The translations under genes were made by a program, and so were the position numbers. Of a stretch of 64,000 nucleotides of DNA, positions 1 to 64,000 are shown in pieces. The notes beneath the pieces were generated by a model. That model ran no database searches. It was not told the origin of the DNA and saw nothing but the letters and a program-made list of their open reading frames with translations. Each line of letters begins with the position of its first letter. Position 1 is the stretch's first letter. Where the stretch lies: contig JACPCP010000011.1 in the NCBI GenBank assembly GCA_016179745.1, forward strand, positions 41 to 64,040. Reading direction: 5' to 3'. The DNA comes from Candidatus Omnitrophota bacterium (GTDB taxonomy: Bacteria; Omnitrophota; Omnitrophia; Omnitrophales; JACQLI01).

Positions 1-551
1 CTTTGGTGGGAAAGCGCTGAGAATTCGTCCTGGTCTTTGCGTGAAATTTTGAATTCGCTGACTAAATTCTCCGCCGTCTCGCCCATGACCTGGCCGCACA
101 CGGGGTCCGTCAGGCCCTCCCAGATCGTATCAACCAATTGGGAGTGGCGAAGTTTTTTTCCGAACCGGGTGTCCCGGCTGACATAAGGATAGGAAGACAT
201 GCACTCGGTGCCGCCCGCCATCACCACCTCGGCCTCCCCGGCCAAAATGAGATGGGCCGCACTGACGATGGCCTGAAGTCCCGACGCACAATTGCGGGCA
301 ACGGTAAAGGCCGTCACTTCCTTCCGGAGACCCGCCTGGAGGGCGATGACCCGGGCCACGTTGGCGGCGTCGCTCTGCTGACCCACGCAGCCAAAGATGA
401 CCTCCTCCACCCTTTTGGGGTCCAGCCGGGTCCGCTCCAGGAGCGCACGAACCACCGTCTCCCCCAGTTTTTGATTGGTGAAATCCTTGAGGGCCCCGCC
501 CAAATTTCCCTGCGGCGTTCGGACGCCGCCGACGATGACAATCGGATCCAT
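1..551 (-). CDS. acetyl-CoA C-acetyltransferase (thiolase), N-terminal part; gene runs off the left edge
   Basis: Absent from the ORF track because no stop lies in the window. Hand translation of the reverse strand from ATG 551-549 gives MDPIVIVGGVRTPQGNLGGALKDF...FTVARNCASGLQAI...AGGTECMS. This is the thiolase N-terminal domain with the active-site Cys motif. The + strand ORF 138-992 is its antisense shadow. Confidence 0.85.
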   Translation of the reverse strand, partial: MDPIVIVGGVRTPQGNLGGALKDFTNQKLGETVVRALLERTRLDPKRVEEVIFGCVGQQSDAANVARVIALQAGLRKEVTAFTVARNCASGLQAIVSAAHLILAGEAEVVMAGGTECMSSYPYVSRDTRFGKKLRHSQLVDTIWEGLTDPVCGQVMGETAENLVSEFKISRKDQDEFSALSHQ

Positions 552-575
552 GGGCATCAAATTAGCAGATGGCCC

Positions 576-2603
576 TCATTCCACCAAGAGCCTTTTAATT
601 TCCTCCATTTGCTCGGCTGTCCTTTTCTCCCCTTCCCGAATAAACTTTTCGGAACGATAAAATTCCGCCCAGTGTCCCTCAGGGGCCACGGGCCGGATCA
701 AAACATCGGCCTCCTGGCTCGAAACCTGGGCAATCTCATACTCCATAAACTGAATGGTGCTCATGATGACGTTAAAGATATTGCCGGAAAAATACCGGCT
801 CGTCTTCTCCGAAAGAGACCTGAGAAACCGTTTCAGAAAACCGTCCTGGGGCCGTTTTCTAAAAAACTCTTTTCTTCTTTCGGCCAGAAAACGGCTTTTT
901 TGAACCCGGTCGTCAGGACCGCAAAGCACATTGACGGCAATGATCTTCTTCACCCCCATCTTGGCCAGGGCATCAATGGGCATCGGGTCTAGGATTCCGC
1001 CGTCAATCAAAAGCTCCCCCCGGTAATGGCAGGGCCTGAAAATTCCCGGGATCGAGATGCTGGCCCTCAAGGCGTCCACGACACGCCCGCTTTCGAAGAC
1101 TACCGGCTGAGAGGTCGTCAGGCTGGAGGCCACAATTTTAACGGGAACCCGCAAGTCCTGAAACGTCCGGTTTCCCAAATAGGATTCCATAAAGCGAGCG
1201 ACCTGCCGGCCGTGAAAAAATCCGTGATGGGGAAGCGAAAGGTCCCGAAACCCCACCAGTTTAAAAAATGCGTGGTGACGGTTTAAGCTTTGAGCGATCT
1301 TCTCCAGATCACTGGCCCGGTAACCCGCCGCCCAAAAAGCGGCCACGAGCGCCCCCATGCTGGATCCGGCCAGAATGTCGACGGGGATATTTTCCTTTTC
1401 CAGGGTCCGAAGAACTCCGATGTGGGCCAGCCCGTAGGCGGCCCCGCTTCCGAGAACGAGCCCCAGGAGCGTCCCTGCCAGTTCCTTGCTGATAAACCGC
1501 AGGGCGGCATGATAGCGCTCCGGCTCCCGGTTTCGGGAAGGGAGAGCATGAAAGACTTTTAGACCCAGAGACTGTTCCGTGGATTCATAGTTAATCGCCT
1601 GTGAGTCGGCGGGTTCAGGAAAAATAACCTTGATTTCATTCTTGGCAAATCCGTAAGTCTTTTCGATTTCATGAATGACCGGCGCAGAACCGGAAAGAAT
1701 GCTTGGGCTGGGGTCGATCAGACAATAGACCGTGTCCGAATGCTTGAGAATCTTCCAAGAAGCGTCACCCGAACCGTTTCCGAGGCGGATCAAAAGGTAA
1801 TCAAAACGATAGGTGAGAAAGGTGAGAAAAGAGGCGAGCTTCTTCTCGCCCCCCTCCCCCTTTTCCGCTTCGACGGAGACATATTGAAACCCGGCCGGAC
1901 AATCCACAAGAGCGGGCTTTAATTCCGACTCCTGGGCGGGGTCAATTTTAGCCAGGGAAAGGCGGGATCTCGGCCGGCTCTGGAGATTGTGGGAAGAACC
2001 CGATTCAAAGGCTAAAAAATCAATGAAGACGACACGGGATTTGGTTTCACGGACAAGATTCGTGGCCAAGTCATAAAGGAACTGAAAACTCTCCGTCGCC
2101 GGCAGAACACTGTAAAGTGCGGCCACCTTCACTTCCTGCTTTTTCCGGCCCGCCCCCTCTATTTTCGTGAGGCGGTGGCCCAGGGTCCGGCTCAGGTGGA
2201 GGGAAAGCGAAGGGATCTCCGAGAGGGTGCTCATAAAATCCGCCTTTTCCAGCTTGAGCAATAACCCGTCCGAACGGGCTTCGACCGAGGCGCTGTGAGA
2301 CTGGTCGGTCAAAAGCGACGACTCGCCGAAATAATCCCCCCGGTAAAGGTAAATGAGGGTCTTCTCTTCCTCTCCCCGGACTTTCTGAAACACCCGGAAT
2401 CGCCCGGACACGATCACGTAAAAGGCGTCTGCCGGCTTGCCCTCGTGATAAACAATGTCTCCCCGTCTGCATTCCACGTGCCGGATTTTCTTTTCGATCA
2501 GACGGATTTCAGCGGGAGAGAGGGAGGAAAACAGCGGGATTTCGCTGAAGGCGTAACCCTTGCTGACTTCTAATTTTCGGCCGAAGGAAAAGAGTCCCAT
2601 CAA
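576..2603 (-). CDS. cyclic-nucleotide-binding domain / patatin-like phospholipase fusion protein
   Basis: 675-aa ORF. The N-terminus resembles a CAP-type cNMP-binding domain (FSSLSPAEIRLIEKK...GDIVYHEGKPADAFYVIVSGRFRV...GDYFGESSLL). The C-terminal half carries the patatin oxyanion motif GLVLGSGAAYG and the lipase serine motif GSSMG. Confidence 0.85.
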   Translation of the reverse strand: MMGLFSFGRKLEVSKGYAFSEIPLFSSLSPAEIRLIEKKIRHVECRRGDIVYHEGKPADAFYVIVSGRFRVFQKVRGEEEKTLIYLYRGDYFGESSLLTDQSHSASVEARSDGLLLKLEKADFMSTLSEIPSLSLHLSRTLGHRLTKIEGAGRKKQEVKVAALYSVLPATESFQFLYDLATNLVRETKSRVVFIDFLAFESGSSHNLQSRPRSRLSLAKIDPAQESELKPALVDCPAGFQYVSVEAEKGEGGEKKLASFLTFLTYRFDYLLIRLGNGSGDASWKILKHSDTVYCLIDPSPSILSGSAPVIHEIEKTYGFAKNEIKVIFPEPADSQAINYESTEQSLGLKVFHALPSRNREPERYHAALRFISKELAGTLLGLVLGSGAAYGLAHIGVLRTLEKENIPVDILAGSSMGALVAAFWAAGYRASDLEKIAQSLNRHHAFFKLVGFRDLSLPHHGFFHGRQVARFMESYLGNRTFQDLRVPVKIVASSLTTSQPVVFESGRVVDALRASISIPGIFRPCHYRGELLIDGGILDPMPIDALAKMGVKKIIAVNVLCGPDDRVQKSRFLAERRKEFFRKRPQDGFLKRFLRSLSEKTSRYFSGNIFNVIMSTIQFMEYEIAQVSSQEADVLIRPVAPEGHWAEFYRSEKFIREGEKRTAEQMEEIKRLLVE

Positions 2604-2637
2604 AACTCTTTATCGGCAGTTGGCACCCTTGTCTCCA

Positions 2638-4125
2638 CTAGAGGAGCCGCCTGACCGCCCTCCGCCAGCCGGAAAGTTTTTCGAGGCGCTCCCGGGGTGA
2701 CATTCTCGGTTGAAATTTCCTGTAATGCCGGAAGCGGTCCACGGCACGGGCACTCTTCCAAAGGCCGCACCCCACTCCGGCCAATTTCGCCGCTCCCCAC
2801 GCCGTTGACTCGGTCACGTCGGAACGCAGGACCGGCACCCCCAGAAGATCGGCCTGAAGCTGCATCAAGAAATCATTCCGTGCGGCCCCCCCGTCCACCC
2901 TCACAAAAGGCGGCCTCCGGCCCAAAACGTCGGCCATCACTTCAAAGACATCGGCCGCCTGGTAAGCGATCGACTCCAGGGTGGCCCGGATAATATGTTC
3001 TCTCCGGGTTCCTCGGGTGATTCCAAGAATGGCCCCCCGGGCATGAGGGTCCCAATAGGGCGCCCCCAGTCCCGTGAAGGCCGGGACCACCGTCACGCCT
3101 CCGGTTTCTTTAATCCGCTGGGCGATTCTTTCAGTTTCAGCGGCCTTTCGGATGAACCCCAGTCCGTCCCGCAGCCATTGAATGGCGGCGCCTGCAATGA
3201 AAACGGCTCCTTCAAGGGCGTAAACGGGTTTCCCTTCGAGATCGCAAGCCAGCGTTTCGAGCAAACCTTTTTCCGGGGGCCTCCGGGTTTTTCCCTGGTT
3301 CATCATCAGAAAGCAGCCCGTCCCGTAGGTGTTCTTCATTTCGCCCGCCCGGTAGCACCCCTGCCCGTAAAGCGCCGCCTGTTGATCGCCGACGAGGGCC
3401 CAGATCGGAATTCCTGACTGGAGGGGCCCCCCGCTTGAAGTTTTTCCAAAGGGGTGGTTTGACGGGTGGACCTCGGGCAAAAGCGCTTTTGGAATTCCGA
3501 GGATCTTTAAAAGCTCGTTGTCCCAATCCACCTTCTGGAGATTGAGAAGGAGTGTCCGGGAAGCGTTCGTGGCATCGGTGGCGTGCGCTCGTCCTCCCGT
3601 CAGGTTCCAGAGGATCCACGAGTCAACCGTTCCAAATAGGATTTCACCCCGGAGAGCCCGCCTTTTCAAGGAAGCCGATGCTTCCAGCATCCATTGAATC
3701 TTTGTCCCGGAAAAGTAAGGGTCCAGCAAGAGGCCGGTCTTTCGTCGAAACAGGGCCTCGTATCCCCGCCGCTTCAGCGCTTCGCACCGGCCTGCCGTCC
3801 GTCGGTCCTGCCAGACAATTGCACGGCCCACGGGCCGTCCTGATTTTCTTTCCCAAAGCAAGGTGGTTTCGCGCTGGTTGGTGATTCCGATGCCCGCGAT
3901 TTTTCCCGGAGCACTGTGCGCCCTCTCTCGGGCTTCCCGGACGACCCGGTTGACGGAATCGAGGATTTCACAAGGGTCGTGCTCGACCCACCCCGGCTGC
4001 GGAAAATATTGCCGGAATTCCCGATAGGCGGATCCCCGGATGCGTCCCAGAGAATCGTAGAGGACGGCCCGGCTCCCGGTGGTTCCTTGATCGATTGCAA
4101 GGATGAGAGGCGGGGAAGCGGACAC
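2638..4125 (-). CDS. glpK: glycerol kinase
   Basis: 495 aa. ILAIDQGTTGSRAVLYD N-terminus and FGGY-kinase family similarity throughout (GITNQRETTLLWE, GLGAPYWD). Confidence 0.95.
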   Translation of the reverse strand: MSASPPLILAIDQGTTGSRAVLYDSLGRIRGSAYREFRQYFPQPGWVEHDPCEILDSVNRVVREARERAHSAPGKIAGIGITNQRETTLLWERKSGRPVGRAIVWQDRRTAGRCEALKRRGYEALFRRKTGLLLDPYFSGTKIQWMLEASASLKRRALRGEILFGTVDSWILWNLTGGRAHATDATNASRTLLLNLQKVDWDNELLKILGIPKALLPEVHPSNHPFGKTSSGGPLQSGIPIWALVGDQQAALYGQGCYRAGEMKNTYGTGCFLMMNQGKTRRPPEKGLLETLACDLEGKPVYALEGAVFIAGAAIQWLRDGLGFIRKAAETERIAQRIKETGGVTVVPAFTGLGAPYWDPHARGAILGITRGTRREHIIRATLESIAYQAADVFEVMADVLGRRPPFVRVDGGAARNDFLMQLQADLLGVPVLRSDVTESTAWGAAKLAGVGCGLWKSARAVDRFRHYRKFQPRMSPRERLEKLSGWRRAVRRLL

Positions 4126-4210
4126 TCGGGTTAAGGGTTTATCTTACTCTGAGGTTAAACGTCTGTGGAATCTTGCCTGGGCTCTCGGAAGAAAAAATCG
4201 GGAAGAAAAA

Positions 4211-4603
4211 CTATTCAAGTTCGGAAACTTTTTCGGGATCCGAAAAGTCGTTGACCTTTGTCTCCAGCCAGTGGTTGTAGGCATAATCCAAGACACGGAA
4301 TTTGTCCACGGGGTCCATCAGCATAAACCGAATCCCCGCATCATAGCCCTGGTCTTTTCCCTGAAGTGCCTCACTCCAAACAATCTTGCCGGTGACTCGC
4401 ACGGGCTTGGGATCATCGGGAATGTCCAGCTCCAGATCCAGCGTGGTCCCCAGGGGCAACTGAGTCGGTGAGTTCAGTTTGAGCCCTTCACGGGACAAAT
4501 CCTTGCTCAAGGCAATTCCTCCGTTCTCTTCCGGCTGGGGAGCCTGGTAGCGGACGCTCATATAGGCGTCGAACCGTTTAAACTTACGTCGCTCTTTTTC
4601 CAT
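4211..4603 (-). CDS. PilZ domain protein (putative c-di-GMP receptor)
   Basis: 130 aa. Both canonical PilZ motifs are present: RRKFKR (RxxxR) and DLSREG (DxSxxG). A strong SD (GAGGAGGGG) sits 7 nt upstream of the ATG. Confidence 0.8.
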   Translation of the reverse strand: MEKERRKFKRFDAYMSVRYQAPQPEENGGIALSKDLSREGLKLNSPTQLPLGTTLDLELDIPDDPKPVRVTGKIVWSEALQGKDQGYDAGIRFMLMDPVDKFRVLDYAYNHWLETKVNDFSDPEKVSELE

Positions 4604-4743
4604 CTTTATCCCCTCCTCACAAATGCTCCGCTTTTTTTCGCCGCAAGAATAAGCTTTTGGACCCTTTCCCTCTAAGGATCGTCACTTTACCGTAACTCTT
4701 GATGGTTATAAAAGTTACGACCACTTTCTGAGGGGTCATGGAA

Positions 4744-4772
4744 ACTATAACACACGCTTCCTGGATTTACAA
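4744..4772 (-). promoter_or_regulatory. putative sigma70-type promoter for the PilZ gene (TTGTAA - 17 nt - TATAGT)
   Basis: Read on the reverse strand in the 187-bp lower-GC gap after yajQ. The -35 TTGTAA is the complement of 4767-4772 and the -10 TATAGT is the complement of 4744-4749, with a 17-nt spacer. It predicts a leader of roughly 135 nt. Motif match only. Confidence 0.4.
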
Positions 4773-4790
4773 GGGCCCGGCACGAATTTT

Positions 4791-5288
4791 TTAACGGTAA
4801 TTGACAAACTGGAGGGGGGCTGGAAACGGCAGGGCCTTCAAATGCTGAATGACGCTTTGCAAGTCGTCTTTGGAACGTGAAGTCACGCGCACTTCCTCTC
4901 CCTGGATCGAGGCCTGCACCTTCAAACCGGTGTCCTTCACGGCCCGAACAATCTGCTTGGCCTCTTCGCCCAAAATCCCGATCTTGAGCTTCACCTCTTG
5001 ACGCACCATCCCGTCAAAGGCCTTCTCCTCCTTGCCCCAGTCGAGCGATTTCAGGGCGATCTTCCGGGCCGCCACCCGGGTCTTGAGGATGTCCCGAAGA
5101 TTTTCAAGTTTGAGTTCATCGTCGGCAATCAGGACAATTTTATTTTCGGCCCGGTCCCAGTCCATCCGGCTCTTGCTCCCTCGGAAATCAAATCGCGTGG
5201 ACAATTCTTTCCTGGCCTGGTTCACGGCGTTATCCACTTCCTGCAAATCAACACGGGAAACAATATCGAAGGACGATTCGTTTTTCAC
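4791..5288 (-). CDS. yajQ: YajQ family nucleotide / c-di-GMP-binding protein (UPF0234)
   Basis: 165 aa. SFDIVSRVDLQEVDNAVNQARKELSTRFDFRGSK is the characteristic YajQ N-terminus. The GTG start overlaps the upstream PilZ gene's stop (GTGA, 5285-5288). Confidence 0.9.
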   Translation of the reverse strand: MKNESSFDIVSRVDLQEVDNAVNQARKELSTRFDFRGSKSRMDWDRAENKIVLIADDELKLENLRDILKTRVAARKIALKSLDWGKEEKAFDGMVRQEVKLKIGILGEEAKQIVRAVKDTGLKVQASIQGEEVRVTSRSKDDLQSVIQHLKALPFPAPLQFVNYR

Positions 5289-5656
5289 TGGGGGGCTTCC
5301 TTCTTCCCGGCCCGAGACTCCACATAGGAACGTATGAGCTCCTGATGGCCGGGGTCCATATTCACAAATTCAATCCCTGTATCGTAGCTCTTCTTCCCGG
5401 ATGCGACCTCTTGGGAAGGAACGATCCAGACCACTTTCCCCAAGGACTCCACCCAGGGGAGATGGGGGTCCAGTTCGAGACGAAGGGTGACGAGTGAAAA
5501 TCGTTCGAGGAGATCCTCCAACATAACGCAGATCCCGCCGGCACCGACGTTCTCGGTCCTCCCCTGCAGAATCCGCCCCTGCGGGCGGTCTCGAAGGATG
5601 ACTTCACAGCGGAGGTCGATTCTTGGAAATTTCCGTTTATTGAATCCGTCCCACAT
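5285..5656 (-). CDS. PilZ domain protein (variant second motif)
   Basis: 123 aa. KRKFPR (RxxxR) is present. The second motif reads NVGAGG, with Gly in place of the usual Ser of (D/N)xSxxG. PilZ-like beta-barrel pattern downstream. Confidence 0.7.
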   Translation of the reverse strand: MWDGFNKRKFPRIDLRCEVILRDRPQGRILQGRTENVGAGGICVMLEDLLERFSLVTLRLELDPHLPWVESLGKVVWIVPSQEVASGKKSYDTGIEFVNMDPGHQELIRSYVESRAGKKEAPQ

Positions 5657-5677
5657 GGAAGGGGTTGGAAGCTCCGT

Positions 5678-6475
5678 TCAAAGGCTTCGGACGAAGCTGT
5701 CCGGAAAATTCTGAGAGGCCGGAAGGGCACGGAATTTTTTCAGCTCTGCCTGGGCGTCCTCAAAGGTCTTGAAGGGCCCGAGGAACACGAGATGAAATGT
5801 TTTCCCGCTGGTGCGCCGGAGAGGTTTGCCAAACGCCGGCAGACCCGCCTCGATCATTTGTTTCACCACCCGCTCCCCGTCTGTCTCACGGGCATAAGTG
5901 GCTACCTGCACCACAAAAACCTTTTCTGCCGGCGGCGCCACCGGAGCCGGCTCGCTGACCCTTTCCGGAACCTCCTGCCCCTGGGCGGGGGCCGATTCAA
6001 TCGGAAGAGCGGACGGCCTCTCCGCCCGCTTAGGCGAGGGGCGAAGGAGAGTCGATTCTTCTCGAGGCGTGACGACCCGTGAAGGAGGTTTGGGATTTTT
6101 CATCGCCTCCGTCCGGTAAAGATTCAGGGCATTCACGGAAAGAAACAGGGATGCGGCCACCGTCCCCAGCGCAACCCATCCCATCGTTTTTCGCCCCGTG
6201 ATTCTCTTCAAAATTCCCCACACCGACTGGGCCAGCGTCACGAAGGCGGAACCCGCCTCCTTCCACGGGAAACGGGCGCTTTGATTATTTTTTGATTTCG
6301 TTTCGGGTCCGAGAGAGGACTCCTTGCGGAGAGGGTCGAGAAATTCAGTATTGATTTTCTCTTTGAGGGCGGGTTCTTCTTGATAGCTCCCGTAAAGTTT
6401 TTGCTGGATTTCCTTTTCGGTGAGCGGCCGGAGTGAATCCGGCCCCCGCTTGACCCCCAACCGGACTTTCAACAT
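5678..6475 (-). CDS. SPOR domain membrane protein
   Basis: 265 aa. Central TM segment (GWVALGTVAASLFLSV), a Pro-rich linker, and a C-terminal SPOR-like domain (FVVQVATYARETDGERVVKQMIEAGLPAF...FHLVFLGPFKTFEDAQ). Confidence 0.75.
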   Translation of the reverse strand: MLKVRLGVKRGPDSLRPLTEKEIQQKLYGSYQEEPALKEKINTEFLDPLRKESSLGPETKSKNNQSARFPWKEAGSAFVTLAQSVWGILKRITGRKTMGWVALGTVAASLFLSVNALNLYRTEAMKNPKPPSRVVTPREESTLLRPSPKRAERPSALPIESAPAQGQEVPERVSEPAPVAPPAEKVFVVQVATYARETDGERVVKQMIEAGLPAFGKPLRRTSGKTFHLVFLGPFKTFEDAQAELKKFRALPASQNFPDSFVRSL

Positions 6476-6942
6476 CGTTCCCCCTTGAGCGCCATCGCAA
6501 ATTTCAAGAGTTCTTCTTTTCCCACGGGCACTTTGGCACGGGGTTTAAATCCACGATTTTTGAAAAGTTCGATGGCACCGCTCATTCGTGAAGTGGTCTT
6601 GAAAACCACGTCGTCGTAACCCACTTCCTCACAGAACTCAATGGCCCGGTTCAGGAGCTGGGACCCGATTTTTCTTTTTCGGTATTCGGGGGCCACAAAG
6701 ACCCTCCGGATCAGGGCTACCCGTTCGTCCTCCCGCTTGACGCCAATCGTGCCCACCACCCGCCGGCCGTCTTCGGCCACGAAAAAGGCCTCGCCCAATC
6801 GGCCGTAGGAATCCATCAGGGAATCCAGATCATCGTGGACAAACACCGCCTTCTCCGCTTGAAACTCGCCGTTCATAATCTCATGAATCAGGTTTTTGAC
6901 TGCTGCGATGTCTCTTTCTTCCAGGCGTCGGATCTTGACCAT
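6469..6942 (-). CDS. GNAT family N-acetyltransferase
   Basis: 157 aa. Acetyl-CoA binding motif region RVFVAPEYRKRKIGSQLLNRAIEF. Confidence 0.85.
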   Translation of the reverse strand: MVKIRRLEERDIAAVKNLIHEIMNGEFQAEKAVFVHDDLDSLMDSYGRLGEAFFVAEDGRRVVGTIGVKREDERVALIRRVFVAPEYRKRKIGSQLLNRAIEFCEEVGYDDVVFKTTSRMSGAIELFKNRGFKPRAKVPVGKEELLKFAMALKGERC

Positions 6943-6962
6943 CCTGCGGGCCTATTGGGGGT

Positions 6963-7274
6963 TCATTTGGAGGCTGGCTTGGCCTTCTCGGCGCCGGGCT
7001 TTTTCTTGGCGGCCGGGGCGGCGGCCTGAGGCGCCGGAGCTTGGGCTGCGGCAGCAGCGTTTGGGGCAGCGGCCTCGGTTCCCACGGCCGCCTTTTCCTC
7101 TTTGATCTTCTTCATCTTGATCTTGAGGGATTTCACTTTGGGGAGGCCCAGGGCGGAGGCCCGGTCTTTCCATTTGTCCTGCTCCATCAGCTTCCGGATA
7201 CGCTCGTGCCGCTTGAGAACATTCCGGTGCCGGGTCCGGGTCGGGTCGATCCTCAAACTCGAATGTTGTGACAT
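6963..7274 (-). CDS. small basic protein (resembles the TIGR04137-type family) with an Ala/Pro/Lys-rich tail
   Basis: 103 aa. The N-terminus SLRIDPTRTRHRNVLKRHERIRKLMEQDKW...LGLPKVKS matches my memory of the 'small basic protein' family. The C-terminal ~45 aa is low-complexity A/P/K. The family assignment is from memory only. Confidence 0.6.
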   Translation of the reverse strand: MSQHSSLRIDPTRTRHRNVLKRHERIRKLMEQDKWKDRASALGLPKVKSLKIKMKKIKEEKAAVGTEAAAPNAAAAAQAPAPQAAAPAAKKKPGAEKAKPASK

Positions 7275-7345
7275 GGCGGGCGTATTATACCTGCAGGCGT
7301 AAATTCTGGCCAGTCGAAAGTGTGCCTGGGGTTGGGATCGGAGTC

Positions 7346-7963
7346 TTAGTTTGCGCCGACCGTGAGCGGACGGATATAAGCGTCAGGCGGGGCAAAACCT
7401 TCCTGCTGCAGCCGGGCGAGCCGGCTCACGGCCTCCTGATTGGTCTCAAAGGCCTCCACGCAAACCTGATAGAATTTTCCGCTCTGGATAAAAAAACTCT
7501 TGTATCCCAGGGAGGTGAGGCGCTCAATCTGCTGATCGGCCTGCACACGGCTCTTGTAAGTCACCAGTTGAATGGTGAATTTTCCCGAATCGGGCGAAAA
7601 GGCAACGCCCTCCTCTTGGGGTCCCGCAACCGTGGACTTGGGAAGGGCGGGCTCCACCGTTTTCCGCACTTCGAGTACCGTTTCCACGGGACGGGGGGTC
7701 AGCTTCAGGGTTGCCAACTCCTGAGAAATTTGTTCCCGTTTCTTTTTTTCCGCCCGAAGTTCATCCAAAGCAAACCGCTTGCCTTTTTCGACCCCGAAGG
7801 AAAACACCAGGACATAGAAGACCAGGACCGAGATCCCCAGAATGAAGAGATGGTCCACCCGCACCGTGACTTGAAAACGGTCCAGCCAATTTTTATGAGA
7901 GCTGACAGAAAATTTTGAGGCATCGACCACCGGTCCCGACATTTCAAAAAGTTCCCTTTGCAT
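7346..7963 (-). CDS. SPOR domain membrane protein
   Basis: The tracked ORF (7346-8266) overlaps the glycosidase gene. I place the start at ATG 7963-7961 (MQRELFEMSGP...), checked in the sequence. TM segment HLFILGISVLVFYVLVF. C-terminal SPOR-like domain (FTIQLVTYKSRVQADQQIERLTSLGYKSFF...YQVCVEAFETNQEA). Confidence 0.7.
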   Translation of the reverse strand: MQRELFEMSGPVVDASKFSVSSHKNWLDRFQVTVRVDHLFILGISVLVFYVLVFSFGVEKGKRFALDELRAEKKKREQISQELATLKLTPRPVETVLEVRKTVEPALPKSTVAGPQEEGVAFSPDSGKFTIQLVTYKSRVQADQQIERLTSLGYKSFFIQSGKFYQVCVEAFETNQEAVSRLARLQQEGFAPPDAYIRPLTVGAN

Positions 7964-7997
7964 TTTCTCCTGCGTCCTTTCAGCGTTCCTTGAGCGG

Positions 7998-9266
7998 TTA
8001 AGCCGTTTCCCTTTGACCGAACAATTTTCCGCAGCCCCGTCTGAGTTCCTCGGCGCTCGGCCGGGGTCGGCGGGACTGGAGGGGGTAATCCACCTCCACA
8101 ATCCCGAAGCGGGGTTTGAATCCTTCTGCCCACTCGAAATTATCGACCAAAGACCAATAAAAATAACCCAAAACATCCGCTCCTTCCCGCTGGGCCCGCC
8201 CGAGCTCGGCCAGGTGGTCCCGGATAAAACGCTGGCGCTGGCGGTCGTCCGGGGTCGAGACCCCATTTTCCGTCACCAGGATGGGAAGACGGAACCTTTT
8301 CAGAGAGGAGACGACCTCAAAAAGCCCCTTCGGATAGATTTCCCAGCCCAAGTCATTAAATTCCCGGTCCTCCCGAGGGTGGTGCTCCCTGGGGCAGACG
8401 GTTCCAAATTGGTTCTGCCCCCAGAAGCCTGCGAAGCGGACGAAATCCCGGCTGTAATAGTTCACGCCGAGAAAATCGAGTGTCCGGCGAAAGGGAAGCT
8501 TTTCAAAGAAGACGCCGGGAAAAAACAAAAATCCGGACATCAGGGCCTCAAAGGGCAGGCGATTGATAAACCATTCCCTCAGAAATAGACTCAGACGGTC
8601 CAGGGGGTGGGAGGAGCGACAGGGGCTCAAGGCCATACAATGATGGGCAATGGAAACGTGACATTCCGGATTGGAGGATGCCTCGTGAAGAATTTTGTAG
8701 GCGGCGGCGTGGGCCCTCAGAAACTCCCGGAAGACCCGAAGGGCTTTCGTAAAATCTTTTTCCCCCGGCGGCCAGCGGCCCAAAAGGTAGCTCTGATAAA
8801 TGTAGATGAGAGGCTCATTGAAAGTAATCCACACACGAACGTGTCGCCCGAAGCGCTCGACCGACTTTCTGACATAGAGGGAGAATTTTTCCGCCGCCCC
8901 GGAAGAAAGCCAGCCCCCTTTTTCAGCAAACCAAGCGGGGTTGGTAAAATGATGCAGGGTCAGGACGGGCTCGAGGGATTCCTCCTCGAGCGCTTGAAAA
9001 ACTTCCTCGTAGTGCCGGAAGGCCGCTTCGTCCCACTCCCCTTCCCGGGGCTCGAGACGGCTCCACTCCAGGGAGAAACGGTGCGCCGTGTGGCCCAGGG
9101 AACGGGCGAGTTTAAAATCTTCCCGGAAACGGCGGTAGTGGTCCGAGGCCAGGCCGGAACGCTCGCCGACCTTTCCCCTCTCCTCCCAGGCCCACCAATC
9201 GTTCCAAAAATTATTTCCTTCCACCTGGTGCGCCGAAGTGGCCGCTCCCCAAATCGGACGGAACAT
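7998..9266 (-). CDS. GH1 family beta-glucosidase
   Basis: 422 aa. WGAATSAHQVEGNN N-terminus, acid/base motif TFNEP and nucleophile motif VTENG. Confidence 0.9.
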   Translation of the reverse strand: MFRPIWGAATSAHQVEGNNFWNDWWAWEERGKVGERSGLASDHYRRFREDFKLARSLGHTAHRFSLEWSRLEPREGEWDEAAFRHYEEVFQALEEESLEPVLTLHHFTNPAWFAEKGGWLSSGAAEKFSLYVRKSVERFGRHVRVWITFNEPLIYIYQSYLLGRWPPGEKDFTKALRVFREFLRAHAAAYKILHEASSNPECHVSIAHHCMALSPCRSSHPLDRLSLFLREWFINRLPFEALMSGFLFFPGVFFEKLPFRRTLDFLGVNYYSRDFVRFAGFWGQNQFGTVCPREHHPREDREFNDLGWEIYPKGLFEVVSSLKRFRLPILVTENGVSTPDDRQRQRFIRDHLAELGRAQREGADVLGYFYWSLVDNFEWAEGFKPRFGIVEVDYPLQSRRPRPSAEELRRGCGKLFGQRETA

Positions 9267-9273
9267 AGGAAGG

Positions 9274-9918
9274 TCAGGAGTCCTTGACGAGACGAACCCG
9301 GGAGGGCGGCCACCAAATCACGACCGCCCGGCCGATCAGGTCTTTTCTCGGGACAAAGCCCCAGTTACGGCTGTCGCTTGACTGCGCCGAATTGTCGCCC
9401 AGGACAAACAGGTGCCCCTCGGGCACCCGGAAGACCTGTCCGTGTTTTCCAAACATCCAGTCGTCCCGATTGTAGTAGAACCGCTCCAAAAGGACCGGGG
9501 GGGACTCCAGCCGGCTTCCGTTGATATGAACCTGCCCTTCCTGGATTTCCACCGTTTCGCCGCCCGTGGCCACGAGGCGCTTCACAAAATCTTTTTTCCG
9601 GTCCAGGGGATACTTGAAGACAATGATCTCGCCCCGGTGGGGCTCCCGGAACCGGTAGGAGAGCTTGTCGACAAAGATGCGGTCCCCCTCCATCAGATTG
9701 GGCCGCATCGAACCGGTCGGAATTTTGTAAGGGCCCAGAATGAACGTCCGAATGCCGACGGCCAGGACGGCGGCAATGAGAAGCGGTTTGATCCAGTTCT
9801 CCCATTTGTCTTCAAGCCACGCCCTTCGGTCGGACTTGAAAAAGCGCCAATCGTCCATCAGACGGCGGCGCAGAAAAAAAAGGGCACCCACCGCAAAAAG
9901 GATCCAGAGAAATTTCAT
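9274..9918 (-). CDS. lepB: signal peptidase I
   Basis: The tracked ORF is extended into lepA. ATG 9918-9916 (MKFLWILFAV...) checked. Contains GSMRPNL (catalytic Ser) and VKRLVATGGE / GDNSAQSSDSR boxes. Canonical lepA-lepB order. Confidence 0.9.
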   Translation of the reverse strand: MKFLWILFAVGALFFLRRRLMDDWRFFKSDRRAWLEDKWENWIKPLLIAAVLAVGIRTFILGPYKIPTGSMRPNLMEGDRIFVDKLSYRFREPHRGEIIVFKYPLDRKKDFVKRLVATGGETVEIQEGQVHINGSRLESPPVLLERFYYNRDDWMFGKHGQVFRVPEGHLFVLGDNSAQSSDSRNWGFVPRKDLIGRAVVIWWPPSRVRLVKDS

Positions 9919-9926
9919 CGTGGTTT

Positions 9927-11717
9927 TTATTCTCCCAATTTCAGCACGGAGATGAAGGCCTCTTGAGGAAGGTCGACCTTGCCGATCCGTTTCATCCGCT
10001 TCTTTCCTTCCTTCTGCTTCTCCCAGAGTTTCCGCTTGCGGGTGATGTCTCCCCCGTAGCACTTCCCCGTCACGTTTTTCTTGAGCGGCCGGATGGAGTC
10101 CCGGGCAATGATCTTGGAGCCGATGGCGGCCTGGACAACCACCTCAAAAAGCTGGCGGGGAATCACGTCCTTCAGCTTCTCAACCAGCGTCTTCCCCCGG
10201 TAATACGCCTGGTCCCGGACCACGATCGTGCTCAAGGCATCCACCGGCTCCCCATTAATCAGAACGTCAAGCTTTACGAGGCTGGCGGACCGGTAGCCGA
10301 TGAAGTCGTAGTTCAAAGAGCCATAACCGGAGGTCAGGGATTTAATCTTGTCGTGGAAATCGACCAGGACCTCCGCAAAGGGAAGCTCGTAGGCCAGAAC
10401 GGCCCGGTTCGAATCAAGGTATTCCGTGCTCTTGTAGACGCCCCGGCGGTCCTGACAAAGCTGCATCACGGCCCCAAGCGACTTGGCCGGGATGATCAGG
10501 TTGGCGGCAATAAACGGCTCCTCCAATTTGTCGATTTCCTGGGGCGGCGGCAGCTGGGTGGGATTGTCGAGCTCGAGCACCTCCCGATTCGTCTTCGTTA
10601 CCCGATACACCACGTTCGGCGCCGTGATCAAAAGCTCCAGCTGAAATTCCCGTTCGAGCCTTTCACGAATCACGTCCATATGAAGGAGGCCGAGAAAGCC
10701 GCAGCGGTAGCCGAAACCGAGGGAAGCGGAAGTCTCCGGCTCGTATTGGAAGGAGGAATCGTTCAGGCGGAGTTTTTCGATGGCCTCCCGGAGTGCTGTG
10801 AAGTCTTTCTGGTTGATCGGGTAGAATCCGGCAAAGACCATCGGCTTCATCTCCTGATAACCGGGAAGGGCTTCACTCGTCGGGCGGGTGGAGAGGGTGA
10901 CCGTGTCTCCGATCTTGACCCGCTTCACCTCCCGGATATTCGCCGCCAGGTAACCCACTTCCCCCACCGTCAGGGAAGGAACCTTGTGAGGATGCGGGTT
11001 AAAGATGCCGACCTCCTCCACCTCATACTCCTTCTCCTCCTGCATCAAACGAATTTTGTCTCCCGCCTGGAGCTTCCCGTCAAAGACACGCAGGTAGGCA
11101 ATGACCCCCTGATACGTGTCGTATCGGGAATCAAAGATGAGCGCCTTGAGGGGGGCGCCGGGATCTCCCTTTGGCGGCGGCACCCGCTCCAGGACGGCGT
11201 CCAACACCGCTTCAATCCCCTGCCCGGTCTTGGCGCTTGTCAGGATCACCTCTTCGGACCGGCAGCCGGTCAATTCCACCAGTTCGGACCGGACCCGGTC
11301 CGGCTCGGCATTCGGGAGGTCGATTTTAGAGACCACGGGAATGATCGTCAGGTCCCGTTCGAGCGTCAGGTAGAAGTTGGTCATCGTCTGCGCCTGGACC
11401 CCCTGCGTGGCGTCGACCAGAAGAATCACGCCTTCGCAGGCGGCCAGACTTTTTCGGACTTCGTAGGTGAAATCGATGTGGCCCGGCGTGTCGATCAAGT
11501 TGAGCGGGTGGTCCCGATAGAGGATTCGGACGGCCCGGGCCTTGATCGTAATGCCCCGCTCCCGCTCGAGCTCCATATCATCGAGAAACTGTTCGTGGAA
11601 CTCCCGGGGGGAGATGGCCTGGGTCAGGAGGAGAAAACGGTCGGCCAGGGTCGATTTGCCGTGATCAATGTGGGCCACGATCGAAAAATTCCGGACCCGG
11701 CTTCCGGCGGAGGTCAT
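9927..11717 (-). CDS. lepA: translation elongation factor 4
   Basis: 596 aa. NFSIVAHIDHGKSTLADR, DTPGHIDF and a LepA-specific C-terminal domain. Confidence 0.97.
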   Translation of the reverse strand: MTSAGSRVRNFSIVAHIDHGKSTLADRFLLLTQAISPREFHEQFLDDMELERERGITIKARAVRILYRDHPLNLIDTPGHIDFTYEVRKSLAACEGVILLVDATQGVQAQTMTNFYLTLERDLTIIPVVSKIDLPNAEPDRVRSELVELTGCRSEEVILTSAKTGQGIEAVLDAVLERVPPPKGDPGAPLKALIFDSRYDTYQGVIAYLRVFDGKLQAGDKIRLMQEEKEYEVEEVGIFNPHPHKVPSLTVGEVGYLAANIREVKRVKIGDTVTLSTRPTSEALPGYQEMKPMVFAGFYPINQKDFTALREAIEKLRLNDSSFQYEPETSASLGFGYRCGFLGLLHMDVIRERLEREFQLELLITAPNVVYRVTKTNREVLELDNPTQLPPPQEIDKLEEPFIAANLIIPAKSLGAVMQLCQDRRGVYKSTEYLDSNRAVLAYELPFAEVLVDFHDKIKSLTSGYGSLNYDFIGYRSASLVKLDVLINGEPVDALSTIVVRDQAYYRGKTLVEKLKDVIPRQLFEVVVQAAIGSKIIARDSIRPLKKNVTGKCYGGDITRKRKLWEKQKEGKKRMKRIGKVDLPQEAFISVLKLGE

Positions 11718-12391
11718 CGACCTGCTGAGGCCGCAGAACGGGAAGAAGCCCGGAGGTCCTGAAGGGCCCGGGCCCGGTCCTTTTGGCCGAAAAGGGCCGA
11801 CCCCGCCACCAAAATGTTGGCCCCGGCCTGGACGGCCCCCGGGGCGTTCCGGGGGTCGATTCCCCCATCCACGGAGATCAACCCCTGAAAACGGGGCCGG
11901 AGACGCCTCACCTTCTCCAGCATTTCCGGCATGAAAGCCTGCCCGCCGAAACCGGGCTCGACCGTCATCACCAGAACAAGATCCACTTCTTTCAGAAAGG
12001 GAAAAATGGTTTCGATCGGCGTCTTCGGGCGGACCGAAAGGCCCGCCTTGGCGCCCGATTTCCGAATCGCCGAGAGCGTCGCTCCGGGCTCCGGACAGGC
12101 TTCAATGTGAACCGTCATCCAGTCAGCGCCGGCCTTCCGGAAGGCCTCTACATATTGCTCCGGATTTTCAATCATCAAGTGGACGTCGAGCGGAAGCCGG
12201 GTGCATTTCCGGATCCAGCTCACCACCACGGGACCGATCGTGAGATTCGGAACGAAATGTCCGTCCATCACGTCCAGGTGGAGCCAGTCGCAACCGGCCC
12301 GCTCCACTTCCCCGATCTCCTCTTTCAACCGGGTAAAATCACAGGAAAGGAGACTCGGCGCCACCAGAATGGAGTTCGCAGCGGATTTCAT
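11714..12391 (-). CDS. rpe: ribulose-phosphate 3-epimerase
   Basis: 225 aa. APSLLSCDF...HLDVMDGHFVPNLTIGP and VMTVEPGFGGQ motifs. Confidence 0.95.
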   Translation of the reverse strand: MKSAANSILVAPSLLSCDFTRLKEEIGEVERAGCDWLHLDVMDGHFVPNLTIGPVVVSWIRKCTRLPLDVHLMIENPEQYVEAFRKAGADWMTVHIEACPEPGATLSAIRKSGAKAGLSVRPKTPIETIFPFLKEVDLVLVMTVEPGFGGQAFMPEMLEKVRRLRPRFQGLISVDGGIDPRNAPGAVQAGANILVAGSALFGQKDRARALQDLRASSRSAASAGR

Positions 12392-13698
12392 TCGATTTCA
12401 AAACTCCTTTTGATTTCGCCCTGCCCTTTCTCCTTGAGGGGTCCGATAAGAGTGAGGTTGGCCCGGGCGGTCTGGAAAATCTGCTTCGCCACCTCCTGGA
12501 CCTCCTGGGCCGTGACCTTTTCAATCTCCCGGGCAATTTCTTCCCGGCTCTGCACCTCATCGTTATAAAGAAGTTTTTCTCCCACCCACAGCAGGTGGTC
12601 CAGGGTGTCTTCCAGGCCCATCAAAAATTGCGCCAGAAAATATTCCTTGGCCCGCCGGAGCTCGTCCCGGCCGACCGGCCGCCGGGCCACCTTCCCCAAC
12701 TCTCGAAGAATGACCTCAATAGCGTCCGGCGCCTTCCGGTTCTCGACCCCGGCCGAAACCGTCATCGAGCCCGTGTCCTGATAATGACCTACACTCGAGC
12801 GAATTTCATAAGCCAGGCCCCGTTTTTCACGGACCTCCTCAAACAAGCGGGAGCTCATGTTGGCCCCCAGCAGGATATTCAAGACTCCGAGGGCGTAACG
12901 GCGGGGGTCCCGCTTGGAGACGCCGTGAAAGCCGATCACCAGATGTGTCTGCTCTGTGTCTTTTTCCACAAATTGAAACCGGGGTTTTGCCTGGACGGCC
13001 TGGGCCTTTTCAAACCGGGACGGCTCCCCGGCTTTCAAAGGTGAAAAGTATTTCTGGGCGAGTTCCAGCACCTGATCGTGGGAAACGTCGCCTGAAACAG
13101 ACACCAGAAGATTCTGGGGCTGATAATATCTCTGTTTGTATTCCACCATCTCTTTACGGCGGATCGCCGTCACGGACTCCGCCGTGCCGGCCAGGCTCCG
13201 CCCGAGGGGCTGGTCCGGCCAGAGAAGCTCCCCCATCAGTTCGTGGACATATTGAGAGGGCTGGTCCCGATACATTTTGATCTCTTCAAGGATCACCGTC
13301 CGCTCCCGGTCCATTTCCCGGGCGTCCAGGCTGGCCTCCTTGATCATATCGGAAAGAACATCAAAGGCCCGGGGAAAGTGGCGGACGAGGAGCTTCGCAA
13401 AATAGCAGGTCCCTTCCTCACCCGTGAAGGCATTCAAGGCGCCGCCCACGCCCTCGACCTCTCGTTTGATCTGTTGGGAAGTCCGGCGGCGGGTCCCTTT
13501 GAAAAGCATATGCTCCAGGAAATGGGAAATCCCCGAAAGCCGCTTGGGTTCATAACGGCCGCCGACCCGGGCCCAAATGGCCACGGCCGCCGACTCCCGG
13601 TCTTTCATCGGAACCGTCAGGACCTGCAAATGATTGGAAAGTTTCGTAACGGGGTAAGGACCCGGAGCTGTCTCCGGCTTACGGATCTGTTTTGTCAT
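12388..13698 (-). CDS. M16 family zinc peptidase (insulinase-like)
   Basis: HFLEHMLFKGT (HxxEH) motif. Start re-set to ATG 13698-13696 (MTKQIRK...), which forms an ATGA overlap with the ruvX stop. The tracked ORF extends to 13887. Confidence 0.88.
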   Translation of the reverse strand: MTKQIRKPETAPGPYPVTKLSNHLQVLTVPMKDRESAAVAIWARVGGRYEPKRLSGISHFLEHMLFKGTRRRTSQQIKREVEGVGGALNAFTGEEGTCYFAKLLVRHFPRAFDVLSDMIKEASLDAREMDRERTVILEEIKMYRDQPSQYVHELMGELLWPDQPLGRSLAGTAESVTAIRRKEMVEYKQRYYQPQNLLVSVSGDVSHDQVLELAQKYFSPLKAGEPSRFEKAQAVQAKPRFQFVEKDTEQTHLVIGFHGVSKRDPRRYALGVLNILLGANMSSRLFEEVREKRGLAYEIRSSVGHYQDTGSMTVSAGVENRKAPDAIEVILRELGKVARRPVGRDELRRAKEYFLAQFLMGLEDTLDHLLWVGEKLLYNDEVQSREEIAREIEKVTAQEVQEVAKQIFQTARANLTLIGPLKEKGQGEIKRSFEIE

Positions 13699-14126
13699 CA
13701 CGTTCCTTTGATTTCTTTTGTGGCATTCAGATAACTTTGAAGGATCCTTTGCGCCGCCAGGGCGTCCAAGACCCGCCGCCTTTTTTTGCGACTCAGGTCC
13801 GCCTCGAGGAGCACCTCTTCCGCTTCGGCCGTGGAAAACCGTTCGTCCCAAAAGATCCACTCGGCCGGAATCCGGGGCTTGAGCCAATCGACAAGCTTCA
13901 GGACCCTTCTCGCCGAAGGTCCAATCTCTCCCCGGAGGGTCTGGGGCAGGCCCACCACGATTTTCTCCGGGCGGATTTCTTCGATCTGTCCCTCTAACTG
14001 CCTTAAGAGAAACTCCTTCGAGGAGTAGCGAACCGTGGCCACGGCTTCCGCAAAGGTCCCCTGCTCGTCACTCCGGGCCACGCCCACCCTTTTTTCGCCC
14101 AGGTCGAGTCCGAGATAAACCGCCAT
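13698..14126 (-). CDS. ruvX: Holliday junction resolvase-like protein RuvX/YqgF
   Basis: 142 aa. YLGLDLGEKRVGVARSD N-terminus, then VVGLP...G and DERFST motifs. Confidence 0.92.
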   Translation of the reverse strand: MAVYLGLDLGEKRVGVARSDEQGTFAEAVATVRYSSKEFLLRQLEGQIEEIRPEKIVVGLPQTLRGEIGPSARRVLKLVDWLKPRIPAEWIFWDERFSTAEAEEVLLEADLSRKKRRRVLDALAAQRILQSYLNATKEIKGT

Positions 14127-14129
14127 ACC

Positions 14130-14945
14130 TTACTTTCGAAGCGGCCGGACCAGCGACTCCACCAAACGAAAGACCGGAGCCAGCCCGCCCGAGGAACGCC
14201 GAATTTGATTCACAAGGGCGCTCCCCACAATCACCCCGGCTCCGAACCGTGAAATCTGCCTCACCTGATCAGGCGTTGAAACACCGAACCCCACCAAAAC
14301 AGGTTTCCGGCTTGTCCGAATCAAACTCCGTAAATTCTTTTTTAGATCGTGAGGAAGCCCGTGCCGGGCCCCGGTGACCCCCCGGACCGAGACATAATAG
14401 AGGAAACCCCGGGACCTCGCAAAAATTTTTCGGGCCCGCTCCGGCCGGGTCGTGGGGGCGACAAAAAAGACGGGGGCAATCCCGGCCCGCTCGCAGGCCT
14501 GCCAGAGTTTTGGGTCCTCCTCCGGCGGACAGTCTGGAATGATCAGCCCGTCAAAGCCCGCTTCCTTCAGTTGCCGGGGAAGCCTCTCGATCCCGGCGTG
14601 GTAAACCGGATTCAAATAGGAAAACAAGACAATCGGGATCTGAACGCCTTTTTTTCTCAGATTTCGAACAATCCGGAAGGCGTCCTGAAGCCTCACCCCC
14701 CGCCGGAGCGCCGCCTCGGAGGAAAACTGGATCGTGGGGCCGTCGGCCATCGGGTCCGAAAAAGGAAAGCCCAATTCAATCACGTCCACGCCCCGGGCGG
14801 CAAATCCCTCGATCAGCTTCTCCGTCGCCGGGACGCTGGGAAACCCAAGCGTCAAAAAGGCACAGAAGAGTTTCCGCCGGGACTTCCGGGCCTCCTCAAT
14901 TCTTTGGACAAGGCGGTTAGCGGATAAATTTTTTGACGACATCAA
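14130..14945 (-). CDS. trpA: tryptophan synthase alpha chain
   Basis: 271 aa. [19 protein letters not shown] motif. Lies downstream of trpB. Confidence 0.95.
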
Positions 14946-16104
14946 TGTCCTTGTCTCCTCGTCCGGAAATGCAGACCACGACCGATTCCCGGGTGCGGGT
15001 TTTCGGCATCAGGTGTTTCAAAAATCCGAGGGCGTGCGCCGGCTCAAGGGCCGGCATAATTCCCTCGGTCTCGGTCAAAAGCCTGAAACCCCAAAGGGCC
15101 TCCCGGTCCGTCACCGTGACATAACGGACCCGGCCGGACTCCTTCAAAAAGGCGTGCTCCGGGCCGACCGAGGGGTAATCGAGGCCCGCTGAAATGGAAT
15201 GGGCAAGCTCCACCTGCCCTTCCCGATTCTGCAGAAGGTAACTTTTCATTCCGTGCAAAATTCCGACCGAGCCCCGGGTGAGCGAGGCCGAATGCCGGCC
15301 GCTCGCCAGACCCTTGCCCGCCGCTTCCACCCCGAAAAGCTTCACCCCCCGTTTTTTCAGAAACGGGTAAAAAAATCCGATGGCATTGCTCCCGCCCCCC
15401 ACACAGGCCACGAGATAGCCAGGCAAACTCCGGGACCGGGAAGCCGGTTTAAATTGCCGGAATGTCTCTTTTCCGATCACGGACTGAAAATCCCTCACCA
15501 TCATCGGGTAAGGGTGGGGGCCCACGACCGAGCCCAAAAGATAATGGGTGGTCTCGACGTGGGTGACCCAATCCCGAATGGCTTCGTTGGTAGCGTCTTT
15601 CAGGGTCCGGGAACCCGAGTGCACCGGGACCACCGTGGCTCCCAGGAGCTTCATCTTGTAAACATTGAGGGCTTGTCTCCGAATGTCCTCTTCTCCCATA
15701 TAAATCACGCATTCGAGACCAAAAACCCGGGCCGCCGTGGCCGTGGCCACGCCGTGCTGGCCCGCCCCGGTCTCCGCAATGATTCGGGTTTTCCCGAGGC
15801 GTTTGGCCAGCAGCCCCTGGCCGAGCGTGTTATTGATCTTGTGGGCGCCCGTGTGGCAAAGGTCCTCCCGCTTCAGGAAAATCCGGGCCCGCCCGAAATG
15901 TCGAGTCAGGTTTTCCGCCTCGTAAAGCGGCGTCGGGCGGCCGGCGTAGGTTTCGAGGAGCTGCTTCAGCTCGCTTCGAAAACGGCGGTCACGGCGAAGC
16001 CTCTGATACGAACGGACCAGTTCCTCCAGCGCCCGCACCAGGGTCTCGGGCACGTAACGTCCGCCAAAAATTCCAAAATGTCCACTTCGGTCCGGCAACG
16101 TCAT
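14917..16104 (-). CDS. trpB: tryptophan synthase beta chain
   Basis: 395 aa. [10 protein letters not shown] and HTGAHKINN (PLP lysine) motifs. Confidence 0.97.
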
Positions 16105-18885
16105 TTAAATTTCCTCAATCTCCTCATCGGAAATCCACCCCGTCTCCCCGTTCGGGAGCGACACCCGGTTCCAGGAATCCAGCTTTTTTTGAAGCCGCAC
16201 CTTCATCCCCTCGGCCAGACGAAAGGCCACCTGGTCTTTGTAAGACGGGCCGTAACGGACTGAGGCCTTGGGTTTCAGAACCACGGCCTCCCGGAGGGGA
16301 ACCTCCTTAAAAAGCCACAGGCCGGACGCCAGAACCAGAAAAACCAGCACGGTCTTCACCCGCCAACCCCAGGGCGCCCCTTTTCGAAAATAAAGAAGAT
16401 AAGCCCAGCTGCCCCAGAAAAGGACCCCCAGCCCGAGGAAAAGGACGCCGATTTCCTCCCGGGTGAAAAACCGGAGGACGGCCTCAAGGGCCCGGAAATA
16501 CCAATTCCTTTTGTCCTCGATCCGGTATTCCAAAAGGCTTGTGGCATACCTTAAGTTGGCGAGGGTGTCCGGATCCCGGGGCCGAAGCCGCCTCGATCGT
16601 TCGTAGTGAAGGATCGCCCGCCCCAGACGGCTCTCCTTGAAATACGCATTGCCGAGATTGTAATGAACGGCCGAATTCCTGAAACCCTGATCGATCAAAG
16701 ACTCGTAAAGCGAGGCCGCCTGGGAATAGTCCGCCGCCTGGTAGAGCCGGTTTGCCTCCCGGAAAATTTCAGCCGGGTCTTTCGGGGCTGAGAATCCGGG
16801 GACGGGAAATAAAAATGAGGCGAGCAAAACGCCGGTCCAGAAAAGGGACTTCAGTTTCGGCGGCACCTGGATCGGTGCCGTCCCCTCTTTTTCCAGACGG
16901 CGAATCACTCTTTCGATCAGGTCACAATATTGGCGCCTCTCGGCGGAAGGGAGCCCTCCCCGGGCAAAACGGGTCTCGCTCGCCAGGCCGTAGAATTTCC
17001 GGACCTCCTTCAAGAGCGGGTCCTCCCCGCCCCAAAGGCCCGTCAATTTTTCCTCGAGCCACTCCCGGGTAAAATGATAGGCGGAGAGGTTGAACTTGTT
17101 CGAGAAATATTCACTCAAACCCTTCTCCGCCTCCTCCATAAATTGGAGCGCCTCCTCCTCCCTGGAGCTTCCCGCCAGACGCTTCAAAAATTTCAGGCGG
17201 CGAAGCGCTGTGGACCGGGCCGTCACCCTCCGGCGAAGCGCTTCGTCCTGACTGAATCGCCTCTCCCGGCGCCGCCGGACGAGGCCGTTTCCAACCAGCA
17301 CAAGGCCCAGAAAATTCACAACCGCCAAAAACCGGTAAACCAGCGCCCACCCCCGGGCCGACTTCGGAGAAGGAAGCTCCTCGTGAATGAAACGAATGTC
17401 TTTGGCCTCCAGCTGGACTTCCTTTTTGAAGGCCGCTTTCTCCGCCAGCTCCGCCGGAAGACGGAGGGGCTCGTCCGAGGGCGCCACCTGAAGAGGAAAG
17501 GAGGGCGTCCGGAGAACTTGATAATTCTGGGAACGGGGCTCAAAAAAACTAAATTCCAGGGACGGGATCGAAAGCTCGCCGGCCTCCGTCGGGACAAAGA
17601 TAATTTCAAAGGTCTTTTTGCCGGCAATCGTGGTCCCGGATTTAAAGAGCTGCGACGAGGAGTCCCCGTCGTAAATTTTGAAACCGGTCAATTCCGGGAT
17701 CGGCGGCCGGGGCAGGGTCTCGACATTTCCCTCCCCCTCCAAAACGACCTTCAAGGTCAGGGGCTCATTTTGTTTGAGTTCCCGCTTGTCCACCGAGGCC
17801 TCGATCCGGAAGCGGCCCACGGCCCCGTTGAAACTCGCCGGCTTCCCGTGTTCGGGCAGCGGCTTGACCGTCACCGTCAGGGGTTCCGGTTTTAAGAGGC
17901 GCTCCACCCGCCGGCCAAAAAATCCGGAGCCGCTGAAAAAGCTGTCATTGAAAAACTCGTCAAAGATGCTGGTGGTCTTGGGCTCTTCCTCGACCGAAAT
18001 TTTCAAGACCCCGGGCTGGAGGGTGTATTGGGCGGCTGCTGTGGGAAAAAGGGCAATTTTTCGCACGTCGGCCTTGACGTAGCGCCGGCCGTCCACCGTG
18101 ACGGTCTCCTTCCCCAGGTCCCGGTCCAGCGGAAAATCTTCGATCCAAAAGCCGCTGATCGAAGGCTCTTCTTCAAAACCCTCGTAGCGGGTGTCGTAGC
18201 GGGTGTAAAGCGAATAGGTCAGAAGCACCTGTTCATTGGGAAAGACGACGGGCTTGTCGACCCACGCCTTCACGAAAACATTTTCATCCTGCAGCAATTG
18301 CGGCCGTCCGCCGGACGGCCGGGAGGCCGGGAGTGCCGCCGCCGTGCCAGCCGCACGGTGCCGGACAATCGAGCGGCCGATCGCCGCTTGACCAACCGCA
18401 ACCGGAGGCGGAGGGCTCCCAAATTGCGGCCTTGCCGCCTGCAAACCCGCTCCCCCCATCGCTGAAGGGGCCTGGGCGACGGGGGTCTGCCCGGACTGGA
18501 TTTGCGGTGACAAAACCTCGAGGGGAATCGGCTGAGTGCGGTAACTTTTTCCGCCGATCCAGACCTCAATCGGGTTTAACGTAAACTCGCCGGCCACTTT
18601 CGGGACCAGGATGTAGTTGAATTCCACATTGGAACTTGATTTCCCGTTCACAAAAGTAAACTGACTCGACCGTCCCGTGTAGAACGAGTCGAAACCCTGA
18701 AGGGCCGGCAGCCGGGGGGCCTGGAGGTTCCCCCGGGCCCCCGTGATCTGGATGGTCAAGGACACTTCTTCATCAATTTGGGGGCGGCTTGTGTCGACCG
18801 TGGCGCTCACCTGGACTTCCTCGGCCGAGGCGCCGTAACGGGTGACGAGAAAGAGGAATCCAAAAAATAAAAAGGCTCTTTTCAT
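16105..18885 (-). CDS. BatD-like protein fused to a TPR + SH3-like (BatC/BatE-like) C-terminal module
   Basis: 926 aa. Signal peptide, then BatD-like repeats (VSATVDTSRPQIDEEVSLTIQITG..., EFNYILVPKVAGEFTL). TM segments around residues 520-545 and 690-710. TPR repeats (ANRLYQAADYSQAASLYE...YNLGNAYFK...ILHYERS). C-terminal SH3-like end (WNRVSLPNGETGWISDEEI). Confidence 0.7.
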   Translation of the reverse strand: MKRAFLFFGFLFLVTRYGASAEEVQVSATVDTSRPQIDEEVSLTIQITGARGNLQAPRLPALQGFDSFYTGRSSQFTFVNGKSSSNVEFNYILVPKVAGEFTLNPIEVWIGGKSYRTQPIPLEVLSPQIQSGQTPVAQAPSAMGGAGLQAARPQFGSPPPPVAVGQAAIGRSIVRHRAAGTAAALPASRPSGGRPQLLQDENVFVKAWVDKPVVFPNEQVLLTYSLYTRYDTRYEGFEEEPSISGFWIEDFPLDRDLGKETVTVDGRRYVKADVRKIALFPTAAAQYTLQPGVLKISVEEEPKTTSIFDEFFNDSFFSGSGFFGRRVERLLKPEPLTVTVKPLPEHGKPASFNGAVGRFRIEASVDKRELKQNEPLTLKVVLEGEGNVETLPRPPIPELTGFKIYDGDSSSQLFKSGTTIAGKKTFEIIFVPTEAGELSIPSLEFSFFEPRSQNYQVLRTPSFPLQVAPSDEPLRLPAELAEKAAFKKEVQLEAKDIRFIHEELPSPKSARGWALVYRFLAVVNFLGLVLVGNGLVRRRRERRFSQDEALRRRVTARSTALRRLKFLKRLAGSSREEEALQFMEEAEKGLSEYFSNKFNLSAYHFTREWLEEKLTGLWGGEDPLLKEVRKFYGLASETRFARGGLPSAERRQYCDLIERVIRRLEKEGTAPIQVPPKLKSLFWTGVLLASFLFPVPGFSAPKDPAEIFREANRLYQAADYSQAASLYESLIDQGFRNSAVHYNLGNAYFKESRLGRAILHYERSRRLRPRDPDTLANLRYATSLLEYRIEDKRNWYFRALEAVLRFFTREEIGVLFLGLGVLFWGSWAYLLYFRKGAPWGWRVKTVLVFLVLASGLWLFKEVPLREAVVLKPKASVRYGPSYKDQVAFRLAEGMKVRLQKKLDSWNRVSLPNGETGWISDEEIEEI

Positions 18886-19000
18886 GGGATTTTGGGCAGC
18901 AATTTTAACATAGATTGGAAGGCCCCACAGCTTAAAGTTGAATTCGGACTACGACTCCATCGTCACGGCGTGGCCGTGGGAGACGAGTTCCTGACGGTAG

Positions 19001-19168
19001 TCACTTTTTTCTCTTTTTCAAGAGGTAGACCACTTTTTCGCCGCGCCAAACAGCCGCAGGAACTCCGGCGGCTTCGTGTTGGCGAATCGCCTTTGTGACG
19101 GCGCTCTTAATCGCCTTGAGCGCACCTGCGTGGAGCGCCTCAACACTTTGGGTCCTGCTTCTCTTCAT
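19001..19168 (-). CDS. 55-aa basic hypothetical protein (possible antitoxin/partner of the zeta-like ATPase)
   Basis: Below the ORF-track size cutoff. Hand translation from ATG 19168-19166 gives MKRSRTQSVEALHAGALKAIKSAVTKAIRQHEAAGVPAAVWRGEKVVYLLKKRKK, ending at TGA 19003-19001. Its ATG overlaps the stop of the upstream P-loop gene (ATGA). Confidence 0.55.
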   Translation of the reverse strand: MKRSRTQSVEALHAGALKAIKSAVTKAIRQHEAAGVPAAVWRGEKVVYLLKKRKK

Positions 19169-19749
19169 GTTGCCTCCGCCAATTTCAAAATTCTGTCGTA
19201 GAGTTTTCGATCAAAAATTCTCACCTTCACCGACTTTTCTTCGGCAATCAGGCGAGGCGCGCTGCCTGAATTGTCAAACAACATCCACGAATCGAACAGG
19301 GCCTGATAGTGCTCAAAAAAATTCTTAATCCCCCTATAAAAACGCCTGCGCACCACCTTTTCAGCAATCGCGTGCCCGCCCATTTTGACACGGCTCGCCA
19401 CACGAGCCAGTGAGAGCTCGACGTCCGGAATCCAAAGAAAGAAAAGATGGGCTGCGTAACCCTCCTTCTTGAGGTCTCTGAGGCGAGAAAGATAGTTGAG
19501 GCCGGAGAGTGTCGTTTCAAAAGCAAAGTCAATCTTCCTGGACGCGTAACTCTCGATCTGTTCGAGTGAAATCCGTCCTGCTTTTAACGCCACCGCGTCC
19601 GGGGAAAAACCCGACAGGCCCCGTGCCAGGGTGTCCGCATTAATAAAGGTGGGGCAATCAGCGTATTTCGGAAGAAACTCCGTCGCGAAGGTCGTTTTCC
19701 CAGAACCGTTCGCTCCGGCGATGATGTAAATTTGCGGTTGTTTACCCAT
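19165..19749 (-). CDS. zeta-toxin-like P-loop kinase/ATPase (COG4185-type)
   Basis: 194 aa. Walker A IIAGANGSGKTT, then FINADTLARGL, and the family-typical C-terminal region GGHAIAEKVVRRRFYRGIKNF...MLFDNS. Confidence 0.8.
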   Translation of the reverse strand: MGKQPQIYIIAGANGSGKTTFATEFLPKYADCPTFINADTLARGLSGFSPDAVALKAGRISLEQIESYASRKIDFAFETTLSGLNYLSRLRDLKKEGYAAHLFFLWIPDVELSLARVASRVKMGGHAIAEKVVRRRFYRGIKNFFEHYQALFDSWMLFDNSGSAPRLIAEEKSVKVRIFDRKLYDRILKLAEAT

Positions 19750-20704
19750 AGTCTAGGAAGGATTCGAGCCGGGGGCGGTGGATTTCGAGGAAGCGGAGGA
19801 CCCGCTCCAGACTCTCCCGGTTTTTCAGGCGGCCCCGCAGAAGGAAGCCTTCTGCCTCAAAATTCTCCGGGCGTTCAATCTGAATGCCCTCGCCCGAAAG
19901 CTGGGACTGGAGGCGGCGAAACTTCGATTCGGCCTCGGTCAGCCGTGGAAAACGCAGAGACCGGACCCGCTCGAAAAGCCTTTCTCCCCTTCCCCGGTCG
20001 TCCATTTCCGAAGGTTTGAAAATTTCCCGGAATTCCCCCGCCTGGATCAGCGCTTCAAGGGAACACTTTTTTATTTTCCTCAAATCGAAAAACCACTCGG
20101 CAACGAGCCGGACCTGATTGGTCGTGAGGTGGGCTTTTTCAAAAACCTCCCGGGCCAGAAACCCCTGCTCCTCCCGGCTGAAACGCCGGAGACCCGAAAG
20201 ACCCCGAAAAGAAAGCCTCCCCTGAAAGACCAGACGGTGGACTTCGGGGGCAAGACCGGCTGTCCTGCGGTATTCTTCCAGGGCCCCCCGGCCGGGGGAA
20301 AGCCCGAGCGCCGGAAAAATTTCTTCCAGAATCTCCTCCTCGGAGAAACCAAAGACGGCTTCTGCCTTTTGGAGGGCCGTCATTCGGTCAAGCTCGGAAA
20401 AATTCTGGTTCCAATTCGAATAAACCGCCAGAAGGAAAAATTCCTTTTCGGACAAATCTTCCGGAACCCAGGCAGCCGGGACCCTCTCCAAGGATTTCCG
20501 GCGGGCAAAGGCAAGGCGCCTGTGGCCCGAGATTAAAACGGCCGGACCGTCCCCGGAAGGGCGCAGAAGCACGGGACAAAGAATGCCTCTCTTCTCGAAG
20601 GAGGCCTCGAGGCGGGGATCGTTTCCTTCAAAACGAAACCCGTAGGGCCGCTCCTTCGAAATCGCCTCGACCGAAATTAATTCGCACTCAGCGTGTCTTT
20701 CCAT
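19742..20704 (-). CDS. ParB/Spo0J-like N-terminal domain + HTH protein (no adjacent ParA)
   Basis: 320 aa. ParB box LISGHRRLAFARRKSLERVPAAWV, then an ENxxR-like region (AVYSNWNQNFSELDRMTALQKA) and an HTH-like segment (GFSEEEILEEIFPALGLSPGRGALEEYRRTAGLAPEV). Confidence 0.7.
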   Translation of the reverse strand: MERHAECELISVEAISKERPYGFRFEGNDPRLEASFEKRGILCPVLLRPSGDGPAVLISGHRRLAFARRKSLERVPAAWVPEDLSEKEFFLLAVYSNWNQNFSELDRMTALQKAEAVFGFSEEEILEEIFPALGLSPGRGALEEYRRTAGLAPEVHRLVFQGRLSFRGLSGLRRFSREEQGFLAREVFEKAHLTTNQVRLVAEWFFDLRKIKKCSLEALIQAGEFREIFKPSEMDDRGRGERLFERVRSLRFPRLTEAESKFRRLQSQLSGEGIQIERPENFEAEGFLLRGRLKNRESLERVLRFLEIHRPRLESFLDYG

Positions 20705-22926
20705 TCCTTCTCCAGTTCCAGGGGAGAAATCTTCAAGACTTCCTGGATCACCTCAAACGAATCTTTTCCCTGGGCAAATTGCTCCAGCATTTTCCTGAGA
20801 CTGAACATTCCGTAGCGCCCGGCTAAATAGCTCACGAGTTGAAAGGATTGCTCGTAAAAAAGCTCGGCCTCCAAGGGATCCTTCACCGCAAGCAGCCTTT
20901 CCTGGCCCAGGAGCGTCTCGATCGGAAAAAGAGTTTTGGACCGAATCGCCGCCCGAAAGACCGTGAGGTCCGGAGCGGAAATTTTGGCTTCCTCGTATTC
21001 CGCCAGCCCCTCGTTCAGCCAGGGGGGGCAGAGCCGCCGGCTGATTTCCACCACAAAGGCGTGCGTCAGTTCGTGGCGCATAACCTTCTCGATTTCTTCC
21101 TGGGAAAAGCCCTTCTCGTAGGCCGGAAGACGGATTTTGCCGTCATAAACCCCGATCGTCCAGTGGGGGGCCCGGATCAAATCCCGGAATTCCTTTTCAT
21201 CATAGAGAAGCACCGGAATTTTTTGTTTGAAAAAATACCCCAGGTCCTGCCCGATCTCCCGGTAGGCCTTTCGCAGGGCCTCGCTCAGCCCATAACCCTC
21301 GAGCCCCTTCTCCTCCCCTCGATACATAATAATGAAGTGCTCCTCGGGGTAATGGGTCATCGTGGCCTCGACCTTTTTCTCCTTCTGGGTGCGGAAGATT
21401 TTTTCTTTCAGATCATTACGGGCCCGCACACGAAAAGCGGCGAGGTAATGCTCTTCCGCCTCCCCGAGCTTCTGCTCATAGTAAGCAATGTCGCCCAGAA
21501 GCTCGTGGGCAAAGGCATTCCGGGGATCGTAGGCGATGGAGTCCTTGAGCGCCTCCCGGGCCAGCTCAAACTCATTCTTCTGATAAAATTCAACGGCCTG
21601 GTTGTAAAGCTCGATGGAGAGCGGAACCTTCAAGCCGGCATTGTCCTTGGGCCGCCCCAGGAGAAAATTCATGATCTCGGTGCGGCCCCGGTTTTCCAAA
21701 TCATTTTTTGCTTCCTCCCGCTCCGAACTGGCGCCCGTCTCCGAATAAGCTTCGTCCGCATACGATTCGTAGGCTAAGAGCCCGCCGGAGCCCGGCGTCC
21801 CGAGAACCCCGACGAAGAAAAGAAGTCCGAGAAATTTCCGGGCCCTTGCAATCCTCTTGGCGATCGGGGGGTGCGTGTAAAACCACCACTCGATGACAGG
21901 GTGAGGCTCAGGGTCCGCCAGGTTCAGTGTAGCCAGCTTCTCCATTGCCGGAATGAATCCTTGGGGACCACACGCCTCGAGGGAAAACCGGTCGGCCTCC
22001 GCCTCCCGCCACCGGGAATAGGCGTGGCTCAAAGGGGTCAAAACAACTCCCAACAAAGTGAACACGAGGTAAAGGAGCGGGAAGGCGGCCAAGTCCTCTG
22101 CTCCCGCAAACCCGAGCGGGATCGCCAGCCGTTTCACGATCTCAAAGGCCAGAAAAAAACCCACGAAGGATGTGGCGGCATTGAAGGCCAGGTGATGCCA
22201 AATATCACGGTGTTTGTAATGCCCGAGTTCGTGCGCCACCACACTTTCGATTTCCTCCTCCGTGAAATCCCGGATCAGCGTGTCGCTCAGGACGAGGCGC
22301 TTCGTCCGGCCGAGGCCCGCAAACATTGCATTCGCTTTTTTGGTGGTCTTGCTCAGATTGAGTGAATAGACATTTTCCACGGGAAGCTGGAACCGCCGGA
22401 CCAGCCGGAAGATCCTCTCCCTGAGCGAATCGTTGTCAACCCGGCTGTAGCGGTAAAAAAGCGGGACGATCAGGACCGGAAAAAGCTGCCCCAAAAGATA
22501 ACTAAACCCCGCATACCCGAGCCACGCCCAAATCCACCAGCGTTCCGGAGAGCGGCCAATCGCCCCGTAAAGGCCCAGGACCAGAAGGGCCGAGATCGTG
22601 AAAATCAAAACCGTCCTTTTGAGGAACTCGACCGTCCACTGTTTAAAATTCTGATTCGTGAGGCCGTAACGCTGTTCGAGCCGGTACCCGGAATAGAATT
22701 CAAGCGGCAGTCCACAGAGCCAGACAAAATCAAAAAAGAAACCGTAATAAAGGAGGATCTGTAGAAAAGGCTGCCGGGCCCACGCCAAGGCCCAATCCCG
22801 GAAGACAAAGGTAAGCCCCGTGCTCATTAAAAAGACCAGCGCCCCCACCTGAACGGCAAGGTGGGCCAGCGCTGCCACGTGTTTCTTCCGCTGATAGATT
22901 TTTGCTTGTTCTACTTTGTCACTCAT
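20677..22926 (-). CDS. M48 (Ste24/HtpX-like) membrane metalloprotease fused to TPR repeats and a second gluzincin-like domain
   Basis: Start re-set to ATG 22926-22924 (MSDKVEQAK...), an ATGA overlap with the upstream gene's stop. Multi-TM N-terminal half with HELGHYKHRD (HExxH). TPR-like middle (YNQAVEFYQKNEFELAREALKDSIAYDP...). C-terminal HELTHAF followed ~20 aa later by NEGLAEYEE (HExxH...E). Confidence 0.8.
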   Translation of the reverse strand: MSDKVEQAKIYQRKKHVAALAHLAVQVGALVFLMSTGLTFVFRDWALAWARQPFLQILLYYGFFFDFVWLCGLPLEFYSGYRLEQRYGLTNQNFKQWTVEFLKRTVLIFTISALLVLGLYGAIGRSPERWWIWAWLGYAGFSYLLGQLFPVLIVPLFYRYSRVDNDSLRERIFRLVRRFQLPVENVYSLNLSKTTKKANAMFAGLGRTKRLVLSDTLIRDFTEEEIESVVAHELGHYKHRDIWHHLAFNAATSFVGFFLAFEIVKRLAIPLGFAGAEDLAAFPLLYLVFTLLGVVLTPLSHAYSRWREAEADRFSLEACGPQGFIPAMEKLATLNLADPEPHPVIEWWFYTHPPIAKRIARARKFLGLLFFVGVLGTPGSGGLLAYESYADEAYSETGASSEREEAKNDLENRGRTEIMNFLLGRPKDNAGLKVPLSIELYNQAVEFYQKNEFELAREALKDSIAYDPRNAFAHELLGDIAYYEQKLGEAEEHYLAAFRVRARNDLKEKIFRTQKEKKVEATMTHYPEEHFIIMYRGEEKGLEGYGLSEALRKAYREIGQDLGYFFKQKIPVLLYDEKEFRDLIRAPHWTIGVYDGKIRLPAYEKGFSQEEIEKVMRHELTHAFVVEISRRLCPPWLNEGLAEYEEAKISAPDLTVFRAAIRSKTLFPIETLLGQERLLAVKDPLEAELFYEQSFQLVSYLAGRYGMFSLRKMLEQFAQGKDSFEVIQEVLKISPLELEKEWKDTLSAN

Positions 22927-23663
22927 TGGAATTCCGCCAGAAGGCCAAAGTGGTCCGAGGCCCAAAATCCCTTTGAACCCGGGGCCGTAAAAATCAGGCC
23001 GCTTGATTTCAAATTTTTCAAAAGGGGGCCGGCGCCTCTCGCCAAGATATAATCAATCCGCCGGTCGGGCATTTTGTGAAGGGAGCCCCCGGCATAAGGA
23101 TTCCGATTGTCCCAGCTAAAACCCGCCTCGCCGGGATGACACAGCCGAAAGGTGTCCCGGAACCCCCCTTCCCGGATCAGCGTTTGAATTTCCTCGGAAT
23201 CGGGCGGCGCATTCAAGTCGCCTACGAGAACGGCCTCTTTTCCGGCGGATTTTTCCTCGATGAGCTGAAGCACTTCCTGGACTTGTTTCCTCCGGGTCGC
23301 CCCGTCCTCCAGTTTCCAGGAAAGGTGCGTATTGAAAAAATAAAGGGCCTCCCCCGCCACTTTCAATTCCGCCCACAGGACACCCCGAAAATATTCTTCC
23401 AGGGGAGATTGAGTGAGCTGAACCATTCCCCAGGACGCCGCCGGGTAATTGGCGTAAAGCGCAAGCCCGCAATTTTCCTCCGGGAAAATCAAAGTGGAAA
23501 AACCGGCCCGTTTTTGGACCGTCTCCGCCCACGAACGGTTGAAGAGCTCCTGAAACGCCGCAATCTGGGGGCATAGGCGCCCGACCCCTTCAAACGTCAC
23601 CTCCCACCGATCTTTCCAGGGGGCCCCCAGTTCCTGCCAGGTGTTGAGGGTCAAAATCTTCAC
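22923..23663 (-). CDS. endonuclease/exonuclease/phosphatase (EEP) family protein
   Basis: ILTLNTWQ start, VGDLNAPPDS and a C-terminal SDHFGL motif. Start set to GTG 23663-23661, just after the arsC-like stop. The tracked ORF extends to 23729. Confidence 0.8.
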   Translation of the reverse strand: MKILTLNTWQELGAPWKDRWEVTFEGVGRLCPQIAAFQELFNRSWAETVQKRAGFSTLIFPEENCGLALYANYPAASWGMVQLTQSPLEEYFRGVLWAELKVAGEALYFFNTHLSWKLEDGATRRKQVQEVLQLIEEKSAGKEAVLVGDLNAPPDSEEIQTLIREGGFRDTFRLCHPGEAGFSWDNRNPYAGGSLHKMPDRRIDYILARGAGPLLKNLKSSGLIFTAPGSKGFWASDHFGLLAEFQ

Positions 23664-23664
23664 G

Positions 23665-24015
23665 CTAGAGAATCTCCTTGAGCCGTTCGGCCGGGCGAGC
23701 GAGAATCGCCTTGGCCCCCTTTTCCACAATGGGGCGCTGGATCAGGTCCGGGTGTTTGACCATCAGATCGATTAATTCCTCTTCTGAGAGTTTTTTCTCG
23801 TCCAGTTTCAGTTCCTTGTAAATCGGCTCCTTTTTCCTCAATAGCCCCGCCGCCCCCAGGCCCATCTTGGCCAAAAGCTCCTTCAGCTTTTTCTTCGGGA
23901 TGGGCTCGAGGTAATAATTAACGGCCTCAAAATCGATTCCCTTCTCTTTCAGGGCCTGAGTGACCTGACGGCACGTCGTGCACGTCGGTTTCTGATAAAC
24001 CGTAATTTCGCTCAT
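23665..24015 (-). CDS. ArsC/Spx family protein (CxxC thioredoxin-like fold)
   Basis: 116 aa. ITVYQKPTCTTCRQ N-terminus and HPDLIQRPIV near the C-terminus. SD AGGAGA upstream. Confidence 0.85.
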   Translation of the reverse strand: MSEITVYQKPTCTTCRQVTQALKEKGIDFEAVNYYLEPIPKKKLKELLAKMGLGAAGLLRKKEPIYKELKLDEKKLSEEELIDLMVKHPDLIQRPIVEKGAKAILARPAERLKEIL

Positions 24016-24051
24016 TGCCTCTTCTCCTTTTAAAGTGAAAACTCTAACACA

Positions 24052-24081
24052 TTGACCCCCTCCCCGGCGAGGCTATAGAAT
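24052..24081 (+). promoter_or_regulatory. putative sigma70-type promoter for the plus-strand DUF59/TPR pair (TTGACC - 18 nt - TAGAAT)
   Basis: TTGACC at 24052-24057 and TAGAAT at 24076-24081, in the 93-bp divergent intergenic region. Motif match only. Confidence 0.4.
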
Positions 24082-24108
24082 ACGGGGCCTCGGAACCGAA
24101 ATCAAACC

Positions 24109-24423
24109 ATGCCGACCCAGGAAGAAGTCATTGAGGTGATCAAGCAGTGTTACGACCCGGAAATCCCGGTCAACGTGCACGACCTCGGGCTGATTTATGA
24201 AGTCCAGGCAAAGCCGGACTCGGTCTTCGTCAAAATGACTTTGACCTCAGCCGCCTGCCCGGCCGCCCAGTCCCTCCCCGATCAAATACGGGAAAGAATC
24301 AGCTCGGCCTTGGGCGTCAAGAATGTCAATGTCGAAGTCACTTTTGACCCGCCCTGGTCTCCGGAAAAGATCTCTCCCGAGGGCCGAAAAAAGCTCGGAC
24401 TCCCCGGACCGGAAGAGGAATAG
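24109..24423 (+). CDS. DUF59/MIP18-family Fe-S cluster assembly protein (SufT/PaaD-like)
   Basis: 104 aa. VIEVIKQCYDPEIPVNVHDLGLIY...MTLTSAACPAA pattern. Confidence 0.85.
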   Translation: MPTQEEVIEVIKQCYDPEIPVNVHDLGLIYEVQAKPDSVFVKMTLTSAACPAAQSLPDQIRERISSALGVKNVNVEVTFDPPWSPEKISPEGRKKLGLPGPEEE

Positions 24424-24433
24424 CTTCGCCCCT

Positions 24434-25096
24434 TTGGATCCCCAGCAAATTTACCGAGAAGCCCTCGCCCTCTATCACGAAGGAAAGTCCCCGGACGCCG
24501 TCCAAAAGCTGGAGGCCCTTCTAAAAACTCATCCCGGCTTCGAAGAGGCCTACGAAGCGCTCAGCGTGATCTATTCCAAATCGAACCGCCTGGAGGACGC
24601 CGTGGAGACGGCCAAAAAATGGATCCGCTTGAATCCTTTGGCCCTGATGGCCCACACGAATCTCTCCCGCTTCTACCTCGAAAAGGGAATGATCGCCGAG
24701 GCCGAGCACGAGCAGGCGGAGGCCCGCCGGCTCTCCTGGGCGGAAGAGCTCAAGCAGAAAAAAATGAAGATGCCGAAGGCGGACCCTTTGGAGAAAATCG
24801 AACGGTTTAAAAAAGTGATTGCCCTGGACCCCAACGACGTCCTGGGCTACTACAGCCTGGGCGACGCCTACCTTGAAAATGGGAAGGCCCAAGAGGCGAT
24901 TGATTCCTTTTTAAAGGGGCTCGAAGTCGACCCCCAACACTCCTCTTCCTATTACGGACTGGGGCAGGCCTATCAAGCGGTGGGCGAAAAAGAAAAGGCC
25001 CGGGAGGTTTATCTCAAGGGAATTCAAGTGGCCGAGGCCAGAGGGGACGTGATGACTCAGAAGAAAATGGAGGCCCGTTTAAGGCAGCTCGACTAG
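24434..25096 (+). CDS. TPR repeat protein
   Basis: TPR-like repeats (YREALALYHEGKSPDAVQKLEALL, YYSLGDAYLENGKAQEAIDSFLKGLEVDP, YYGLGQAYQAVGEKEKA). The start is uncertain. The tracked ATG 24323 overlaps the DUF59 gene by 100 nt. TTG 24434 is the first in-frame start after its stop. Confidence 0.6.
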   Translation: MDPQQIYREALALYHEGKSPDAVQKLEALLKTHPGFEEAYEALSVIYSKSNRLEDAVETAKKWIRLNPLALMAHTNLSRFYLEKGMIAEAEHEQAEARRLSWAEELKQKKMKMPKADPLEKIERFKKVIALDPNDVLGYYSLGDAYLENGKAQEAIDSFLKGLEVDPQHSSSYYGLGQAYQAVGEKEKAREVYLKGIQVAEARGDVMTQKKMEARLRQLD

Positions 25097-25142
25097 GGGA
25101 CAGGCAAAAAGAAGCGATAATCTGCTTTTTTGCCTGTCCCCT
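25095..25142. terminator. bidirectional hairpin terminator between convergent genes
   Basis: AGGGGACAGGCAAAAAG - 13-nt loop - CTTTTTTGCCTGTCCCCT. The stem is about 17 bp with one extra A. A/T runs border the loop, giving a U-tract for either direction. It sits exactly between the TPR stop (25096) and the helicase stop (25141). Confidence 0.7.
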
Positions 25143-27144
25143 ATGAGTCGTAGTCGATCCGGATTTCCTCGCTCGAACTTTCCTTCTCCAACTCGATCTC
25201 CGGGGCGCCGAACGGGCTCCGAAATTCCATCAACTCCGGCGGAATCTCCGATAAAAATCGGGACGGGAGATTCCGGGCCTGGCGGCCGTAGAGCCGGCGG
25301 GAAATTGCATAAGAGAGATAGAGTTTCTCCTGCGTGCGCGTGATTCCTACATAACAAAGCCGGCGCTCCTCCTCCATCTCCTCCGCCCCCCCGCCCATTG
25401 AGTTGGCGTGAGGAAAAAGCCCGGCCTCCATTCCCACCATAAAGACAAGCGGGAACTCAAGCCCCTTGGCCGAGTGAAGCGTCATCAGGGTCAGGCAATT
25501 CGCACCGGCGTCCCAGGTGTCGATGTCCGTGAGAAGGCTCAAGGACTCCAGAAACTCCCCGAGCCCAGGGTTCTCGGCATTTTCCTCATACTCATCAATC
25601 ACGCTGAAGAATTCCTCGATATTTTCAATCCGGGCCGCCGCCTCGATCGTCCGCTCCTGAGCCAGGAGCTCGACGTAGCCGGTCCTCTCAATGATTTTTT
25701 CCAGGAGGCTCCGCACCGAAACTTTGCCCTTCAATTTTCTAAGCTCCGCCAAAAGCTTCAGGAAGCCTTCGATTCCCTTCACGGCCTTGGCCCCGAGCTC
25801 CGGAACTTTTCCGGCTTGGGCGAGCGCCTCGACAAATGAGATTTGATTTTGCCGGCCGTGGGCCTCGATGAATTCGACCGCCCGTTTCCCGATTCCCCGT
25901 GTTGGGACATTGAGGACCCGCTTCAAACTGATTTCATCCTTCGGCTGGACCACGAGCCTCAGATAGGCCATTAGGTCTTTGATTTCCCTCCGGTCGTAAA
26001 ACCGGATCCCGCCTACGATCTTATAGGGGATCTTGGCCCGGCGGCAGGCGTCCTCCAGGACCCTCGACTGGGCGTGCACCCGGTAAAAGACCACCATTTC
26101 ATTGAAGGTCCGGCCCTGGTTTTTGAAATTGAGAATTTCCGTGACGACAAAATTTCCCTCGTCCTTCTCGTCCTCGGCCTCATAAAGCGTGATCTTCCCG
26201 CCCACGCCCTTCTCCCCCCAAAGGAGCTTCGGCTTGCGGAATTCGTTGTGCCGGATCAACTCGTTGGCGGCGTCCAGGATCGTGGCCGGGGAACGGTAGT
26301 TTTGCTCCATTTTGATCACGCCCGCCTCCGGGTAATCCTTTTCAAAGTTCAAAATGTTTTTGATGTCGGCCCCCCGCCAGGCGTAGATCGACTGGTCCGG
26401 GTCGCCCACCACGGTGATCTGGCGGTGCCGGGAGGCGAGGAGTTTCACAAATCGGTATTGGGCGTGATTGGTGTCCTGGTATTCGTCGATCAAGACGTGG
26501 CGGAGCCGGTCCTGCCAGCCTTCCAGGATTTTGGGGTGCCGGTCAAAAAGGAAAACGGTTTTGAGGATCAAATCGCCGAAATCAAGCGCCCCCAGTTCCC
26601 GCATCCTTTGTTCGTAGCGCTCGTAAACTTTTCCGACCGTCTCCTCGTAATCGTCCACCGCCTTCTCAATCACCTGGAGGGGGCTCAGCAAATAATCCTT
26701 GGCCCGTTGAATCATTTCACGGGCGCCCTTGGGGTGGACCCGGCGCTCGGGGAGGTTCATTTGCTTGAGGCAATCCTTGATCAGGGCGAGCTGGTCCTGA
26801 TCGTCATAAATCAAAAAATCCCTCGGAAGCTCCAGAGCCGCCGCTTCCTCACGAAGGATTTTAAGACAGCCCGAGTGAAAGGTGCTGACCCAAACCTCGT
26901 GGCGGACCAGTTGCCTCACCCGGCGGCGCATTTCCTCGGCGGCCTTGTTGGTGAAGGTCACGCCGAGCACCTGGAAGGACGGCACACCCTGCAGCAGGAG
27001 ATAAGCGATTCTGCGAGTGAGGATCCGGGTCTTGCCGCTCCCGGCGCCGGCGAGGACGAGGAGCGGTTTTTCCGGCGGCCAGGTCACCGCCTGACGCTGC
27101 GCCTCGTTCAGGTCCTTCAGGATGTCCACTTCAGGAGAAGTCAT
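25141..27144 (-). CDS. uvrD: UvrD/PcrA-type ATP-dependent DNA helicase
   Basis: 667 aa. LNEAQRQAV, AGAGSGKTRILT (Walker A), VLIDEYQDTN and TLMTLHSAKGLEF motifs. Confidence 0.95.
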   Translation of the reverse strand: MTSPEVDILKDLNEAQRQAVTWPPEKPLLVLAGAGSGKTRILTRRIAYLLLQGVPSFQVLGVTFTNKAAEEMRRRVRQLVRHEVWVSTFHSGCLKILREEAAALELPRDFLIYDDQDQLALIKDCLKQMNLPERRVHPKGAREMIQRAKDYLLSPLQVIEKAVDDYEETVGKVYERYEQRMRELGALDFGDLILKTVFLFDRHPKILEGWQDRLRHVLIDEYQDTNHAQYRFVKLLASRHRQITVVGDPDQSIYAWRGADIKNILNFEKDYPEAGVIKMEQNYRSPATILDAANELIRHNEFRKPKLLWGEKGVGGKITLYEAEDEKDEGNFVVTEILNFKNQGRTFNEMVVFYRVHAQSRVLEDACRRAKIPYKIVGGIRFYDRREIKDLMAYLRLVVQPKDEISLKRVLNVPTRGIGKRAVEFIEAHGRQNQISFVEALAQAGKVPELGAKAVKGIEGFLKLLAELRKLKGKVSVRSLLEKIIERTGYVELLAQERTIEAAARIENIEEFFSVIDEYEENAENPGLGEFLESLSLLTDIDTWDAGANCLTLMTLHSAKGLEFPLVFMVGMEAGLFPHANSMGGGAEEMEEERRLCYVGITRTQEKLYLSYAISRRLYGRQARNLPSRFLSEIPPELMEFRSPFGAPEIELEKESSSEEIRIDYDS

Positions 27145-27512
27145 TCTTCTTTGATGACGTAGCGGAAGGCGTCGTTGAAGTCATAGACGTCTTTGAAGTC
27201 GTCGACGGAGTCTTCCTCGGTCTTTCGGAGGAGCTCGACCTCGATCAAAAGGAAGACGATCTTTCCAAAATCGAGCGTGCTTTTAATGCCCCAGTATTCC
27301 AGCACGGTGCGGGCCATCGGGCCGAATTGATCCAGGGCATAATCCCGGAGACCCTCGGCCAGCTCCCGGCCCGTGACGTGGCGGGGTTTCGGGAGACGGG
27401 CCACGGTGTAATGGAGGCCCGCCATCACAAAGGTATAGGCCTCAAATTTGTAGGCGGGTTCCCGGGACAGGATGGCTTCAATTCTTTTTAACATCCGCTC
27501 AATTTCTTCCAT
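27141..27512 (-). CDS. conserved hypothetical protein (resembles the Minf_1886/TIGR04138-type family, from memory)
   Basis: The tracked ORF starts at TTG 27578 and would overlap the upstream AT-rich gene. ATG 27512-27510 (MEEIERMLKRIEAILSREPAYKFEAYTFV...) checked. Its stop overlaps the uvrD start by 4 nt. Confidence 0.55.
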   Translation of the reverse strand: MEEIERMLKRIEAILSREPAYKFEAYTFVMAGLHYTVARLPKPRHVTGRELAEGLRDYALDQFGPMARTVLEYWGIKSTLDFGKIVFLLIEVELLRKTEEDSVDDFKDVYDFNDAFRYVIKEE

Positions 27513-27556
27513 TTTTAGATTAGGGTAGTTCCAATTGCTATGTAGACCCGCCCTTT

Positions 27557-28903
27557 TTATCGGCTGTTCTGTCGCCAATGTTTCAGGCGAAAAATAACGT
27601 GGTTTATCGGCTCAAAAATACAAAACCCTGGCAACTCATCATCAAGATTTCCAAACCCAGAGGCGATGCCAATGACCTCATATCGCTTTCTTTTGTCAGA
27701 GAAATGCCACAGCGGACCACCGCTAACTCCACGTGCAATGTGACCATCAACTAGATATAAATGCTTATCCTTTTTGTTGAGAAGAGTAGATACTATGCCA
27801 TTGAAGACGGCCAAGTGAGGTTCTTTTGATAGAGCCTCAACCTTTCCTGAATAGCCAGCCCAGCCAACTGGACTACCAGGGCCCTCCAACTCTGCATCAT
27901 CTATCAAATTTACAAGTTTCTCGTCTCTCCTGATAAAAAAGCTCCCGTCACTTTTTTTTGCCGGCAAAACTATTATTCCGACATCATTATCATTATGTGT
28001 TTCGAGATGTGCATCCTCCCCTTTTCTACCCAATGTCTGAAATTCAATTTTTCTTCTCATCTTGGCATCATCGGAATATTGTTCCACCTTCCAGCTAATA
28101 ATCTTATCCTTCGGAATATCTAAGACATGCTTAGCTGTTGCTAGAACTAGTTTCCTCTGTTTTTCCAGGATTGCGACAGAGAAACCTGAAGCGGTCACCC
28201 GTTCATTGTCCCAATTCGCTTCTACCCTAAATACAAATTGTTCCATATAATCAAACGCGTTTTCAGATGCTGAACTTTTTCTGACGACCTCATTTTCCAT
28301 TTTTTCTGCTAGTCGTGACTTTTCGTAAAACTTTTTTGAGCTGATATTCTTTAGCTCGGCAGAAAAATGCTTGTTCACTACTGCTTTCTCTTCTTTGGTC
28401 GAGTTACTTAAATAAATTCGATCGCCTCGCTTTAGGAATTCTGGATACTTAAATGTGAAATAGTTAGACGTATCATATGTTTTTTTCGTAATAGGGTCCC
28501 CATAACGTATGGTGATCACATAATAAAATTTCATATTTTTGATTGTTAGTTCATCGTTTATTGCCCAAACGGTCTCACGGGTGGAGCCGGGGATAATTTC
28601 ATTTCCAATCGTTATCTCGCATATTTTTTCTTTTTCTTCAGTATCGATATTAAAACGAAAAACTGCCCCCTCCACATTAACAGCTGGCCGTTTTCCATAA
28701 TTATTCAGAGATGTGGCCAAATGAAATAAATTTTTTTCCTTATCATCGATAAAAAATGGTGTCTCCATAGATATAAAAGGTCGCTCATAAACAGCTTGAG
28801 TAGTGAAATTTTTGTAATTCAAAAAAACGCTTAGAGCAGCAAAAACAGATGAAACAACTGCTGCGACACCTAATACATTAATTTTATTTAAAACTGCGTC
28901 CAT
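27557..28903 (-). CDS. membrane-anchored trypsin-fold (S1/Trypsin_2-like) serine protease with an unassigned N-terminal domain
   Basis: Start set to ATG 28903-28901, preceded by AGGAGG with a 7-nt spacer. N-terminal TM helix (INVLGVAAVVSSVFAALSVFL). An unrecognised region of ~200 aa follows. The C-terminal domain carries a His (LATAKHVL), Asp (NDNDVGIIVL), Ser (ARGVSGGPLW) triad in S1 order. The gene is strongly AT-rich relative to both flanks. Confidence 0.75.
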   Translation of the reverse strand: MDAVLNKINVLGVAAVVSSVFAALSVFLNYKNFTTQAVYERPFISMETPFFIDDKEKNLFHLATSLNNYGKRPAVNVEGAVFRFNIDTEEKEKICEITIGNEIIPGSTRETVWAINDELTIKNMKFYYVITIRYGDPITKKTYDTSNYFTFKYPEFLKRGDRIYLSNSTKEEKAVVNKHFSAELKNISSKKFYEKSRLAEKMENEVVRKSSASENAFDYMEQFVFRVEANWDNERVTASGFSVAILEKQRKLVLATAKHVLDIPKDKIISWKVEQYSDDAKMRRKIEFQTLGRKGEDAHLETHNDNDVGIIVLPAKKSDGSFFIRRDEKLVNLIDDAELEGPGSPVGWAGYSGKVEALSKEPHLAVFNGIVSTLLNKKDKHLYLVDGHIARGVSGGPLWHFSDKRKRYEVIGIASGFGNLDDELPGFCIFEPINHVIFRLKHWRQNSR

Positions 28904-28917
28904 AAAGGTTCCTCCTG

Positions 28918-29550
28918 TCAAAGTCTTAGAAAAGTGGAAGTTGTGTGCAAATCCACATCAACCTTTTTTTTAAAAATTTCCAGAAATGCATCACGGAGGC
29001 GGTCAAAAGTGAGACCGGCCACCAGCTGCACCGAACCCTGGTGCAGAAATGCCTGCTTTTTCCGCCTTTGGGCGGCGCCAGCAATTTTTTTTCCTTCGTA
29101 AACTAAATCGGTCGGCACGGGTTCCTTGAAGCAATCGCCGATCAAACGGCGGGAATTCTTTTTGAACTCAGGGTGGTCACAGCGCACGAGTTCGGTCTCG
29201 ACGCCCAGATTCCGGAAGGCCTCTTGAACGGCTTCGTGAAAGGAAAGGTAACTGGTCCGGACCTGCCGAAACGTAGGAAAGGTGTCCGGCCGGGCCACAA
29301 CACTATAGATCAGGTCGTCCCCGTGACTCACCCTGCCGCCGCCGGTGGGTCTCACAGTGACACCTTCGCCTTTTTTCCAGGCACGCCCCACGGTCACGCC
29401 CGGCTTCGAGACACGGTAGATTCGAAGCACGGGAAGGGCAGCCGGGTCGTGAAGGGCCTCTTCAAAGAGGGCCCGGTCAAACTCCATCTGGGAGACAATG
29501 TCACTCGGAGGAGATTCGATGAAACGCCAAACATTCAAGGTAGGGCACAC
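28918..29550 (-). CDS. lipoate/octanoate-protein ligase family protein (BPL_LplA_LipB domain)
   Basis: 210 aa. LRIYRVSKPGVTVGR, RPTGGGRVSHGDDLIYS and KKIAGAAQRR (catalytic Lys region). Directly downstream of the gcv operon. The exact start is uncertain (GTG 29550 or TTG 29538), and both lie inside a palindrome. Confidence 0.8.
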   Translation of the reverse strand: MCPTLNVWRFIESPPSDIVSQMEFDRALFEEALHDPAALPVLRIYRVSKPGVTVGRAWKKGEGVTVRPTGGGRVSHGDDLIYSVVARPDTFPTFRQVRTSYLSFHEAVQEAFRNLGVETELVRCDHPEFKKNSRRLIGDCFKEPVPTDLVYEGKKIAGAAQRRKKQAFLHQGSVQLVAGLTFDRLRDAFLEIFKKKVDVDLHTTSTFLRL

Positions 29551-29568
29551 TTAAGTGTGCCCTACCTT
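29537..29568. repeat. perfect 32-bp palindrome at the gcvPB / lipoyl-ligase junction
   Basis: AAGGTAGGGCACAC TTAA GTGTGCCCTACCTT. Arms verified base by base. It contains the gcvPB stop (29551-29553) and both candidate start codons of the next gene. Confidence 0.9.
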
Positions 29569-31047
29569 CTCTAAGACAAATAAATCGCAGTCCCGGAAGG
29601 TCAGGATCGGCTTCCGGGCGGCCAGCACCTCGTCGGGCCTTTCAATCGGAAGCAAGTGCGGCGCCGTTTTTACAATTTCCGGATTGGTATCAATCTCGTC
29701 CTTGATTTTTTGAAAGGCCTCCACGAACCGGTCCAGGGTTTCCTTGCTTTCGCTTTCGGTCGGCTCAATCATCAGGGCCTCCGGCACCACCAGGGGAAAG
29801 TGGACCGTCGGGGCGTGAAACCCGTAATCGAGAAGCCGCTTGCCGATATCCAGGGCGTGGACCCCTTTTCCTTCTCCCGTTTTGGCCGACAGCACAAACT
29901 CGTGCATACAGGGCTCGTCCACGGCCACGGGGAAAAGTTTCTTGAGGCGTTCCTTGAGGTAATTGGCATTCAAAATGGCGTCCTCGCTGACTTGCTTCAA
30001 GCCGGAGCGGCCGAGGGTGCGGATATAAACGTAGGCCCTCAGAATCATCCCTGCCTGGCCGTGAAATAATTTGAGGCGTCCAATCGATTGTTTCCGGTCG
30101 AGACTCAAAAAATACCGCTCCCCCGACTTTTCCACGAGGGGCACCGGCAGAAAGGGCGCCAGTTTCTCCTTCACTCCCACCGGGCCCGACCCCGGCCCGC
30201 CGCCGCCGTGCGGGGTGGAAAAGGTCTTGTGGAGGTTCAGGTGAACCACGTCAAAGCCCATATCCCCCGGCCGGACAATTCCGAGGAGCGCATTAAAATT
30301 GGCGCCGTCGTAGTAAAGGAGGGCGCCGGCCTTGTGAACGGCGTCCGTAATTTTCAGAATCTCATCCTCAAAAAGGCCCAGCGTGTTGGGGTTGGTCAGC
30401 ATCAAACAGGCCGTCTGGCGGTCCACTTTCTCACGAAGCGATTCCAGATCGACCCGGCCCCTCACGTTGGATTTGATCTCGACCACCTCGTAACCCAAGA
30501 GCGCCGCCGTGGCGGGGTTCGTGCCGTGGCTGGAGTCGGGGACCAAAACCTTGCGGCGGCCGGCCTCGCCCCGGGAGGCGTGGTAGGCCTTGACCATCAT
30601 CAAGCCCGTCAGCTCTCCCTGCGCCCCGGCGGCCGGCTCGAGGGTGAACCGGTCCATTCCCGTAATGGCCTTGAGCGACTGCTCCAATTCGTAGAAAATT
30701 CGAAGCCAGCCCTGGGCGGTCTCTTCAGGCTGAAGCGGGTGCACGGCGGAGAAACTCTCCAGCGCTGCCGCCCATTCGTTCACCTTCGGGTTGTATTTCA
30801 TCGAGCAGCTCCCGAGCGGATAAAAATGGGTATCGATCGAAAAATTCTTCCGGGAGAGATTCACAAAGTGACGGACGACCTCGGGCTCGGAAAGCTCGGG
30901 CAGGGCCGGCGCACTTTTTCTACGCAAAGACCCGGGCAAACCGTCCCGTCCGGCCGGGGCGGCAAACCGGTCTTTCGGAAGCTCGCAACCCGTGCGGCCC
31001 GGCCGGCTTTTTTCGAAACTGAGCTCGGACGAGGGGTCGATCAGCAT
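29551..31047 (-). CDS. gcvPB: glycine dehydrogenase (decarboxylating) subunit 2
   Basis: Start re-set to ATG 31047-31045 (MLIDPSSELSFEKSRPGR...). NLHKTFSTPHGGGGPG motif (PLP lysine). Confidence 0.95.
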   Translation of the reverse strand: MLIDPSSELSFEKSRPGRTGCELPKDRFAAPAGRDGLPGSLRRKSAPALPELSEPEVVRHFVNLSRKNFSIDTHFYPLGSCSMKYNPKVNEWAAALESFSAVHPLQPEETAQGWLRIFYELEQSLKAITGMDRFTLEPAAGAQGELTGLMMVKAYHASRGEAGRRKVLVPDSSHGTNPATAALLGYEVVEIKSNVRGRVDLESLREKVDRQTACLMLTNPNTLGLFEDEILKITDAVHKAGALLYYDGANFNALLGIVRPGDMGFDVVHLNLHKTFSTPHGGGGPGSGPVGVKEKLAPFLPVPLVEKSGERYFLSLDRKQSIGRLKLFHGQAGMILRAYVYIRTLGRSGLKQVSEDAILNANYLKERLKKLFPVAVDEPCMHEFVLSAKTGEGKGVHALDIGKRLLDYGFHAPTVHFPLVVPEALMIEPTESESKETLDRFVEAFQKIKDEIDTNPEIVKTAPHLLPIERPDEVLAARKPILTFRDCDLFVLEKVGHT

Positions 31048-32378
31048 TCCGAAAGCCCCCTGACAAAGCGGTCGAGATCGGCCTTCGATTTTGTCTCGGT
31101 GGCGCAAACAAGGAAGGCTGATTTCATTTCCGGATAAAACCTTGAAAGGCCGGCGCCGGGAAGGATCCCTTGAGCCAGCAGGCGGGACTCAATTTCAGAA
31201 AACGGCTTCTCCGAATTCACGACAAACTCATTGAAGACAGGGACGCTTTGATCGACCTTGAACCCTTTCAAGCGGCTGATCGCTTCCCTCAGATACCGGG
31301 CCCGGTCCAAGTTAAGTTCCCCGATTTCCGAAATCCCCTTTTTGCCGACGAGCGTCAGATAAATCGAGGCGGCGAGCGCACACAGGCCTTCGTTCGTGCA
31401 AATGTTGGAGGCGGCCCGCTCCCTGCGAATATGCTGTTCCCGGGCTTGGAGCGTCAGAACAAAGGCCCTTCGGCCTTGACGGTCCTTCGTCATTCCCACG
31501 AGGCGGCCCGGAATTCTTCGCACCAATTCCTTTGTGGCGGAGAAAAAACCCAAATACGGCCCGCCAAAATTCATCGGAAGCCCCAGGACCTGCCCCTCGC
31601 CCACGGCCAGGTCCGCCCCCCACTCGCCCGGCGCCCGGAGCACGCCGAGGCTCAAAGGGTTGCTCACAATAATAAGGAGCGCCCCCACGGCGTGGACTTT
31701 CTCCGCCACGTCTTCCAAATCTTCCACCACCCCCAAAAAATTCGGCGTCTGGAAAATGACGGCGCCGACTTCTCCGGTCAAAAGTTTCTTAAACTCCTCT
31801 CTTTGGAAGCGACCGTCCTTTTCAAATCCGAATTCCTCCACGGCCGAATCCGCTGCCTCCAGATAAGTGCGAAGCACTCCCCGGTAATGCGGGTGGACGG
31901 ACCGGGCGACCAGCACTTTCCGCCTTTCCGTGTGGCGGAGGCCGGCGAGGGCAGCCTCGGCCAGACTCGTCCCGCCGTCATAATGGGAGGCATTCGCCAC
32001 CGGAAGGGCCGTCAATTCAGAAATGAGGCTCTGATATTCGAAAATGGCCTGCAGGGTCCCCTGCGAGGCCTCGGGCTGATACGGCGTGTAGGCGGTGTAA
32101 AATTCATTCCGGGCGAGGAGTTGGGGCAGGGCGGCAGGAATGAAGTGTTCGTAGCTGCCGGCGCCGAGGAAAGAAAGGATTTGCTTCGTATTCCGGTTGG
32201 CCCGTCCGATTTCCTCAAGCTCCCGGCAGAGTTCGAGTTCGCTTGCGGTCTCCGGGATTGAAAGGTCCCGCACTCGAACGGCGTCCGGGACCGCCTGCAA
32301 AAGGTCTTCAAACCGCCGGGCCCCGAGGGTCCGGAGCATTTCCCGGCGGTCTTCTTCGGTCAGTGGGTGGTAATGCAC
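31041..32378 (-). CDS. gcvPA: glycine dehydrogenase (decarboxylating) subunit 1
   Basis: N-terminus HYHPLTEEDRREMLRTLG if GTG 32378-32376 is used. The tracked start 32417 overlaps gcvH by 58 nt. YTPYQPEASQGTLQAIFEYQ motif. Confidence 0.93.
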   Translation of the reverse strand: MHYHPLTEEDRREMLRTLGARRFEDLLQAVPDAVRVRDLSIPETASELELCRELEEIGRANRNTKQILSFLGAGSYEHFIPAALPQLLARNEFYTAYTPYQPEASQGTLQAIFEYQSLISELTALPVANASHYDGGTSLAEAALAGLRHTERRKVLVARSVHPHYRGVLRTYLEAADSAVEEFGFEKDGRFQREEFKKLLTGEVGAVIFQTPNFLGVVEDLEDVAEKVHAVGALLIIVSNPLSLGVLRAPGEWGADLAVGEGQVLGLPMNFGGPYLGFFSATKELVRRIPGRLVGMTKDRQGRRAFVLTLQAREQHIRRERAASNICTNEGLCALAASIYLTLVGKKGISEIGELNLDRARYLREAISRLKGFKVDQSVPVFNEFVVNSEKPFSEIESRLLAQGILPGAGLSRFYPEMKSAFLVCATETKSKADLDRFVRGLSEC

Positions 32379-32746
32379 TGGGACTGGTATTCGGAGGCGC
32401 CGAGGAGGGAGTCCCACTCGGACGGGTCTTTCAAATCGATTTCCAGGAGCCAGCCGTCGCCGTAAGGGTCCCGGTTGACGAGGGCGGGCTCCGACTCGAG
32501 GGCCTGATTGACGGCGGTGACGGGCCCGGAGACCGGGGCGTAAATATCGAAGGCGGCCTTGACCGACTCAACCACCGTCAATCCCTTTCCCTTCACGGCC
32601 TCTCTCCCCGGCTTCGGCAGCTCCACATAAACCACATCAGAAATCTCCTGCTGGGCGTAACAGGTGATCCCGACCCGCACCCGGTTTCCCTCCCGGCGGG
32701 CCCATTCGTGCGTTGGCGTGTATTTCAGTTCCTCCGGAAATTCCAT
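32360..32746 (-). CDS. gcvH: glycine cleavage system H protein
   Basis: 128 aa. YTPTHEWAR... and VESVKAAFDIYAPVSG (lipoyl-lysine motif). Confidence 0.97.
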   Translation of the reverse strand: MEFPEELKYTPTHEWARREGNRVRVGITCYAQQEISDVVYVELPKPGREAVKGKGLTVVESVKAAFDIYAPVSGPVTAVNQALESEPALVNRDPYGDGWLLEIDLKDPSEWDSLLGASEYQSQCITTH

Positions 32747-32764
32747 TGAAGAGTTCCTTTGCTG

Positions 32765-33877
32765 TTATTTGTTTCTCTTGTAAAACGGAAACCGAACGAC
32801 CCGGGCCCGGACCGGCCCGCCCCGAATGATGATCTCGAATTCATTCCCGAGGGTTGATTCTTCCAGCGGGACGTAACCCAAGCCGATATTCTTTTTCAGG
32901 GTCGGGGCAAAACCGCCGCTTGTGACGGGCCCCAGGGACCGGCCTCCCTTTTCGATCGTAAATCCGTGGCGGGGGATCCCCCGCTCCGCCATTTCAAACC
33001 CAATCAGCTTTCTCGACGGGCCGGCCGCTTTTTCCCGGAAATTCCGTTCCCGGCCGACAAAATTCTGCTTGTCGAAATCCACCGCCCACTCAAGCCCGGC
33101 TTCCACCGCCGAGGTCGTATCGTCCAGATCTTGCCCGTAAAGCGGCATTCCTGCCTCGAGCCTCAATGTGTCCCTGGCGCCGAAGCCGGCGGGCCTCAAC
33201 GAAAACGGCCGGCCCGCCTCAAAGAGCGCCTGCCAGAAAGGCCCGGCCTTTGGCCGGTCGCCCAGGATTTCAAAACCGTCTTCGCCGGTGTAACCGGTGC
33301 GGGAGACGAAAAGCTCTCCCCAATCGGTTTTGAGCGGAAGGAAATGATAATAGCGAAGCGAACCAAAATCGCAATGAAAAAGTGCCTCGACAATCTCCTG
33401 GGCACGGGGGCCCTGAAGGGCAAACAAGAATTTTTGATCGCTCACGTTTTCAAGCGTCACACCGGTCGGAAGGTAATAGCGGATCCACTCAAAATCCTTC
33501 TCGATATTGCCGGCGTTAACGATCAAAAGGAATTTCTCAAGGCCGATCTGGTAGACGATTAAGTCGTCCACAATCCCGCCCTTTTCGTTGAGGAGCGGGG
33601 CGTAAAGAGCCTTGCCGTCCACGAGGCGGTTCACCCGTCTCGGGAGGAGGAAATCCAGAAACCCCCGGGCCTCCCGCCCGGTGACGAAAAATTCGCCCAT
33701 ATGGGAAATGTCAAACACGCCGGCGGCCGTGCGGACAGCCTCGTGCTCCTCAAGGATCGACGAGTAGTAGAGGGGCACCTCCCATTCGCCGAAGGCGCCG
33801 AGGCGGGCGCCGGCCTTCACGTGAAGGTCGTGGATAAAAAACCGTTTAGCCGCCGCCTGCGACAAGGAATTCTCCAA
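32765..33877 (-). CDS. gcvT: aminomethyltransferase (glycine cleavage T protein)
   Basis: 370 aa. FDISHMGEF and SRTGYTGEDGFEI motifs. Confidence 0.95.
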   Translation of the reverse strand: MENSLSQAAAKRFFIHDLHVKAGARLGAFGEWEVPLYYSSILEEHEAVRTAAGVFDISHMGEFFVTGREARGFLDFLLPRRVNRLVDGKALYAPLLNEKGGIVDDLIVYQIGLEKFLLIVNAGNIEKDFEWIRYYLPTGVTLENVSDQKFLFALQGPRAQEIVEALFHCDFGSLRYYHFLPLKTDWGELFVSRTGYTGEDGFEILGDRPKAGPFWQALFEAGRPFSLRPAGFGARDTLRLEAGMPLYGQDLDDTTSAVEAGLEWAVDFDKQNFVGRERNFREKAAGPSRKLIGFEMAERGIPRHGFTIEKGGRSLGPVTSGGFAPTLKKNIGLGYVPLEESTLGNEFEIIIRGGPVRARVVRFPFYKRNK

Positions 33878-34769
33878 TGAGTTCGGTTAAAAGCGCCGTG
33901 AATTTCGGGTGACCGGCGACGGTCGGGGCACGCAGATACCGGATCCCCGACTTCCCGGCCGCCTCGTTTGCTTCAAGGTCCAGATCATATAAAACCTCGG
34001 CATTATCACAAAGAAATCCGATCGGCACAAGCAGCACTGTTTTGAAGCCTGTCCCCTTGATCACCGACAAAATATCCGGCTCGAGCCAGGGCTCCCGGGG
34101 ACTCCCGCTTCGGGACTGGTAGACAAGGCTCCAGTGGGAAACCTGAAGCGCCCGGGCTGCCAGGGAACAGGACTCTTTAATTTCCTCCACGTAGCGGGAT
34201 TTCCCGGCCATTGCCACGGGAATCGAATGGGCGGTAAAAAGGAGGTGCGTGGAGCTCTTTTCCTCAGCCGTCAACGGATCATAAATTTTCCCGACGAGCT
34301 CCGCCTGGGCCTGAATGAAAAGCGGGTGGGCGTGCCAGGAAGGTAAATATTTGTATTCGATTTCTTCCGCCCCGGCGGCCCGCCTGGCCTCCTCCACATT
34401 TTTGAGATACCGTTCGAAACTGACTTCCGAACGGTGCGGCGCCAGAATGACGCCCACCCCTTTTTTAAAGCCCCTCTTTTTAATCTCAGAGATTGTCTCT
34501 TTCAAAAAAGGGCGCCAGTTCCTCATCCCGACGAAAACCGGGACCCGGAACCGGTTCCGCTTGAGACTTTCTTCCAATTGCGAGACCAGCTTGAAGGTCA
34601 GCTCGTTGTAAGGAGAGCGGCCGCCGATTGCCTCGTAGTGGCGCTCGACCTCCTTGAGGCGGGCCTCCGGAATATTGAATCCCCGGCTCACTTCCTGGAT
34701 AAAGGGCCGCACCTCTTCCGGTTTCTCCGGCCCTCCGAATCCAATCACAAGCACGTGGTCAAAGTTCAT
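33846..34769 (-). CDS. hemH: ferrochelatase (proto- or coproporphyrin type)
   Basis: 307 aa. VLVIGFGGPE, SPYNELT and LFTAHSIP motifs. Confidence 0.92.
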   Translation of the reverse strand: MNFDHVLVIGFGGPEKPEEVRPFIQEVSRGFNIPEARLKEVERHYEAIGGRSPYNELTFKLVSQLEESLKRNRFRVPVFVGMRNWRPFLKETISEIKKRGFKKGVGVILAPHRSEVSFERYLKNVEEARRAAGAEEIEYKYLPSWHAHPLFIQAQAELVGKIYDPLTAEEKSSTHLLFTAHSIPVAMAGKSRYVEEIKESCSLAARALQVSHWSLVYQSRSGSPREPWLEPDILSVIKGTGFKTVLLVPIGFLCDNAEVLYDLDLEANEAAGKSGIRYLRAPTVAGHPKFTALLTELIGEFLVAGGG

Positions 34770-34829
34770 GAGTCAGGTACCATTTCCAACCCTAAAGGGC
34801 TGCTTCGCTGAAGTGCCGGGTTCGAGTTA

Positions 34830-36278
34830 TTAGACAATCTGTGTATCACTTTGAACCTGGCACTTTTGGAAGTGGTACCAGGCTCTTTCGGCGGCCTGCT
34901 CCGCCTCACGGATACAATCCGGAAGTCCGATCCCCCGGTAGGCGTTCCCCGCCAGGTAAAGCCCGGGAACGGCTTCGCACCGTTTGAAAATCCGGTCGAC
35001 CCGCTCCAGGTGCCCGACGCCGTATTGCGGCATTGAGCTCGGGTGGCGGCGGACTGAAACAAACTCCGGACGGTTCCCGGCACCGAGGATTTCCCGGATG
35101 TCCCGAAGCACGGCCTGTTCAAGGTTGGAATCCGAAAGCTGAAGAAACCCACGCCCGGCCGCTCCCCCGATAAAAAGCCGGAGAAGTATTTTTCCCTCAG
35201 TCGCCCGCCCCGCAAATTTGAAACTCGAAAAGGTGCAGCCGATCAGATTTCTCTTCTCCACGGCCGGCACCACAAACCCGAACCCCCGGGGAAGGTCGCT
35301 TAACTCATTTTGATCGAAGCCCAGGTTGACCGTCGCCACCGATTCGTAAGGAATCCCACTGAGCTCGGCCGCCAGAACGGAATCAACCCCGCCAAGGAGC
35401 CGGGCCGCCTCGGGCGCCGGCGCAGCGATTAAAAGAGATTCGGCTTCGAGCCTTTCTCCCTCCTTAGAAAAAATTTCCCATTTTTCTCCCCGTTCAATCC
35501 GGGCCGCCGAGAAACCTGTCCGGAATCGGACGCCCGTCATTCGCCGACGAAGCCCGTCCACGAGCGAACCGATCCCGTCACGAAGCGTCAGGAAAAGAGA
35601 ATAGCGGGGGCCCGAGGCCTCCCGGTCCGCCTTTTCACGCCCCTCCTGTTTCCGGAGAAGGCCCCGAATCACACTCCCCGAGTCTCTTTCAAGATCGAGG
35701 AACCGGGGGAAGGTCGCCCGGAGGCTGAGCTTCTCGGGGTCCGCAGAATAAATTCCGGCAATCATCGGCTGGGCGATCCGGTCCAGCACTTCCCGCCCGA
35801 GACGGCGGCGGACAAAACTCGCCACGCTTTCGTCTTCTTCAGCCGTTCCCTTTTTCGGCGGAATGACGAGTTCCAGAAGCGCCCGGAATTTTCCCGGCAC
35901 GCTGAGGAGACGGGTCCCGGCCAGCGCCTCAAGCCGGGTGGGGGCAATCAGATAAAATCCGGCCGGCACGGGGACGAGCCGGCCTTTCAGGTAAATAAAA
36001 CTCCGGCGGAATTCCTCCCGGGTCCCGAGGAGCCGGGCTTCGAGTCCGATCCGTTTGCAAAGTTCCACGGCCGCCGGTTTCTCGGAGAGAAAAGAGTCGG
36101 GCCCGCCTTCGAGGAGAAATCCGTCCTGCCGGCGGGTTTCAATCACGCCGCCGAGACGCTCCCCGGCCTCCAGAAGCGTGATTTGAAGAGCGTCCGGTTT
36201 CTGGCGGGAAAGTTCCCAGAGCCGGTGGGCCGCCGCCAGCCCCGAAATCCCTCCTCCGATCACAACCACCCGCTTCAC
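34830..36278 (-). CDS. hemY: protoporphyrinogen/coproporphyrinogen III oxidase (HemY-type, FAD)
   Basis: 482 aa. VVVIGGGISGLAAA dinucleotide-binding fold and a C-terminal LYLAGNAYRGIGLPDCI. Confidence 0.9.
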   Translation of the reverse strand: MKRVVVIGGGISGLAAAHRLWELSRQKPDALQITLLEAGERLGGVIETRRQDGFLLEGGPDSFLSEKPAAVELCKRIGLEARLLGTREEFRRSFIYLKGRLVPVPAGFYLIAPTRLEALAGTRLLSVPGKFRALLELVIPPKKGTAEEDESVASFVRRRLGREVLDRIAQPMIAGIYSADPEKLSLRATFPRFLDLERDSGSVIRGLLRKQEGREKADREASGPRYSLFLTLRDGIGSLVDGLRRRMTGVRFRTGFSAARIERGEKWEIFSKEGERLEAESLLIAAPAPEAARLLGGVDSVLAAELSGIPYESVATVNLGFDQNELSDLPRGFGFVVPAVEKRNLIGCTFSSFKFAGRATEGKILLRLFIGGAAGRGFLQLSDSNLEQAVLRDIREILGAGNRPEFVSVRRHPSSMPQYGVGHLERVDRIFKRCEAVPGLYLAGNAYRGIGLPDCIREAEQAAERAWYHFQKCQVQSDTQIV

Positions 36279-36290
36279 GCTCGAACTTCC

Positions 36291-37355
36291 TTAATCTTCC
36301 CAGTCTTCGGGGACCACCGAATTCTTGAGGCGGGCGTGGCCGGTGTCGAGGAGGAGCTGGTTCAGAAAAATTCCCGTTTCTTTCGAATCGTGCGTCAGGA
36401 AGATATCGGAGAGGTAGCGGTCGTATTTGTCGGGCTTCGTCGTGCCGATCAGGATTCGGGGAAACGGTTTCAGCTCGCCTTCGACAAACTTCCGGGCCGC
36501 CTCCCCTTTCTTTGTTCCAAGCTCCGGGGCGTCAATCCCCCTCAGCCTCAGCTTCTGCCGCACCCGGACCCCGAACCCGAGCTCAATCCAGACCCAGAGC
36601 GTGTCGGCGTCAATCAGTTTGTCCACCACCGCCCAATAGGTATAAAGGTCGTCCGGTCTTGCTTCAGAAAGTTTCATAATCTCAGAAAACGATTTCGCTT
36701 CCACAATCTCCCCGGCCTTGAATCCTCCGGCGAGATTTTCCGGGATCTCGTGCACCGTGGAGAAACCAAGATCCAAATGAAGCGAGCCGCCGACTTCGAG
36801 GATTCGATAAGTCTGAAGCTTCCCCCGCCGGGGAACCAGTTTCACCGGCTTCGACTTTCGGTTCCGAACGCTGCCTTTTTTCGCCTCCTTCGGAAATCTC
36901 TTTTTGAGCTCACGGACCTTTGCCGCCAGAGTGCGCCGGCTCCACCCGGATTTTAGAGCCTTCACTTCAATCGCTCTCTCCAACTCCTTGTCCCCCAAGG
37001 AGATCAAGCTTCGGTAGTGGCTCAAAGGTAATTTTCTTGCCGGCAAGAAAATTGGGTTCGCTCTCGCATACTCAAGAGCACCGTAGAGAAAGGAGGGGCT
37101 GCGGTCCAAGTCTTTCGAGAGCCTTTTGACCGTCTCTTCTCCGTAGGCTGCCCGTTGGGATTCTTCTTTTTGCGTCCGGCGAAGGTATTGGTCAATCCAC
37201 CGTCCCGCCCGCCAGTAGCTTTTCGCCAGCTCCGTCTTCGCCGCCCCCACGGCCCGCTCCCGCCCTTCGGCCAGCGTCCGGCGCACCCGCTCTCTCAACC
37301 GGACGTAAGAATCAAGCGGTGTCTCCTTTTTGACGGCCAGTACGGTTTTTTCCAT
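36291..37355 (-). CDS. DUF1016 (YhcG) N-terminal domain fused to a staphylococcal-nuclease-like (SNase) domain
   Basis: Start ATG 37355-37353 (MEKTVLAVKK...), just after the hemE stop. The N-terminal ~170 aa follows the YhcG N-domain pattern (ELAKSYWRAGRWIDQYL, AAYGEETVKRLSKDL, LSHYRSLISL, GWSRRTLAAKV). The C-terminus has SNase motifs (VVDKLIDADTLWV, LRLRGIDAPE, DKYDRYLSDIF). Confidence 0.75.
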   Translation of the reverse strand: MEKTVLAVKKETPLDSYVRLRERVRRTLAEGRERAVGAAKTELAKSYWRAGRWIDQYLRRTQKEESQRAAYGEETVKRLSKDLDRSPSFLYGALEYARANPIFLPARKLPLSHYRSLISLGDKELERAIEVKALKSGWSRRTLAAKVRELKKRFPKEAKKGSVRNRKSKPVKLVPRRGKLQTYRILEVGGSLHLDLGFSTVHEIPENLAGGFKAGEIVEAKSFSEIMKLSEARPDDLYTYWAVVDKLIDADTLWVWIELGFGVRVRQKLRLRGIDAPELGTKKGEAARKFVEGELKPFPRILIGTTKPDKYDRYLSDIFLTHDSKETGIFLNQLLLDTGHARLKNSVVPEDWED

Positions 37356-37357
37356 TT

Positions 37358-39337
37358 TTACCGGACGGCGTCCGGTCTGCAATCGGACGCCGTCCGGTTC
37401 TGCTGACTGAGCTCGTGGACGGAGTCGACGAGACGAATCACGTGGTCAACCGGTGTCGTTGGAAGCACGCCGTGGCCGAGATTAAAAATGTGGCCGGGCC
37501 GGCCGCCGGCTTGTTTTAGAATTTCCTCGACCCGCTCCCGGATTGTCTCGACCGGGCCGAGGAGGACGGCCGGGTCCAGATTTCCCTGAATCCCCCGGTC
37601 TTCCCCCATCGTTCTCCAGGCCTGATCCAGCTCGACCCGCCAGTCGATTCCAATGACGTCGCCGCCAGCCTCCCGGAATTCCTTCAGGAAGGACGCCGTC
37701 CCGGTCCCGAAGTGGATCACGGGCGTCCCCTTTTTGATCCCGGAAATGACGGAACGGGTGTGCGGAAGGACGAACCGGCGGTAATTCTCGGGACTGAGGC
37801 AGCCGACCCAGCTGTCGAAAATCTGCAGGGCGTCGGCACCGGCCTCGATTTGGCCGTTCAGGTATTTGACGAGCGCCCGGGAAATTTTTTCCATCAGTGA
37901 GCGCCAGGCGCCGGGATCGGAAAACATCAGCGCCTTCGTCTTGAGAAAGGCCTTCGAGGCGCCGCCTTCAATCAAATAAGAGGCCAGCGTGAAGGGCGCC
38001 CCTGAAAAACCGATCAAGGGAATTTTGGAATCAAGAGAAGAACGGGTCGTTTTCACGACGTCAAAAACAAAACCAAGCGACTCTCGGGGCTCGATTTCGG
38101 GAAGCCGGTCGATTTCCTTTGCGCTTGTGACCGCCCCGGTAATCACCGGCCCTTCGTCCCGGAGATACTCAAGCTTCACCCCGAGCGGCTCCACAATCAG
38201 GAGGAGGTCGGAAAAAATAATGGCGGCGTCAACCCCGAGTTTCTCGCACGCCGTAACGGCCACCTCGGCCGCCAATTCCTTGTTTCGGCAGAGCTCAGCA
38301 AAGGGAACTCGATTTCGAATGCGCTGATACTCCTTCATATAACGGCCCGCCTGGCGCATCAGCCAGACGGGGGTAAAAGGCGTCTTCTCCCGCCGGCAGG
38401 CTTTCAGGAACAGAGAGTCGTGACGAATCTTCTTCTCTTCGGGGGTCTCCTCCCGGAACCGAAGCACTCTTGTGGGTTTGGCCGCCGATTTTTTTTCCTC
38501 GATCAAGGCCTCGGATCGCTCGGCCAGCTCGCTCACGAGCTGGCCCATTTTTGGGTGGGACGGTTCGAAATCGACAGAGAATCCGGCTTCCACGAGCGCT
38601 TCGCTACACGTGGGTCCGACGGACGCCACAACCACGTTCCTCATCGCCGCCCGGAAAGGGCCTTCGAGGCCCCGCTCCGAGGCAAAGCGAACCACGTGGC
38701 GGATCTGGGCCGCATTGGTAAACACGGCAATTTCAATTTTCCCGTCTATGATTTCCTGAATCGCCCGCCCGAGGGGGCCGGTGTCGTCGGGAAGCGCCCA
38801 GCGGTAAACCGGGACTTGAATGACACAGGCTCCCCGAATTTTGAGGCCCTTCACCAGTTCCTCATTGGGAATCCCGTATTCCTGAATGGCGACGGTTTTG
38901 CCGTGAAGCGGAATCGATTTCTCGCTCAAATCCAAAGCCTCCAGGATTTCAAACCAGGTGTTCGGCTCGGGCACGGTCAAGGTCACGGGGATTTTGTTTT
39001 CAGAAAGGGCCTTCACGGGCTTGGGGCCCCGGGCCACGGTCGTCAGTTGGGAAAGGCGGCGGAGGATTTCCTCCTTCGGGGTCTGGGTGGCAAGACAATC
39101 CAGGAGGTGGCGGGTGCCGACCCCCGTCATAAAGATCACCACATCAATTTCACCGGCCAGGAGTTTCCGGCCGAAGGCCAGGGCCTCCGGGTTTTTCTCA
39201 AGCGGAATTTCCTGCAAGGAGGGGGCCAAAATCGCCCGCCCCCCCTTCCTTTCAATGCCCTGACTCATAATCTCGGCCAGGCGGCTCTCAAACGAGACGA
39301 CGCCCACCCCCTTAAAACCGGCTGTTTCTGTCTTCAT
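37358..39337 (-). CDS. hemE: bifunctional uroporphyrinogen-III synthase (HemD-like N-terminus) / uroporphyrinogen decarboxylase (HemE C-terminus)
   Basis: 659 aa. Residues ~1-270 look HemD-like (two Rossmann-like halves, [30 protein letters not shown]). Residues ~300-650 are HemE ([32 protein letters not shown]). Confidence 0.85.
37361..37397. repeat. nested GC-rich inverted repeat at the hemE / nuclease-gene junction
   Basis: CCGGACGGCGTCCG (37361-37374), a 9-nt spacer, then CGGACGCCGTCCGG (37384-37397), which is the exact reverse complement. Each arm is also internally self-complementary (CCGGAC/GTCCGG). It encodes the last ~12 codons of the hemD-hemE ORF. Confidence 0.85.
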
Positions 39338-39394
39338 CGGGAGCCCGATTATAAGGGCCGGAAGGGATTAGGAGAAGGGCGATTTGGGGCGGGT

Positions 39395-40642
39395 TTAGAA
39401 GTAGGCGGTGAGCCAGTCCTTAAACTGAACGAAGGAGCGTTCGAGCACGTTCTCCCGGGCCGGGGCCGTCCACCGGATGAATTTGTCTTTTTCGGCGAGC
39501 CAGCGGACGAGCCCCACGAGGCCGCACCAGGCCGGGTCCATCAAAAGCTCGGCCGAGGCCTCGACGTGGCGGGGCGTCCCCAAACGAAGGGGGGCGGGGA
39601 GGCGGCGTGAGAGAAACTCGACCAGGCCGTCCAACTTCACCCCTCCTCCCGTCAGCACGAAAGGAACGTAAGACAGCTTCTCCCGGGTCAAAAGTCCGGT
39701 GATTTCCTTTTCAATCTTGGCAAAGAGTTCGCCGCCAAAACCCCGAAAGGCCTCGTGAAATTCGGAGCGCTTGATTTGATGGTTCTTCTGCCCTTCCCGC
39801 TCGACCAGGGGAATCAACTCTTCGCCGAACTCCAACTTTTCCTCCAGCGAACCGAACCGTTCCTTGAGCCGCTCGGCGTCCCGCAGCCGAAGACTCCAGG
39901 TCTCGGCAATCCTGGAAGTCAGGAACCGGCTTCCCCAATTGAGGCTCTTCGTCTGGACCGCCCTGCCCTGCCGGGTCAGGACGAGGTGCGTCGCCTCGTC
40001 CGAAAAATCAATGACCAGGGCCTCTTCGTCTCTTTCCGTTGGGTTGAGGACCCCGTCCGGCAACGTCAGGGTCTTGGGATAATAACCCTGGAGATTGAAT
40101 TCGAGGTTTTCGAAAATGCGGGAAAGGTTGCGGAAAGCGGCGTAGGGGGTCGTGTAAATCTGCACGGTCACCGCCAGGCGCTGGGCCTCGAGACCCAAAG
40201 GGTCCTGGACCCCGGCAAGGTCATTCACCCAAAAGGACTCCGGCACCACCTGCAGGACCCACTCGGTCAGGGGAAACGGGGCGGTCGAACGGGCCTGGTC
40301 GATGATCCTCCGGACCTCGTGGGACGTCACCACCCGGGGATAGCCTGAAAAGTAAAGGGAGCTGGAGAACCGGTTCATTTTCAGGGAGGGGCCCGAGAGA
40401 AGAACAAAGGCCGGAATTTCAAAGGCCTCTTCCCCGAGATCCAGGGACTTGACGAGCTCCGCCACGGAACCCTGGGCCTTTTCCATTTCGGCCACCTCCC
40501 CCTTCTGGAACCCTTCCGGGTTCGAAAGCTCCCGGAAGCGAAGCACCCGGACCGTCCCAGCGGCAGCCTCGGCTACGATTCCGGCGAGGCGGCGGGTGCC
40601 CACGTAAAGAATCAGAATCAAATTTTCTTTTTGTCCGGTCAC
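39395..40642 (-). CDS. ftsA: cell division protein FtsA (divergent)
   Basis: 415 aa. Actin-fold order with an SHS2 insert, an FVLTGGGVKLDGL adenosine motif, and a C-terminal amphipathic helix (FVQFKDWLTAYF). Lies downstream of ftsQ. Confidence 0.8.
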   Translation of the reverse strand: MTGQKENLILILYVGTRRLAGIVAEAAAGTVRVLRFRELSNPEGFQKGEVAEMEKAQGSVAELVKSLDLGEEAFEIPAFVLLSGPSLKMNRFSSSLYFSGYPRVVTSHEVRRIIDQARSTAPFPLTEWVLQVVPESFWVNDLAGVQDPLGLEAQRLAVTVQIYTTPYAAFRNLSRIFENLEFNLQGYYPKTLTLPDGVLNPTERDEEALVIDFSDEATHLVLTRQGRAVQTKSLNWGSRFLTSRIAETWSLRLRDAERLKERFGSLEEKLEFGEELIPLVEREGQKNHQIKRSEFHEAFRGFGGELFAKIEKEITGLLTREKLSYVPFVLTGGGVKLDGLVEFLSRRLPAPLRLGTPRHVEASAELLMDPAWCGLVGLVRWLAEKDKFIRWTAPARENVLERSFVQFKDWLTAYF

Positions 40643-40646
40643 GGTC

Positions 40647-41456
40647 TCACTTCTTCCTCACCACCAGATCGTGATATTGGAGGTCCACATAAACCAGGCG
40701 GGCCCGCTCCGGCCCCTTGAGAAGCGGGACTACGGAATCGAGGGCGCCGAATTTCTGAAGAGGAGAGCGCCCGAAACGAAGCTCCGGGCCGTCTTCGAGC
40801 GCCAGCGAAACATTTCCCAAATGGTCCAGCCGAATTTGACGGATCTTCTCGGATTCATTCAACGGGTGCTGCCAAAAAGCCCTCGCCAGACGAATCCCCT
40901 CTTTGAAGCCCGCCAAGTTCGCCTCCTTTCCCACCCCCGGCCTCCGTTCGGTCTCATAAGCTTCCACAAGCAGCAGGTTCCCGTTTCGTGCCGGCGACGT
41001 TTCCAGCACGAACCCGTCTTCGGCGGCGGAATAATACGGCCCCTTCAGTTCAAACCGGATCTGGACGAAGGGGGTCCGCTCGGAAATTTCAATGCGGACG
41101 GTGTTGGGAAATTCCCGGAGGACCCGGGCCTGGCGGATCCTCGGGTCCTGCTCAATCTCCCGGGCCACCTTGCGAATCGGCACCTTGAAGAGATTCTGCT
41201 TGAGAAAACGCTTTTCGATCGACTCGAGGTCCTTCGAGGAGAGGGCCCCCTCCGGAGAAACCACCACGGATTGAACCAGGAATCCCGGGTCGGCATAAAG
41301 GTTTTGGCGGATGCCCCAGAAAATACCAAAGCCGATCACGCCCACCAAAAGGAAGGGACTGGCTTTGACAACCCCTTCGGAAACGAGGCCAAAAATTCCC
41401 CGGACCGCCTTCCAGGTCAGGGTGGACGAAAACTTTTTTCGTTTACGCTTTCCCAT
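40647..41456 (-). CDS. ftsQ: cell division protein FtsQ (POTRA domain)
   Basis: Start ATG 41456-41454 (MGKRKRKKF...). One TM segment, then a POTRA-like region (VQSVVVSPEGALSSKDLESIEK...NLFKVPIRKVAREIEQDPRIRQARVLREFPNTVRIEISER). Confidence 0.8.
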   Translation of the reverse strand: MGKRKRKKFSSTLTWKAVRGIFGLVSEGVVKASPFLLVGVIGFGIFWGIRQNLYADPGFLVQSVVVSPEGALSSKDLESIEKRFLKQNLFKVPIRKVAREIEQDPRIRQARVLREFPNTVRIEISERTPFVQIRFELKGPYYSAAEDGFVLETSPARNGNLLLVEAYETERRPGVGKEANLAGFKEGIRLARAFWQHPLNESEKIRQIRLDHLGNVSLALEDGPELRFGRSPLQKFGALDSVVPLLKGPERARLVYVDLQYHDLVVRKK

Positions 41457-42366
41457 TTCGTTTCTCCCGCAACCAGGCCATCTCGACCAGACGGCGGCAA
41501 AGCCCCTCAAAAGAAATCCCGGCCTCCCCGGCCGCCTTGGGCAACAGGCTCAGTTCCGTAAAACCCGGAATGGTATTCGCCTCCAAAACGTAGGGCCGGC
41601 CCTTCGAATCGGTCACGAGGTCCACCCGGCTCAAATCCCGAAGCCCGAGGGCCCGGTGGACCCGCCCCGCCAACTGTTGAAACCGCCTCCGCCACGCCTC
41701 CGGAATCGGGGCCGGCACTAAATAATCCGTCATTCCCCGGGTGTATTTCGACCGGTAATCGTAGAAGCTCCGCTTCGGCCGAAGCTCGATCACCGGGAGG
41801 GTCTTCCGGCCCAGGATTCCCACCGTAAATTCCCTGCCTTTGATTTGTCTCTCCACGAGAAGCTCCCCGTAGCAACTCAAGGCGTGTATTATTTTTACGG
41901 CCGACCGCTTGAAATCTTCAACCAAAAAGACCCCAATGCTCGAACCGTCGGCCACCGGTTTGACAAAAAAGGGGGCCGGAAACCCTGCCAGCCGCTTCCA
42001 GTTTTTCCGGTTGACCACCGTCCATTCCGGCGTCGGGATTTTCAGCCGGTCAAAAATTTTTTTTGCCTCAACTTTATGGAAGGCAAGACGGCTCCCCCGT
42101 TCCCCGGAGCCGGTGTAGGGAATCTCGAGGGCCGAGAGGCGTTTTTGAATCGAGCCGTCTTCGCCGCCGTGTCCGTGGAGGGCAATAAAGGCGAGGTCGA
42201 TTTGACGTAAAAGCGTCCGGGTTTGCCGGGGATTTTTCGGGTCGATCCGGCGGACCCTGAAGCCCGCCCGCTTCAGGCCTTGGGCGACGGCCCGGCCCGA
42301 ACGGAGCGAAACGGCCCTCTCGGAGGACCGGCCCCCGCAAAGGACACCCACTTTCAGAGAATCCAT
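41443..42366 (-). CDS. ddl: D-alanine--D-alanine ligase
   Basis: Start ATG 42366-42364 (MDSLKVGVLCGGRSSEREVS-like). ATP-grasp motifs, ending in the region LEANTIPGFTELS. Confidence 0.93.
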   Translation of the reverse strand: MDSLKVGVLCGGRSSERAVSLRSGRAVAQGLKRAGFRVRRIDPKNPRQTRTLLRQIDLAFIALHGHGGEDGSIQKRLSALEIPYTGSGERGSRLAFHKVEAKKIFDRLKIPTPEWTVVNRKNWKRLAGFPAPFFVKPVADGSSIGVFLVEDFKRSAVKIIHALSCYGELLVERQIKGREFTVGILGRKTLPVIELRPKRSFYDYRSKYTRGMTDYLVPAPIPEAWRRRFQQLAGRVHRALGLRDLSRVDLVTDSKGRPYVLEANTIPGFTELSLLPKAAGEAGISFEGLCRRLVEMAWLREKRNGKA

Positions 42367-42425
42367 TTTCACAAAAAAAGTAGGAGAAGGGCCCTGGGCC
42401 CCTCTCCTTGACACTCCTTAATCTC

Positions 42426-43373
42426 TTAAGATTGCGGTTGCTCCGCCCAATTCCGAAGGAGGCGCACTTCGGGCTCGAGGCGGACCCCAAACAGCTCGGA
42501 CACTTTTTCCTGGACGAGCTCGATCAGTCGAAGAACGTCCGTGGCCCGGGCGCCCCCCACGTTGACGATAAAGTTGGCGTGCCGGGGCGAAATCATAGCG
42601 CCGCCGATCCTTTTTCCCTTGAGGCCGGCCCGGTCAATCAACTGGCCGGCCGAACCCGAGTCGCCCGGCGGGTTCTTGAAGACGGAGCCCACGCTCGGGT
42701 AACGGACATCCTGGACCTTGTTCCGATAACTGAAATTGGCCTGGATCTCCTTCTGGATTTCCTCCCGGTCCCGGGGAAAAAGTTTCAGCTGGGCCCCGAG
42801 AAGGACGAGGCCCTCCAGGTTCGATTTTCGGTAGCTGAATTCAAGCGACTCCCGTCCGAGCCTGACGGCCTCTCCGGCCGGCGTCAGAGCCGAGACTTCC
42901 TGGACAAAATCTCCGATTTCCATTTTCCGCCCGGGAAAACGGCTGAAGCCGGCATTCATCACGAGGGCCCCGCCCACGGTGCCGGGAATGTGGCTCAGGA
43001 ATTCAAGGCCCCCGAAGCCCTGGTCCCGTGCGGCCAGCGCCAGGCGATATAAGTGGATCCCGCTCGAGACCGTCACCGTGTAATTTGTTTTGTCAAAAAC
43101 GATTCTTTCCGGTTCGAAATGAATCAAGGTCGCCACGAGACCCGGAAAGCCCTCGTCCGGAAAGAGAAGGTTGGAACCCTTTCCAATGGCTAGAAAGGGG
43201 ATTTTTTCCTGGCGGGCAAACTGGAGCAGAAGCTCCAGCTCCTCCGAGGTCGTCGGTTCCGCAAAGTAGCGGGCCGGCCCCCCGATTTGGAACGTGGAAT
43301 ACCGGGCAAGGGAAACGTCAAATCGGAGCGGGATTCTGAATTCGGCTGTTTTTAATCCGTCGGGTAAATTCAT
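42426..43373 (-). CDS. murB: UDP-N-acetylenolpyruvoylglucosamine reductase
   Basis: LARYSTFQIGGPARYF and GKGSNLL, with a C-terminal SVFKNP...AGQLID region. The start (ATG 43373 chosen) is uncertain, because every candidate overlaps the murC 3' end. Confidence 0.9.
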   Translation of the reverse strand: MNLPDGLKTAEFRIPLRFDVSLARYSTFQIGGPARYFAEPTTSEELELLLQFARQEKIPFLAIGKGSNLLFPDEGFPGLVATLIHFEPERIVFDKTNYTVTVSSGIHLYRLALAARDQGFGGLEFLSHIPGTVGGALVMNAGFSRFPGRKMEIGDFVQEVSALTPAGEAVRLGRESLEFSYRKSNLEGLVLLGAQLKLFPRDREEIQKEIQANFSYRNKVQDVRYPSVGSVFKNPPGDSGSAGQLIDRAGLKGKRIGGAMISPRHANFIVNVGGARATDVLRLIELVQEKVSELFGVRLEPEVRLLRNWAEQPQS

Positions 43374-44733
43374 CCGCCACCTCATTGATGTCGCCCGCCC
43401 CGAGGAAGGCAATCACGCCCTCCTTGAAATCACGAGAAAAAAGGTAATCCGCCACCCGGTCCCGGGGGACCATCTTGACGGAAGGGTGCTTGGTTTTTCG
43501 AACGGCTTCGTAAATGAGTTCGCTCGTCACATTATCCGGATTTTTTTCTCCGGCTCCATAAATTTCTGTCAGGATGAGCTCATCCGCCTCCCGAAAGGCG
43601 TCCCCGAAGCGCAGCCCCAGGTAACGGGTGCGGCTGAAGCGGTGCGGCTGGAACACCACCGTGACCTGTTTTCCGAGCCGGGTCAGGGCCCGGATCGAGG
43701 CCGCCACCTCAGCGGGGTGGTGGGCGTAGTCATCAATCACGACCATTTGGTCGAGCTCCAGCTTGACCTCCAGCCGCCGGCGGGCGCCCCGGAACCGAAA
43801 CAAGGCTTCGAGGATTTCATCCAGGTCCAGACCCATTTCGAGGAGGACCGTAATGGCCCCGAGGGAATTCAAGACATTGTGGACGCCGGGGACAGAAAGC
43901 AGGACCCGGGAGGCAAAAAATCCGTTTTGGAAAAGGTCGAATTCCGAATGAAAGCCTTCGAGCTGGATATTTTGGGCCGAGACGTCCGCCTCCGGCGAAA
44001 GCCCGAAACTCAAACGGGGTTGGGCGCTCGCCGGCACCAGCTCCCGCAGCACGGGGTCCTCGGCCGAATAAACCACCAGGCCGGGGTTCGTCAGATTGGA
44101 AAGGAACCGGGCCATACAGTGCTTGAGGTCCTCCAGATCGGCGTAGTGGTCCATATGATCTTCTTCAAGGTTGGTCAGGACGGCGTAGTTGGGGGCGTAA
44201 TACTGCTGGGAGCGGTCGCTCTCGTCGACTTCCGACACAAAGTATTCGTTTCCGCCGAGGAGGGTGTTGGAGCCGACGTTCACAATCTCTCCCCCCACCA
44301 GGCAGGTGGGGTGGCGTCCGGTCTCGGACAACACAAAAGAGATCATCGAGGTCGTGGTGGTCTTTCCGTGGGTCCCCGTCACGCCGATCGAGGTTTCGGC
44401 CTGGTGCATCAGGCCGGCCAGCGCCTCGGCCCGGTGAAGGACCGGAAGCCCCCGCTCCCGGGCCCAAATCATTTCAGCGTGATCCTTGGAAATGGCGGAG
44501 GAATAAATAATCAAATCCCGGGGCTCCAAAAAATTTTCCTTCTGGCCCACGTGGACTGTAATCCCGTGGCTCCGGAGTTCCCGGACCCAATGATTTTCGC
44601 TGAGGTCGGAGCCCGCCACCTCATAACCCCGGTGACGAAGCACCCGGGCCAAGGCGCTCATCCCCACGCCTCCGATTCCGATCAAATAAATGCGTCTCGA
44701 GGGATCGAGAATCGTTTCCCGGACGGGGGTCAT
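43318..44733 (-). CDS. murC: UDP-N-acetylmuramate--L-alanine ligase
   Basis: 471 aa. IYLIGIGGVGMSALA and GVTGTHGKTTTT motifs. Confidence 0.95.
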   Translation of the reverse strand: MTPVRETILDPSRRIYLIGIGGVGMSALARVLRHRGYEVAGSDLSENHWVRELRSHGITVHVGQKENFLEPRDLIIYSSAISKDHAEMIWARERGLPVLHRAEALAGLMHQAETSIGVTGTHGKTTTTSMISFVLSETGRHPTCLVGGEIVNVGSNTLLGGNEYFVSEVDESDRSQQYYAPNYAVLTNLEEDHMDHYADLEDLKHCMARFLSNLTNPGLVVYSAEDPVLRELVPASAQPRLSFGLSPEADVSAQNIQLEGFHSEFDLFQNGFFASRVLLSVPGVHNVLNSLGAITVLLEMGLDLDEILEALFRFRGARRRLEVKLELDQMVVIDDYAHHPAEVAASIRALTRLGKQVTVVFQPHRFSRTRYLGLRFGDAFREADELILTEIYGAGEKNPDNVTSELIYEAVRKTKHPSVKMVPRDRVADYLFSRDFKEGVIAFLGAGDINEVADEFTRRIKNSRIQNPAPI

Positions 44734-45851
44734 CGGGGCGTCTCCAAAATTTTTTCCGCCAGCTCGGCCAGACGGCGGGACGCCTCGGGCCGGGCCAGGC
44801 CCCGCAGACTCTTGGACATCTGCCTTCTCAAGTCAGACGAGCGGATGAGTTCGAAAACTTTCTCTTTGAGCCGGGCGGGCGTCGCCTTTGATTCCGGAAG
44901 CAAGACGACTCCGCCGGCCCGGTTGAAAGACTCGGCATTCAACTCCTGATGCCCTTCCGCATACGGGAAGGGAATGACGACGGCGGGAAGTCCAAAGAGG
45001 GCGAGTTCAAAAAGCGTATTGGCGCCGGACCGGGTCAGGGCCAGGTCCGCCTCCGGATAAAGCTCCTCCATTTGTTCGTGAAACGGATAAACCAGCGCCT
45101 CGATCCCCTTTTCGAAATACATCTTTTTGATCCCCTCAAATTCCTTTCTCCCTGTTATATGAATTACGGCCAAACCCTGCTTTTCTTCACGGCTGAATAA
45201 ATCCCAAGTCTCCAGAACGAGCCGGTTGAGCGATTGGGACCCCTGGGACCCGCCCACAACCAGGATCCGTTCTTTGCCGGGGGCAAAGAGCGGCGGGTCC
45301 TTTCTCTCAGACCGGGCCGCCCGGTGAATCAGCGAAGCCCGAAGCGGGAGACCGGTTCGAATGAGAGAGATCGACGGGGGGAACCCTTGAGTCCGTTCGA
45401 AACTGACGGCGACCTGACCGGCGAGGCGGGCCGCCCAGACGTTTGCCCGGCCGGCGGACCGATTCTGCTCGTGGATCAGGACGGGAATTTTTCTCCTGCG
45501 GCTTGCCACAACGCCCGGGAAACTGGTGTAACTCCCAAACCCCACCGTCAACTCCGGTTTAAAACGGTTCAAAAGAAGTTCCGTCTTCCAAAAAGCCTGC
45601 AGTAATTTTAACAGAAAGGAAGGCACACAAAGAAAGAAATCCCAATTTCTAGGCCGGGGAAGGGGGAAATCGGGAAGCCAGCCAAACTGAATCCCGCTCG
45701 TCTCTTCCGACGGGCGGACCAAATTTCGCCCACGCTCCCCCGTCACCAAAAGAATCACAGACGAGGGGCGGCGCTCTTTAAAACTTTGACAAAACGCCAG
45801 CGCCGGAAAAAAGTGTCCGCCGGTCGGGCCGGCAAAAACGGCCACCCTCAC
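44730..45851 (-). CDS. murG: undecaprenyldiphospho-muramoylpentapeptide beta-N-acetylglucosaminyltransferase
   Basis: 373 aa. FAGPTGGHFFPALA and VVGGSQGS motifs. dcw context. Confidence 0.92.
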   Translation of the reverse strand: MRVAVFAGPTGGHFFPALAFCQSFKERRPSSVILLVTGERGRNLVRPSEETSGIQFGWLPDFPLPRPRNWDFFLCVPSFLLKLLQAFWKTELLLNRFKPELTVGFGSYTSFPGVVASRRRKIPVLIHEQNRSAGRANVWAARLAGQVAVSFERTQGFPPSISLIRTGLPLRASLIHRAARSERKDPPLFAPGKERILVVGGSQGSQSLNRLVLETWDLFSREEKQGLAVIHITGRKEFEGIKKMYFEKGIEALVYPFHEQMEELYPEADLALTRSGANTLFELALFGLPAVVIPFPYAEGHQELNAESFNRAGGVVLLPESKATPARLKEKVFELIRSSDLRRQMSKSLRGLARPEASRRLAELAEKILETPR

Positions 45852-46966
45852 GGGCGCTTCCAGACGGCATTCCGGCCTCCCTGAATCCCCCGGTCCAGGG
45901 CCAGGAGCACTCCCACCCCAAACAGATTGAAAACAAGCGAAGTCCCCCCGTAGCTCACAAAGGGAAGAGGCAATCCTTTGGTGGGGATCAGCCCGGTGGC
46001 CACCAGCATATTGATGAGGGCCTGCACCACAATGAGGGAGACAAGCGAAGTCACAAAAAGTTTTTCGAAGTTCGTCCGGGCCCGGTTGGCGATCCGGATG
46101 CCGGCCATCAAGATGACGCTGTAGAGCGCAAGAATGAAGACGGTCCCGATCAACCCCAGTTCCTCCCCGATGATCGAAAAGATGAAATCGTTGTAGCTTT
46201 GGGGAAGATAAAAAAGCTTCTGGGCGCCCTCCCCGAGCCCGACCCCCCGCACGCCCCCGAGGCCGAAGGCCAGGAGCGACTGGATGATTTGAAACCCGCT
46301 CCCCTGGGGGTCGTTCCAGGGGTTCAGGTAGGCCGTCACCCGGGCGAGCCGGTAAGGAATACGAACGACCAGGAAGTAAAAGATGGGGACAAAGACAAGA
46401 TTGGCCAGGAGGACAAACCGCATCCGGATCCCGGAGAGAAAGAAAAGGATCGAGGCAATCAGAAAAATGAAAACGGCCGAACCCAGGTCCGGCTGCAGCA
46501 GGACGAGGCCGCAGGTGACCGACAGGACCAGGAGGGGCGGGAGGAGCGCAAGGAACTCCCCTTTCTGGATCTCTTTCATTCGGCGGGAGAGGTAGTCAGA
46601 GAGATAAAGACAGACCGAAAGCTTTGCGATTTCAACCGGCTGGAAATTCAAGGGGCCGAGCCGGATCCACCGCCTCGCCCCTCCGGCCTCGTGGCCGATC
46701 ACCGGAAGGAGGACCCCTACGAGCAGGAGGAGCGACAAGATCAAAAGTTCCCGGGCGTGCTCCTTCCAGAGCGAAGGATCGATCCCGGCCCCGAGAAAAA
46801 GAAATCCGGTCCCCACGACCCCGTAGAGAATTTGGCGGTAGAGGAAATAGGTGGGGCTTTTAAAGACCTGCTCGGCATAAACGGCGCTCGCACTGTAAGT
46901 CATCACGATGCCGAAGCTCACCAGGAGATAAACGGCAATGAAAAGGGCCTTGGCTTCCTTGGACAT
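45848..46966 (-). CDS. ftsW: SEDS family lipid II flippase / peptidoglycan polymerase FtsW
   Basis: Start ATG 46966-46964 (MSKEAKALFI...). Polytopic membrane protein with FQPVEIAKL and PFVSYGGTS motifs. Confidence 0.9.
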   Translation of the reverse strand: MSKEAKALFIAVYLLVSFGIVMTYSASAVYAEQVFKSPTYFLYRQILYGVVGTGFLFLGAGIDPSLWKEHARELLILSLLLLVGVLLPVIGHEAGGARRWIRLGPLNFQPVEIAKLSVCLYLSDYLSRRMKEIQKGEFLALLPPLLVLSVTCGLVLLQPDLGSAVFIFLIASILFFLSGIRMRFVLLANLVFVPIFYFLVVRIPYRLARVTAYLNPWNDPQGSGFQIIQSLLAFGLGGVRGVGLGEGAQKLFYLPQSYNDFIFSIIGEELGLIGTVFILALYSVILMAGIRIANRARTNFEKLFVTSLVSLIVVQALINMLVATGLIPTKGLPLPFVSYGGTSLVFNLFGVGVLLALDRGIQGGRNAVWKRP

Positions 46967-46970
46967 CCGA

Positions 46971-48239
46971 TTATGTAGAAACGGTTTTGGACCGGGCTTC
47001 TTCGACCAGTTTCTTGAAAAGGGTTCCCCGCTCCCGGTAATTCGAAAATTGGTCGAAGCTCGCACAGGCCGGGGAAAGTAAAACCACATCGCCCGGCTGG
47101 GCGGCCTTCAAGGCCTCTTTAAAAGCGGCCGCCAGATCCGGCACCCGTTTGAGCGGGGCCGTTCCCCTCCAGCTTTCCTCGAGAAGATTCTGAGCCTCCC
47201 CGTAAAGCACGACGAGTTTGGCCTTCCTTTGGACCCGCTCCCGCACGGAACGGAAATCCGCCCCCTTGTCGTGACCGCCTGCGAGGAGGATGGTCTTTTC
47301 GTCGGGGGACTTGGTGAGCGCCCAAATCAGCGCTTCCACCGTCGTGCATTTGGAGTCGTTCAGGAAGCGGACCCCGTCGATCTCCCCCACGTTTTCCAGC
47401 CGGTGCCGAAGCCCCTCGAAACGGTCCAGCACTTCTTTTGTCCGAATCGGGTCCAACCCGAGGAGGCTCGTCACTTCTCCCAGGACCTGCTGATTCGGAT
47501 CTCCCTCGCTCCGGTCGGTAAAATAGACAAGTTTGCCCTGAAAGGGAAAATTTGGAAACGAATGTTCCCGGTCCGAACGTCGCACGAGAGCGTAGTCACG
47601 GGGCGTCTGGTTTCTAAAAAGCCGGAGTTTGGCCGCCACGTAATCTTCGAGAGTCGGGTGCCAATCCAGGTGATTGGGGCCCACGTTCAACAGAATCCCG
47701 ATCGAGGGACGAAAGGACTCCGTATAAAGCAATTGGAAGGAACTCACCTCCAAGACCACCTGGGTTTCCTTCGTTATTTTTTCGATTTCTCCGATCCAGG
47801 GGTTCCCGATATTTCCGCACAAGACGGCGGTGAGGCCGTTGGCTTCGAGGATCCGGTAAAGGAGCGTGGCCACCGTGGTCTTTCCGCTGGTTCCCGTGAC
47901 GGCCACGACAGGGTTTCTCGAGAACCACGAAGCCGCCTCCACTTCGCTCGCAATCGGAATGTTTCTCTTTTGGAGTGCGAGGACGGCCTCGGAAGACGGG
48001 GGGACCCCGGGAGAAATGAGCACCCAGTCGCAATCTGAAATTTTTTCCAGCGTGTGCCCGCCCAGCTCGAAAGGGATTTTCTCCTCCTGAAGCCGGCGGG
48101 ACCTTTTCTCAGCCGCCTCGGAGATGCCGGCGTCCGAGACAAAAATTTTGAAACCCCTCTGCTTCAGGAAAAGGGCGGCGGCGAGCCCCGTCTCCCCGAG
48201 CCCGAGGACCGTCACCCGTTTCTGATCCTTTAAATCCAT
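46971..48239 (-). CDS. murD: UDP-N-acetylmuramoylalanine--D-glutamate ligase
   Basis: 422 aa. VTVLGLGETG and VAVTGTSGKTTV motifs. Confidence 0.95.
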   Translation of the reverse strand: MDLKDQKRVTVLGLGETGLAAALFLKQRGFKIFVSDAGISEAAEKRSRRLQEEKIPFELGGHTLEKISDCDWVLISPGVPPSSEAVLALQKRNIPIASEVEAASWFSRNPVVAVTGTSGKTTVATLLYRILEANGLTAVLCGNIGNPWIGEIEKITKETQVVLEVSSFQLLYTESFRPSIGILLNVGPNHLDWHPTLEDYVAAKLRLFRNQTPRDYALVRRSDREHSFPNFPFQGKLVYFTDRSEGDPNQQVLGEVTSLLGLDPIRTKEVLDRFEGLRHRLENVGEIDGVRFLNDSKCTTVEALIWALTKSPDEKTILLAGGHDKGADFRSVRERVQRKAKLVVLYGEAQNLLEESWRGTAPLKRVPDLAAAFKEALKAAQPGDVVLLSPACASFDQFSNYRERGTLFKKLVEEARSKTVST

Positions 48240-48248
48240 CCGCCGCCT

Positions 48249-49352
48249 CTACCTCAACTTCAGGGTGCTGAGCCCGATCAGGGCCAGGATGAAACTCACG
48301 ATCCAGAGCCGGACCGTCACCTTGGACTCCGGCCACCCCTTGAGCTGCAGGTGGTGGTGAAAGGGGCTCATCAAAAAAATCCGCTTCTTGAACATCTTAA
48401 AGCTCGCCACCTGGAGGATCACCGAGAGCGCCTCCCAGACAAAAATTCCGGCCACGATCAGAAGGACGAGTTCCTTTTTGATCAGGATCGCCACCGCCCC
48501 GAGGGCGCCGCCGAGCGAAAGAGACCCCGTGTCCCCCATCATCACCTCCGCCGGGTAGGAGTTATACCAGAGAAAACCGGCGCTCGCCCCCACCAGGGCG
48601 GAGCAGAAGACGGTCAGCTCCCCGGCGCCGGGGACATAAATTTCCTGGAGGTAAGCCGAATAATCCACCCGGCCGACGACGTAGCAAATCACGGCAAAGG
48701 CCCCCATCACAAAAAGCAGGCAGCCGATCGCCAGGCCGTCCAGCCCGTCGGTCAGGTTGAGGGCATTGGAGGTCCCGACCAGGACCACCACCACAAAAGG
48801 AATAAAGAGAGCGCCCAGATAAAGGAACGTGCTCTTAAAAAAAGGAAAGTAAAGCAGCTTGTCGAAACCGGGGTCGAGGTAGAGGTAAAGCCCGAGGGCG
48901 AGCCCGGCGATCAGCTGGCCCGCAAATTTGGTGAAGCTTGAAAGCCCTCGGGAACTTTTGCTTTTCAGCTTGATCCAGTCATCGAGAAAACCGACGAACC
49001 CGAACCAGAGGACCACGGCGCTCAGGATCCAGACCGAGGGGACCTGCCAGTTTCCCCAGAGGAGAAGGGAACTCAGGAGACCTGCAATGATCAGAAGCCC
49101 CCCCATCGTCGGCGTCTCTTTCTTGTTCGCATAAAAGGCGTGGAGCTTCTCGGCATATTCCCTTTCCGTGTGGGCGAGGGCCTGCATCCCCTTCAAGGCA
49201 CGAATCACCCACGGTCCGAGGACCAGGCAAAGCACAAAGGCCGTCACACTCGCCGCCGCCGCACGGAAGGTGATGTAACGGAAGACGTTAAAGACTGTGT
49301 GAAAGTCTCTGAGCGGATACAGCAGGTAATAAAGCACGAATGACCTCTTCAA
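48249..49352 (-). CDS. mraY: phospho-N-acetylmuramoyl-pentapeptide transferase
   Basis: 367 aa. FNVFRYITFR, KETPTMGG and NLTDGLDGLA motifs. Confidence 0.96.
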   Translation of the reverse strand: MKRSFVLYYLLYPLRDFHTVFNVFRYITFRAAAASVTAFVLCLVLGPWVIRALKGMQALAHTEREYAEKLHAFYANKKETPTMGGLLIIAGLLSSLLLWGNWQVPSVWILSAVVLWFGFVGFLDDWIKLKSKSSRGLSSFTKFAGQLIAGLALGLYLYLDPGFDKLLYFPFFKSTFLYLGALFIPFVVVVLVGTSNALNLTDGLDGLAIGCLLFVMGAFAVICYVVGRVDYSAYLQEIYVPGAGELTVFCSALVGASAGFLWYNSYPAEVMMGDTGSLSLGGALGAVAILIKKELVLLIVAGIFVWEALSVILQVASFKMFKKRIFLMSPFHHHLQLKGWPESKVTVRLWIVSFILALIGLSTLKLR

Positions 49353-50733
49353 GTTTCATGGCCCTGGATCCCTTGAAGAGCACTTGGTCTCCGGGTTTCA
49401 AGAAATTCGCCAGGAAGTGTGACAGCATCCCTTTGTCCTCAAAGTGCAGCGTGAGGGGAGGATTTCCCTCTTTCTCGCAGATCAAAGTCGCCTCCCGCAT
49501 CCAGTGCCCAACGGTGAGAAGGCCCTGAAATTTCATTTCCCGAATGCTCTTCCCCAGTTTGCGATGATAGTCCAGCGAGTGAGACCCGAGTTCCAACATA
49601 TCTCCCAAGACCAGGATCTTCCGGCCGCTCCCCTCCACGGCCCGAAAGGCCTCCAGCGATTTCTCGAAAGAATAGGGGTTTGCATTATAGCAGTCGTTGA
49701 TAAAGCGAACGCCTGCCCGGGGCGAAAAAACCTCGAAGCGTCCCTTTGGAAATTCAATCTCCTTCCAAACCGAAGGCCAATCTCCAAGAGCGGCGCCGGC
49801 GGCAAAGGAGGCCGCCAGGGCCGCCAGGGCATTTTCCGCCTGAAAGGAGGCATAACCGGGAAACTTGAATTCCCACCGGTCATTCACTTCAAAGGTCACC
49901 CAGCCGTCCTGGGACTGGACCCGGCTGAGGCGGAAATCCGAGGCCCGGTTTTTTCCAAAAAGGAGCAGGGACACCTTTCTCCGCCGGGCCCTCTGAATCA
50001 GCTCGGGGTCCCAGTCCGGAAGAACAAGTGTCCCCTTCTGCTGGACCAGCGCATCCGCCAGTTCCAGCTTGGCCTCGTAAACGCTGTCGAGAGAGCCGAA
50101 GCCTTCGAGGTGCGCCGCTGAGACCCCCGTGATGATCCCCACCCGGGGTTTCAAGAGAGCGCTTAATTTCCGGATTTCGCCCCGCCGGCTGGCGCCGAGT
50201 TCGGCAATGCAATAAAGGTGTTCCGGCTTCAGCCGGAAAAGCGTCAGCGGAAGCCCGAGGTGGTTGTTGTAATTTCCACGGGAGGAAAGGACGGGGTATT
50301 TTTGACCCAGGAGAAAACTGAGGAATTCCTTCGTGCTGGTTTTTCCGACACTGCCCGTGACCCCCAGGCCCACCGCTGAAAAACCGGAACGAAACAGGGC
50401 TGAAAGATCCCGGAGCGCCGCTTCCGGATCGGCCACCGGAATCAGATTATGAAACAAGGACCGCTCCCGGAAAATCCGCTCCCGGGTCTTCTTGAGATAA
50501 TCTTTCCGGATGACGGCGCCCGACGCCCCCCGCCGGAAGGCCTCCCAAAGGTGGTCGTGCCCGTCCTGATGGTTTCCCCGAAGGGCAAAAAAAACGTCCC
50601 CGGCCCCAAGGGTCCGGGTATCGATCGAAGCGCCGGACCCAGGCTTGAGGGGATCTGGAAGAATCAGCTCGCTCTTGAGCCGGACGGCCGCCTGTTCAAA
50701 ATTGAAAGCGCCGGGTCCGTGGGCCGTATTCAT
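49288..50733 (-). CDS. murF: UDP-N-acetylmuramoyl-tripeptide--D-alanyl-D-alanine ligase
   Basis: 481 aa. GVTGSVGKTSTKE, with a Mur ligase C-terminal domain. Confidence 0.93.
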   Translation of the reverse strand: MNTAHGPGAFNFEQAAVRLKSELILPDPLKPGSGASIDTRTLGAGDVFFALRGNHQDGHDHLWEAFRRGASGAVIRKDYLKKTRERIFRERSLFHNLIPVADPEAALRDLSALFRSGFSAVGLGVTGSVGKTSTKEFLSFLLGQKYPVLSSRGNYNNHLGLPLTLFRLKPEHLYCIAELGASRRGEIRKLSALLKPRVGIITGVSAAHLEGFGSLDSVYEAKLELADALVQQKGTLVLPDWDPELIQRARRRKVSLLLFGKNRASDFRLSRVQSQDGWVTFEVNDRWEFKFPGYASFQAENALAALAASFAAGAALGDWPSVWKEIEFPKGRFEVFSPRAGVRFINDCYNANPYSFEKSLEAFRAVEGSGRKILVLGDMLELGSHSLDYHRKLGKSIREMKFQGLLTVGHWMREATLICEKEGNPPLTLHFEDKGMLSHFLANFLKPGDQVLFKGSRAMKLEEVIRALLPAVSAQRLSHSL

Positions 50734-50734
50734 T

Positions 50735-52213
50735 TCAATGAAGGAGGGGGGCCTGTCTTTGTTTTAAAATTTCACGCACCGTTTCCCGGTCGTCGAAGTG
50801 GATCTTCCGGGTCGCCAAAACCTGAGTGTCCTCATGCCCCTTGCCCAAGATGAAAAGAACATCCCCCGCCTCCGCCATCGCCAGGAGCTCCCCGAGGGCC
50901 TCCCGCCGGTCTGGGATCTCACGCACGTTCGGGAGGTTCGACGCCGACGGAAGGCCGCATCGCATTTGGCGGAGGATTTCAGCCGGGTCTTCGGTGCGGG
51001 GGTTATCGGAGGTCAGGACCACAATGTCCGAGTAGCGATAGGCAATGCGGGTCATCTCGGGGCGCTTGGCGGAGTCCCGGTCACCGCCGCAGCCGAAAAG
51101 GGTGAGGATCCGTCTCGGATGAAGCTCCCGGGCCCGGGCAAGGACATTTTCAAAGGCGTCGGGCGTGTGGGCGTAATCGACAAAGACCCGGAAGCCCTCA
51201 GCCTCGATGGGCTCCAGCCGCCCCGGGACCCCGGAAAATTTTCCAAGCGCCTCCCTGAACTCCCCCGGATTGAAGCCGAGCAGATGGAGGCTCGCCAGGA
51301 CCGCAGTCATATTTTCAACATTGTGTCGGAGCGCCAGAGAACTGTGAAATTTTGACCGCCCTCCGGGCCACTCGAAGACAAACTCACTCCCCTCAAAACG
51401 GGCCGTGATTTCCCGGGCCCGGTAATCGGCTTCTCCCTCCAAAGAGTAGGTTTTGGAACCGGGGTGTTCGCCCAGAAGTTTCTTTCCGTATTCAGAATCC
51501 CGGTTGATCAGGATTTTTTTAGGAGAGTAGGGGGCTTCAAAAAGCCGCCGCTTCGCCCCGTAATAATCCGCCATTGTTTTATGGTAATCGAGGTGCTCGG
51601 GGCTGAGCCCCGTAAAGACCGCCAATTCGAATTCTAGGCCGCCGATCCGCTGTTGATCCAGGGCGTGCGAGGAGACCTCCAGGGCCACTGAGCGCACCCC
51701 TTCTTTGACCGCCTCGTTGAGAAGACGGTAGAGTTCGACCGATCCGGGCGTCGTGTTGCCGAGAGCGGCCTTCGCCCGGGGACTTTCATATCCCAGGGTC
51801 CCCAGATAGGCGCTCGGGATTCGAAAGTTGAGAAGGGACTTGAGAAGATAAGCGAGGGTCGTCTTGCCGTTTGTCCCGGTGATCCCGATGAGCTTGAGGC
51901 GCCGGGAGGGAAAATCATAAAACTGATTTAAGAGAAGGCTGAGCGCCTCCCGGCTTGAGGCCACTTGAATAAAGGAAACACCGGCAGGGAGCAGGACCCG
52001 GAGAGGTCTTTCCCCCACCAGGACGGCGGCTTTCCGCCGAATCGCCTCTTCATAATGGAGATGCCCGTCCGTCTCGGGCCCCGGGCAGGCCACAAAGAGG
52101 TCCCCCGGCCCCGTCCGGCGGGAATCGGTGACAATCGCAGAGATTTCGAGCGTGGGGTTCCAATTTTTACGGCCGGTGACGGCAAGCGCCCGGGTCAGTT
52201 TGGATAATTCCAT
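50735..52213 (-). CDS. murE: UDP-N-acetylmuramoyl-L-alanyl-D-glutamate--2,6-diaminopimelate ligase
   Basis: Start ATG 52213-52211 (MELSKLTRAL...). GITGTNGKTT and a DNPRTEDP motif (DNPR, associated with meso-DAP-adding enzymes). Confidence 0.93.
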   Translation of the reverse strand: MELSKLTRALAVTGRKNWNPTLEISAIVTDSRRTGPGDLFVACPGPETDGHLHYEEAIRRKAAVLVGERPLRVLLPAGVSFIQVASSREALSLLLNQFYDFPSRRLKLIGITGTNGKTTLAYLLKSLLNFRIPSAYLGTLGYESPRAKAALGNTTPGSVELYRLLNEAVKEGVRSVALEVSSHALDQQRIGGLEFELAVFTGLSPEHLDYHKTMADYYGAKRRLFEAPYSPKKILINRDSEYGKKLLGEHPGSKTYSLEGEADYRAREITARFEGSEFVFEWPGGRSKFHSSLALRHNVENMTAVLASLHLLGFNPGEFREALGKFSGVPGRLEPIEAEGFRVFVDYAHTPDAFENVLARARELHPRRILTLFGCGGDRDSAKRPEMTRIAYRYSDIVVLTSDNPRTEDPAEILRQMRCGLPSASNLPNVREIPDRREALGELLAMAEAGDVLFILGKGHEDTQVLATRKIHFDDRETVREILKQRQAPLLH

Positions 52214-52250
52214 ATCTAAAATTTCGGTCCTCCGGCCCGCTTTCTTAACC

Positions 52251-52718
52251 TCACAACCCGTCTTCTTTGACCAGGCGAAACTGAAGTTCGGGAGACTGGA
52301 TGCCAAAGTTGAAAATTTCCGGCGGCCCGGTCCTCGAAAATGCCAGGTCCGCCTCGACCCGTTCGATCCGGACCTCTTCAACCCCCTGGGATTCTGCCAG
52401 GGCCTTCGACAACCGGACCTTGAGATCGGTGCCTCGGATCCTTGTCCGCCATCCTTGCCCGGAAAGGAGCGACCCGAAATCGTAGCGCACTTCGATCGTG
52501 CCGCTTTGGACCTCGAAATCCTTCTGCCATTGCAGGCGGGAATTCTTTAAGGTGAAGGCGGGTCTCCAGAGGTGGGGCAGAAAAACAGCACGGAAGGGGG
52601 CGCCGGCCTTTGCTTCAAGCCGCTTCAACACCCAATAACCGCTGGCGGTGTTGAGGGCTGCGATCAGGACAAGACCGGCCAGGAAGGGGAGAATCCACCG
52701 GCCTGAAATCCCTTTCAT
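52251..52718 (-). CDS. membrane-anchored hypothetical protein
   Basis: Start ATG 52718-52716 (MKGISGRWILPFLAGLVLIAALNTA...). One N-terminal TM segment, then a ~125-aa beta-rich region with no motif I recognise. It occupies the slot directly upstream of murE. Confidence 0.5.
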   Translation of the reverse strand: MKGISGRWILPFLAGLVLIAALNTASGYWVLKRLEAKAGAPFRAVFLPHLWRPAFTLKNSRLQWQKDFEVQSGTIEVRYDFGSLLSGQGWRTRIRGTDLKVRLSKALAESQGVEEVRIERVEADLAFSRTGPPEIFNFGIQSPELQFRLVKEDGL

Positions 52719-52743
52719 CCGCCACCCGAGAACGGTCTCACGC

Positions 52744-53430
52744 TCAATTCGAATGGGAGCGTTTGGTTTCGAGCGCCTGCTTGACGAGTTCGGTAATCTT
52801 CTTCGGCGTGATGACAATTTCCACCCGCCGGTTCCTCGCCTTTCCCTCCAGGGTGTCGTTGGCCGCCACCGGGTGGAACTCTCCAAAACCGGAGGCAATG
52901 AGGCGTGCGGGATTGACGCCCCCGGACTCCACGAAATAATGAATCACTTCGGTCGCCCGGGCGGTTGAAAGTTCCCAGTTCGAGCGCCAGCCCGAATAGC
53001 GGATGGGATCGTTGTCGGTGTGTCCCTCGACATAAACGAGATGCTCCGGCACCCGGGACTTTAATACGTCGGCCACCTTGTCCAGCGTGGTGCGGGCCGA
53101 ATCCTTGATCTCCGCCTTGCCCGGGTCAAAGAGAACCCGGTCCAGCACGGTCACCACGAGACCCCGTTCCTGCATTTCCACGGAGAGCCCGCCGCCCTCG
53201 AGCTCCGATTTGAGCCGGGTCTCAAGCTCTTCCTTCGCCTTGGTCAGTTCTTCCCGGGAAAATTTCATCCGTTCAAGTTCGTCTTGAAGGCTGCCGACCT
53301 CCCGGTTCAAATCCGCAATCACCCGGGCCTGTTCCCGATTCAAACTTTCCAAATCCTTGTGACGGGCGCATCCCGTAAAAGCCAGAATGACAAAAATCAT
53401 CCCCCACAAAACCACTGGATATCTCTTCAT
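52744..53430 (-). CDS. OmpA/MotB-family lipoprotein with a coiled-coil N-terminal region
   Basis: Start ATG 53430-53428 (MKRYPVVLWGMIFVILAFTGC, lipobox). Coiled-coil segment. OmpA-C-like motifs (GHTDNDPI, NWELSTARA, NRRVEIV). Confidence 0.88.
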   Translation of the reverse strand: MKRYPVVLWGMIFVILAFTGCARHKDLESLNREQARVIADLNREVGSLQDELERMKFSREELTKAKEELETRLKSELEGGGLSVEMQERGLVVTVLDRVLFDPGKAEIKDSARTTLDKVADVLKSRVPEHLVYVEGHTDNDPIRYSGWRSNWELSTARATEVIHYFVESGGVNPARLIASGFGEFHPVAANDTLEGKARNRRVEIVITPKKITELVKQALETKRSHSN

Positions 53431-53516
53431 AAAACCCCCCAAGACTGGTTTAGACCACGAAACTGAGGTAAAGGCTCGCCCCCGAAAAAAGATAGGCCAG
53501 GATCAAAAGAAAGGTG

Positions 53517-53540
53517 TAAAAACCCGGAAGCGCTTCCGGC
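53517..53540 (-). terminator. putative rho-independent terminator after the HD-GYP gene
   Basis: The reverse strand reads CCGGAAGCGCTTCCGG (self-complementary) followed by GTTTTTA, about 40 nt after the stop at 53580. Confidence 0.5.
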
Positions 53541-53579
53541 CGGGCCGCCGGAACATCCGGTCCCTGCTGGGGCGGTGCC

Positions 53580-55184
53580 TCAATTCGTATGCGTGACTCT
53601 TTTTTGGCGGGGTCCATCATTTCCTCCGGTCAGTTGGGTTTGTCGGACGGACCTCGGCAGCTCTGTCGCCGCCTGACTGACAAGATCATAGAGGTCCTTG
53701 CGTCGAATGACTTTCAAGAAACTTTCCACGACTTTCGGATCAAACTGGCTGCCGCTATTCTCACGGATCTCCTCCAGGGCCTCCTCGACGGAAAGCCGCT
53801 TGCGGTAGACCCGCTGGGAAATCATGGCCAGGAAGGAATCCAGCACCGCCACGATCCGGGCCCCAATCGGGATCTCCTCTCCCCGAAGCCCCCGGGGGTA
53901 TCCCTTTCCGTCGTAACGCTCCCGATGGTGAAGGATGATCGGCAGGACGGGTTTGAGGGAGCTGATGCTTTTGAGGAGTGAGGCGCCCCGAAGCGGGATC
54001 CGTTTGATCTGCTCAAACTCCTTTTTGGTGAGTTTCCCCTTTTTGTTCCAGAGTTTCTCCGGAAACGCCAGCTGGCCCGTGTCGAGGAGAAGGATCGCCC
54101 GCTCCAAATGCATGATCTCCTGCCCGTTCAATTTGAGGTCCTTCGCCACTTCCAGGACGATCTTCCCGAAAACCGGAATCTGACTCCGTTCTCCGCCGTA
54201 GTGGAGCTCGAGGAGGTCGCTGATTGTTTGGATGCTCCCAACGGTCAATTTTTCAGTCTCCTCAAAAAGCTGTGCATTTTTGATCGCCACCACCGCCTGC
54301 TCGGAAAGCGACTTCAAAATTTCCAAATCGGTGGGGGTGAAGGACTGATTATCGATTTTGTCCCGGAGCGTCACGATCCCCACCACATCGTCTTCAATGA
54401 AGGGGACGGCAATGCAATGCCGGTCGAAATGCGACTCGCCGGATTCGGCCAGACGGCCTTCGAGTCCCCGTCCGAGCGGAATCCGGTGTTTTCGGATCGC
54501 CACCTTGCTTTCTCCGAAGGAAAAATAGGGCAGCAGGTGTTTCCCGTCCGGGTCCATCAAAAGGATGGAACAGTTCTTGGCCCGGAGGACCTGCGCACAA
54601 AGGCGCCCGATCCGGGGCAGGAGTTCGCCGAGGTGCAGGGACGAACTGATGACCCGATGGACGGAATGCATCGTCGAGAGCGCCAGGGCCCGGGGGTGCA
54701 CCGTTTCATAAAAATTATTGAGTTCATAAGCCTTATAGGCCAATTCCAGCTGGCTTTGAAGAAAGTGGTTAAAGAGCGGAAGCACCGGGCGGACCTGTTG
54801 TTCCGGTTTTGTGAAGGCGCACAGGATCAGAAAACCCTTGAGGCGGCCGAGGTGCCGGAGGGCAAAGATGGCGCCGTTTCGTCCGTAAGCGCATTTGTAA
54901 AAAGTCGGCAGCTTGTCGAGCTCGGCCGCATCTTTTTCGGCCCATTGGGAAAAGTATTTTTCGAGGAAGGCGGCGCAGTTCATTTGATTGGATTTGGAGG
55001 CCCCGTAAAAAGTGCAGTGTCCCCTGCGGTCCAGCCTCACGAGCCGGTGAGCGCCCGACTCCTCCAACAAATAGATCCAACCGATGGGGTCCCCGAAATT
55101 CTTGAGGAAGGTGCGGTAACCCTCCTGCCACGCAGGGTTCGGTATCAGAAACCGTTCGATAATGCTCTTTTGCTTTAACTTCAT
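53580..55184 (-). CDS. GAF domain / HD-GYP domain protein (putative c-di-GMP phosphodiesterase)
   Basis: 534 aa. GAF-like middle region. C-terminal HD-GYP domain with ILHHRERYDGKGYPRGL. Confidence 0.85.
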   Translation of the reverse strand: MKLKQKSIIERFLIPNPAWQEGYRTFLKNFGDPIGWIYLLEESGAHRLVRLDRRGHCTFYGASKSNQMNCAAFLEKYFSQWAEKDAAELDKLPTFYKCAYGRNGAIFALRHLGRLKGFLILCAFTKPEQQVRPVLPLFNHFLQSQLELAYKAYELNNFYETVHPRALALSTMHSVHRVISSSLHLGELLPRIGRLCAQVLRAKNCSILLMDPDGKHLLPYFSFGESKVAIRKHRIPLGRGLEGRLAESGESHFDRHCIAVPFIEDDVVGIVTLRDKIDNQSFTPTDLEILKSLSEQAVVAIKNAQLFEETEKLTVGSIQTISDLLELHYGGERSQIPVFGKIVLEVAKDLKLNGQEIMHLERAILLLDTGQLAFPEKLWNKKGKLTKKEFEQIKRIPLRGASLLKSISSLKPVLPIILHHRERYDGKGYPRGLRGEEIPIGARIVAVLDSFLAMISQRVYRKRLSVEEALEEIRENSGSQFDPKVVESFLKVIRRKDLYDLVSQAATELPRSVRQTQLTGGNDGPRQKRVTHTN

Positions 55185-55261
55185 TGAAATCTTGGACTTA
55201 TAGGCCTCCCGTTGCTTTTAATTTTAACACCGAAGGGTCCTGGCTGCAATCCGGCCGGGGC

Positions 55262-56401
55262 CTAGACCCTTTCAAAAGGCTCAAAAAGACGTTTGTATTC
55301 ATCCTGAGCGAACCGGTCCGTCATCCCGGCAATGTAATCGCAGACCGCCCGGTAAATTCCGTCTTTTTCAACCCGCTTCCGGACGGAGGGCGCAAGCTGC
55401 CCCGGTTTTTTCACGTAGGCCTCAAAAAGGCAGCGGATAAAACGCTGGCCCTTGTCCGTCATCCGGACCACACGATAATGCTGGTAAACGTGAGCGTGCA
55501 GAAACCTCCGCAACTGTTCCATTTTCTTCGTCATCCCCGGCGAAAATAAGACCAGCGGGCCCTGGACTTTCTGCAGGTCTTTGACTGATTTCACTCCCAG
55601 TTTCTCCAAATGCCGGCGGGTGGTCTCGATCAGGTCCATCACAAGCTGATTGATGAGGAGACGGATGGCCAGCCGGTTGCGGGGAGCGGGTTCGATCCGG
55701 GGGTATTTCTTATGAATGTAATTCAGCGCCTCCTCCCAAAGCCGGGTCCCCCGGAGCTCCTCCTCTGCAATCATCTCCGCCCGGAGACCGTCGTCCAAAT
55801 CGTGGCAGGTGTAAGCAATTTCATCGGCGTGGTCCACCCCCTCCGCCTCCACCGAGCGGAACCGCTTGGAGCGCTGGGCGAAAAAATTCTCCGGGTGTTT
55901 CTTGAGCCCCTCCCGGACCTCGAAGGTCAGGTTCAGACCGGGAAAATCCGGATAGCTCTCTTCCAGCTCTTCGACGATCCTCAAGGCCTGGACATTGTGC
56001 TCGAAACCGCCGTGGCCCTGCATCAGTTCGGAAAGCGCCGATTGGCCGGCGTGCCCGAAGGGACCGTGTCCCAAATCGTGCGCCAGGGCGATCGCCTCGA
56101 TCAGGTCTTCGTTGAGGACAAGCGCCCGCCCGAGGCTGCGGGCGATCTGGGAGGTTTCAATCGTGTGGGTCAGGCGGGTGCGGTAGTGGTCGCCCTCGTG
56201 ATTGACGAAGACCTGGGTCTTGTATTGGAGACGGCGGAAAGCGGTGGAGTGGATAATGCGGTCACGGTCTCTTTGAAAAACGGTCCGGACCTCGTGCTCC
56301 TTCTCCGGCCAGGCCCGCCCCCGGGATTCTCCGCTCCGGACCGCGTAGGGGGCCAGACGGGTTTCTTCCTCCGTCTCCAGCGCCTCCCGGATTTTTTTCA
56401 T
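55262..56401 (-). CDS. dgt: dGTP triphosphohydrolase-like HD-domain protein
   Basis: Start ATG 56401-56399 (MKKIREALE...), an ATGA overlap with the HIT gene's stop. STAFRRLQYKTQVF, RTRLTHTIE and AHDLGHGPFGH motifs. Confidence 0.9.
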   Translation of the reverse strand: MKKIREALETEEETRLAPYAVRSGESRGRAWPEKEHEVRTVFQRDRDRIIHSTAFRRLQYKTQVFVNHEGDHYRTRLTHTIETSQIARSLGRALVLNEDLIEAIALAHDLGHGPFGHAGQSALSELMQGHGGFEHNVQALRIVEELEESYPDFPGLNLTFEVREGLKKHPENFFAQRSKRFRSVEAEGVDHADEIAYTCHDLDDGLRAEMIAEEELRGTRLWEEALNYIHKKYPRIEPAPRNRLAIRLLINQLVMDLIETTRRHLEKLGVKSVKDLQKVQGPLVLFSPGMTKKMEQLRRFLHAHVYQHYRVVRMTDKGQRFIRCLFEAYVKKPGQLAPSVRKRVEKDGIYRAVCDYIAGMTDRFAQDEYKRLFEPFERV

Positions 56402-56880
56402 TTCAAGGCGTTGACCAGTTCCTTGTAGGTCGACCGAAGCGTGTCGGAGAGCACCCGGGTCCCGGCCAAGAGCGGCATGAAATTGGTGTCGCCCCCCCAC
56501 CGGGGCACCAAATGAAGGTGAATGTGTTTTCGGACGCCCGCACCCCCCACCCGGCCGAGGTTGAGGCCCACATTAAAGCCCTGGGGTTTCAAAGCTCGTT
56601 TGAGGGCCGCCAGGCCTTGATCCAGGAGTGCAAGAAAATCAAGCCGCGCCCGGTCCCCCAATTTTTCGAGGGAATCCACGTGCCGATTGGGGACCACCAT
56701 CAGATGTCCGCTGATATAGGGATACCGGTTCAGGATGATGAAATTGTGGGAGGAACGGAGAAGAATGAAATTTTCCGGGTCCTTCTTGGGGGAGGCCTGG
56801 AGGGCCCGGCAGAAGACACAACCGCTCACTTTTTTATTGCGGATATAGGTTTTTCGCCAGGGGGCCCAAAGCCTTTCCAT
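56398..56880 (-). CDS. HIT family protein (Ap4A phosphorylase / GalT-like branch)
   Basis: 160 aa. LWAPWRKTYI, CVFC, NRYPYISGHLMVVP and the histidine triad HIHLHLVPR. Confidence 0.88.
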   Translation of the reverse strand: MERLWAPWRKTYIRNKKVSGCVFCRALQASPKKDPENFILLRSSHNFIILNRYPYISGHLMVVPNRHVDSLEKLGDRARLDFLALLDQGLAALKRALKPQGFNVGLNLGRVGGAGVRKHIHLHLVPRWGGDTNFMPLLAGTRVLSDTLRSTYKELVNALK

Positions 56881-56885
56881 CGGGA

Positions 56886-58517
56886 TCAGGCGATTACTTT
56901 AAGCTTTCCGTAGAGGTCAAGTAAAGCATTAAAGTTATCGAGATCCCAAATCTGGATTTTGGCCTCCTGTGCCATCAGCTTTGCGTTGAGGTCCATGCCT
57001 CCGAGCGCCACCACAATCCGCCGTTGCGTGTTTCGCCGGAACCGTTTTAGTTCTTCGGCGAAGCCGGCCACATCCGCTTCCGTCAGGGTCTCCCGGGCCA
57101 CCTGGCAAAACCAGCGCCCCTGGGAGGTCCGGGCCAAAATCGGAAAATACCGTCCGTTTGTGGGGCGGGTGCCGATTTCCAGAAAGGCGGGGCACTTCAT
57201 TCTTTTTCGGTCGATTTCGACAAGGTCGTTTCGAAACTCCCGGAAGAGAGAACTCACCCGCTCCGTCAAATCCGTCCGGTCCTCTTCCTCGATCTTTCGG
57301 ACTTCTTCGTCCCAACGCTTTTCGAAATGGGCCCGGGCGCCGCTTTTATCAGGATGGAGGTCACGGTCTTTCGTCTGGAAGACATTTCTCAGCCAAAATC
57401 GAAACAAGGGGTCCGGCAGGCGGTAGAAAGAACCGCTCTTCTCCGCCGTCCCCTCTTCGACCAGCCGCTGGAGAAGCTTCCGGGCCTCCGGGGTCTTTTT
57501 CCCGAGATAGGCGGCCACCGGAAGGACCCTCACCCTTCCGTGGGCCAGCGCCAATAAAGTCTTCGAGTAGGGCCGCCGGGAACGGCCCAGGCTGGGCAAG
57601 GTCTGCAATCGGGACTCGAAATGCCGGTTGAGGAGCCCCCGGTCGGAAAAAAGTGTTTCATAAGCGGCCTCCCGCATCCGTTCCCGGCCCCCTTCAAACG
57701 AACCCTTTCTGAGTCCCAGCGTCCGAATCCCCTCAAAAAAAAGGTCGAAGTAGTAAGGCGAGTTGCCCAGGAGGTGGCTCAGGACCCGCCAATCCTCCTC
57801 GGGAATTTTGATTTCAGGATATTTCTCCAAGGCGCACAGCCGGAGCGCCTCGAGCTTGAGGCCGTTCATGGGAATCAATTCGAAATTGCCGAAAAGAAGC
57901 GACAGACGTTCGCCGAAGATCTCGTCGGTTTTGTGCGGTTCGGAACTCGTGGCGAGGTAAAGGGTGTCCTTCTGCACCATCATCTCCTTGCCGAAAAGGC
58001 CGAAGGGGTCGCTGACTTCCAGATCGCCCAGGTTCTGGAACTCATCCAGGATGAGAAGAATTTTTTTCCCGGTCTCTTCCCGCAGGGTCCCCGTCAAGGC
58101 CAGCAAGGCCCGAAACGCCAGACTCGTCCGCTTGTGAAAGGCGTGCTTCTTCGCCTCCCGCATTCCGTCGAGCGTTTTCGGAATGAAGGTCCGGGAAATT
58201 TTGACGAGGGTCTGAAATTCGTCGGGGAAGGGAATTCCTTGCGTGATCAGAAAACCCTGAAGGAGGCCGCCCAGCCATTTTTCGGAAAAACTTTCGAAAT
58301 CGGAGCCTTCGAGGGAAACATAGATGGAAATGATTTCCGGGTCCTTGCGGGCTTCGCCCAAAAACCGGCTGAGGAGCTGGGTCTTTCCAATATGCCGGGG
58401 ACCGACCAGGCCCAGATTCTGCCGGTAGCCCTTCTTCAGCGCTTCGAGACGTTTTCCAAGCCGCTCGAAGATCTCTTCTCTCCCAAAAAGAGGAAACGGA
58501 TTGCTTTCGCCTTGCAT
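56886..58517 (-). CDS. archaeal-type AAA ATPase (PF01637-like) with a wHTH and a C-terminal DUF234/restriction-endonuclease-like domain
   Basis: 543 aa. FGREEIFERL...LGLVGPRHIGKTQLL (Walker A), ILLILDEFQNL (Walker B), wHTH-like LLALAHGRVRVLPVAAYLGKKTPEARKLLQRLVEEG...FRFWL, and a C-terminal ~110 aa with a degenerate REase-like pattern. Confidence 0.7.
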   Translation of the reverse strand: MQGESNPFPLFGREEIFERLGKRLEALKKGYRQNLGLVGPRHIGKTQLLSRFLGEARKDPEIISIYVSLEGSDFESFSEKWLGGLLQGFLITQGIPFPDEFQTLVKISRTFIPKTLDGMREAKKHAFHKRTSLAFRALLALTGTLREETGKKILLILDEFQNLGDLEVSDPFGLFGKEMMVQKDTLYLATSSEPHKTDEIFGERLSLLFGNFELIPMNGLKLEALRLCALEKYPEIKIPEEDWRVLSHLLGNSPYYFDLFFEGIRTLGLRKGSFEGGRERMREAAYETLFSDRGLLNRHFESRLQTLPSLGRSRRPYSKTLLALAHGRVRVLPVAAYLGKKTPEARKLLQRLVEEGTAEKSGSFYRLPDPLFRFWLRNVFQTKDRDLHPDKSGARAHFEKRWDEEVRKIEEEDRTDLTERVSSLFREFRNDLVEIDRKRMKCPAFLEIGTRPTNGRYFPILARTSQGRWFCQVARETLTEADVAGFAEELKRFRRNTQRRIVVALGGMDLNAKLMAQEAKIQIWDLDNFNALLDLYGKLKVIA

Positions 58518-58672
58518 GACGGGAAACTCTCCGCTAGGTTTTGCCCTGACATTTTGGGATCGAAGAGTCGGAATCGAATCGTGGGAGGGAAGTAACTTGT
58601 ATTAAGGCCTTAAGGCGTCCCTGCTCCCGGTCTCCTGCGCTCCCGTTTTTCAAAAATCATTGAAGCGCGATT

Positions 58673-58700
58673 ATGATACTCAGAAAAAATCGGAAATCAA
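58673..58700 (-). promoter_or_regulatory. putative sigma70-type promoter upstream of the ATPase gene (TTGATT - 16 nt - TATCAT)
   Basis: Reverse-strand hexamers at the complement of 58695-58700 and 58673-58678, in the 215-bp gap between the tRNA and the ATPase gene. Motif match only. Confidence 0.3.
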
Positions 58701-58732
58701 GGACGAAATGACGAAACGCCTTCTTAAGGAAA

Positions 58733-58803
58733 AGCGGCTAGCGGGAATCGAACCCGCATCACAAGCTTGGGAAGCTTGGGTAATGCCATTATACGATAGC
58801 CGC
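58733..58803 (-). tRNA. tRNA-Gly (anticodon CCC)
   Basis: Folded by hand. Acceptor GCGGCTA/TAGCCGC, anticodon stem CAAGC/GCTTG with loop TTCCCAA, T arm GCGGG-TTCGATT-CCCGC, D loop with GG, discriminator U. 71 nt, with no encoded CCA. Confidence 0.9.
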
Positions 58804-58807
58804 CGGA

Positions 58808-59722
58808 TCAAAACGATGAGAGCTTCCGGAAAAGTCCGAGCCTTTCTTCGATTTGTTTCAGATCGAGACGCCGCAGGCGGTCCAGGCTGAAATCCTCCAC
58901 CGTGAAAGAGGCAACGATCGAGCCGTAGGCCACGGCTTGCTTTAAATTTTCGAAACTCGTGTCCCCCGTTTTCGCCAAATACCCCATCAAGGCACCGGCA
59001 AAAGAGTCGCCGGCCCCGGTCGGATCAAAAACGGACTCCAACGGAAAGCCCGGCAGGGCAAAAAAACGTCCCTCGTCGAAAACCAGGACCCCGTGCTCCC
59101 CTTTTTTGAGGATGACCTTGGCCGGACCCCAGCGGTGAATTTTCTGGGCGGCCCGAATCAGATTGGATTCCCCGGCCAGTTGACGGGCCTCGTTTTCGTT
59201 GATCACGATCCCGTCCACCCGGGCCAGCACTTTCAAAAGCTCCGGCCTCTTTTTCTCGATCCAGAAATTCATGGTGTCGCAGGCCACGAACCGGGCCTTG
59301 GGTCTTCCAACCTGATCCAGTACCTCTGCCTGGAGAGAGGGGTCGATATTGGCCAGAAAGAGAAATTCGGGCGGGGACTCGAACCGGAGCTCGGGGCTGA
59401 ACTCCGTGAGGACATTCAACTGCGTCTCCAGGGTCTCGGCCGTGTTCAAATCATAGGTGTATTTCCCCCGCCAGAAAAAAGTCTTGCCCGAGGTCCGTTT
59501 CAGATGACTCAGGTCGATGGGTTTTTCCTGAAGGATTTTCAAAAATTCGGACGGGAAATCCTCGCCCACCACGGCCACCAGGCTGACCGGCGTGAAAAAA
59601 CTCGCCGCATAGGAAAAATAAGAGGCCGACCCCCCGAAGGCACGGTCCCGCTTTCCGAAAGGGGTCTCCACCTCGTCAATCGCCACGGTGCCGATCACGG
59701 CCAAAGGAGTTTTATTTTTCAT
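58808..59722 (-). CDS. PfkB/ribokinase-family sugar or nucleoside kinase
   Basis: Start ATG 59722-59720 (MKNKTPLAVIGTVAIDEV...). C-terminal DPTGAGDSFAGAL motif. Confidence 0.85.
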   Translation of the reverse strand: MKNKTPLAVIGTVAIDEVETPFGKRDRAFGGSASYFSYAASFFTPVSLVAVVGEDFPSEFLKILQEKPIDLSHLKRTSGKTFFWRGKYTYDLNTAETLETQLNVLTEFSPELRFESPPEFLFLANIDPSLQAEVLDQVGRPKARFVACDTMNFWIEKKRPELLKVLARVDGIVINENEARQLAGESNLIRAAQKIHRWGPAKVILKKGEHGVLVFDEGRFFALPGFPLESVFDPTGAGDSFAGALMGYLAKTGDTSFENLKQAVAYGSIVASFTVEDFSLDRLRRLDLKQIEERLGLFRKLSSF

Positions 59723-60359
59723 AAGCGTCGAGGGCCTTCCGAAAAGATTTTGCCGCTTGGTAAACATCGGGGGCGTCAAAAACCGCCCGCACCGCTGCGA
59801 CCCGTCTTCCGCCCGCCTCCATCACCTGCCGAACGTTGGTTTGATCAATACCCCCAATGCAGACAAAAGGGATCCGGACCCGCCGGCTCACGGCTTGAAC
59901 CAATTCCAGCCCCACGGGCCGGTATTGAGGCTTGGTCGGCGTCTTAAAGACGGGACCGACTCCAATATAATCGACACCTTCCCGGACCGCTTGCAGGGCC
60001 TGAGAGAGAGAATGGGTGGACCGCCCTACGAAGCAATTTTTCCCCTTCAAGATTTTCCGGACCGCCGCCATCGGAAGGTCGTCCTGCCCCAAGTGAACGC
60101 CGTCTGCCTCGACCGACAACGCCAGGTCCGGACGGTCATTGACAAAAAAGAGCCGTCGGAAGCGGTTCGCAATCTTCCCGAGGCGAAGGCCGATCCGGTA
60201 GAGCTCCCCATCCGTCAATCCCCGGGCCCGGAGCTGCACAATGTCCGCCCCGCCCCGGTAGGCGGCTTCAATTTTCCGGTCGAGACCGGCTTCTTCGCAT
60301 CGGAGATCGGTGACGGCATAGAGCCTAAAATTTTCGAAGACTTTCCTTTTCCAATTCAT
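59712..60359 (-). CDS. thiE: thiamine-phosphate synthase
   Basis: 215 aa. RLYAVTD, IVQLRAR, GVHLGQDD and VCIGGI motifs. Confidence 0.93.
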   Translation of the reverse strand: MNWKRKVFENFRLYAVTDLRCEEAGLDRKIEAAYRGGADIVQLRARGLTDGELYRIGLRLGKIANRFRRLFFVNDRPDLALSVEADGVHLGQDDLPMAAVRKILKGKNCFVGRSTHSLSQALQAVREGVDYIGVGPVFKTPTKPQYRPVGLELVQAVSRRVRIPFVCIGGIDQTNVRQVMEAGGRRVAAVRAVFDAPDVYQAAKSFRKALDAYEK

Positions 60360-60735
60360 AAAGACGAAAACGGATCCGTTGAAACGACGCCGTGCGGGCG
60401 GGGGCCGCCATTTTTGAAAATTCCTCCAGCACCCGTGACGCCTCCTCGGCCCTTTTCAGATTGCTGACCAGAAGGTCTTTCCAGCGGGGCTTCTTTTTGT
60501 CCCGAATCAGGCCCGAGCGCCCCACATCTTCCTCGGAATTCCGGGCCTCGACCAGGAGCCGGTCGGGGACTTTGAAACCCAGGAACGCCTTCGTCAAATC
60601 GTGACGCACCCGCTTGAACCGGCCCGTCAGGCGGCCGTCCCGGAAGTGAAAGCGGGCGATGTCCTCAACGACCCGGATCGCCTCCTTCGCCCGGTTGTAG
60701 TTCGCATCAATCACCCGAAGCAGGTCCCGATGCAT
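60325..60735 (-). CDS. stand-alone homolog of the N-terminal extension domain found in long (cyanobacterial-type) ThiE proteins
   Basis: 136 aa. LLRVIDANYNRAKEAIRVVEDIARF resembles the N-terminus of long ThiE proteins as I remember them. It overlaps thiE by 35 nt in another frame. Confidence 0.6.
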   Translation of the reverse strand: MHRDLLRVIDANYNRAKEAIRVVEDIARFHFRDGRLTGRFKRVRHDLTKAFLGFKVPDRLLVEARNSEEDVGRSGLIRDKKKPRWKDLLVSNLKRAEEASRVLEEFSKMAAPARTASFQRIRFRLYELEKESLRKF

Positions 60736-60736
60736 C

Positions 60737-61204
60737 TCAATTCCCGATCTCTTTCAGGATCCGGGTGGTGGAACGGCCGGGGAGAAGACGGATCCGCTTC
60801 ACCCGCCCTCCCCAGCTTTTGACCTCCCGGGCGCCGACGATTTCGCTTTCCCGCCAGTCCGCCCCCTTGACCAAAACATCCGGGCGGATTTCACAAATCA
60901 GCCGAAGCGGCGTCGTCTCCGAAAAAAGGGTGACAAAGTCGACTGCCTCAAGCGCAGCCATCACCCGAAGCCGGTCCGTCTCGGGATTCACCGGCCGGCC
61001 CGGACCTTTGATACGGCGGACCGAGGCATCCGAATTCAGTCCCAGCACGAGAAGATCGCCGAATTTCCGGGCCTTCTCCAAATACGTGACGTGACCGGCA
61101 TGCAGGAGGTCAAAACAACCGTTTGTGAAAACAACTTTCTTGCCGGCCCGGCGAAACTTTCGCAAGAGACGGACGAGCGCCCGGCGGGAACAAACTTTCT
61201 TCAA
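60737..61204 (-). CDS. hldC: D-glycero-beta-D-manno-heptose 1-phosphate adenylyltransferase (RfaE domain II type)
   Basis: KKVVFTNGCFDLLHAGHVTYL cytidylyltransferase motif. Start set to TTG 61204-61202, a TTGA overlap with the gmhA stop. The tracked ORF extends to 61309. Confidence 0.85.
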   Translation of the reverse strand: MKKVCSRRALVRLLRKFRRAGKKVVFTNGCFDLLHAGHVTYLEKARKFGDLLVLGLNSDASVRRIKGPGRPVNPETDRLRVMAALEAVDFVTLFSETTPLRLICEIRPDVLVKGADWRESEIVGAREVKSWGGRVKRIRLLPGRSTTRILKEIGN

Positions 61205-61794
61205 GGCAGGGAAAGGACGAGGTCTTCGACAGCTTCCGAAAGGGCGTGCAGGGCGGTGATGTGGACTTCCTGAATGTGCGGCGTCTCGGAGGCCCCGGCC
61301 AAAAAACAATGATCGACCGCCTGCTTTAACGCCCCTCCGTGACCGCCTGTGAATCCCACAGTCGTGATCCCTTTGGCCCTTGCCGCCTTTACGGCCTCCA
61401 GGACATTTTTTGAATTCCCGCTCGTTGACAAGGCAAAGAGGATGTCGCCTCTCACGCCGAGCCCCTCCACCTGGCGTGAAAAGACTTGCTCGTAACCGTA
61501 GTCGTTGCCAAGAGCGGTCAGAATGGACGAGTCGGTCGTCAGGGCCACGGCCGCCAGGCTTTTGCGTTCCCGTTTGAAGCGGCCGATGAACTCCGCCGCA
61601 ATGTGCTGGGAGTCAGCGGCGCTCCCCCCGTTGCCGCAAAGAAGAATTTTGCCGCCGGCCCTGAGGACCCCGGCGGTCAGGCCGGCAATTTTCTCCAGGA
61701 TTTCGATCTGAGAGGGGGTGAAACTTTTCTCCTGGGCCTCCCGGGCCTCCCGCAGAATTTCCGTCAAGGAACTTTTCTTCGTCAAGGTTTTCAT
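61201..61794 (-). CDS. gmhA: D-sedoheptulose 7-phosphate isomerase (SIS domain)
   Basis: 197 aa. ILLCGNGGSAADSQHIAAEF and ALSTSGNS motifs. Confidence 0.93.
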   Translation of the reverse strand: MKTLTKKSSLTEILREAREAQEKSFTPSQIEILEKIAGLTAGVLRAGGKILLCGNGGSAADSQHIAAEFIGRFKRERKSLAAVALTTDSSILTALGNDYGYEQVFSRQVEGLGVRGDILFALSTSGNSKNVLEAVKAARAKGITTVGFTGGHGGALKQAVDHCFLAGASETPHIQEVHITALHALSEAVEDLVLSLP

Positions 61795-62813
61795 CCGAAA
61801 AAGGTGCGCGCCACTTGATAAAACTTCTTATCAACGGTCTTGATCTGCTTGACCGCCTCGGCGAGCGGGACTTCCTTGATCTCCCGTCCCCGAAGACTGA
61901 CCATCCGGCCAAATTTCTTTTCCTTGACCAATTCCACGGCATGAACCCCAAAACGGGTCCCCAAAACCCGGTCAAAGGCCGTCGGGGAACCTCCCCGCTG
62001 AATGTGCCCCAGGACCGTCACCCGGGTTTCATAACCGGTCTTTTTTTCGATGAGTTCTCCCACCGCTTGCCCGATCCCTCCGAGGCGGACATGGCCGAAC
62101 TGGTCCAATTTCTCCGCCGCCACTTCCTTTCCGCTCAGCTTGGCCCCTTCGGCCACGGCCACGATGCTGAAGGTCTTGCCCCGGGAATGGCGGCGCTTGA
62201 TCACGGCGCACACTTCATCGATATCGATGGGAAATTCCGGGATGAGAATCACGTCGGCCCCTCCGGCCAGACCCGCTTCCAGGGCAATCCATCCGGCGTG
62301 GCGGCCCATGATCTCAACCACCATCACCCGGTTGTGCGATTCGGCGGTCGTGTGGAGCCGGTCAATGCATTCCATGGCAATGTTGACGGCCGTGTCAAAA
62401 CCAAAGGTGTAGTCGGTCGCATTGAGGTCGTTGTCGATCGTCTTGGGCACTCCCACGATCGGCAGTCCTTCTTCCGACAGGCGACTGGCCACGCCGAGCG
62501 TGTCTTCCCCGCCGACCGCTACGAGGGCCTTCAATCCGTGTTTCGTAAAATTGCTTTTGAGCCGGTCAACGTCCCCCTCTTCTTTGTAAGGGTTCGTCCG
62601 GGAGGTCCCCAGAATCGTTCCGCCTTTTGGGAGAATGCCTGAGACCGATTGCTCGTCAAGAATCACGAATTCATTTTCGATCATTCCCTTCCAGCCGTTC
62701 CGAAAACCCAAGACCTCCCAACCCTCCAGTTCCGCACGGCGGACGACCGCCCGGATCACGGGGTTCAACCCCGGACAATCGCCGCCCCCCGTCAAGATTC
62801 CAATTTTTTCCAT
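61791..62813 (-). CDS. pfk: 6-phosphofructokinase (signature residues suggest PPi dependence)
   Basis: 340 aa. IGILTGGGDCPGLN, VGGEDTLG and GVPKTIDNDL motifs. Confidence 0.9.
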   Translation of the reverse strand: MEKIGILTGGGDCPGLNPVIRAVVRRAELEGWEVLGFRNGWKGMIENEFVILDEQSVSGILPKGGTILGTSRTNPYKEEGDVDRLKSNFTKHGLKALVAVGGEDTLGVASRLSEEGLPIVGVPKTIDNDLNATDYTFGFDTAVNIAMECIDRLHTTAESHNRVMVVEIMGRHAGWIALEAGLAGGADVILIPEFPIDIDEVCAVIKRRHSRGKTFSIVAVAEGAKLSGKEVAAEKLDQFGHVRLGGIGQAVGELIEKKTGYETRVTVLGHIQRGGSPTAFDRVLGTRFGVHAVELVKEKKFGRMVSLRGREIKEVPLAEAVKQIKTVDKKFYQVARTFFG

Positions 62814-63368
62814 TTAGACTGGCTCCTCGATTTCCAATTGAGACGTTTCAACCTTGGTGACATCACAAAAAATCTCGAGACGGCAGCCCGCCCCCAGGAC
62901 CTTCTCGAGTCTCTCCCGAACCTCCCGCTGGACCTGGGCCAGAAGTTCCGGAAGATCCCCCCCGGACCAGATCACAAAGCGGAGCCGGATCTCCACCTCC
63001 CGGCCGTCAATCAGGACCTTGGTCTTCCACTCCTTGATGAGCGGGAACCGCCTCAGGACCTTTTTGACGATGTCTTCGATGGCGGCCGCCGAAACCACAA
63101 TCGGGCCGATCTCTCCCTGATAAATCAGGGCCTCGGTCTGCCGGCCCCGTTTGATCAGAATTTTCGCAAAGGCCAGACCCACAAAAATAAAGAGGAGGCC
63201 CACCATTCCGGTTTGCAGTGACCGCCAGGGGCTCGCATAGAGCTCCTGGATTCGAACCACCGCATCTTCCAGCGAAAGCAGGTGAAGCGCCACCATCAGG
63301 AGAAGACTCCCGAGGGTCAGGAAGGCCAGAATCGCAAATAAGGTTGCAAACGCATTAATGACCTTCAT
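62814..63368 (-). CDS. membrane protein, AmaP-like (alkaline-shock response membrane anchor)
   Basis: 184 aa. Two N-terminal TM segments, then an Asp23-like soluble region (IGPIVVSAAAIEDIVKKVLRRF...). The family call is from general resemblance only. Confidence 0.5.
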   Translation of the reverse strand: MKVINAFATLFAILAFLTLGSLLLMVALHLLSLEDAVVRIQELYASPWRSLQTGMVGLLFIFVGLAFAKILIKRGRQTEALIYQGEIGPIVVSAAAIEDIVKKVLRRFPLIKEWKTKVLIDGREVEIRLRFVIWSGGDLPELLAQVQREVRERLEKVLGAGCRLEIFCDVTKVETSQLEIEEPV

Positions 63369-63378
63369 TGAATGTCAA

Positions 63379-64000
63379 TCACGCCTCCTCCGTCTTCTCT
63401 TCCAAGGCCCCTATTTTACTGGCCGTGAACTGGGTATCAATGAAATTTGTGCTGACCTTTCCCTGGCGAAACCGGGGGCGGTTCAGGATTTTTTCATGAA
63501 GGCCCACGGTGGTGCGGACGGGACCGATCACGGTTTCCTTCAGGGCCCGCTGCATCACAGCGATCGCCTCGGGGCGGCTTGCAGCGTGCACCACGATTTT
63601 GGCAATGAGCGAATCGTAATAGGGCGGCACCAGGTAACCGGGAAAGAGATGGGAGTCCACCCGGACTCCCGGCCCCCCGGGAAGGTGCAGGGTCTCGATT
63701 TTCCCCGGGGAAGGCAGGAAACCCCGGTCCGGATCTTCGGCATTGATGCGGCACTCGATGGAATGGCCCGAAAACTTGATGTCCGCCTGACTCCATTTCA
63801 GCTTCTCACCGATCGCCACCCAAATTTGGGCCTTCACCAGGTCAATCCCTGTCACCATTTCGGTGACGGGATGCTCCACCTGGAGCCGGGTATTCATCTC
63901 CATAAAATAAAAACTTTCATCGCTGTCCAGCAGAAATTCCACCGTTCCGGCATTTTCGTATTTCACTTCCCGGGCCGCTTTCACGGCGGTTTCGCCGAGC
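63379..64000 (-). CDS. accC: acetyl-CoA carboxylase biotin carboxylase subunit, C-terminal part; gene continues past the right edge
   Basis: GTVEFLLD...[18 protein letters not shown] and the biotin carboxylase C-terminal domain. The reading frame stays open to position 64000. Confidence 0.92.

What the first reader, a model, noticed from the sequence alone, without database searches (positions are those of the whole stretch)
19001..20704. Translationally coupled ParB-like / zeta-toxin-like P-loop / 55-aa ORF cassette inside a housekeeping array
Three consecutive minus-strand ORFs are linked by overlaps. The ParB-like stop and the P-loop start overlap by 8 nt (19742-19749). The P-loop stop and the small-ORF start form ATGA (19165-19168). 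The middle gene has the zeta/PezT-type signature (GANGSGKT, FINADT, GGHAI..RRRF, DNS). The first gene has a full ParB N-terminal box (GHRRLAFARR) plus an HTH-like region, but there is no ParA nearby. Zeta-family toxins normally pair with a small upstream antitoxin. Here the only small partner is downstream, and a ParB/CTPase-fold DNA-binding protein lies upstream. I do not recognise that arrangement as a described system. The P-loop and small genes are modestly lower in GC (31/60 and 32/60 on lines 19621 and 19321) than the ParB-like gene and its neighbours (~36/60). That suggests the last two genes are an acquired module docked behind the ParB-like gene.
Basis: partly seen in the sequence, partly recalled or inferred. 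Interest (0 to 1): 0.7.

Follow-up and report, generated by a model that had tools for sequence, protein, structure and literature searches.

The report
Mobile zeta-kinase pair, not a trio
Two of the three linked genes are a small, horizontally moving toxin-antitoxin-like pair (a zeta-type kinase followed by a small partner protein that has no family name), and this pair has landed on the stop codon of an unrelated, lineage-specific ParB-like gene, so the "three-gene system" is an accident of insertion.

Summary
There are three minus-strand ORFs (320, 194 and 55 aa) with an 8-nt overlap and an ATGA overlap, a Zeta_toxin-type P-loop gene, a ParB-fold gene and a modest GC dip.

The three-gene interpretation does not hold. 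In nine other Omnitrophota neighbourhoods the ParB-like gene always follows an M48/MA peptidase, with a 19-28-nt overlap, and is never followed by a zeta gene. A 90%-identical contig shows the empty site. None of 80 zeta-homolog loci from many phyla has a ParB-like neighbour.

About 814 nt (window 18941-19754) is an insertion. It starts 5 nt before the zeta ATG and removed the native ParB-like stop codon.

The real unit is the pair. About 85 of 86 evaluable zeta homologs carry a homologous 46-85-aa ORF immediately downstream (ATGA overlap in 55 of 73). That small protein has no Pfam, NCBIfam or PDB match. The kinase's closest fold is AvrRxo1, whose antitoxin is also encoded downstream.

Decay patterns fit a toxin-then-antitoxin module: five loci have a dead or deleted kinase with an intact small gene, and one shows the reverse. 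Toxicity is untested.

Side finding: in about 14% of loci the pair is flanked by diverged duplicates of the host gene's 3' end.

The parts
20677..22965 (-). M48 + MA_2 peptidase gene. It is the conserved upstream partner of the ParB-like gene, and its 3' end overlaps the ParB-like start by 28 nt.
   Evidence: Pfam Peptidase_M48 108 bits, M48_N 84 bits, Peptidase_MA_2 57 bits. The same peptidase/ParB-like overlap of 19-28 nt is seen in all nine related neighbourhoods.
19742..20704 (-). ParB-like gene (320 aa). It is a resident, Omnitrophota-specific gene and not part of the mobile pair. Its last three codons and its stop (DYG*) come from the insert.
   Evidence: 33 homologs, the named ones from Omnitrophica, at 90 to 23% identity. 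The close clade ends ...LESLL*, whereas the window copy ends ...LESFLDYG*. Fold match to ParB/Noc/KorB.
18941..19754 (-). Inserted segment of about 814 nt: 5 nt of leader, the zeta-like gene, the small gene and a 60-nt tail. It replaces about 16-20 nt of the empty site, including the native stop codon.
   Evidence: The empty-site contig L092 aligns to window positions up to 19760 and again from 18940 downward, with 20 unrelated nt in between. L007 aligns down to 19755 and then diverges. GC is 52.4% against 57.3%.
19165..19749 (-). Zeta-like P-loop kinase gene (194 aa), the putative toxin. It has no Shine-Dalgarno sequence, and its ATG lies inside the ParB-like stop region (ATGGGTAA).
   Evidence: Pfam Zeta_toxin 45.4 bits, above the gathering score. 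More than 2013 homolog clusters at 67-82% identity among the top hits. AlphaFold pLDDT 82.6. Best PDB fold matches are AvrRxo1-ORF1 (E=2.6e-9, TMq 0.78), then PezT and zeta. SD scan.
19173..19177 (-). GGAGG Shine-Dalgarno sequence for the small ORF, embedded in the last codons of the kinase gene.
   Evidence: Sequence read directly. An SD-like motif precedes the small ORF in 73% of 73 loci but precedes the kinase gene in only 25%.
19001..19168 (-). Small partner gene (55 aa), the putative antitoxin. It belongs to an unnamed family with the core pattern A-L-K/R-x-A-V/A...G-x-P-h-h-h-W-x-x-G-K-V-V.
   Evidence: Profile match of 43 bits. Family alignment A2. No Pfam, NCBIfam or PDB match for 40 members. 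An ORF of this family lies immediately downstream of about 85 of 86 zeta homologs.
18941..19000 (-). 60-nt non-coding tail of the insert, with no recognisable element.
   Evidence: No similarity to the ParB-like 3' end. No terminal inverted or direct repeats. No Rfam match. No terminator-like site here.
16105..18885 (-). BatD-TPR-SH3 gene, the resident downstream neighbour. In the empty-site relative it follows the ParB-like gene directly.
   Evidence: Pfam BatD 130 bits, TPR_16, SH3_4. ParB-like followed by BatD with a gap of about 30-65 nt in L001, L002, L005, L006, L101 and L092.

Best explanation
The locus holds two unrelated things.

(1) A resident gene array that is conserved in Omnitrophota: M48/MA peptidase, then the ParB-like gene, then BatD-TPR-SH3, then TrpB.

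(2) An inserted two-gene module of about 814 nt, made of a zeta-like P-loop kinase and a small protein encoded immediately after it. The module landed on the stop codon of the ParB-like gene.

The 8-nt ParB-like/kinase overlap is a by-product of that insertion. The native stop was lost, so the ParB-like frame runs three codons into the insert and ends at a TAA formed by kinase codons 2-3.

I infer that the pair works as a reverse-order (toxin first) type II-like toxin-antitoxin or abortive-infection module. In this reading the kinase uses ATP to phosphorylate an essential nucleotide-type metabolite, as zeta/PezT do with UDP-GlcNAc and AvrRxo1 does with NAD. The small protein binds and blocks the kinase.

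The module has no conserved flanks. In this window the scan found no promoter-like site for it, and the kinase gene has no Shine-Dalgarno sequence. I therefore infer that it is transcribed by read-through from the host operon. The kinase would be translated weakly by termination-reinitiation at ATGGGTAA. The small partner would be translated strongly from its own GGAGG, which keeps the antitoxin in excess.

Shown here: the insertion, the mobility, the near-universal kinase/small-gene linkage, the fold, and the decay asymmetry. Inferred: toxicity, neutralisation, substrate and mode of expression.
For: Insertion and independence from the ParB-like gene:
- Empty site in L092, whose ParB-like gene is 90% identical.
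- A different module (AbiEii + HTH_3) sits at the same junction in L007.
- Nine ParB-like neighbourhoods lack a zeta gene but always have the peptidase upstream.
- No ParB-like gene in any of the 80 genome loci found by the zeta-homolog scan.
- Both genes lie 95 kb apart on one contig.
- GC dip.

The pair is a unit:
- A small-family ORF follows the kinase gene in 78 of 88 loci by a strict rule and in about 85 of 86 after inspection.
- ATGA overlap in 55 of 73 loci. The two proteins co-diverge (Mantel r=0.58, 0 of 999 permutations). Mean identity is 0.51 for the kinase and 0.27 for the small protein, as is usual for toxin versus antitoxin.
- DNA similarity between modules starts exactly at the kinase ATG and ends inside the small ORF.

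Mobility:
- Relatives occur in Planctomycetota, Elusimicrobia, Acidobacteriota, Verrucomicrobiota, Proteobacteria and Cyanobacteria.
- 534 plasmid records match the kinase, all below 60% identity, so they include the wider Zeta_toxin family. One example lies next to a Tn3 transposase in Legionella, and another lies inside the type I RM/DarTG island of Synechocystis pSYSG.
- One copy lies next to a DDE transposase.

Toxin-like nature of the kinase:
- Pfam Zeta_toxin above threshold.
- Fold closest to AvrRxo1, PezT and zeta.
- The kinase gene is pseudogenised or deleted while the small gene stays intact in L039, L061, L056, L078 and L008. Only one locus shows the reverse, L071. The same pattern is reported for avrRxo1:arc1 (PMC4938570).

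Expression asymmetry: SD present before the kinase gene in 25% of loci and before the small gene in 73%.
Against: - No experiment shows toxicity or rescue for any member of this clade.
- By sequence the kinase is far from every solved structure; only the Walker A region aligns. Pfam AAA_33 also matches.
- Clostridium thermocellum polynucleotide kinase is also a good fold match (E about 1e-6), so a non-toxic kinase role is not excluded.
- The small protein has no recognisable DNA-binding or known antitoxin domain.
- PADLOC defence models do not match.
- The promoter scan finds no site in the region but covers only sigma-70-type consensus, so an internal promoter cannot be ruled out.
- The census covers the best 80 of at least 460 genome hits and is not phylogenetically corrected.
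Confidence: 0.72

Rival explanations
1. One reading: a three-component system in which the ParB-like DNA-binding protein regulates or works with the kinase and the small protein, by analogy with omega-epsilon-zeta.
For: The junctions are translationally coupled (8-nt and 4-nt overlaps). The ParB-like protein has a true ParB/KorB-type fold with an HTH, and KorB-type proteins can act as repressors.
Against: There is no co-occurrence outside this window: 0 of 9 ParB-like neighbourhoods and 0 of 80 zeta loci. An empty site exists in a 90%-identical relative. The constant partner of the ParB-like gene is the M48/MA peptidase. The 8-nt overlap was created by loss of the native stop. About a third of modules dock just as tightly behind unrelated genes.
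Confidence: 0.03
2. The pair is not a toxin-antitoxin module. It would be a benign accessory kinase, for example a nucleotide, polynucleotide or antibiotic kinase of the AAA_33/Pnkp type, with a small regulatory or specificity subunit.
For: AAA_33 matches at 29 bits. Polynucleotide kinases and gluconate/adenylate kinases are also fold neighbours. Some AvrRxo1 homologs are not toxic in E. coli (PMC4938570). There is no PADLOC match.
Against: Distribution across phyla is patchy, with 70-82% identity between distant hosts. The module occurs in plasmid, transposon and defence-island settings. Decay is asymmetric, with the kinase lost and the small gene kept. The 4-nt coupled two-gene layout is very tight, and the second gene evolves faster. 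All of these are typical of addiction modules.
Confidence: 0.15
3. The roles are reversed, as in type VII systems: the small protein is the toxin and the kinase neutralises it by phosphorylation.
For: Kinase antitoxins exist (established knowledge of type VII systems such as TakA/TglT; not tested here). The small gene has the stronger ribosome-binding site.
Against: Small genes persist alone or next to dead kinase genes in five loci (L008, L039, L056, L061, L078). A toxin without its neutraliser should not survive in this way. The kinase is the more conserved partner, as toxins usually are.
Confidence: 0.04
4. The same pair acts mainly as an abortive-infection or phage-defence module rather than as a plasmid or island addiction module. 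This is a variant of the best explanation and does not exclude it.
For: The module sits inside a type I RM/DarTG defence island in Synechocystis pSYSG and behind RM methylase or specificity genes in L060, L062 and L077. The same insertion site in a relative holds an AbiEii module.
Against: No match to 5027 PADLOC models. No phage-challenge data exist. Many copies lie in housekeeping contexts.
Confidence: 0.25

Closest known systems
AvrRxo1 (ORF1) : Arc1 (ORF2) of Xanthomonas, Acidovorax and Burkholderia
   Same: Both have a zeta-like P-loop kinase toxin with its neutralising small protein encoded immediately downstream. AvrRxo1 is the best structural match of the window kinase (4z8q_A, E=2.6e-9, TMq 0.78). 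Both modules have lower GC than the host and variable flanking genes, and in both the antitoxin gene is kept intact next to inactivated toxin genes (PMC4938570).
   Different: AvrRxo1 is about 420 aa and carries a type III secretion region, whereas this kinase is 194 aa and only 20% identical. Arc1 is 81-121 aa, predicted to be helical, with a KExFD...YExxYY motif. The small family here is 46-85 aa, lacks that motif and has a G-x-P-h-h-h-W-x-x-G-K-V-V core. The NAD 3'-kinase activity of AvrRxo1 is from my own knowledge and cannot be transferred to this protein.
Epsilon/zeta and PezAT (type II TA; UDP-GlcNAc kinases)
   Same: Pfam Zeta_toxin domain above threshold. Walker A, and an Asp in the position of the catalytic Asp67 of zeta (INAD39T; the role of Asp67 is from PMC3062530 and PMC5923241). 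PezT and zeta are fold matches (E about 1e-7 to 1e-6).
   Different: In those systems the antitoxin is upstream (a three-helix-bundle epsilon, or HTH-PezA). Here it is downstream and unrelated. Sequence identity is 14-18%, and no sequence-level PDB hit goes beyond the P-loop. The substrate here is unknown.
Rv0367c-Rv0366c (ParD-like antitoxin + 197-aa zeta-like toxin) of M. tuberculosis
   Same: A short (about 195 aa) zeta-like kinase paired with a non-epsilon partner. It shows that this toxin fold swaps antitoxins (PMC6504116; PMC6362051 listed).
   Different: The partner is upstream and ParD-like, whereas here it is downstream and of an unnamed family.
Variable cassettes at fixed intergenic sites between conserved genes ("minimal mobile elements" of Neisseria; from my own knowledge, not tested)
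   Same: One junction between two conserved genes (ParB-like and BatD) is found empty (L092), holding zeta+small (window) or holding AbiEii+HTH (L007) in close relatives.
   Different: That concept was defined in naturally transformable Neisseria. Nothing is known about transformation or recombination in Omnitrophota.

Membership tests
Epsilon/zeta - PezAT toxin-antitoxin family | Toxin carries the Zeta_toxin (PF06414) P-loop phosphotransferase domain | tested here: met
   45.4 bits against a gathering score of 22.3, covering residues 3-163. The fold matches PezT 2p5t and zeta 1gvn/3q8x.
Epsilon/zeta - PezAT toxin-antitoxin family | Walker A lysine plus a catalytic Asp (Asp67 in zeta) after the second strand | tested here: inconclusive
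   G12-x-N-G-x-G-K18-T19 and N37-A-D39 are invariant in 20 homologs, and they lie in the expected order. No residue-level structural superposition was done.
Epsilon/zeta - PezAT toxin-antitoxin family | Epsilon or PezA antitoxin encoded upstream of the toxin | tested here: not met
   The upstream gene is the unlinked ParB-like gene. Upstream neighbours differ across the 80 loci. The conserved partner lies downstream and matches no Pfam or NCBIfam antitoxin model.
Epsilon/zeta - PezAT toxin-antitoxin family | UDP-GlcNAc (or UDP-MurNAc) kinase activity that causes growth arrest | not testable with these tools
   This needs a kinase assay and toxicity or rescue experiments.
AvrRxo1:Arc1 module | Toxin gene first, with the small neutralising gene immediately downstream | tested here: met
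   ATGA overlap in the window. The same order holds in about 85 of 86 loci.
AvrRxo1:Arc1 module | Arc1-type partner (81-121 aa, helical, KExFD...YExxYY motif) | tested here: not met
   The motif, as described in PMC4938570, is absent from the 40-member alignment A2. The size is 46-85 aa.
AvrRxo1:Arc1 module | Sequence-level homology of the toxin to AvrRxo1 | tested here: not met
   There is no AvrRxo1 chain among sequence hits to the PDB even at E<=10. The similarity is at fold level only, with 20% identity.
Three-gene regulator + antitoxin + toxin operon (omega-epsilon-zeta type) | Conserved linkage of the DNA-binding regulator gene with the toxin-antitoxin pair | tested here: not met
   0 of 9 ParB-like neighbourhoods and 0 of 80 zeta loci show linkage.
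ParB / Noc / KorB (ParB-CTPase) family, for the 320-aa gene | ParB N-terminal domain followed by an HTH DNA-binding domain | tested here: met
   Foldseek matches to M. xanthus ParB, Noc, Spo0J and KorB over about 200 columns, E=1e-8 to 1e-5. Pfam ParB_N is below threshold for this sequence but is on record for 8 homologs (P0135, P0141, P0143, P0144, P0147, P0148, P0150, P0151).
ParB / Noc / KorB (ParB-CTPase) family, for the 320-aa gene | CTP-binding and hydrolysis boxes (GxxRxxA box II; ENLQR box III; the box definitions are from my own knowledge) | tested here: inconclusive
   G60-H-R63-R is conserved. The box III position reads S96-N-W-N-Q100 in the whole family, so the acidic residue is missing.
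ParB / Noc / KorB (ParB-CTPase) family, for the 320-aa gene | Adjacent ParA-type ATPase (partition operon) | tested here: not met
   The neighbours are the M48/MA peptidase and BatD in the window and in nine relatives.
Integron gene cassette (considered because the module is compact and shows no promoter-like site) | Conserved attC-type imperfect inverted repeat at the 3' end of the cassette | tested here: not met
   DNA similarity between modules ends inside the small ORF. There are no terminal inverted repeats and no shared sequence at cassette borders in loci with flank repeats.

The most novel reading that the evidence does not exclude
The zeta-like kinase/small-protein pair may be a promoterless "operon-parasitic" cassette with its own recurrent way of entering genomes. 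It attaches to the very end of arbitrary host genes, so that it borrows their transcription and is translated by termination-reinitiation. Its insertion or spread often leaves two diverged copies of the host gene's last 18-110 nt on either side of the cassette. That pattern would fit a circular [gene-end + cassette] intermediate integrating by a single crossover, or homology-facilitated illegitimate recombination. Neither a transposase, nor an integrase, nor conserved cassette ends would be needed.
Probability: 0.2. Interest if true: 0.7.

Novelty: new variant of a known kind. Interest (0 to 1): 0.42.

Why it matters
For this window, the result removes a false lead. There is no ParB-zeta system here, and the ParB-like gene belongs with an M48/MA peptidase.

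More generally, it defines a very widespread and strongly conserved zeta-like kinase clade. It has more than 2000 protein clusters and at least 460 genome hits across many phyla, including plasmids of Synechocystis and Legionella. Its constant partner is a small downstream protein that has no family name, no structure and no published function.

Surveys that look for zeta antitoxins only upstream (for example the 2023 PezAT review) would class these kinases as orphans. Naming the partner family would reclassify many "orphan zeta toxins" as complete reverse-order modules. It would also give a compact pair of 194 aa plus about 55 aa for biochemical work on what this kinase branch phosphorylates.

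The flanking duplicates of host gene ends, if confirmed, would offer a handle on how toxin-antitoxin cassettes that lack their own mobility genes move between genomes.

Tried and rejected
- Integron-cassette idea: no conserved 3' element and no terminal inverted repeats.
- Transposon-like ends or a target-site duplication at the window insert: none found. The 60-nt tail shows no similarity to the ParB-like 3' end (z=-0.3).
- RNA element in the region: no Rfam match at E<=1.
- Known defence system: only P-loop-level noise against PADLOC.
- Named family for the small protein: Pfam, NCBIfam and PDB profile searches on 40 members gave nothing consistent. One member hit PhdYeFM at E=0.03, which I treat as chance.
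- Arc1 relationship: the motif is absent.
- Own promoter or terminator for the module: no promoter-like site at all between 18700 and 20900. The terminator-like sites inside the genes are at background frequency.
- Literature: no paper containing "COG4185". None of the toxin-antitoxin papers I opened mentions a downstream partner for this zeta clade. Kopfmann et al. 2016 list the Synechocystis pair sll8004/ssl8003 only as "related to TA modules" that failed their criteria.
- Phage origin: only 4 weak hits in 50,697 phage records.
Full report
**1. The observation**

The three minus-strand ORFs exist as described: 19742-20704 (320 aa), 19165-19749 (194 aa) and 19001-19168 (55 aa). The junctions are ATGGGTAA, an 8-nt overlap, and ATGA, a 4-nt overlap.

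The middle protein passes Pfam's Zeta_toxin threshold (45.4 bits against 22.3) and also matches AAA_33. Its motifs are invariant or nearly invariant among 20 homologs.

The first protein is below Pfam's ParB_N threshold (22.3 against 26.3 bits). However, a confident AlphaFold model (pLDDT 87.9) matches ParB, Noc, Spo0J and KorB over about 200 columns that cover the N-terminal domain and the HTH (E=1e-8).

The GC dip is real but small. The inserted segment is 52.4% against a window mean of 57.3% (sd 3.4), which is the 4.4th percentile. The source organism is a Candidatus Omnitrophica MAG.

**2. The ParB-like gene is a resident gene with a different partner**

Its 33 homologs fall off smoothly from 90% to 23% identity, and the named ones are all from Omnitrophica. 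I looked at nine other neighbourhoods: L001/L002, L003/L004, L005/L006, L007, L092, L099, L100 and L101.
- In all of them the gene is preceded by an M48/MA-type peptidase gene whose end overlaps its start by 19-28 nt, as in the window.
- It is followed by BatD, by other genes, or in L007 by an AbiEii + HTH_3 module.
- It is never followed by a zeta-like gene.

One 180-kb contig carries both a ParB-like gene (followed directly by BatD) and a zeta+small pair. The kinase is 82% identical to the window's, and the pair lies about 95 kb away.

**3. The empty site**

Contig L092 has a ParB-like gene 90% identical to the window's. It aligns with the window through the ParB-like gene to ...CTCGAATCC and again from CAACTTTAAGCTG..., the BatD leader (93% identity). 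It has 20 nt where the window has about 819 nt.

L007 (79% ParB-like identity; 83.6% DNA identity over 7 kb) diverges from the window at position 19755 and carries its own different module there.

Relatives end ...LESLL-stop, whereas the window ends ...LESFLDYG-stop. The insert therefore begins in the last Leu codon, 5 nt before the kinase ATG. It removed the native stop, and the ParB-like frame now ends at the TAA formed by kinase codons 2-3. The "translational coupling" between the first two genes is thus a consequence of the insertion. The insert spans window 18941-19754.

I found no terminal repeats, no duplication of the ParB-like 3' end, no RNA family and no promoter-like site.

**4. The real unit is the pair**

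A scan of one genome per species found at least 460 relatives of the kinase. I examined the best 80 loci, which come from Omnitrophota, Planctomycetota, Elusimicrobia, Acidobacteriota, Verrucomicrobiota, several proteobacterial classes and other groups.

Almost all have a 46-85-aa ORF directly after the kinase gene.
- These ORFs are homologous to one another (alignment A2).
- A profile built without the window ORF and its three close relatives scores the window's 55-aa ORF at 43 bits.
- By a strict positional rule, 78 of 88 loci have the small gene in place. Seven of the other ten also have it (my rule missed them because the ORF start was called too far upstream), two are at contig ends and one (L071) lacks it.
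- The kinase stop and small-gene start overlap as ATGA in 55 of 73 loci.
- The two proteins co-diverge (Mantel r=0.58, 0 of 999 permutations). The kinase is the more conserved partner (mean identity 0.51 against 0.27).

Upstream genes are unrelated from locus to locus: GDP-mannose dehydratase, RM methylase, HsdS, ABC-F, NadE, UvrD-like and others. None of the 80 loci has a ParB-like gene.

The small family matches no Pfam, NCBIfam or PDB family. An exhaustive search with a narrow three-sequence profile found 56 cluster representatives, almost all of them small stand-alone proteins.

**5. What the pair most likely is**

The kinase model (pLDDT 82.6) is closest to AvrRxo1-ORF1 (E=2.6e-9, TMq 0.78). 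PezT, zeta and bacterial polynucleotide kinase follow. By sequence it is far from all solved structures.

AvrRxo1:Arc1 is an experimentally shown toxin-antitoxin pair in which the antitoxin is encoded downstream. In that system the antitoxin gene stays intact beside inactivated toxin genes (PMC4938570). The same asymmetry appears here.
- The kinase gene carries stop codons or frameshifts while the small gene is intact in L039, L061, L056 and L078.
- In L008 the kinase gene is deleted up to 18 nt before the small gene.
- Only one locus has a kinase gene without the small gene (L071).

Contexts are typical of mobile addiction or defence modules.
- 534 plasmid records match the kinase, all below 60% identity, so they include the wider Zeta_toxin family.
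- One copy lies next to a Tn3 transposase in a Legionella plasmid.
- One lies inside the type I RM/DarTG island of Synechocystis pSYSG as sll8004/ssl8003. Kopfmann et al. noted these only as "related to TA modules".
- One lies next to a DDE transposase.

I therefore read the pair as a reverse-order type II-like toxin-antitoxin module with a new antitoxin family. Toxicity, binding and substrate are inferences, not results.

**6. Expression (inferred)**

DNA similarity between modules begins exactly at the kinase ATG and ends inside the small ORF, so the module brings no conserved promoter region. A Shine-Dalgarno-like motif precedes the kinase gene in 25% of loci and the small gene in 73%. In the window it is GGAGG, 4 nt before the ATG.

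In 23 of 69 loci a same-strand frame of at least 100 codons ends within 12 nt of the kinase start or overlaps it by 1-8 nt. Out-of-frame stop codons occur within the first 11 nt of the kinase gene in 76% of loci, against 47% of control ORFs. That control is crude and not phylogenetically corrected.

This fits weak, reinitiation-dependent translation of the toxin and strong independent translation of the antitoxin, driven by host-operon transcription.

**7. Unexpected side finding**

In 10 of 71 modules, against 1 of 345 random control segments (Fisher p=1e-7), the pair is flanked by imperfect direct repeats of 18-110 nt at about 80-97% identity. These repeats differ from locus to locus.
- In the clearest cases (L052, L095, L018) the upstream copy is the 3' end of the host gene, ending at or overlapping the kinase start. 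The downstream copy starts 4-10 nt after the small gene's stop.
- Those three downstream copies, and L053's, keep the reading frame and a stop codon.
- In L052, from the isolate Azomonas agilis DSM 375, the two copies differ by 9 synonymous and 2 non-synonymous changes, plus TGA against TAG. This suggests two diverged functional alleles rather than decay of a fresh duplication.
- Pooled over four loci the skew is not significant (16 synonymous to 12 non-synonymous, my count).

The window's own insert has no such repeat. A metagenome scan for an empty site of L095 found only the occupied locus. The mechanism remains open. Campbell-type integration of a [gene-end + cassette] circle and homology-facilitated illegitimate recombination are both candidates.

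**8. Comparison with the known, and verdict**

The kinase is a member of the Pfam Zeta_toxin superfamily. The module fails the defining epsilon/PezA-upstream feature of the epsilon/zeta-PezAT family. It also fails the Arc1-type partner feature and shows no sequence-level homology to AvrRxo1. It works like AvrRxo1:Arc1 in layout but is not a member of that family.

The 2023 PezAT survey searched only upstream genes for partners of orphan zeta toxins. TASmania reports ParD-like and HTH_3 partners. None of the papers I opened describes this downstream partner family.

The three-gene cassette as proposed is not a real system. The pair is a new variant of a known kind. It is widespread, already annotated as "zeta toxin family protein" plus "hypothetical protein", and uncharacterised. 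Interest is moderate. The flank-repeat and docking behaviour is the part most likely to hold something new.

Noticed in passing
L052 3871-3980 / 4697-4806; L095 4905-4989 / 5771-5855; L018 3928-3999 / 4807-4878; also L017, L074, L053, L012, L034, L010, L009, L032: The zeta+small module is flanked by locus-specific imperfect direct repeats of 18-110 nt. In the clearest cases (L052, L095, L018) the upstream copy is the 3' end of the host gene, and the downstream copy, which still has its frame and stop codon, starts 4-10 nt after the small gene. This occurs in 10 of 71 modules against 1 of 345 control segments. In L052 the two copies differ mostly by synonymous changes.
   Followed up: partly
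L007 6955-8334, compared with window 18941-19754 and L092 1682-1692: The junction after the ParB-like stop codon exists in three states in close relatives: empty (L092), zeta+small (window), and an AbiEii toxin + HTH_3 pair with its own TTGACA-17-TAAAAT promoter-like site (L007). This points to an insertion hot spot for toxin-antitoxin-type modules.
   Followed up: yes
window 19742-20704 and 20677-22965; L001-L007, L099-L101: The ParB-like protein forms an Omnitrophota-specific family that is always encoded right after an M48/Peptidase_MA_2 gene, with a 19-28-nt overlap. It has ParB box II (GHRR), but the box III position reads SNWNQ instead of the usual ENLQR-type motif. Other family-wide motifs are LPALGL, LTTNQ and LRFPRL, and there is a C-terminal region of about 110 aa with no ParB counterpart. 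Its function with a membrane peptidase is unknown.
   Followed up: partly
L008 1361-1546; L039, L061, L056, L078; L053 2017-2184: Small-partner genes persist without a working kinase. In L008 the kinase gene is deleted up to 18 nt before the small gene, which there sits near a Fic gene. Four loci have stop codons or frameshifts in the kinase gene with an intact small gene. L053 has an extra small-family ORF upstream of a complete module.
   Followed up: partly
L090 2474-3186 (Synechocystis sp. PCC 6803 plasmid pSYSG, sll8004/ssl8003); L091 2498-3263 (Legionella pneumophila plasmid): The same kinase + small-gene pair occurs in model organisms. In pSYSG it lies between a type I RM S subunit/nucleotidyltransferase and a DUF4433 + macro-domain (DarTG-like) pair. 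In Legionella it lies directly after a Tn3 transposase. RefSeq calls the small genes "hypothetical protein".
   Followed up: partly
first 11 nt of the kinase genes in 74 loci (window 19739-19749): The conserved N-terminus M-x-K is encoded so that out-of-frame stop codons (ATGA, ATGnnTAA) fall within the first 11 nt in 76% of loci, against 47% of control ORFs. Any upstream reading frame therefore ends at the kinase start. Eight loci have 4-nt overlaps and five have 8-nt overlaps with an upstream frame of at least 100 codons. The control is crude and phylogeny was not corrected for.
   Followed up: partly
window 16105-18885: BatD, TPR and SH3 are fused into one 926-aa ORF here, whereas relatives encode BatD (about 630-640 aa) and a TPR/SH3 protein (about 250 aa) as two overlapping genes.
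   Followed up: no
L009 50-85 / 856-891 and L008 about 1325-1352: In L009 the last 36 nt of the small gene are repeated upstream of the kinase gene, which suggests tandem or nested modules. A 27-nt sequence (GAACCCGGCACC.CCGGAAATGGTA) lies downstream of the small gene in L009 but upstream of the orphan small gene in L008.
   Followed up: no
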